From the human T2T-CHM13v2.0 reference genome, Homo sapiens, in assembly GCA_009914755.4 (NCBI GenBank), contig CP068257.2:20960001-21024000 (forward strand): a DNA stretch of 64,000 bases, written 5' to 3'. A program made the position numbers and the translations under genes. How positions within the stretch are numbered: the stretch's first letter is position 1; the number at the start of each line of letters is the position of its first letter. Below the pieces are notes generated by a model. The model was not told the DNA's origin. It saw only the letters and a program-made list of their open reading frames with translations, and did no database searches. Shown piece by piece: positions 1-64,000 of this stretch.

Positions 1-789
1 CTTTGAAAACCATATTAATTATTTGTGGATCTAATACATTTAAGTCTATCTAGAGTAAACATGCACACACACATATGTATAATTAAAACATTACATAGCC
101 ATCCTGGTGGGAAATAGCTAAAGCTGAGCACAGAATAAGAGTAACAGTATTAAATATTTTTGTTAATTTAATTTTGTTTAAATAAACTCATGAATTTCAA
201 CATTTAGCAAAGAAAGACAACAAAGACTATTACAACCTAAGAAAGCAAAGGGGGCATAAAGCAAAGGGAGGCAATTAAACATAAAGGTAGAAAATAGCCA
301 ATTAAAGGCAATAATGTGATAGAAACCATATAAAAATTGAAATGCGGTTATCTGATAATCAAAATATTAGCTAACAGCCAACAAATACATAAAAATGCAA
401 CACTCAAAATAAGAGATGGTTATTAGGAAACCACAACATATACAAATAATTAAATAATCGAAAGATTCCTTTGCCCAATGCTATTTAATAAATTTAAGGA
501 TCAGAATTAAATGGATAAAACTGTAGAAAAATAGAACATAGGAAACTTGGTAAAGGAACTCAAATATAAAACGGTGTAGTTAAAGTGACGGGTCATAACT
601 AAATAAATTCATTTTAACCACAATGCAAAATTTATCTTAAGCAGAAAAGGTTTTCAATATTTCACCTTTTTAATACCCTTGATGCAATTTAAATATTCAA
701 TTTCAATTTATTATTTCAAAAATTATCGTTCCATGCAAAAATGTGAGTGTTTTATTACCCTATATTTTTTCAGAAACTGATAGTTATGA

Positions 790-1150
790 ACTGAATTGTG
801 CCCCTCCCTCAAATTCATATGTTGAAACCCTAATCCGTAATGTGACTATATTTGGCCATAAAACCTCCAAAGAGGTAATTAAGGTCAAATGAGGTCACAA
901 AGTTGAGGCTCTAATTCAATATGACTAATGTCCTCATAGAAAGAGGGAGAGACACTAGACATGTGACATGTGAGAATATAGTCAGAAGGTGGCCATCTGT
1001 AAGCCAAGGAGAGAGGCCTCAGGATAAACCAAATGTCTAGACACTTTGATCGTAGACTTTCAGCCTTGGGAACTTTGAGAAAAAAATATATATCTGTTTT
1101 ATAAACCATACAACTGGTGATAATTTGTTATGGCAGCTCTTGCAGACTAA
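790..1150 (+). mobile_element. MaLR-type solo LTR (MLT1/MST-like)
   Basis: Reads like the MaLR LTR consensus theme (…tgtgcccctccctcaaattcatatgttgaaaccctaatcc…ggtaattaaggtcaaatgaggtcac…tgtgacatgtgagaa…aaggtggccatctgtaagccaaggagagaggcctcagga…agactttcagccttgggaactttgagaaa…ttttataaaccatacaactggtgataatttgttatggcagc). Family assignment is from memory. Confidence 0.45.
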
Positions 1151-2379
1151 TATGCTGATAATAGAATTCAATACAAATCGCATGCCTTTTGAAATGTTTA
1201 AAGTTCAGCCAGTCATATTCAATTATGATTGATATTATTTTCCTAGGTGGAAATATAATACTCTTACATTGGAATATATAATATTTAGCACTAAGTGTGA
1301 ATGCATATTTTAAGAGAGGGTTACAATATTGAGGTACCTATTTAAGATAATAATACTGGACACTTTCTACAGTTGTTTAATATTATTTTCTCTAAGTTCA
1401 ATTATTTTTATTTAGGGCAAACTGGAACTGCAGTACTATTCTAGATTACCGGGATTTGTTGTTTCAATAAAAGCAAAAGAGCTGCGTTTGATCTAACAAT
1501 GTTTAGTGAGTGCCTTCTATATATCAGACTTCGCTCTAGGCACTAAAGACATAGCAGTTATTGAAACTGAGTCAGTCTCTGCTTCAGTATAACTTGTATG
1601 TAATGGGGAGACATAATGATAATTACATGATGTATCAGCTGGTGCATAAGCACTGTGAAAAAAAATCAAACAGGATAAAGGGAACATTTGGAGTGCCACT
1701 TTTTGGTTTATAAGGGACTCCTTAGAGAAAGTGGCATCTGAGCAGAAAAATACATTATTCCCTTTATATTTTATCATCACTTGAGTTGTATTATTTGTTA
1801 GTGGGAATAATTGTGCCAGAGACTGTTTCAATATGACATGACCAATCAGAATATCCAACCTTCCTAGAGTGTTTTCCCAAACTGTGACATGGAGTGAACA
1901 AGAGTTGCCAGATTCTTCAGTTGCTCCCCAATTTGCCAATACGATTTGGGGAAAAAATTTAGATCATGTGTTTTAGGGCCTTAGTTATCCAGAACAGAAA
2001 ACAAATATCTTGAGGCTAGAGATTGTGCTTTCATGTCCAGTTTTAGTTCTCATATCTTCCTTCTGAATAGATAAGAGGATATGAAAAATAAATTAAATTA
2101 ACTGGTAATAAAAAAAATGATAGAAATTTCTGCATCAAGTTTATTAACAAAAAATATTTTTGAATCTTATGATAGTGTGTTTCAGAGGGAAGACTTAGAA
2201 AACGGGAAAAATAAAAAAGAACAATGGGTTTGGTGAAAGGAAAATTTCTGCACTGAGAATGAGTTTAGATTACATGCTTGCTAAGACAGCTTCTTCCTTT
2301 AAGAGTCGCAGAGGTAGATAATGGAGAGGTAGAGAAAAGAGACGGGGAGGGATGAGAGGGTAGGTGGGAGGAAGGACAA

Positions 2380-2612
2380 AGAGAAGTGGCTTAAAGGGTA
2401 CAGACATACAGTTGGATGGAAGAAAAAAATTCAATGTTTGATAGATGTTTAGGGTGACTAGAGTCAAACAAAAATATATTGCACTTGGAAGGCGGACACC
2501 CTAAATACTATGACCCGATCACTGTGCATTATATACATGCAATAAAATCTCACATGTACCCAATTTACTTGTAAACACTTTTTTAAAAAAATAATTAAAT
2601 AAATGCTTGCTG
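2380..2612 (+). mobile_element. Possible old L1 (L1M/L1PB) 3' UTR fragment
   Basis: Ends …cacatgtacccaatttacttgtaaacacttttttaaaaaaa, resembling the terminal motif of old L1 3' ends (cacatgtaccc…ttaaaataaa). Weak, diverged match. Confidence 0.3.
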
Positions 2613-3189
2613 CTTAAAAAAGGAAAAAAATTGAAAACGTTATTTTGAAGACTTGTAGCCAAGAAAAATTAGAATTTAGCTGAAACTGTAGAAAATAATA
2701 AAAAGCAAAAACAAAATTAGGCAAACTAGAATCTAATAACAAATGTACTCTAGTTTTGAAACAATGTTTTCTCTCTCCAGTCTCCCATTTCTACTAAAGA
2801 AAAATCATGGTAGGACTGGTTTGCATTATCATACTTGGTCTAATTATTAGTATACAGTGCAGCAAGAATAATTATTTTTTACATAGGCTTTTAAATTGGC
2901 TTTGATGGAACTTTGTTCCATAGGAGGAATCTCAGATAAGACATTTTTAAAGCCGGGCCCAGTCATGGATTTGCGCCATCAAATATCCATGAGTGGGGTG
3001 AATTTCCTCTCCTCTTAAGGTTCCAAGATCAACGTGTAGCTTCTGTGCCTGTCAGAAAGTGACATTCTTTACTTACCACGGGTCAGAAACCCTGTACAGG
3101 GACTGTGTACACAAAATATGAGGCAAATTTTTCCAAAGGCTTTATTGTCTCCATAAGTCAGGTTTGATTCCTTAAAGGAAAGCACACCA

Positions 3190-3529
<340 letters not shown>

Positions 3530-4480
3530 CTACAAATGAAAACAGATTCTTATTGCACTTATGCAAATAACTGTATTGCCATAAGTTAAGAATACTCAGA
3601 GTTTCCAAATTCTGGAGAAATCAGGTAGAGAGAAACAAATATGCTCCAAATTTTGTTCATGGGAGTATACTAAATTATTAAAAGCTGTCATTAGCTCGAA
3701 AGAAAAGTTTCAAGATGCTGAAATACAAAACAAAAGATCAGCAATGTTTTAAACAAAAAGTCAAAAGGATTAGTCTATGTAGTTATTCCATGTTCTGCTT
3801 GATACTCATGAACATTTTAGCTCTCCATGAGTCCTGAAAGTTTTTCCTCTATTCTGATGTCATAATCTCCAAAGTTATCAGAAACCTGCATTCAAGAACA
3901 CCTGTTGAAGTTTTATAGCTGATTATAAAACCACCTTCTAAGGAGAACTAAAGCAAGACAACAATTATCCACGAATGAAAAAAAAATGGTTTTAAGGCAG
4001 CCATAGTCAAAAGACACAATTGACAAAGAAACCTATTACCTCTGTGGCACACAACAATTTTAACATAACAATTATGATAATTACTGATAATTTACACTAA
4101 GTTTTATCAGAATTAGGAGTTTCCCATAATTTTGGAACATATACCAATAAAATATTTATACAACTACAGCACCCCCCCACAAAAAACACCATTTCATATT
4201 AGATAATGCTTCCTGTATAATTTTTATACCAAATAAGCCAAATCATGTCATTTTTGGATTTTAGGGAACCTAATATTTTAAAGGATTAATTAGATTAGAA
4301 AAAGACATAATTTATAACTTGATTTTGGAAAGTCTGAAATGTAAATGGTTTAAAATACTTGATATTACAAAATAGGATTACAGATCATTGTAAAGTCATT
4401 TATTTAACCAAAGTGATAATGCAAGCATTTCAAAAAAGAAAAAAAATTTTATTCTTTGAGAGAGGAGACTTAATTTTCTA

Positions 4481-4808
<328 letters not shown>

Positions 4809-7800
4809 GAAGCATGAAGACAATTATATTTGTTTTTCAAAATTTTGCAAACAATCTATAAAGTTTAATCCTGATTATCAAATGTAACTTCTGTAAGCCT
4901 TTTATAACCTTTATAACCTTTATTAAGTAGTTGGTTAATGCTTAAAGAAAAACTTGTTAATCTGACACAGGAGTCCATATTCTAATTTTTCATCAGTCAG
5001 CCTTTGATACTAATGATTAATTTATAGAGGAACTAAACTTATTTTATCTTCCTAAAATGGCCCTTACAATTTTACATGCCCACTACTTCCACGATAGTCT
5101 CTGGGCCTTGAGGAGTTAAGTAGCTTTAACTTCTTGTCCTGTGTCTCAGGAATGCAGTTCATTTAGATTGGCATCTTCTATGGGACCTGAAGATGAGGCT
5201 TTAATTGCTGGCCATGTTGAAGAATTAGCCGGACTTGGTGTCCTTTTTAGACCCAGGAGTTAAAGCTCTGTAACTCAATGTTACAAGGACTTTGAAAGCA
5301 TACACAGGGAGATACATGTATGTAATAACCTTAATTTAAAAAAAAAATTATCTCGGTTGTTATTTTTTCCTAAGCAAACCAAAACTTAATAACATGATAA
5401 CTTGATTATATAAAAGCATATTTTTTCTATATAAATTATCTTATTCTGACTTACACTGAGCCTTCATGATATGATTGGATTTTAGGGTTTGCTCTGAACA
5501 TCCCTCCTTTATAAAAAAACAGTTGTTTTAGAACTAAATTTACTACACAAGATTTTTTTACATATAAAATTATTTCTCTTTTAGCTTTTTACCTCAAAAA
5601 AATACTTCTATATTTTTATAACTTCCTTTACATCTTTTTTTATTTCTTGGTTCCTTTTACCTTGTTTTATATATAACCTTTAAGTAAGTTTTGAATTAGA
5701 CAAAACTTGTTCACCTTGTTTTTTAGCAAGAATGTTTTTTCCTACAATATCTATTTATTAGAAAATACCCAGAAAATGAAATAGCTATTATTTAATTTAA
5801 TATTACTTTATATTCTAAATTATGTCCAGTTTGTCTATAGGTATTTATCCCATTACATTTACCTAATTTTTTAATATTAATTGTTTACCTAGATTATTTA
5901 TGAAAACTGTGATAGTCGTGATTTAAAGTTATGAGATCACCATTGCCAAATTATAACTGAAACAGTGAAAAAAGATTTGACCTAACTGACTCCATTTTGC
6001 TCTTAACTTCCAAGCTGTCGTTGTTTATTCCTGGGCAGAGGTCAAACTAACTTTGGGAGGAACTTAGTTTATAGTTCACACTTTAGCATTGAAACAAGGC
6101 TATGAAACAGTCCTTTCCCAACACAAACCTCCTTATTGTCTGTGGACTAAACTGCCTAAAGCCACAGGATTAGAAGTTATAGTAATCTTACTAAATTCAA
6201 GATGCAGCTATTTGTATTAAACCTATATCAATGTCTTATTTATTAAAAATTACAAAAGCAAAGATCATCCTGTTTTGGGATGGGTTTATAGTTTTGTAAC
6301 CCCTACGCCAAATTTTGACATCTTATAGTATTGAATAGGAATAATTATGAAATTGTTTGATTAATAAATGTAAACACAAACATATGCTGCCAATTCTTAA
6401 GACATTTCTCATATTATTTTACCAATAATTTTAAAGCTAGCTTATTTATTAAATATTTTACTTGTTACATAAAATTGAAAAAGCATTTGACTAGTCTTTT
6501 CTTTTTCAGTATCTGATTTAAGCACTTTTATTTTTCTTTAAGCCAATTATTTAGAGCTCTTTTATATATTTTTAGCAGTGAAACATTCTGTACACAACAC
6601 ATGAAAGCATATAAAGACATATTACGCGTGCCAATGAAAACACATTTTATAGATTTATAAATACCCCCTCTTTTATTTATTTATTTATTTTTTTGCTATC
6701 ATAGACTTTCAGATTCTTGATAACCTGTTTGACAATGCTAAGCACCTGTCAGCTAAGTAGCCTTACATTTGCACAATAAAGGAAACAGCTCAGGTGAAAA
6801 TCAGAGAGAAAAAGTCTGGTGGTGCTAGAGGGAGACGCTTTTACAGAGTTCCTTTTTTTTTTGAAACAAAGACATTTCTGAGTGTCTAAACTACATTCTT
6901 CCTTAAAAACCCAGGAGTAGCTTCTGTTGCAATAACTGTTTTAGTCAAAAAATGAGGTGAAAAGTTAAGCTGACTTTTAACCATTGAGCTCCTTAAAACA
7001 ATTTTTTTTTAAATCTTATTACAGTATTTCAGCTAGGACAAAATGCTGCTAAACGAACAATGATCACACAAATTATACGATTTCTGAGCGCTCTAAGGGT
7101 AAGCAGAAATTAACACCAGCTGGTTGTTAATGCTAACTTTAGGCATTTAAAAAGAATTTGCAAGACAGAATCCCAAACCAGTTTCTTACCTATTGATGGT
7201 TCTCAGGTTGTACACTGCTCTCTACCATGCTAGAGCAGGAAAAAGAAACTCGTTTTTCCTGTTGGAAGTAAGCTCTGCCTCCATAAAGGAGTTACCTGCC
7301 TTCCATCATCATGGAAGAAAGAAAACCTTACCTTCCTTGTTGGAAGCAAGTAAAACTCCAAAAAAGGAGGAGTTGTACAGCAAAATAAACTTTAGATCTC
7401 GACCAAATTTTGGGACATCAGAACAAGCACTAATAGGAGATTTGTCAAAGATCAGGGGCATCTCCATTCAGAATCCCTCCGTGGTTACCAAAATGTGAAC
7501 CCAGAAAATCTGAGACAGATCTCAGTTAATTCAGAAAGTTTGTTTTGCCAAGGTTGAGGACACATCTGTGACACAGCCTCAGGAAGTCCTGATGACATGT
7601 TCCCAAGGTTGGGGCGCAGCTTAGTTTTATACATTTTAGGGAGACATGAGACATCAATCAATATATGTGTACATTGGTTTTTGTCTGGAAAGGTGGGACA
7701 ACTTGAAGCAAAGGCAGGAAGACTTGAAGCAGGGAGAAAGTCACAGATAGGTGAGGCACAAATGGTTGCATTCTTTTGAGTTTCTGATTAGTCTTTCCAA

Positions 7801-8603
7801 AGGAGCCAATCATATATGCATCTATGTCAGTAAGCAGAGGGGTGACTTTGAACATAATGGGAGGCAGGTTGGCCCTAAGCAGTTCCCGGCTTGACTCTTC
7901 CCTTTAGCTTGTGATTTGAGGGCCCCAAGATTTATTTTCCTTTCACACCCATTTACTTGTACAAATTAAAAAATAACTTAAATGTTTGCTGTTTTCAACT
8001 AGAAAAGAGGTTATATAATCTCTTCCTCTAAATTTCAAACTCTGTCATGGAACTCACAGGCAGAAAGGTCAGCAGATACAAGGGGCCCTGCTCACTCAGC
8101 CTCCTGTGAATGGGAGACCTACGTAGGCTCTATGCACTGCTGGTCATGGTATGGGTCTGTGGTCCAGCAGACCCTTCCCTACCATAGTTCTACCTTCTTG
8201 AAATTCAAGGGCATGAGTCACCTTGTCATTGGGTGCCCATCAATGACATTCATTACCAAAGTGTCCGCACTTATCTGTCATCTGTTTAGAGACTGTTGGA
8301 AATATCTGGAGACCTTGAAGAGAAGTGAGATTGAGCTGTAGCCCAATGTTGATCATCACACATCTGTGTTAAATACAAGTACACTCTTGGTGTGTAGCCC
8401 TTAAAATTATATTTATGCAAATATGTTTCTGTATGTTTATGGAACTCATGCCTTTAAATATTGGAAGCTGAACATAATTTCTAAAAGCCATGTATGTAAA
8501 AATGTAATATTTCAACGTGTCTACAAATTAAGACATAATTTTACTATAAAAATTGCAAGTTGAGACTGTCCTATTCTCAAAGTAATTTGAAAATAGTAAC
8601 TTT

Positions 8604-8881
<278 letters not shown>

Positions 8882-10619
8882 TTAAGAAAATATAAAATGT
8901 ATATATAACCATGAATAGTATTGTTAACTATTACAGAAAAATATTGTACCAAGAATTGCAGCTACATTTAAAGTTAATAATGTTCTTTTATATTTAGAAC
9001 CATTTGCTGGGATTTAATCATGAATAAAACTCACAGAAATAAAAGTTTTGTTACAAAGTAATAATGTTCTTTGAAGGTCCAATTATTTCTTACATAGGAT
9101 CCTTCCATGTCACATATTATGACTGAGAAATATCACTCTAGTCCTCTTATGAAAACTTATTTTAGATAACAGCCTTTGAAAGAAAAACACAGAAAAGCAA
9201 CTGAAACTAGCTTAGTAACATGGAATGTTAGAGGTAGAGCCAGTGGAATCAAAGAATGGGATGAGCAGGAAAGAGCTAATCCTCAAAGTACTGGCTTCAA
9301 GGCAGTTGATGTCCATCTGTCATCTATGCTGTATGCATCTGACTTAGTTCTTTCTGGCTGCATATTTGCTTCCTAAATACCTTGGGAATGTGAGCACCAA
9401 CAAGTGCAATTTAGCACTCGTGGGTGCCAAGTGACTTAATTTAAAACCATTTAATTCTTACTATCACAGAAGGACTCTTGATATTGTTATTCACAGTGAA
9501 AGTATTCCAGTGGAGGGAAAAATATCTATTGGCTTGTTAAGGTTAAAACTCACCAAAGATCACTGAATGAATTGTGGTTGGCTCTGTAAGCAAATACTAG
9601 GAAAGATTAGGTTCATTGTTTACTCCAGGGGTAAGTCAACTATAGCTAGAGTTGTGTAGTTAGGGAAGGATTAGATCCCATTTTCACCAAGTATTTGGAA
9701 AAAAATGAAAGGTGGTCATGATAAGAGAAGGGCTCTGGTCAAAAGGGAATATGATAGTTCTCCATAACGGCTAGACAATAATATGGAAGCCAACTCATTT
9801 TTTTTAACATTGTAATAAAAAAATTCATATTAATTTTAAGCAAAAAGAAAAAATAAACCATATCAGTTTGTCTTATCTCTGAACTCTCGAGCTATGCCAG
9901 GCAATACATTCCATTACATGTAATGTGCCTTGTAGCATTTGAAAATGTACTCCACGTTACACACCATGTTTTTTCAGCATTGCATTTACACCTCAACATT
10001 CTGCTTCTTTTCCTCCTCGGTGAACTCTGGCTTGATATTACATCCATTAAAATCGATGCCAAGGATCGAGCAAAATCCTCTAGCTATGGAAAATAAACAC
10101 GAATTAGATTGGAAGAATGGATCAATCACTTCTGTACTAACTGTATTTATGTTTTCATACTTTGAATTTTCACTTATCTTTGTGGCCACATCAGTTTTCA
10201 TTTTTAAATTTTAGGTAAGTTATTTTATATACCATTTGTTTATATACTAAATTATTTTCTTTATTTTTATTACATAAAATATTATCAAGCCAGATCTAGA
10301 GTTAATTGGATATATTTTTAACAGAAAAATTTTGTACCAATGTAATTGTTTTAATCTATTACTCTCATCTTTTGAGTTTTTATATGTTCATTTACTTTCA
10401 ATTTTATTCTTTTACCATTTAGTCTTTTCCTATAATTTTATTTTCAAGTTTTATGAGTAAGACTTGTAAATTTAAATTTCAAAACTTGGCTGAGATCAAT
10501 ACTTTAAGTTTATCACCTTCTACATAATATGTAAGTGTTATAAGCTTTATTTCAATGAACCAAATCCATGTTTAACCCAATTTTATTTATTTTAGCATAT
10601 TAAACATTTTGAAGTATTG

Positions 10620-10865
10620 TACTGCATGTTCTCACTTATAAGTGGGAGCTAAATGATAAGAGCACATGGACACATAGGCAGAACAACACACACTGGGGCC
10701 TACTGGAGAAGTGGGGAGGAAGAGGATCAGGAAAAATAACTAATGGATACCAGGCTTAATAACTGGGTGACAAAATAATCTGTATAACAAACCCCCACGA
10801 CAAACATTTCCCTATGTAACAAACTTGCACATGTACCCCTGAACTCAAAATGAACATCTAAAAAG
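10620..10865 (+). mobile_element. L1 3' end fragment (older primate L1)
   Basis: catgttctcacttataagtgggagctaaatgataagagcacatggacacataggcagaacaacacacactggggcctactgg…ccctatgtaacaaacttgcacatgtacccctgaactcaaaatgaa matches the L1 3' UTR terminal region. Confidence 0.55.
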
Positions 10866-11682
10866 ATATATATTTACATACACACACACACATATATAAT
10901 TTCATGAATGTTATCAGTTTATAGCAGTATATGGTAAATCTACGTATATATTTTAATCTATGCTGGATTCTAGTGACCACTTCTTTTTCTAAGTATTTAA
11001 ATTATATATAAGATATACCAATATCATATATTTCATCATATAAGTTTCATCACATTGAGCTATAATTCAAAGAATTTGCTGTGTTCTATTACCTGTGAAT
11101 AAATTTCCTGTTTATATTTTGGCTAGCTACGCACTACTCCTCAATTACTAATACAATTGGCTCTTGCACAATGCGGAAGTTAGGGAAACTGACCTCTGCA
11201 CAGTTGAAAATCCACATATAACATTTGACTTCCCCAACTGAACTAATGAACTACTAATAGCCTATTATTGACCCAAAGTCTTGCATATATACAGTTGATT
11301 AATACATAATTTGCATATGTATTATATATGGTAGTCTTACAATAGAGTAAGACAGAACAAAATAAAATATTGAGAAAATATTAAGAGATTCCTAAGAAAG
11401 ATAAAATATATTTACTGTTTATTAAGTGGAAGTGGGTCATCATAAAGGTCTTCATTGTCATTGTGTTTGTGTTGAGTAGACTGAGGAAGAGGAGGAAGAA
11501 GAGGGATTGGTCTTGTCTCAGAGGTGGCAGGGGCAGAAGAAAATCCGTGTGTAAGTGAACCCACACCTTTCAAACTCGTGTTGTTGAAGGGTCAACTGTA
11601 TAATACAAAGAGGCATTCTGCAATCACATGTGTAAGCTATTTAAAATACTGGAAGTGAAAAAAAAAAGAAAAAAGAAACAAA

Positions 11683-11986
11683 GGCCAGGCGTGGTGGCTC
11701 CCGCCTGTAATCCCAGCACTTTGGGAGGCCGAGGCGGGTGGATCATGAGGTCAGGAGATCGAGACCATCCTGGCTAACATGGTGAAACCCCGTCTCTACT
11801 AAAAATACAAAAAATTAGCTGGGTGTGGTGGCGGGCACTGTAGTCTTAGCTGCTGGGGAGGCTAAGGCAGGAGAATGGGGTGAACCAGGGAGGCAGAGCT
11901 TGCAGTGAGCCGAAATCACACCACCGCACTCCAGCCTGGGCGACAGAGCGAGACTCCGTCTCAAAAAAAAAAAAAAAAAAAAAAAA
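11683..11986 (+). mobile_element. AluY-like, full length, young
   Basis: ggccaggcgtggtggctcccgcctgtaatcccagcactttgggaggccgaggcgggtggatcatgaggtcaggagatcgagaccatcctggctaacatggtgaaaccccgtctc… with most CpGs intact and a 24 nt A-tail (11963-11986). Direct repeat aaaatactggaa[g/a]tgaa at 11643-11660 and 11983-12000; the left copy is separated from the Alu 5' end by a 22 nt A-rich spacer. Confidence 0.95.
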
Positions 11987-12845
11987 TACTGGAAATGAAG
12001 TAATTTTTTTTTGAGCGAACAAAGTTTATATCAAGAAAAGGGGTAAATATTTAAAAACTGAGTTTCTCAAGTAGTGTCTCCCTTTCATTCTCCTTGCAGA
12101 TAAACTTTCAAACCATAGAATATTTCTCCACGACCTGAAGAATCAGGATCAAGCTCTCAAAATTCCTCAGTGAGTCTTTCTGACAGGTCGTAGGGATGAC
12201 CTCTTGAACATGGCCAAGATGTTTTGGTTGCTCATCCTATCATGATGTCCTGTCCATCTTTCAGAAATGGAACCCATATTGATGGATTCAATGTAGGCAA
12301 AATTCCACTATCTACCAGATAGCTGTGCGTTCTTCATTTTTCAGGGAGAAACAGGGTTGTAGATTAGAATATGGTACAGCAAATATTCACCTCCTCTCCC
12401 ACTCCCAGTTTCCTGGAAAGAATATGCTTCCTGTCTCTTTGATGCTGAGCTTAGTTCTGTGACTTGTTTTGGCCTCATAGTAAGTAGAGCATGCTGTCCT
12501 GTCTCTTGACCTGGGCTTGGCGAAACATTTAAGTTGCTTTGGCCAATGGGGTGTTAGCAGACATGATGCAAGACTTGAAACAAGGTTGCATTAGTTTCAC
12601 TATAGCAAGAACAAGCCTTGAGTAAGCTCTTGTTTAAGGAGGAGGACACAGGCAGAGAGTACATGCTAGATCTGGCTTGTAGCCAAGGCAACTGAGTCCT
12701 AAACGACCCACAGATATGGGACAAATAAATGGAAAAAAAAAAAAAGTTTGCTTTTCTTCATTTGTTTTTTAATCATTGCTTCTCCAGACAAGATTTTTGT
12801 TCAGCCTTTGCTAAGTACATTCCTCCTGACTATAACAAGGTTATT

Positions 12846-12930
12846 ATCTTTTTTTAATATATGCTTTAAGTTCTGGGGTACATGTGCACAACACGAAGGT
12901 TTGTTACATAGGTATACATGTGCCATGTTG
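12846..12930 (-). mobile_element. Short L1 3'-terminal fragment
   Basis: tttttttaatatatgctttaagttctggggtacatgtgcacaacacgaaggtttgttacataggtatacatgtgccatgttg is the reverse complement of the extreme L1 3' end (…catggcacatgtatacatatgtaacaaacctgc…gtgcacatgtaccc…aaagtataa…poly-A). Confidence 0.5.
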
Positions 12931-13194
12931 TGAAATAAATTTTAATTTGGAAACATGACTTAAAATAGTGAAATCATCTGTTCTAAATTACTGCTTTAAT
13001 GTGTCTTGAATTATGAGTTATAATGTTTATTTTATTCAGCTTTCAGGTACTTTTCATTTGTAGAGTAAATGGCATTAATTAACAGTAGTTGAGAGTTTAG
13101 TAGCATATCTCTCGGTTTTCTAAAATTATGCTACCATTTATTACTTACAAAAAATAATTCATATGTATCCAGTAATGCCTATTTTAAACTTTAT

Positions 13195-13535
13195 TTATTA
13201 TATAATATTATATATTATATATTTTATATATTATATATTTTTATATATAAAATGTATATTTATATATTGTATATTTTATATATAATATATAATATTATAT
13301 ATAATATAATATTATATATTTATTTATTTAATAAATTATTATATATTATTAATTATATATTTAATAATTATATAATTATTAAATATAAATATAAATTATT
13401 TAATTATATTTAATAATTATATAATTATTAAATTAAATATAAATATAATTAAATTATTATATATTTAATATAATATATATTTATTATATAATATTATATA
13501 TTATATTTAAACTTAATTTATTATAAAATTACAAA
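13195..13535. repeat. AT-only low-complexity / minisatellite block (~340 bp)
   Basis: Pure A/T sequence made of (TA)n, (TATAA)n and repeated ~23-mers (taataattatataattattaaat at ~13351 and ~13400), with many short palindromic segments. Confidence 0.9.
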
Positions 13536-39432: not shown

Positions 39433-42400
39433 TTGTTGTATTTTATTTGAAGAATTATTTTATAGTCCTCTCTATTTACTTTTTTGTTATTAATGATAAC
39501 TTTTGCTCCCTTTGAAAATATTTTTATAGTGAACACCTGTGGCTTATATTTTATACGTAGTTTTGGTATTTGTTACAAGGGAAGAATAATCATAGGGAAA
39601 CTAACTTTCTTGGAGGAACAGCAGAAAGCATCAAGTAAAGTTAGAAAGAAAAGGATTAAGTTTCAGCAAAAGAGACATTTTTGCATAATTTCTAGAAAAT
39701 AATTCATTTAGAAAGAGGAAGATTTATTAAAAATATGCTGAAAGTCAGCATATGTTACCTTTCTGTATCCAAAGGAAAATAATAAAATCTACGAACACAA
39801 AGTGTGATGAAGCAGAACTGAGTCACAGACTTCACTACCTAGAGGCACTGACAAGAGCATGGCTCCTCAGACAAGTGACAACAGAGACAATGGTTTCCAA
39901 TTATCAGTGGAGCAAGGGTTATTTTTGTTTTTGTTTTAATATCTCCTTTAATATCTCCTCTTGTGAGGTGTTCATGGGAAAAATTATGACAAAGAAAAAC
40001 GGTAACTTCTTATATCATTTAATTTTCTAGTAATTCTGTATAAATACGAAAATATTTTAGCCAGTTTGCCACACCTGTTCTGACTGATAGAACTGAGAAA
40101 GTGGATACATCAATAAGTCAGCTCACTTACTACTTGTGGAGGGATGCCAAATATCAGACAAGCTCACCTGAAAATGAAAATACTGAAAAAAGTGTCCATG
40201 ACATAGCATTAAAATTGCCAATGCTTGCATTTTCTCTATCATTATTCCTTTTTTGAGTTGTTGTCTCTTATACTTTGTAATATTATGAGTTCTGGGACAT
40301 AAAAACTTAGCAAGACCTGTAACTCATTTCCTCTCACTTGCAGTGATGCCTGTAAAAAATGAACAACCTCAAACAAATCTTGTAGTAAAAATGTCAGAAA
40401 GCAGACCTTATAAACACACAAATGGAGTTTATGGCATGAAGTGGAGAGTTCTTATCTATAAGATGTTTGGGTGCTGAACAGATTTGGTCTTTCTAGTTTG
40501 CTTATTGCAATTACTCTTAAAGTTTTGTGATCTATGGGGTTGGGATTACTGGCTTGTTAGAGAAATGGGTCAGTCACATGTGTTCATTATTTAATGAGGT
40601 ATAAAATAAAAATTTTATTTAACCAAGTGGCTTACGCTATGAAGCAATGCACCATTATACCTTACTCAATACCCATCCACATACTAAATCTGAGATTGAG
40701 AAGCATTCTAATGCTATTGAGCAAGGAGCTTCAAAGGACAGGTGCACAGGAGGGCCTCAGATTTCTCCAAGGGAAATGCCTCACCCGTTTGTTTCTTATA
40801 ACATTAATAAAGTCGACATTGGTTTCAATCATAAGATCCATAATTCATGTGAGTCATATTTGACAATTCAATCTTACATGTTACCATGTTCTAATTTTAG
40901 GCAAGATATTTTGTTCTACCATAGAATGAGATACTTGGGACTTCGTAATTCTTGGTCAAAAATAGACAACTGTTAGTCATTTGCTGATGATAAGATTCTT
41001 GAGTGCTAAAAACTGCTAAGTACTCTTCTAGGAAAAGTTATAACTTCATGGTATTTAAAATTAAGTGACTAAGTTACATAATAAACATGCAAATGAAGTC
41101 GTGTTAAAGAGCAATGAGGGAGTACGAAGTGTTATCCAATCCAAGGAAGGGCTAGCTAGAAAGTAGATGTTCTGCTAAAGTTCTGAATAAATTAAAGAAG
41201 TAAACAGTGTTTCTTGTGGGCAACAGAATATTGGGAAAAAATGAAAAAAGAGTTCATCAACTTAGGTGGAAATTAGTTTGTTGTATGTGTTTGAGGAATG
41301 AAAAAGAATGCCAGCGTCTTAAACTGGATTCACTCAAAATCAAAACCTGAGATAAAGAAGTACATGCAGTAAGATTATTTTTGAAAATGAGCCATTTGTC
41401 AAGAGTGGGAGGCAGAAAAGAGTGAAATAGGCAAGTAGGAAATGCTAATCTAAGCTGTCAGCAAGCTGAACCCTTCTGTAGGAAAATGAGACTTAATCCT
41501 AGTGGGGACTCTGAGGGATCATGTAAAATTGATTTCAGAATCTGCCACTAAAGGAACAAAGAAGATGCAATTTAATCTATCAGTACATATAGATTATTGG
41601 TCAAGATTCACTAGGGTTAACACTCACATTTTTGGGTTTGTAAATACACAGAATAGCTAAGATTTTTTTACATGAAAGTAGAAGAGAAGTCCCTTGGGCA
41701 GATAGCAACAGACATGTGGTAAATCCTAGGCAGACGCTCTGTTTGTGTCTGGTTGCAGCTGTTCTTTGAGGTGATGGCAAGAGCATAAAGGTGAGCTGGA
41801 AGATTGGATAGCATGTAAAAAGTTCCTCCTACCCAGCGTCCAATACACTTCACCCTTTGCACTAATCACCTTCAGTCCTTCTGTGTTTAAATTCCAATAC
41901 ATTCTACAGCCTTCAAGATTGTGGCATGCCTCATTCTCTAGGAAATATTTAATAAACAAAGTTAATTGTAATGAGCTTAAGTAAGTGGTTTTTAAGACCG
42001 TACTTAATATTTTTCCACTTCAGAATTTTCTCATTTTTATCCAATTCTTCAAAATGTATAGATTTCTGGCAAAATGGGAGTGGAGGGGGGGTGGTTCTAA
42101 CTCATTTAACTAAAGAGTAGGAGTCTTTAGTTGCCTTATTCTTGTTAAGATTTAGTTTTACAATTGTTCATTTACAGTTATCATTGGGCATGAAACATCC
42201 AGGAACACCCTAGGCAATACCTTGATGTACTCCATGCTTCCACCATTGTGTAGGAGCAATCTCAATATCATATGGATACAATTAAGTCCTTTTCTCAGTG
42301 GTAGAATTTTCTAGCTTTGGTCTGAAAAGGGGGTATAGATCTCAATTTTTAATATGGCAGCTAAGTTAGACATTTGCTCAGCAGCTTTCAATTTTTTTTC

Positions 42401-42749
42401 TGGTTAGGGAAATCAATTAACACCTTAATTAGCTCCCATCTGTCTTAACATTAAGCAATATTCTGATCTATTAGTCATTCTTGCAGGTCCTTGTGGGTAA
42501 AGGCACCTGGTTGACTTTCTAATCTTGATGCTCATTATGACAGTTACTTTGAAACTATTTCTGATGATAAGTGTTGATCTTCTGGCCTCTTCAATTACAG
42601 AATCCAAGCCCAGTGGTCCTAGGGAGCTCAGTTCCATGGCAGTGTCTTCTAATGTCAGCTCTGGCCTAGAGAAGGAGGCACACCTGGGCTTCTCAGAGAT
42701 GTCAGCGTATATCTTAGCAGTTTATTTTTTACTGTTATTGAAAGAAATA

Positions 42750-43105
42750 CAATAATCTTTGCTTATCTGAAGTTTCACTTTTCACAGTTGTAGTTACTTG
42801 TGATCAATCACAGTCTGAGAATATTAAATAGAAAATTCCAGAAATAATTCAGAAGTTTTAAATGGTGCACCATTTTGAGTAGCATGATGAAATCTCATGG
42901 TATTTCACTCTGTCCCACCGGGGATGTGAATCATGCCTTTGTCCAGTGTGTCCATGCTGTAGACACTACCCACTCATTAGTGATGAAGTATCCATCTTAC
43001 TTATCAGATCAAAAAAGCCATAGTATACATAGGGTTCAGTACTATCCATGGTTTCAGGCATCCACTGGAAATCTTTGAACCTACATGAATAAAGGGGGAT
43101 TACTA
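42750..43105 (-). mobile_element. Non-autonomous Tigger-family (TcMar/pogo-like) DNA transposon, ~355 bp, with TA target duplications
   Basis: The internal sequence matches the Tigger terminal regions in reverse orientation with CpG decay: …ttatctgaagtttcacttttcacagttgtagttacttgtgatcaatcacagtc… ~ reverse complement of …gaccgcggttgaccgcgggtaactgaaaccgcggaaagcgaaaccgcggataa. …atgatgaaatctcatggtatttcactctgtcccaccggggatgtgaatcatgcctttgtcc ~ reverse complement of …ggacaaaggcatgattcacatcccgggtgggac…atgagatttcatcat. …ggttcagtactatccatggtttcaggcatccactgg…aaagggggattacta ~ the other terminus. Terminal inverted repeats caataatctttgcttatc… / …gataaagggggattacta. TA at 42748-42749 and 43106-43107. Subfamily name not assigned. 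Confidence 0.5.
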
Positions 43106-44617
43106 TATCCTCTGATATTTCCCATGTAACATGCTTCACTGGTAGGGTTTCTAATCTCACATATTGGATTTCTTCCATTTTCCTCATCTACCTGCATCTT
43201 CTGAAATTGTTCTGAATATTCTATTTCATCCACCATAGATAATCATTGTTTTTAAAATTTAAAGAGCAATTCTAAGCATTGTCTACAGGTGTCCTTGCCA
43301 GGACATTAAACATTGAGTCACAGTGGCATGCCCCTGCGTCAATAATAAGCCATCTATTTTGTAGTCCTGGTCCAAATCTTCACTTCCAGATACATTCCAA
43401 CATATGCTCCCTAATATTTTTCAATACTTATCAGTCATATCTTTTAGTTATTTGGATGTGCTTGTCTTTTTTCTCCTAGATAAATTACTATATTATCTTG
43501 CCTTTGCTCTGTTTCACTTGTCCCTACTTAGAGACTAGGAAACTATGAGAGGAGATAGGGTCAGAAATTGAATAATCTAAGCATCATCCTGCAAGACACC
43601 TGAACCAGATGAGGCCTTTACCAGAGCTCTATGTAAGAACAACATTTAATATGGGAAAGGAGCTATTTCTTCCAAACTAGCTATTGAATATGACTGTGGA
43701 AATTCAATATTCTCAGGGTTTTCCAGATAATTGCGCACATCCTGGGTCCTTAGGTCTTTCTTTCCGACAAATTCGGGCTCTTCTCTGGCATAGGAGACAC
43801 ATGGGAGTTAAACATTCAGTGTCCATTGTAACTCTGACATCTTTATATTTAAATACTGAGTCTTATTTTCATCAATATCTGCTCTGTTCTGCCAGGATGA
43901 CTTTACAGTATGCCTTCAGTTGATAATTTAAGCCTGTAATTTTCTTTTCTTTTTTTTTTTTTTTGGCTTCTAAAACTGTAAACTAAGGACAATGAATTGC
44001 ACAGTCCTTAATATTACTATTGCTCTTATATTGATAATGTGTGTTGTTACTATGCAAACCAACGCTTCATGTTCTCTTTGTACCAAATTCTAATTTATCT
44101 CCTGTAAATATCTTAACTATAATGCTACTACATGACAAGAATTACTGCTTCACTTACCACTGGCAATGGGAAGCTTATTGGAGTTTGGAGCAACATTATT
44201 CACCAAAACAATAAGGGCCACTGCTGTCACTAATTGTCTTCGTTTGGGTTACCTGGAAAGAAAAAAAAAGATGATAAAAGAATTTGTATGCATCTGGAGC
44301 AAGAGCAAGAGGACAGGAAAAGTGGAAGAGTGAGAGACAGAAGAAAGAAAAGTCAATCAAAGGCTGAGTGCCTTTATTCATTATTATAGTTGAGAGTTGA
44401 ACAGTTAAGGCATAAACCTCTTAGTAATCTTTAAGGAGCAGTGTAAAATAGACCTCTTAGTTGTCTAATAGAATGAGCGTGGTTGAAAAAAAGTTGAACA
44501 AGCAGAAAATGAGGTTACAAAGGTAAGCATGGACAAGATCACATGATACCTTGGGCTTTGGATTTTATTTGGGTTTAATGGGAACTCACTGTTGGGGTGA
44601 TGGCAGAAGAAAAATAA

Positions 44618-45056
<439 letters not shown>

Positions 45057-47711
45057 TTTGAAGATCTTCTTAACATGAAATGAATTTTAAAAGTAGGTTC
45101 AACATGTGATATGGAAATAAAGACCATGAGGATGACACTGAAGTTTTTGTTTTTGTTTATTTCCCCTTTGGTTAGGTGGGTTATTTTTGGAGTGATTTGC
45201 TGGTACAAAGAAGACTGGCAGGCATATGGAATTGCTGAAATTGATGCTTTGCCTTGGACATGTGAAAGATGCTTGTTTGATTGGCATCCAAGTACAAATG
45301 TTAGGTGGAAAGCTGGATACAAAAGTAAAGCTTAGGGCCAATTGGGGACTGGCTATATACATTCAGGAGTAATTAATCAATAGATGTTACTTAAAGCCAT
45401 GGAAACTCACTACGAACATAGTGAGTCATAGGGAGAAAATAATTTCTAAGCATGTAGTGAATAATCCTAATGTTTACTGATTAGACAGAAATTCTAATAC
45501 TTAGAGACTGAAGAGAATGACAGGAGAAGGAATAGTTAGTAAATTGTATGAAAAACGAGAAGACTCTTATGACCCAGAAAACAAGTGAAGAAACTGGTTA
45601 ATGAGAGAGGCACCTATCACCTTTGTCAAATATTGTTGAAAGGTACCAAGTTTACTTTAGGAATTTAAAAATGGTGAGATTGAAAAGAATGGTTTCAGTG
45701 GTTTGACCTTGATGAATGTTTAATTGCAGAGGTATAGCAAGAATAAGATAATAGTCAATAATGGTGAATATATTTATATATGTATGTATGTGCATATATG
45801 TATGTGTCTACATGTATATACAGATAACTTTAAAAGTTTTCTTTAATACACAGGGACAAGTAAATAAGGAATTTGCATAATTTTAAATTTGATTACTATG
45901 CATCAAGTTAAATAGTGATAGAACTAATCTAATAAATTATTTAAATATGCCATGGCATGAGAGAACAAATAACTACCAAAGGGAATACACTGATTTGCTA
46001 AGTTAGAATGAGGTTCAGTGTAAAACAGAGGACGTGATCTTAGATATAAACACTGGCTATGTATTCACTGTGAGGAAAGGGAAAGAATGGTCGGGCCTAT
46101 AGATTCCAGTGGATTGGTTCATTTGGTGATGTAGGTGAAGGAATTCACTTTTAAGTTGTACTATATTTTCGGTAAAATAATAATATTAGCTTAAAATAGG
46201 GAGTGAAGAAATTTTCTCACTGAACAGTTATGTGAATTGGCTAGGAAATGTAATAGCCTTGCCAAGAAGTCCTGAGCATACACTCCATGCTTGCGGTTAT
46301 AAATTTAAAGTGAGACAAGTCCATACCATTGTGTGTGCATATGAGTGTGTGTGTGCAAGCAAAGTTAGTTGCTTTCAAATTCACTGATGTAGTTAGAAGG
46401 TTATATAGAAATAGATCTTTCTGGGTATGGTTAAACATGGAAGTAAAATTGAAGTTATCTGAGAAAAAGTAATTATATTAACATACCTTGAATTCTAAGT
46501 TGGGTAAGGAGGGGAGGATGAAGAGTGGTAAAGGTGATAGAGTTAATAGACTGGAGTTCAAGGTGAAGTCAAAGTTTTTCTTTTTGTTTCAAGTAGGAAG
46601 AGTAAGAGAAATAAGTTGAAAGATAGAAATTTTAAATCATAGCCGAGATCCATGAATCTAAATTTCTGAAGATGGTGGAGTAATTGGCAATGATAAACAC
46701 TAAAGTATGAGAACACTAGACTATGAAGTATGGAAGAAGAAAATTGTATGATTGATGAAGAGCTTAAGGAATTAGAAGGCCCAAGAGGTGCATAAATGGC
46801 ACATATATGAAGCAGACCTTACATGTCTCATTTTATATTTTCTGTCTGTTTAGTTTCACAGGGAAAAAATGAAATTATTACTTTTTTTTATTGAACCCCC
46901 ATGATAAATAGCAAAAATGACTACAAATTATTTCATTTATCAAGAAGTGGTATCTATTTCTCCATCTTTTAAATTGGTATGGGTTATGTGAATTGCTTTG
47001 GCCAATGGGAAATAAGCAAATGTTAAAAGCAGAGACTTGGAAAGCATTTGAGCATTTGGGTTTACTCTATGTGTAGTGTTTTGACCTTTCAACTACCATG
47101 TGAAGATGCCCAGACTATCCTCCTGAATAACAAGAAGCAAGAAGCAGTCTCTTCCAAATTGCCAAGAGCCTGCTTGCTGTCAGTCACGTGAGCTAGTTCA
47201 CCACAAATCATCCAGCTATTCATTGACAGCAGAAAACAGCTAGGCTGGCACAGTTAAGACTTTCCAACAAACCCACAGAATTAGGAACCACATACATAAT
47301 TATTGTCTCAAGCCACTGACATTTAGGAAGTAGTGTGTTATACAGCAATAGATAATTGAGAAACATGTTGTGCTTGGAAGTGGTGTTTTCTTTGGAAATG
47401 GAGATAGTGATGACTGGAAACAGCAGAGAAGAAACTATTATGTGATGCTAGAAAAACGTGCATAATCTGTAAATGAAGGTGAGAAAATTATTCTGATAAG
47501 ATGAAAAAAAGATAACCCTTATTATTTTGTAGTAAAACAGCTGCAAAACTATCAGCCCCTCTAACTCTGAAGGTTGTTACATGTATGTAATGAACATATC
47601 TAGCGCAACATTGGATGTCTTTGGGGGAAGGGGAAGGGCATGGGTAACTTGACTGTTTAGACCAGAGGAAGCATATCCAACTCTGCCTTCTAGACATGAT
47701 TTTAGATTACT

Positions 47712-47866
47712 TTTTTTTTTCCTGAAACAGAGGCTTGCTCTTTTGCCCAGGCTGGAGTGGTGTGGCACCACCATAGGTCACTACGGCATTGACCTGGCCT
47801 CAAGCGATCCTCCCACATTAGCCTCCCGAGTAGCTGGGACTGTAGTTGTGCATTACGATGCTCGCT

Positions 47867-47912
<46 letters not shown>

Positions 47913-48024
47913 GACAGGGTCTCCCCAGGTTGCCCAGCCTGATCTCAAACTCTTGGTCTCAAGGGATCCTCCCACCTTGGCCTCCAACACTGTTGGAATT
48001 ATAGGCGTGAACCACTACACCTAA
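47712..48024 (-). mobile_element. AluJ-like, minus orientation, with a (TG)~20 microsatellite in the A-rich linker
   Basis: (t)10cctgaaacagaggcttgctcttttgcccaggctggagtggtgtggcaccaccataggtcactacggcattgacctggcctcaagcgatcctcccacattagcctcccgagtagctgggactgtag…(tg)20…atagacagggtctccccaggttgcccagcctgatctcaaactcttggtctcaagggatcctcccaccttggcctccaacactgttggaattataggcgtgaaccactacacc. The (TG)n run is at 47869-47909. Confidence 0.85.
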
Positions 48025-48476
48025 CTAGAATTTTGTATTTTGACCCTAAGGGGAAAATTATATGAAACATTTTGGATCCCTGGAGTAAGAGTGAGCACAT
48101 TATTCATGTGACAGAAATGTAAACAAATAGCAGCCAGGGGAGAATTGTGATTGAATATCAAATGCTCACAAGTCTTCCCTTTCTATGAAGATGGGCATTT
48201 TCCACCTCTTGAACCTGAAACAGTCATGTGACTTTCTTTGGAAATGTGGCTTTATAATAAATGTAACACAAGCAAAGACTTGATAAGTGCTTGTATATTG
48301 GGGCTGGCTTCTCTTGCAGCTTTTGTAAATGTGCAATCAGTATTTGAAGAAATTCAGAGTAGCTTGCTGAATGACAAGAGAAATAAAACTCGGGTGTCTC
48401 TGTCACTCTAAACAGCCTGTAGGAGCCACACATGTGAATGAGGATATCCTTGATTGTCTGGATGCAAGATGACTCA

Positions 48477-48490
48477 CCAGTTGATAGCAA

Positions 48491-48548
<58 letters not shown>

Positions 48549-48745
48549 ATATATATATATGTATATCTGGATATATATGTGTGTGTGTATATATATATAT
48601 ACACACACACACATATATATACATATATATACACACACACATATATCCAGACATACATATATATATACACAAATACACATATATATATATATATATATTT
48701 GCTATCAACTGGTGGGTGCTATCAACTGGTGTGTGTGTGTATATA

Positions 48746-48786
<41 letters not shown>

Positions 48787-48812
48787 ACATATATATCTGG
48801 ACAAGCCCCACA
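48477..48812. repeat. Compound (TG)n/(TA)n/(CA)n microsatellite organised as a ~236 bp quasi-palindrome plus an additional nested inverted segment
   Basis: Left terminus ccagttgatagcaaatat (48477-48494) and right terminus atatttgctatcaactgg (48695-48712) are exact reverse complements. Centre at ~48594/48595 inside gtgtgtgtatatatatatatacacacacac. Internal mirror pairs include atctggatatatatgtgtg (48566-48584) / cacacacatatatccagac (48634-48652). Followed by the duplicated gctatcaactggtg and another (tg)n(ta)n…(ca)n mini-palindrome up to ~48812. Confidence 0.85.
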
Positions 48813-50232
48813 GCTATCAGCTGACCTGTCCCAGACCCAAGAATCAAGCGGACTCATATAACTGTATGATAATTAAATGGTTAATGTTGAAACACTAAAT
48901 TTTGAGATGCTTCCTTAAGCAATGAAATAACTGGAAATCTTTTCTCTCTAGAGATCACTTTGCTGTCAGTGGGCTTTGAAGCCACCACTGTATTTTATCC
49001 AACCATAGTCACACAAGAACATTCTCATAATGTGGTAATGACATTGTCGTTTTAATTTACCTCAGTGATATACACTTAAAAAAACTAAACTGAAAATATA
49101 ATTATGTCAATGTGCAGGAAGCTTTTGAGAAATATTTTTTAAAAATCCATTCTGGCACTATTCTGTATTATATGAGTTATATTTTTGTGGAAATTGTTTT
49201 AAGTATAAGCTTCTAAAATATGATTATACACATAGTAATTATACCATTATCTATCAGCTCCTTATTTCCACATGCTCAGTCTACTTTCTTGGTAGAGATA
49301 TATCTTATCCAAAAAATATACATTAAGGATTTGTAGTATTATTGTATGTAGTAATTAAGAGTGGCTTAACCCTTTGAAGTGACTTAATTCATTATATTTA
49401 TGCCTATAATTTTAACAATATGTATAAGAAAGAAGACCTCATGGTAGTTTATGTTCTAGATATTTTACAACAAATGATATGGCACATAATACAAATATGT
49501 GTTGCCTCATTATTCAAAGAATTAAAAACATTTATCAGACTTACTAGAATTTACTGATCCAAACTCCTCAAACAATTAGACTTTGAATAGTCAATGAGAA
49601 TATATTTCTTCTCCTTTTTCAGCACTATTCACAGAATATGTTATCAATTTTCTGTCACTCTCTCTCCCTGAAGAAACCAATATTACTTCGATTCTATATA
49701 GAAAATAAAAGAGGTATCCTGAAAAATAAAAATGGATTTGACTTTTTTTTTTTCTGTGTAAGAATTCAGACATTAGCAGCACTGAATCTTATCAGATCAA
49801 TTCCCCGCAGAAGGCTAAAGCCTGCAGTGGTCCAGGTTCTGTAAACTCTACAGACGTGAGACAAGAATGATAAAGGAAGACTACTAAATATTCCTTTGCT
49901 AAACCGTGCATGCAATGCATGTTGATTGCCCCTGGTTTTAACTATCTACACTGTAAATAAGAGGTCTATAAGCCAAGTAGTTAAAGGTGAAAGACTCTTC
50001 TATTATCCTTTTAATTCCAATAAAACTATTCAACCAATTTTATTCACTTACACTGTTAATAAAATAGACCCTATGCTTTAGAAACCTGGCTCAAATAGAA
50101 AACAGAAAAAAAGTTCTTACCTTTCGTATTTTTCTCTCCAACTTCTACATATTAATTAATCTTGTGCTCTGTATTTGGAACCATGAAAACAAATTTTATT
50201 TTTCTATTCGGTCAAGTAAAAATACTATGTAT

Positions 50233-50290
50233 AGAAAAACTCTAGACAGATTGAGACTCCATCTCAAAAAAAAAAAAAAAAAAAAAAGAA
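50233..50290 (+). mobile_element. Alu 3'-terminal remnant (last ~20 nt plus long A-tail)
   Basis: ctagacagattgagactccatctc(a)24gaagag. Only the tail of an Alu is present. Confidence 0.5.
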
Positions 50291-50674
50291 GAGAGGAGGA
50301 AAACTCTAAGAATGAGAAATTGCTATGGAGTTTAATGTTGATTCCAGAACATACCCACTGAATAGGAGGCGCAAGGTATCAATGTTAACTAGTTGAAATA
50401 CAAATTGAATTTTTAAATTAAGTAAAGTCAGGGTAATCCAGATGTCACCTTGGAAAGGAGACTAAACGAGAAATTTAGGATGTGTTTGTCATAATTTATA
50501 TTACTCTAATGAGAGGAATCAATGCAATCAAAAGCACCTTATCATTCAGACTAGTTGGAGAGAAATGCCCAAATCAAAGTTGTAGCACCACGTGTTTCCA
50601 TTCATATTTCCGTGGTGATATGAACTTCAAATTACAGTGCTCGTATTGAATGCATGTGAGACTAAACACGAATT

Positions 50675-50949
50675 GGCCTGGCATGCTGACTCATGCCTGG
50701 AATCCTACCACTTTGGGAGGTCGAGGTGGGAGAATCACTTGAGGCCAAAAGTTCAAGGCCATTTTGCGCAACATGGGAAGACCCTCTCTACAGAAAAGAA
50801 AAAAAAATGGTGCACTTTTGTAGTCCTGGCTGCTCAAGAGGCTGAGGTGTGAGGATGGACTGATCCCAGGAGTTCAAGGTTATAGTCAGCTATGACCACA
50901 CCACAGCGCTCTAGCATGGGTGGCAGAGTGAGACCCTGTCTCTAAAAGA
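50675..50949 (+). mobile_element. AluJ-like (old, diverged)
   Basis: ggcctggcatgctgactcatgcctggaatcctaccactttgggaggtcgaggtgggagaatcacttgaggccaaaagttcaaggccattttgcgcaacatgggaagaccctctctacagaaaagaaaaaaaaatggtgcacttttgtagtcctggctgctcaagaggctgaggtgtgaggatggactgatcccaggagttcaaggttatagtcagctatgaccacaccacagcgctctagcatgggtggcagagtgagaccctgtctctaaaag. Confidence 0.85.
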
Positions 50950-52383
50950 TGAATTGATCATTAAGTAATTAAAAGACATTAATTAAGACAAGAAACTCAA
51001 ATCAGCGAGCAACAACTAGGAGAAAGGTGTGTGGAGGATTTTTGTAGCAGTTTGCCATAGATCAAGCATAAAGGCTGGAAGGGATGGATATGACAGGTAC
51101 AAAGAGAGTGACTTAAGTCTAAATATTCAAGACAGGGATTTTCTGAATACAGAAAACTTTTCTCATCTCTGGCGAACTTGAACTAGAATCAGTATTAAGT
51201 GAAGATTATGTGATGAATATCTGGCATACATCATTGAATCTATTTCCAAATCTCTTGTGGATCAACTTCCAGAAACTAGGACTGAGAAAGGAGAGGTTCT
51301 CACACTTCAGGTACTTTCCATAAAGATTTTTTGAACCTAGAAATCTATGTCTGGGTTTATTTTCTGCTTTCACTATCATCCCAGAGGTCCAGGACCTGCT
51401 GCTCATCGTATTTGAAAGGGAGGCTAAGAGTCAATTGTTTCTAAATTCTGAGGCAATTTACAGTTGATGTGATCTTTTGTTCATGAGCCTTTGAGGCCAA
51501 AATTTCAAGTTAACCGATTTTAGTTTATTTGCTCCTGTATGCATGAAATAGATGAGACAAAGAACAACTGATATTTACTGAGCTTCATTTGAATTTTGAT
51601 GGGAACCCTATTCTCAGCTCTTACCCTAAAGTGCAGTAACCTATCAGTGGTTTCCAAATCCCTGGGGCTTATCTGAATGCATCACTTAAGCTGGAGTAGG
51701 TTTCTGAGACTGGGTAATAAAACTTGCTGAAACAGGAATGGAATACTTAAAGAAAATACTGAGGACAATTTTTTTATTAATATTTCATTTCTGGTCTAAA
51801 AAAATGATATGTGTTTGATCCCTCCACTTCACTAGGCATTGTAATTTAGTGAACATTCTGATACTTAGATTTCAGAAACCTTCCCCAGAGTCTCTTTGCA
51901 AATTGTGACTCAACTGCATTCACAGATGGAGTGCAAAAACTGAGATCAGATGTTGATGTTGAAAGTACTGCAGAAGGCACAAGTAAATGACAATACAGAA
52001 AAAACAGGTCATTAACTGGTGTACGAATAAAGTAGCCAAAGGTTTTTCTGATTTTTGAATAGAAACCTTTTGCCTTCAGAGACTTTTCTCTTACCCATTT
52101 CAATTGGATTTTCTTTTACTTCAATTAGACAACAAGCAGACAACAACACAACTACCTTTATACTAGTGAAGAGTAATCATTTCTATATGAGTAATAATGC
52201 AACATGAAAAATCCCACAAAATATTGTTTAATAAACTAAGTCTTGTGGATGTGTGTGAAAAAGCTAGCCAGAAATATTCTTTTTTCTAATTCTGTAGTAG
52301 AAGAATTTAATGTGATGACTTTAGGTGTGTGTGCATGTGCCTACATGTGTGAACAAGTATACATGGGTGTACTGTGTGTGTGT

Positions 52384-52463
52384 ATCACGTGGTGCAAAAC
52401 TAATTGCGGTTTTTGGATTTACCTTTAATGGCAAGACCAGCAATTCTTTTTGCACCAACCTAA
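52384..52463. mobile_element. MADE1 (Hsmar1-derived ~80 bp palindromic MITE)
   Basis: …gtggtgcaaaactaattgcggtttttggatttacctttaatggcaagaccagcaattctttttgcaccaacctaa followed by ta. Matches the MADE1 consensus ttaggttggtgcaaaagtaattgcggtttttgccattaaaagtaatggcaaaaaccgcaattacttttgcaccaacctaa. Left terminus diverged. Confidence 0.7.
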
Positions 52464-55241
52464 TATTTAAGTTACATGTCCTATGAAAATTATAATGCCT
52501 TCTGCAATTAATTGTTAAATATGAAGTAAGAAAATCAACATTAATGTGTTTGATAAATCTTTGTCGCATATGCTTATCAGCTAAGTGTTTATTATACAGG
52601 ACCTCACCTCACACACCTGAGAAAACACATCACACGTCTACCTTCATGAAAACATGAACTTGCTACTCCCACCATTATTAGTGTAGACAGAGAAGTATCA
52701 CAGGTTATGTAGGGCATCCTAACTTATCTGAATCTTGTTTCACAGTGAAATTACCGTTTCTGTTTATATTTAGAAGGGGATATTGGAATGCACTCACCTT
52801 TTTTTTCTCTAAAGTCTCATATAAAAGTGAGTTAAAATAAGTTCCTTTTTGGTATTGTTCATAAGTATTAAAACATTAAATATGTTTATCATCACCTAAA
52901 AAACATAAGATTACAAAGCTGTGGTTTTAGCCAACTTTTTTAACTTTATGTGCCTAGAATGTAATATTTCCGGCAATCTGGCAAGAGTTCACACATCTGC
53001 ACCTCTTCCAGTTTCCCGTGGCAGGTGAGTTTCTCCTTTGTTAAATTGTTTGGCAGGCAGCTGTGAATTTATAAATTTGCAACAGATGTCTCCAATCAGA
53101 ATCATATACATTTTGTAGTCTAAGGCTGAGTCTGGGGAAGCTGAACAGGACAGGGAAGGATGTATAATTTTATTTTATCTAAAAATTTATAAATTTTAGT
53201 TTTTGTGTGAAAGTTGTGCTTTTTACACCTAGGTAAACAATCTGAGTAAAATAAATAAACAGAGGAGTATTCCATAAATGGATTCAACTGAGAAATTAAT
53301 CTCAAAAACTTTGGTTTTAAAATATATATGCTTTCTAAAAAATATTTTTCTTGGTAGAATTAAGAATAATATATGTCCAAAAATCATTTTACATCCTTTC
53401 ATGGAAATAGACCTCTAATATAATATGAGGTCATCACACTGAATAAAATGCTCATTATATCTTTATTCTTACTACAAGTAGGAAAATTCATGAAGCTATA
53501 GATTACTACTGGGGGGAAATGAACAATTGGAGTTATTAGTTAGTTTAATTATATTTTTAAATGGTGCTCCTGTCTAAATTATTATAATAACATTCTACTT
53601 TGATTTAGTGATTCAAACACAAATATCCACATGGAGGTAACTGAGACATAAGCTGAGTCGGGCATGGCCGTTGCTCAAGCATTACCAGTGGTATTATCTT
53701 CACATCACTTATCCCAATACACCCCAATGTTTGTCTTTTATGATTTACATAATATTAGATTGTCTCTCTGCTACCTCTGTCTTGGTCCCCATTAGAACAA
53801 ACATACCTTTCTCTGTACTCAACAGATCCCACTTTCTGTCATCCTGCTTTTTTACACTTAGTCTATATTTTATTACTCAGTCTTTCTCTGCATGGCAATT
53901 CATTCGAATTCATATAAATACCTACCTCACACATACACACTTTTATGTACACACATAAAAATAATAAGCATACACAAAAATTCTCAAGATATTCACATAT
54001 GCACAACTGGAATAATAGAATGCATATTAGTTTTAACAGATAATTAGCTTATGTTTTATTAGGGTTTTGTTTAATTCAGTTTTGCTCCAATCTTCACTCA
54101 TCCAACTCTCAGACATATCCTCCAACACACATACATAAACACGTACACTTACACAGAGTACAAACATAGAAAGAAAACAAAACACCAGATTAACTGATTG
54201 TATTCTACGTTAATTTCTTGTTAATATCACAATTATATTATTGTATATAATGTTGTTTATAATATATAATATTACTGCATAGATATAAATACTTTATCAG
54301 GTATAAGTGGATTTTAGGATTTTTGATTTTCAAAAATAATATTGTATAATATCTATTTCTTCTGTATTTTGCCATTCTCACCTTCAAGACAATAATTACT
54401 TATAGTCTGCTAAATTCCATTCTAAGCACTGTGGACATAACATTGAACAAAAGAGATCCGAAAGAGCTTAAATCAATGAAAAGCTTTCTAAATAGTAAAA
54501 CATTCTTTAGTTATAAATTTCTTTCTAAACTCTTCCTTTTATATTGGAAGGAAAAACATTATTTCTTTATATAGATTTGCTTCCAAGCTATTATATCCAT
54601 TTTTACTTTTGCTTTTCTGATAGTATAATTTTCAGATGTTCACACATCTGTTTGGACACAAAATGAGCAGGTAGGGCCCACTAAATCCTAAAATATACAG
54701 TTATTTCAGCCAGTATTATCCTATCATTAGCATATCAATTGTGGGATAGTGGCAAGGAAAATTCAAATGATGTGGTTTGGCAAGAGTCCCAAAAGATCAG
54801 ATGGTTTGTATTATTTCCTAAACTCTATGTTTTATTATTTTATAACTTTATTTTTGTCTCATTTCCTCAACTTCACTACCACAAAACTTTATCTAAATAA
54901 GGGTTTTATTTTGGTACCTCAACAAATAATATAACCTTTAATATTTAGAATTTAACTTTGGACCCAAATCCTTTCACATATTTACTCCCTTGTATACTTT
55001 GTTATTGCACATTCTAGTATACTATCCCAAGGTCTTCCTGTCAAGGTGCTGTTAAACACACATGAAGAGTACATCAAAAATTCATTGTTTTCTTAGAAAT
55101 CAGAGCTTCTTTTGATAATCTACACATCTTCATTCATACCTTTTAACTATTAGAGGCCACCTCCATTACCTTGAGTAGCAACATAGAAATTCATAAAAGT
55201 GTCCTTCTATTTAAGTGTCCTTCATTCACTTTGTAATTTCT

Positions 55242-55738
55242 TTTTTTAATCTTTTTTTTTATTATACTTTAAGTTTTACGGTAGATGTGCACAACGTGCA
55301 GGTTAGTTACTTATGTATACATGTGCCATGTTGGTGTGCTGCACCCAGTAACTCGTCATTTAACATTAGGAATATCTCCAAATGCTATCCCTCCCCCCTC
55401 CCGCCACCCCACAACAGGCCCCGGTGTGTGATGTTCCCCTTCCTGTGTCCATGTGTTCTCATTGTTCAATTCTCACCTATGAGTGAGAACATGCGGTGTT
55501 TGGTTTTTTGTCCTTGCGATAGTTTGCTGAGAATGATGGTTTCCAGCTTCATCCATGTCCCTACAAAGGACATGAACTCATCATTTTTATGGCTGCGTAG
55601 TATTCCATGGTGTATATGTGCCACATTTTCTTAATCCAGTCTATCACTGTTGGACATTTGGCTTGGTTCCAAGTCTTTGCTATTGTGAATAGTGCCACAA
55701 TAAACATACATGTGCATGGTGTCTTTATAGCAGCATGA
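55242..55738 (-). mobile_element. Young L1PA-type 3' segment (ORF2 C-terminus plus 3' UTR plus poly-A) of a minus-strand twin-primed insertion
   Basis: + strand shows the poly-T (ttttttaatctttttttttattatacttt) then the reverse complement of the L1 3' UTR and ORF2 end (aagttttacggtagatgtgcacaacgtgcaggttagttacttatgtatacatgtgccatgttggtgtgctgcacccagtaactcgtcatttaacattagg…gttcaattctcacctatgagtgagaacatgcggtgtttggttttttgtccttgcgatagtttgctgagaatgatggtttccagcttcatccatgtccctacaaaggacatgaactcatc…). Minus-frame ORF 55561-55767 = …FTIAKTWNQ.KCPT.IDWIKKMWHIYTMEYYAAIK… Very high identity to the L1HS/L1PA consensus as recalled. Confidence 0.9.
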
Positions 55739-56069
55739 TTGAACAGACATTTCTCAAAAGAAGACATTTATGCAGCCAAAAGACACATGAAAAAATGCTC
55801 ATCATCACTGGCCATCAGAGAAATGCAAATCAAAACCACAATGAGATACCATCTCACACCAGTTAGAATGGCCATCATTAAAAAGTCAGGAAACAACAGG
55901 TGCTGGAGAGGATGTGGAGAAATAGGAACACTTTTACACTGCTGGTGGGACTGTAAACTAGTTCAACCATTGTGGAAGTCAGTGTGGCGATTCCTCAGGG
56001 ATCTAGAACTAGAAATACCATTTGACCCAGCAATCCCATTACTGGGTATATACCCAAAGGATTATATAT
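55739..56069 (+). mobile_element. Inverted 5' segment of the same L1PA insertion (ORF2 region immediately upstream of the 3' segment)
   Basis: ORF 55739-56086 = [108 protein letters not shown]…, near-identical to young L1 ORF2. In L1 coordinates it ends ~10-15 nt before the point where the minus-oriented segment begins. Confidence 0.9.
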
Positions 56070-58989
56070 CACTTTGTAATTTCTAAAGTGAAAGAAGAAA
56101 GTGTAACAGCAACTAGTTTAGAACGAAGAGTGTAGAGACTAATGTAGGGGACATAAAAGGAAATTGAAAAGACAAATGAGGCTTTGCAGGCAAACGAAAA
56201 GTTTCTTGAATCAGAGGTAAAATTTAAGGTTAGCCATCTGAGCCAAAGGAAAGTTATTACCATTTCTTGAATATTTGCCATATGACAAGTCTTGCAAGTA
56301 ATTGTTTATGTGTAAAAGTGTGCCTCATTGCCATTAATATTACCACAAATCATAGGCTTCAGACATGAAGTGTTTTACGGAACAGAACACTGGACTTTGA
56401 AGTTATTCCGAATGCTTTAAATTGTCAAGAATAGTCACTTCATTATAATCTTTGTAAGTTTTATTTAATTACTGATTGGTTACTGGGAGAAACTAATGTG
56501 TTAGTCTTTTATCACCAAACACAGCTGCATGAATTTACTTAGTTGACTTGCCTTGGGAGGATAAATCCCCTGATAAAATGGGGCATATGGGGTGAACATT
56601 TAATTGGGATTGAGGTGATTTAAGGACAGTAGACCCAGGTAAAAATATATTAAAGAATTAGCCATGTTCATACACAAATACAAATGAAAACGTCCTCTTT
56701 GGCTGGCTTTATAGTGAGAGATAGCAACATGACATTTATATTAAAATGTATATTCCTCTTTTTGGAAATTATCATTTATCTGACAGTTAAGAAAACAATT
56801 GATGAAATCTGGGGCAAATAGAGAAACATGAGGAAATATAAACATTTCAAATAAAGGGGATTAAAGAGGATTAAGATACTAATTATACGTTTATGTATAC
56901 AGCATATTTTCATTCATGTTCTCATGTAAAGACAATCACTTTTGACTTTCACAACTCTTTGAGAGAAACATGTTGATGTTTTGTTGTTTTAATTGTTAGC
57001 AACAACAACAAAAGTTGAGATTCATAAAATTTAAAATAAATTATGAAAAGCCAAGAATCAATAAACTGACTCAATTTGGAAAAACTAGGTCCAAGATGAG
57101 TTCAAAATTAATAGGGATTTTTAATTTAAAAGATATTACCTAATGTTTCCTAAGGATATATTTTTCCTCACTAAAGTATCTTTGGAGACATATAAAGAGC
57201 TGACCATTATAATAAAATTAAGTTATAATTCTAATTTTGACCCAACATTTAAGAAAATTCCACTGACAGAAAATCTAGTGTAGTAAATTAATAGACGCAA
57301 TGAGAAACTGGAACATAATTTACCATTAAAAGAGAGGAAAACATACGAAACTCTGGAAGATTGAAAAAAAAACAGGGTGGTGATGCTATATAGTTATCTG
57401 AATGCTTACAACAATCATTCTGTCATGTTAAAAATTGTTTTTTCTTTTTTCCAAAAGGGTTACTTTTCCACAACTCCATTCATAGTTCCTCTTATAATAC
57501 ACTTCACATATAAAATAACAAGTATATAAAGCAAATCTAAGGGATCAATGGGTGTAAATTAGGATTTACATTGTATGAAGCAATTTACAATTAAAACAAT
57601 TCTGCATACAACTATAAAGAATAGAGAAGTTCTGTTTAGTAGAGGAAACACTAACTGTAATTTTATAGAGCACTATTTTTAATAAGATTATCAGAGAAGA
57701 CAGAAAAAAGTTTAGGGAATGTCCCATCTCAACCCATTAGAGACAGTGTGGTGAATTTCTGCTATATATTAGGGAAAAAATTATAAAAATTGATCTGATC
57801 TTCATCTACGGCCCTGAATGTAGTCCAATGATAAAGATTAAAACCACCCACTACAAATATGTCCATAACCACTTGACATGAATTATTGCAGTTAATCATT
57901 TAAAAACCTGTAAGAAAAGTATATTCTCAGCAACACATGAATATCTTGAGCCAAAGATGTTTTAAATAATATAACTAAGGTCTAATAGTAGTTTTCGGAG
58001 CCTGGAAACAAACCACCTAACAAATCAGCTAAAGACAACTGAAAGAAACTTATAATAAACTAAGTTACGTTTATTATTTGACAAGTAAAATACATACAAG
58101 AAAAAATAATATTGAAACTTAAAGGAAAACTGAAGATCAAGTATCCCCAAGAAACGTTAAGCAAGGTAAAGAAAGAAAGAGAGAGAGAGAAAGAGATAAA
58201 AAAAAATTAAGACATATAAAAATTAACAACAAGGAGAATTCCTTGACTTTTAAAATTATTTTTATTTACATAACGATTTATCTTGACTTTTATTTTTAGC
58301 TTTTGGGGTATTTCAGTTTTTTAGAATTATAAATATTGATGCTCATGAACATGTTTGCACACAAATGCTTTTATAGCTCTAATTATTTCCTTACAGTTGA
58401 TTCTCAGAGTTGAAACAACTTGGATAAAAGGTGTAAGCATTTTTAAGGCTCTTTGTAACTGTTTCAAAATGAATATGGTGTATGATAGTGTCTTTTAAAA
58501 AAATGCTAAATAGGTATGTGCTTAGCAATGGAGCTTCAAAATGCAAGAAGCAATAATTGAGAAGGCTCAAAACAGAAGAGATACTTTAATTTTGAAATAT
58601 TTGGATATTTTAATCTCTCAATTTATAGGGCAGACTAATCTCTCAATTTATAGGGCAGACACAGAAAATTAGTAATGTTAGAGAACTACTGGACAACACT
58701 ATCAATACATTGATCTTATTGCCATTTATAGAACACTCTCTCACTCCAACAACAACAGAGTATTACTTTCTAATCACATGCACCATTTTTGTGATGCCAT
58801 ATTCTGGTTCCTAAAACAAAGTCCAATATTAAAAGAATTGAAATCATGCAAAACACATTTTCAGAGTGTAGCACCATTGCACTTAAAAGCAATTAATAGA
58901 AGATACTGGAAAGTTTGCAAATGTTAAGGAGTTGGGTACCATTTTAAGCCTTGTAAATCCCATCTTGAATTCTGGTGGAAACTGAAACT

Positions 58990-59395
58990 TACAGAATTCA
59001 GCAAATGTCAGGGACTTGTACAGGTGTAATTAGATGGGTAGACTGGAAAGTCCAAGAGCATGACTTAGGTATCTGCTTGGGTTATAGTGAGGGCCCCATG
59101 CTGCATCACATGATGCAGAAGCAGAAGGGGAAGTGGATGTGTGCAAAGACAGCAAACACAAAGGGAAACTTTGCTTTATCACAACTCACTCTTGTGGTAG
59201 CTAATCCAGTCACACAAGAACGAGAACTCACTACTGAAAGAATGTCATCAAGCCACTCACCAGGATGGAGCTCCCATGACACAAATGCCTCCTATTAGGC
59301 CCTACTCCCAAAAGTTTCCAGCTACTAACATTGCTGCACTGGGAATTAAGGTTCTAGCATGAGTTTTGGTGGGGACATGCAAACCACAGCAATAT
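58990..59395 (-). mobile_element. Diverged MaLR-type LTR (MST/MLT1-like)
   Basis: …gagggccccatgctgcatcacatgatgcagaagcagaaggggaagtggatgtgtgcaaagacagcaaacacaaagggaaactttgctttatcacaactcactcttgtggtagctaatccagtcacacaagaacgagaactcactactgaaagaatgtcatcaagccactcaccaggatggagctcccatgacacaaatgcctcctattaggccctactcccaaaag…ttttggtggggacatgcaaaccacagc parallels the THE1/MST LTR theme in the same orientation as the 21295-21653 element. Weak. Confidence 0.35.
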
Positions 59396-61649
59396 ATATT
59401 AGGAAACAATATAAATATTGATCTACTGCAGTTGCAGTAATTAAACAAACATTGAGAGTGTTCATCTAAAATTATAACAGTAACTTTGAGAAGTTATGAA
59501 AAATTGTACCACTAGCAAAACTGAAGTCAGAAAAGATTAGGAAAAAATAATAATGTCAATAGACTTATTTATTAAATAATTTAAGTCTGTAAAAAATATA
59601 AAAAAACTTTTGAAAACATTCATGAACAAAACACTTATCAAGGCCAGATTAATGTTAAAGTACTATCAAACATTCAAGGAGTAATAATAACAATTTAATT
59701 TTACTTTTTATATATGTAACATATAAATGTAATAACAGGCTAATTTAGAAGTGTGACTATCACCATACCAACTTATAAATTGAACAGAACTTTCTTACAA
59801 AAACTAGACAAGAAAATTACAATCCAACACTTCATTAAGGCACATTAAATGATTCTAAATAAAATATCATAAAAATGAACTCAACAACTTATAAAGAGAA
59901 TAACACATCAGAACAAATTGGTTTGTCCCTTGAATACAAAGTTGTTTTATAATATTAAAAATCTCACTCACATTAAGAGATTAAATATATAATTAAATAT
60001 ACAAATATGTAATTTTATTAAAAATGAAACATATAAGTAGAAATTCTAAATGTATTTCATATTGTCTAACATATATTATTGAAAAAGTCATTTGTATATT
60101 ACAAATGAAGGGAAGCATCTTTTATCTGATAAAAGTTTTATAAAGACTGTTATAAATTATTCTTCATTGTGAAATATTTAAACATTTGTCATTGTCCACA
60201 AAAGAAAAAACACAGAGTATCCTTAATTATTCTACTTTATACTAAAAACCTAAGTACATGTATACTTGAAATGATTACTTTAAGATAATAATTGCCTGTA
60301 TACAGTTTAATATCCTATCTACTAGTAAAGGAACAGAATTTATAAGATGATTAAGCCATGGATTGAATTAAACACATAAAATCACATATAGAAAACACAT
60401 TCAATGTAAAAGTCAACAAATTTTCTTCACATTGGTAACAAGATGTTGAAAGATATAATTTAATAATATTAGAATTCAAGATAGCAATTTAAAAATATAG
60501 AATACATAAAAGAAGTCTACAATATATGAAGAAAATGAAAATATACTGTTTTGGATAAAATGAATCAATATTTTAAAAATTTCCAATGTATTCAAAATTG
60601 ATCCATATTTGTCAATCAAAACATTTATAAAATATTAAGTTCACTTAAGTGAATTCTTCTTGAGATAACACAATAACAGATAGTATAAATGTTTCTGAAG
60701 AAACAAAGTAAGCATTAATCTTTTGCCTACCAGCTAACAAATGTAGTATCAGAAGGCTTAGATAAATAAAAACAAATCAATTGATTATAAAATGATGCCA
60801 GATATGAAACTGATCAATATATATGAAATGTGTGTGTGTGTTTCTGTGTATCCAGGTTGACATTGCAGATGAGAGGAAAACAGTGCTTTAATAGTTATAC
60901 AGTTCCAAAAATATATGGATCCCTACCTCACTCCATACACAAAAACTAAATCTGGTTAATTACAAACTAACATGGTGACTAAATTAACTTAATTTTATTT
61001 AATATTATGTTTTGCAACTGATTAGTTCCATGTGATTTAATTTATTAGATTATTTTGATTGGGTTTGTATCTCTTTTGTTGATTTTTTCCCAAAAATAAT
61101 TTCTTTCTGTTTGTAAGAATTGCTATATTCTCTTAACTTGAACTTTCAAAACTTCAGTTTAAAATTTCCTACTTTTTAAATACTGCATTGCCTTTTCTAC
61201 AATTTAGTGAGTTCTTTTATGTTTAAGTTAGAGAGTAAATATCAAGGGTGAATTTCAATCATTGTGACTCTCTCTAGGATCCAGAAATATATTAGTACTT
61301 TACTCTCTTAGGTGCAAAAGTGGAGGAAAACTTTGACTTCTACCAGCTGAGCTCTTCCTTGGGGTTAGACTAATGTCTCTAGAGCTGAGATTTCAGAAGC
61401 AGGAGGAATTACACATGGCTGCCATAGAAAACAGGCAACCAGCTGTCGACAGCCTCACACTCCAATGTGGGCATATCTCAATGCCCATTGGAGAACATAA
61501 CAGTCACAAGCCATATGGCTAGAACAACATTATCTCCCCCCAGGTTATTCTTTTCTCAACCATCTATGAAAAGTTCCTTATTTTTTCCATGTAAAACAAT
61601 AATGCATTAATATGAAAATTTTTGTACTTGGTAAATTGCATATCTGAGA

Positions 61650-62205
61650 AAGCGAAAGATAATTTTATTTTGCTGAAATATAATTACTTCGTCTAAATTG
61701 TATACATTAGGACAAAAGATAATACGGGGAATCTAAAACAAATTGATCCATAGAAATAGTACGAGTGTGGCTACCAGAGGCAAGAGTAATGGGCTGGGAT
61801 GTGAGACAGGGGAGGATGGGAGATGCAGGTCAAATGATTTAAAGTTGTAGTTACGTTGGGTGAATAAGTATTTAGATTTAGTGCACTGCATGAAACCTAT
61901 AGCTAATAATGTTGTATTGTATAATGGAAATTTGCCAAGAGAATAGATTTTAGATATTCTTGCCATAAAAAAATAAGAAAGGTAACTACAGGAAATATTG
62001 ACTATGTTAATTTGCTTGACTGTAGTAATTGCCTCATGGTGTATATGCATATCAAAATATCATGTTGTAAATCTTAAATGTATAGAGAAAAAAGATACAC
62101 AAATCATGCTGTGTTGATCAAAACCTCACATATATAGTCTGGGTTTAGATTCTCTTGTGAATGTATATTTGAGCTATGGTGACATTAAAAATAATCATTA
62201 AAGAT
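61650..62205 (+). mobile_element. Old L1 (L1M-type) 3' UTR fragment
   Basis: …agtacgagtgtggctaccagaggcaagagtaatgggctgggatgtgagacaggggaggatgggagatgcaggtcaaatgatttaaagttgtagttacgttgggtgaataagtatttagatttagtgcactgcatgaaacctatagctaataatgttgtattgtataatggaaatttgccaagagaatagattttagatattcttgccataaaaaaataagaaaggtaactacaggaaatattgactatgttaatttgcttgactgtagtaattgcctcatggtgtatatgcatatcaaaatatcatgttgtaaatcttaaatgtatag… matches the L1M 3' UTR consensus theme (…agaatggtggttgccaggggctgggg…ctgtacagcatagtgactatagttaataatactgtattgtatacttgaaaattgctaagagagtagat…gtgaggtgatggatatgttaattagcttgat…cacaatgtatacatatatcaaaacatcatgttgtacaccttaaatata…). The same theme is seen at 38250-38699. Confidence 0.55.
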
Positions 62206-63278
62206 TGTGTTTTGCAAATTATTTCCTTTCCTTTAAGAAGTCAAACCAAATAATATTGTATGTGTGCTGGATGAGTAAAAAAATAGTGATGTATTATTTT
62301 GGAAGGTAAACCTTTATGTGCATTAAATATTAAGAATAGAAAAAAAATTTCTTTTGTCATAATTTATAGACTTTATTCTTGAATTTATGAATATCCAAAG
62401 ATGTCTCTGGCATAACAAAAATTTGTATTTGCTAAATAATAATAAATAATGTCAGAATGAATATTAAATAATAAAACAAACCAAAATATATACAATTGCA
62501 TTTGAGGAATTCAAATTAACAGAATCAAATTGTAACAAAGCATTTTTTTGATATCAAAAATTGTGAGTGAATTAATAATGAAGCAGTGACAAAACCACCA
62601 GCAAATAAACAAATGAAGGGGCATCATTTTATACAATATTCTTTGAACATTCAGATAAATAAATAAACAGGGAGTAGATGACTCAGAAAGGAGGAACACG
62701 GAAAAAAAGAGGTCTCACATCCAACTACTGTGTATCCCAGAAAGCAGGACTGGCAGATCAGCAAGATCCTGAGAATACTCGGTAATGACCACAGATTTCG
62801 TGACAATAAAACAGAGAGGGTATCTATTATTTCCTTTTTCAGATTAAGAAATAATGGAAATAGTTTCTAGGAAGAAACTAGTGAATTAAAAAATAAACAG
62901 CACATCAGATTCCAAAAAATATGTGTAAAGGATCAATAAACATTCAATGAATTCAAGAAAAATATCTGAATATCTGGCTATCACCTTACTAGTTTATTAT
63001 AAAAACGTGATCATATTTCAGAAGGGAGCAAAGACTGATTTTTCCAACAAACAAAATTGTATAGTACTTTATTACAGGTTTTTGTGCTTCATTTATCAAT
63101 ATTTTAGATCAGTTTACCAAAAAAAAAATACATAGCAAAAACACTCAACTCTCAAATATTAACTAGAAGAGAAAACAAATCATTCTTAGATAAAACATCT
63201 GCAAATAACCATAATCTATGAAGGAAGTATAAAGGAAAAGGTGAAAAAGAATATTATAATGTTTAAAATATTATAATG

Positions 63279-63613
<335 letters not shown>

Positions 63614-63879
63614 TTAATGTGGTCTTAATTTTTGAAAAATAATGAAATAACTGCAATATAGTAAAAAAGTTTTAAGGTGAAAATAATACACAGAATAATT
63701 AGATTAAAGGGAAACTGTAGAACTAAGGAAATAAATTTTAAAACCAAACACCATTTAGAGAAGTAATTAATGAATTTGAAGATAAATTTGATAAAGAGTG
63801 TAAACACTACTAAATATCAAAACAGAACTAGAGAAAAAGAATCGTGTTTATCACAATTAAAACAATAAGAAATTCAAAG

Positions 63880-63950
63880 AAATTTGAATTACAGTTAAAT
63901 AAAATTACAGTTACAGTTAAATAAAAGCAATTACAGTTAAATAAAATTAA
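63880..63950. repeat. Short AT-rich minisatellite (unit ~ttacagttaaataaaa, 3-4 copies)
   Basis: gaattacagttaaataaaattacagttacagttaaataaaagcaattacagttaaataaaattaaaaaat. Confidence 0.8.
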
Positions 63951-64000
63951 AAAATAAGTCAAAGATAATCCAACACAAAACAGACCATTAAAGTAATAGA

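What the first reader, a model, noticed from the sequence alone, without database searches (positions are those of the whole stretch)
55227..56084. Young L1PA-type ~0.83 kb twin-primed insertion with a perfect 15 bp TSD (cactttgtaatttct)
cactttgtaatttct occurs at 55227-55241 and again at 56070-56084. Between them lies a poly-T-led, minus-oriented L1 3' end (55242-55738) covering the ORF2 C-terminus and 3' UTR, directly joined to a plus-oriented ORF2 segment (55739-56069). In L1 coordinates the plus-oriented segment ends ~10-15 nt upstream of where the minus-oriented one starts, again the twin-priming pattern. Both pieces are nearly identical to the young L1 consensus, and the ORF2 remnant is uninterrupted over 115 aa, so this is a recent, hominoid-specific insertion. 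It could even be polymorphic or lineage-specific.
Basis: partly seen in the sequence, partly recalled or inferred. Interest (0 to 1): 0.5.

Follow-up and report, generated by a model that had tools for sequence, protein, structure and literature searches.

The report
Old inverted L1 retrotransposon insertion
This is an ordinary 828-bp fragment of a primate LINE-1 retrotransposon whose front part was inserted backwards by the well-known "twin priming" route; it is real and neatly preserved, but it is millions of years old and of a very common kind.

Summary
A perfect direct repeat, really 16 bp (TCACTTTGTAATTTCT, 55226-55241 and 56069-56084), flanks 828 bp made of two L1 pieces. One is an antisense 3' end with a poly-T leader (55242-55740). 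The other is a sense ORF2 piece (55740-56069) with a 115-codon open frame. Rejoined, the two pieces align as one unbroken stretch to full-length L1 copies. In L1Hs coordinates A is 5214-5540 (up to 5545) and B is 5541-~6021 plus tail. A TTCT/AA nick site, 3 nt of microhomology at the 5' junction and 1 nt at the inversion junction complete a textbook twin-priming insertion. "Young, possibly polymorphic" is not supported. The element differs from L1Hs at 5.1% of sites and reads GAG ("L1PA2 or older") at the 3'UTR diagnostic trinucleotide. It has about 2% private substitutions and two frameshifts in ORF2. Two of its 6-8 ancestral CpGs are lost, and the A-tail is only 19 nt and interrupted. My best estimate is L1PA3-L1PA4 grade, roughly 10-18 Myr old and fixed. 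5'-inverted L1s make up 18-31% of L1 insertions, so interest is low.

The parts
55226..55241 (+). 5'-side copy (on the + strand) of the target-site duplication, TCACTTTGTAATTTCT. Its 3' end (...TTTCT-3') is the nicked end that primed first-strand cDNA synthesis on the poly(A) tail.
   Evidence: Exact 16-nt direct repeat. It is followed immediately by poly-T.
55242..55259 (-). L1 poly(A) tail read on the opposite strand: A9-GATT-A6, 19 nt, short and interrupted.
   Evidence: Sequence. Recent L1 insertions have median tails of 34-39 bp (PMC12016303).
55260..55740 (-). Segment B, the non-inverted cDNA primed from the poly(A) tail. It covers L1Hs positions 5541/5542 to ~6021: ORF2 codons ~1185-1275 (now carrying 2 frameshifts), the stop codon and the whole 3'UTR.
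   Evidence: Aligns to positions 1829-2309 of full-length L1 loci, directly continuing segment A. L1Hs coordinates come from published 11-mers. Matches ORF2p 1188-1235. Private insertion of C at reconstruction position 349 (after L1Hs 5561) and deletion of A at L1Hs 5692.
55739..55741 (.). Inversion junction, GCAGCATGAT|T|GAACAG. The 5' end of segment B is joined to the 5' end of segment A. There are no filler bases, and one T (55740) is assignable to either segment.
   Evidence: Direct reading against L1 copies.
55740..56066 (+). Segment A, the inverted cDNA primed internally on the L1 RNA by the second nicked strand. It covers L1Hs 5214-5540, ORF2 codons 1076-1184, with the reading frame open.
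   Evidence: 106/109 identity to PDB ORF2p chains 8sxt/8uw3. Aligns to 1502-1828 of full-length L1 loci. ORF listed.
56067..56071 (+). Internal priming point, TATCA, compared with L1Hs 5541-5545 AATCA. These 5 nt repeat the first 5 nt of segment B, a 0-5 nt duplication in L1 coordinates. TCA (56069-56071) is also the start of the 16-nt TSD, giving 3 nt of microhomology between the target DNA end and the L1 RNA.
   Evidence: BLAST to L085: A = 4548-4879, B = 4875-5347, a 5-nt overlap. Alignment to the in-window old L1. L1Hs 11-mers CTATAAATCAT and AAATCATGCTG.
56069..56084 (+). 3'-side copy of the target-site duplication, TCACTTTGTAATTTCT.
56085..56088 (+). AAAG, the bases just downstream of the first-strand nick. 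The reconstructed empty site reads ...ATTTCT/AAAG..., that is TTCT/AA, a one-base variant of the L1 endonuclease consensus TTTT/AA.
   Evidence: Sequence. Consensus as stated in PMC2912911 and PMC7026601.

Best explanation
This is a single, ancient, endonuclease-dependent LINE-1 retrotransposition event of the 5'-inverted ('twin priming') type, now a dead, fixed fossil. Inferred sequence of events follows. L1 ORF2p nicked the window's + strand at ATTTCT/AAAG, and the T-rich 3' end annealed to the poly(A) tail of an L1PA-lineage RNA. Reverse transcription copied the RNA back to about L1Hs position 5541, giving segment B. The other strand was cut 15-16 nt away. Its 3' end (...GTGA-3') annealed by about 3 nt to UCA at L1Hs 5543-5545 on the same RNA and primed a second cDNA, which ran from about 5545 back to 5214, giving segment A. 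The two cDNA ends were then joined at a 1-nt microhomology, and gap repair produced the 16-bp target-site duplication. What is shown directly: the anatomy, the L1 coordinates, the collinearity, the microhomologies, the nick-site sequence, and the divergence figures. What is inferred: the order of the biochemical steps, which comes from the published model, and the age (about 10-18 Myr, L1PA3-L1PA4 grade). The element has no demonstrated present-day function.
For: A perfect 16-bp TSD bounds the composite exactly. Only one poly(A) tail is present, and segment A ends on the TSD without a tail. A+B rejoined align as one uninterrupted stretch to many full-length L1 copies: A to 1502-1828 and B to 1829-2309 in the same loci. 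They also align across an older L1 in the same window at 29063-29689. The two cDNAs overlap by 5 nt. This sits within published behaviour: 46% of 5'-inverted L1s have the cDNA ends within 20 bp, 41% of those overlap, and the overlap quartiles are 4-17 bp (PMC12016303). The 3-nt microhomology at the 5' junction falls in the 2-5 bp class seen in ~70% of 5'-inverted L1s, and the TSD length falls in the 14-16 bp mode (PMC2912911). The nick site TTCT/AA is one base from the consensus. AT skew flips sign at the junction, from -0.29 to +0.24. Both segments show the same subfamily grade, with ladder indices of 0.78 and 0.70. Age evidence: 5.1% divergence from labelled L1Hs, and GAG at L1Hs 5927-5929. 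There are 16 private substitutions plus 2 indels in 808 nt, and no panel copy shares more than 3 of them. The three private changes at A-reference positions (5633, 5692, 5910) fall at positions that PMC5237266 lists as usable, meaning conserved across L1Hs-L1PA5. The eight changes classed as lineage differences at A-reference positions are missing from that list. Two of 6 consensus CpGs are lost. The A-tail is 19 nt and interrupted.
Against: No primate genome assemblies could be searched, so presence or absence in other species and in human populations is untested. The subfamily name could not be pinned with labelled L1PA2-L1PA5 consensus sequences; only the L1Hs reference and the GAG diagnostic are literature-anchored. 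Many reference-panel contigs are collapsed, consensus-like assemblies of contaminating human reads, with 0% private divergence, so haplotype-level inference from them is unreliable. The age depends on the clock used. A pedigree-type rate of 0.64e-9 per site per year, quoted in PMC5237266, would give about 30 Myr instead of about 12 Myr. If the window comes from a non-human hominoid, some 'private' changes could be states of that species' own L1 lineage. The nick site is not one of the three motifs (TTTT/A, TTTT/G, TTTC/A) counted in PMC12016303.
Confidence: 0.93

Rival explanations
1. Two independent L1 insertions landed head-to-head: a 5'-truncated antisense L1 3' end, and next to it a separate sense ORF2 fragment.
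For: Adjacent L1 fragments in opposite orientation are common in L1-rich, AT-rich DNA such as this (GC 28-35%). Segment A shows fewer private changes than B, 0.9% against 2.7%.
Against: Segment A has no 3' end, no poly(A) tail and no TSD of its own, so it cannot be a normal target-primed insertion. Its 3' end coincides to within 5 nt with the 5' end of B in a ~6-kb element, which has a chance of about 0.2%. One perfect TSD encloses both segments. The difference in divergence between A and B is not significant (binomial p=0.06, Fisher p=0.12), and the two have the same subfamily grade.
Confidence: 0.01
2. An ordinary 5'-truncated L1 (L1Hs 5214 to the tail) inserted normally, and its first ~330 bp were later inverted by a DNA rearrangement.
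For: The end product would look almost the same, and zero gap in L1 coordinates is expected for an in-place inversion.
Against: One breakpoint would have to fall exactly at the L1/TSD boundary. The up-to-5-nt duplication (tATCA/AATCA) and the 3-nt target/L1 microhomology are what internal priming predicts, not what a simple inversion predicts. No inverted repeats that could mediate such an inversion flank the segment. 5' inversion during insertion is very frequent, at 18-31% of L1 insertions.
Confidence: 0.03
3. One reading: a very recent L1 insertion (L1Hs/L1PA2 age) that may be species-specific or still polymorphic.
For: The TSD is perfect and the ORF2 remnant of 110 codons is uninterrupted. 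Segment A is 97-98% identical to young L1 copies. The best single panel match is 96.9% overall.
Against: GAG rather than ACA/ACG at the 3'UTR diagnostic. 5.1% divergence from L1Hs. 16 private substitutions and 2 frameshifting indels that an active source could not have carried in ORF2. CpG loss. A short, interrupted A-tail compared with 34-39 bp in recent insertions. At ~2% divergence a perfect 2x16-bp TSD is still expected about half the time, so it says little about age. No non-reference L1PA2 was found in NA12878.
Confidence: 0.03

Closest known systems
5'-inverted L1 insertions formed by twin priming (Ostertag & Kazazian 2001, as summarised in PMC2912911 and PMC12016303)
   Same: One TSD and one poly(A) tail. 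The 5' part of the inserted L1 is inverted relative to the 3' part. The 3' end of the inverted piece lies at the TSD and maps next to the 5' end of the non-inverted piece in L1 coordinates. There are a few nucleotides of overlap, microhomology at both junctions, no filler bases, a TSD of 14-16 bp, and an endonuclease-type nick site.
   Different: Nothing of substance. The overlap (up to 5 nt) is at the short end of the reported range (quartiles 4-17 bp), and the nick site is the TTCT/AA variant rather than TTTT/AA.
L1PA3/L1PA4 subfamilies of the primate L1PA lineage (ages 12.5 and 18.0 Myr, about 10,600 and 11,800 copies in human; PMC5237266 Table S1)
   Same: GAG 3'UTR diagnostic (L1PA2 or older). 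Intermediate position between L1Hs-type and older L1PA-type character states, with 72% L1Hs-type states at 64 variable sites. Private divergence of ~2% lies between that of L1Hs/L1PA2-like single-locus copies (0.7-1.6%) and that of copies at a similar ladder position (2-3.7%).
   Different: Membership in one named subfamily was not established, because no labelled L1PA2-L1PA5 consensus sequences were available. L1PA2 at the young end and L1PA5 at the old end are not rigorously excluded.
L1Hs (Ta/pre-Ta), the active human L1
   Same: Same element and same region (ORF2 C-terminal segment and 3'UTR). ORF2p residues 1076-1184 are 97% identical.
   Different: 5.1% nucleotide divergence, GAG instead of ACA/ACG, about 22 lineage-state differences, and a broken ORF2 in segment B. 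It is not a member.

Membership tests
LINE-1 (L1PA lineage) insertion made by target-primed reverse transcription | Sequence is L1: ORF2 and 3'UTR homologous to primate L1 | tested here: met
   ORF2p 1076-1184 at E=9e-74 and 1188-1235 at E=7e-23 against PDB chains. 96-97% DNA identity to L1 copies over 808 nt.
LINE-1 (L1PA lineage) insertion made by target-primed reverse transcription | 3' poly(A) tail abutting one copy of the target-site duplication | tested here: met
   A9GATTA6 (read on the - strand) lies directly next to the TSD at 55241/55242.
LINE-1 (L1PA lineage) insertion made by target-primed reverse transcription | Target-site duplication of typical length flanking the insert | tested here: met
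   Perfect 16-bp repeat. The typical mode is 14-16 bp.
LINE-1 (L1PA lineage) insertion made by target-primed reverse transcription | L1 endonuclease-type nick site (TTTT/AA and variants) | tested here: met
   The reconstructed empty site reads ATTTCT/AAAG, which is TTCT/AA with 5 of 6 consensus positions. It is a variant, not the canonical motif.
Twin-primed (5'-inverted) L1 insertion | Two L1 segments in opposite orientation inside a single TSD pair, with only the 3' segment carrying the tail | tested here: met
   The AT-skew sign flips at the junction.
Twin-primed (5'-inverted) L1 insertion | The inverted segment lies upstream of, and is collinear with, the non-inverted segment in L1 coordinates, with a small gap or overlap at the internal priming point | tested here: met
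   A = L1Hs 5214-5540 (up to 5545), B = 5541-~6021. Contiguous alignment and a 5-nt overlap.
Twin-primed (5'-inverted) L1 insertion | Microhomology between the target DNA end and L1 at the 5' junction, and at the inversion junction | tested here: met
   TCA (3 nt) at 56069-56071 and T (1 nt) at 55740. Short matches like these also arise by chance, so this is supportive only.
Twin-primed (5'-inverted) L1 insertion | Both segments copied from one RNA molecule in one event | tested here: inconclusive
   Both have the same subfamily grade (0.78 vs 0.70), and the private divergence does not differ significantly (p=0.06-0.12). A direct demonstration is not possible from sequence.
L1Hs (Ta or pre-Ta) | ACA or ACG trinucleotide in the 3'UTR (L1Hs 5927-5929 in the reference used here) | tested here: not met
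   The element reads GAG. The diagnostic is as described in PMC7026601.
L1PA3 or L1PA4 (named subfamily) | Match to the subfamily's diagnostic 3'-end positions in a labelled consensus | not testable with these tools
   No labelled L1PA2-L1PA5 consensus could be obtained. Primer-based labelling of panel copies failed. The assignment rests on divergence and ladder position and on published ages.
Polymorphic or lineage-specific L1 insertion | Empty allele in some individuals or in sister species | not testable with these tools
   No primate assemblies were available. The flank+TSD 27-mer is absent from metagenome contigs, and three boundary-spanning ORFs are not on record.

The most novel reading that the evidence does not exclude
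The evidence does not strictly exclude two less ordinary readings. One is that the insertion is restricted to a single hominoid lineage. The other is that the unusually clean segment A is maintained for some host use. Segment A has an open 115-codon frame, and all three of its private substitutions are silent, whereas segment B has frameshifts and replacement changes. Either reading would make this more than a dead fossil.
Probability: 0.03. Interest if true: 0.3.

Novelty: already known. Interest (0 to 1): 0.06.

Why it matters
It matters little beyond annotation. 5'-inverted L1 copies are among the commonest structural variants of the commonest human transposon, making up about 10% of all L1 copies and 18-31% of recent ones. 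This copy adds a tidy example in which every hallmark can still be read at single-base resolution: the nick site, the TSD, the internal priming microhomology, the few-base cDNA overlap and the junction microhomology. Its practical value is as a phylogenetic presence/absence marker for hominoids, once it is checked against ape assemblies.

Tried and rejected
1. Exact-product look-ups of three ORFs spanning the insertion or its boundaries (115 aa, 70 aa, 139 aa), meant to find the same locus in public assemblies, returned nothing on record.

2. A scan of metagenome contigs for the 27-nt upstream flank plus TSD, which would match either a filled or an empty allele, gave 0 hits.

3. I tried to label full-length panel L1 copies with the published subfamily-selective primers (PMC12432230). 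Only 7 loci reached ORF1 or the 5'UTR and none matched a subfamily-specific pair cleanly, so I abandoned this.

4. I looked for labelled L1PA consensus sequences in the literature. Khan et al. 2006 and Ostertag & Kazazian 2001 are not held. The L1PA4 reconstruction paper has no supplement held as text. A full-text search for the three 3'UTR motif variants found only the L1Hs form, used as a sequencing primer.

5. Pfam found no family for the short ORF2 C-terminal pieces, and Rfam found nothing in the window.

6. My recollection of the L1Hs sequence at the junction (AATGAGTAT) turned out to be wrong when checked against the published 11-mers (AAAGGACTAT). I therefore based no subfamily call on remembered consensus sequences.

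7. Haplotype or tree inference from the panel was rejected, because many contigs are collapsed assemblies with 0% private divergence and conflicting site combinations.

8. I looked for a coding exon in the window as a handle to orthologous primate loci and found none.


Full report
**1. What is there**

The 15-mer CACTTTGTAATTTCT occurs exactly twice in the window, at 55227-55241 and 56070-56084. None of 100 dinucleotide-preserving shuffles produced two matches. The base before each copy is also T. An independent repeat finder reports a perfect 16-mer (55226-55241 and 56069-56084) as the longest exact direct repeat at the locus.

Reading left to right on the + strand between the two copies:
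- an interrupted T-run, TTTTTTAATCTTTTTTTTT (55242-55259);
- antisense L1 sequence up to 55739/55740;
- sense L1 ORF2 sequence up to about 56069.

The sense piece carries an open frame of 115 codons (55739-56086). Of these, 110 are L1 codons and the last five read into the repeat. Its translation matches residues 1076-1184 of solved human ORF2p structures at 106/109 (E=9e-74). The antisense piece begins at about residue 1186.

**2.

I rejoined the pieces in L1 sense as A (55740-56066) followed by B (reverse complement of 55260-55740). To build a reference panel I fetched 160 L1 copies that contaminate bacterial genome assemblies and metagenomes.

The rejoined sequence aligns to full-length copies as one uninterrupted stretch, with A at 1502-1828 and B at 1829-2309 in the same loci. 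An older L1 inside the window itself (29063-29689) also runs straight through the join.

For labelled coordinates I stitched an L1Hs reference for positions 5250-6021 from the position-tagged 11-mers in Additional file 2 of PMC5237266. This places A at L1Hs 5214-5540 and B at 5541 to about 6021 plus the tail.

The next five bases after A on the + strand (56067-56071, TATCA) match L1Hs 5541-5545 (AATCA) at 4 of 5 positions. BLAST accordingly extends A so that it overlaps B by 5 nt (L085 coordinates 4548-4879 and 4875-5347). The segments therefore abut or overlap by up to 5 nt.

**3. Mechanism**

The anatomy fits the published twin-priming model point by point.
- The reconstructed empty site reads ...CATTCACTTTGTAATTTCT/AAAGTG.... 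The + strand was nicked at TTCT/AA, a one-base variant of the L1 endonuclease consensus TTTT/AA (PMC2912911; PMC7026601).
- The T-rich 3' end primed on the poly(A) tail and produced segment B.
- The opposite strand, cut 15-16 nt away, ends ...GTGA-3'. Its TGA pairs with UCA at L1Hs 5543-5545, and it primed the second cDNA, segment A, running back to 5214.
- The two cDNA ends are joined at 55739-55741 with no filler and with one shared T.

Published surveys show how ordinary each feature is.
- 5'-inverted copies make up about 10% of all human L1s, 30.9% of human- and chimpanzee-specific insertions, and 18-22% of new germline and somatic insertions.
- TSDs peak at 14-16 bp.
- About 70% of 5'-inverted L1s have 2-5 bp of microhomology at the 5' junction, and only 3.9% have extra nucleotides there.
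- In 46% of cases the two cDNA ends lie within 20 bp of each other, and 41% of those overlap.

The AT skew changes sign at the junction, from -0.29 to +0.24, as expected for two opposed pieces of an A-rich sense strand. Both segments show the same proportion of L1Hs-type states at subfamily-variable sites, 0.78 and 0.70, which fits a single RNA template. The biochemical order of events is inferred from the model. The anatomy itself is shown directly.

**4. Rival explanations**

Two independent insertions are essentially excluded. Segment A has no tail and no TSD of its own. Its 3' end coincides with the 5' end of B to within 5 nt in a 6-kb element, and a single TSD encloses both.

A later inversion of part of a normally inserted, truncated L1 cannot be formally excluded from one sequence. 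It would, however, need a breakpoint exactly at the L1/TSD boundary, and it does not predict the small duplication or the target/L1 microhomology. No inverted repeats that could mediate such an inversion are present.

**5. Age and subfamily**

The main findings are these.
- Against the labelled L1Hs reference there are 37 substitutions and 2 indels in 725 comparable positions, or 5.1%. That breaks down to about 2.8% in A and about 6.6% in B.
- At the classical 3'UTR diagnostic (L1Hs 5927-5929 here) the element reads GAG. PMC7026601 states that ACA marks Ta, ACG marks pre-Ta, and GAG indicates L1PA2 or older. That study found no non-reference L1PA2 insertion in NA12878.
- Site-by-site comparison with 35-105 panel copies splits the differences in two. 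About 22 are lineage states shared with many copies. A further 16 substitutions and two 1-nt indels are each shared by no more than 7 of about 90 copies, and by at most 2 at twelve of the 16 substitution sites. That is 2.0% of 808 nt.
- No panel copy shares more than three of the private states. Those that do are themselves old, and the shared sites are hot spots: the CpG at 5570 and the fast A-to-G site at 5633.

As a labelled cross-check I used the position list in PMC5237266, which contains positions conserved across L1Hs-L1PA5. The three private changes at A-reference positions (5633, 5692, 5910) are on that list. All eight changes I classed as lineage differences at A-reference positions are absent from it.

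Other signs of age:
- Both indels lie inside ORF2, and four of the five private ORF2 substitutions in B change the amino acid. This is post-insertion decay, not inheritance from an active source.
- Two of the six CpGs in the panel consensus are now TG.
- The A-tail is 19 nt with an internal GATT, against medians of 34-39 bp in recent insertions.

The panel gives a rough internal calibration. Genuine single-locus copies with 90% or more L1Hs-type states carry 0.7-1.6% private divergence. Copies at this element's ladder position (0.6-0.75) carry 2-3.7%. This element scores 1.78% on the same metric. Combined with the published ages (L1Hs 3.1, L1PA2 7.6, L1PA3 12.5, L1PA4 18.0, L1PA5 20.4 Myr; PMC5237266 Table S1), this points to L1PA3-L1PA4 grade and roughly 10-18 Myr.

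Caveats:
- I could not obtain labelled L1PA2-L1PA5 consensus sequences, so the subfamily name is an estimate.
- Many panel contigs are collapsed assemblies with 0% private divergence.
- A slower clock would make the element older, not younger.
- A perfect TSD and an open 110-codon remnant are both unsurprising at about 2% divergence.

**6. What could not be done**

No primate assemblies or polymorphism catalogues were available. Attempts to find the locus in public contigs failed. The window has no coding exon that could lead to orthologous loci. Presence or absence across species and populations is therefore untested and is the obvious decisive check.

**7. Verdict**

This is a real, well-preserved but entirely ordinary 5'-inverted L1PA insertion made by twin priming. 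It is almost certainly fixed and more than 7 Myr old. It is an already known kind of feature, and interest is low.

Noticed in passing
window 33877-34210 (-) and 35764-38138 (+): Two pieces of a much older L1 (~67-68% identity to L1PA probes) lie in opposite orientation, with near-adjacent L1 coordinates (probe L085 2142-2489 and 2534-4956). This may be a second, ancient 5'-inverted insertion, now split by ~1.5 kb of other sequence.
   Followed up: no
window 27653-29712 (+): An old L1 ORF2/3' fragment (~74% identity to L1PA probes) runs uninterrupted through the point where segments A and B meet. It served as an in-window collinearity control.
   Followed up: partly
window 55220-55239 and 56078-56097 (in the empty site: CTTCATTCACTTT-GTAATTTCT-AAAGTGAAAGAAG): The pre-insertion target was an imperfect palindrome: 13-nt arms matching at 12/13, around a 9-nt spacer that is part of the TSD. 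This may be chance, and its relevance to nicking is unknown.
   Followed up: no
window 55740-56066 versus 55260-55740: Segment A has 3 private substitutions (0.9%), all silent third-position changes. Segment B has 13 (2.7%) plus 2 frameshifts. The difference is not significant (p=0.06-0.12) and is most likely chance.
   Followed up: partly
loci L001-L080 (e.g. NZ_AMRJ01000061.1 Alcanivorax hongdengensis, several Streptomyces JCM assemblies, Mycobacterium spp.): At least 104 stretches in species-representative bacterial genome assemblies encode primate L1 ORF2, which points to human DNA contamination. Many are 5-6 kb contigs with 0% private divergence, meaning collapsed consensus-like assemblies of many L1 copies rather than real loci.
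   Followed up: partly
window 48224-48900: A long TG/TA-rich microsatellite-like tract gives overlapping spurious ORFs of 128-148 aa on both strands.
   Followed up: no
window 32141-32479 (+): This ORF has a typical Alu-derived translation ([11 protein letters not shown]...GITGVSH). It marks an Alu element and confirms that the window is from a primate.
   Followed up: no
window 10621-10745 and 12841-12930: Short L1 3'-end fragments (75-88% identity to L1PA probes), in opposite orientations.
   Followed up: no
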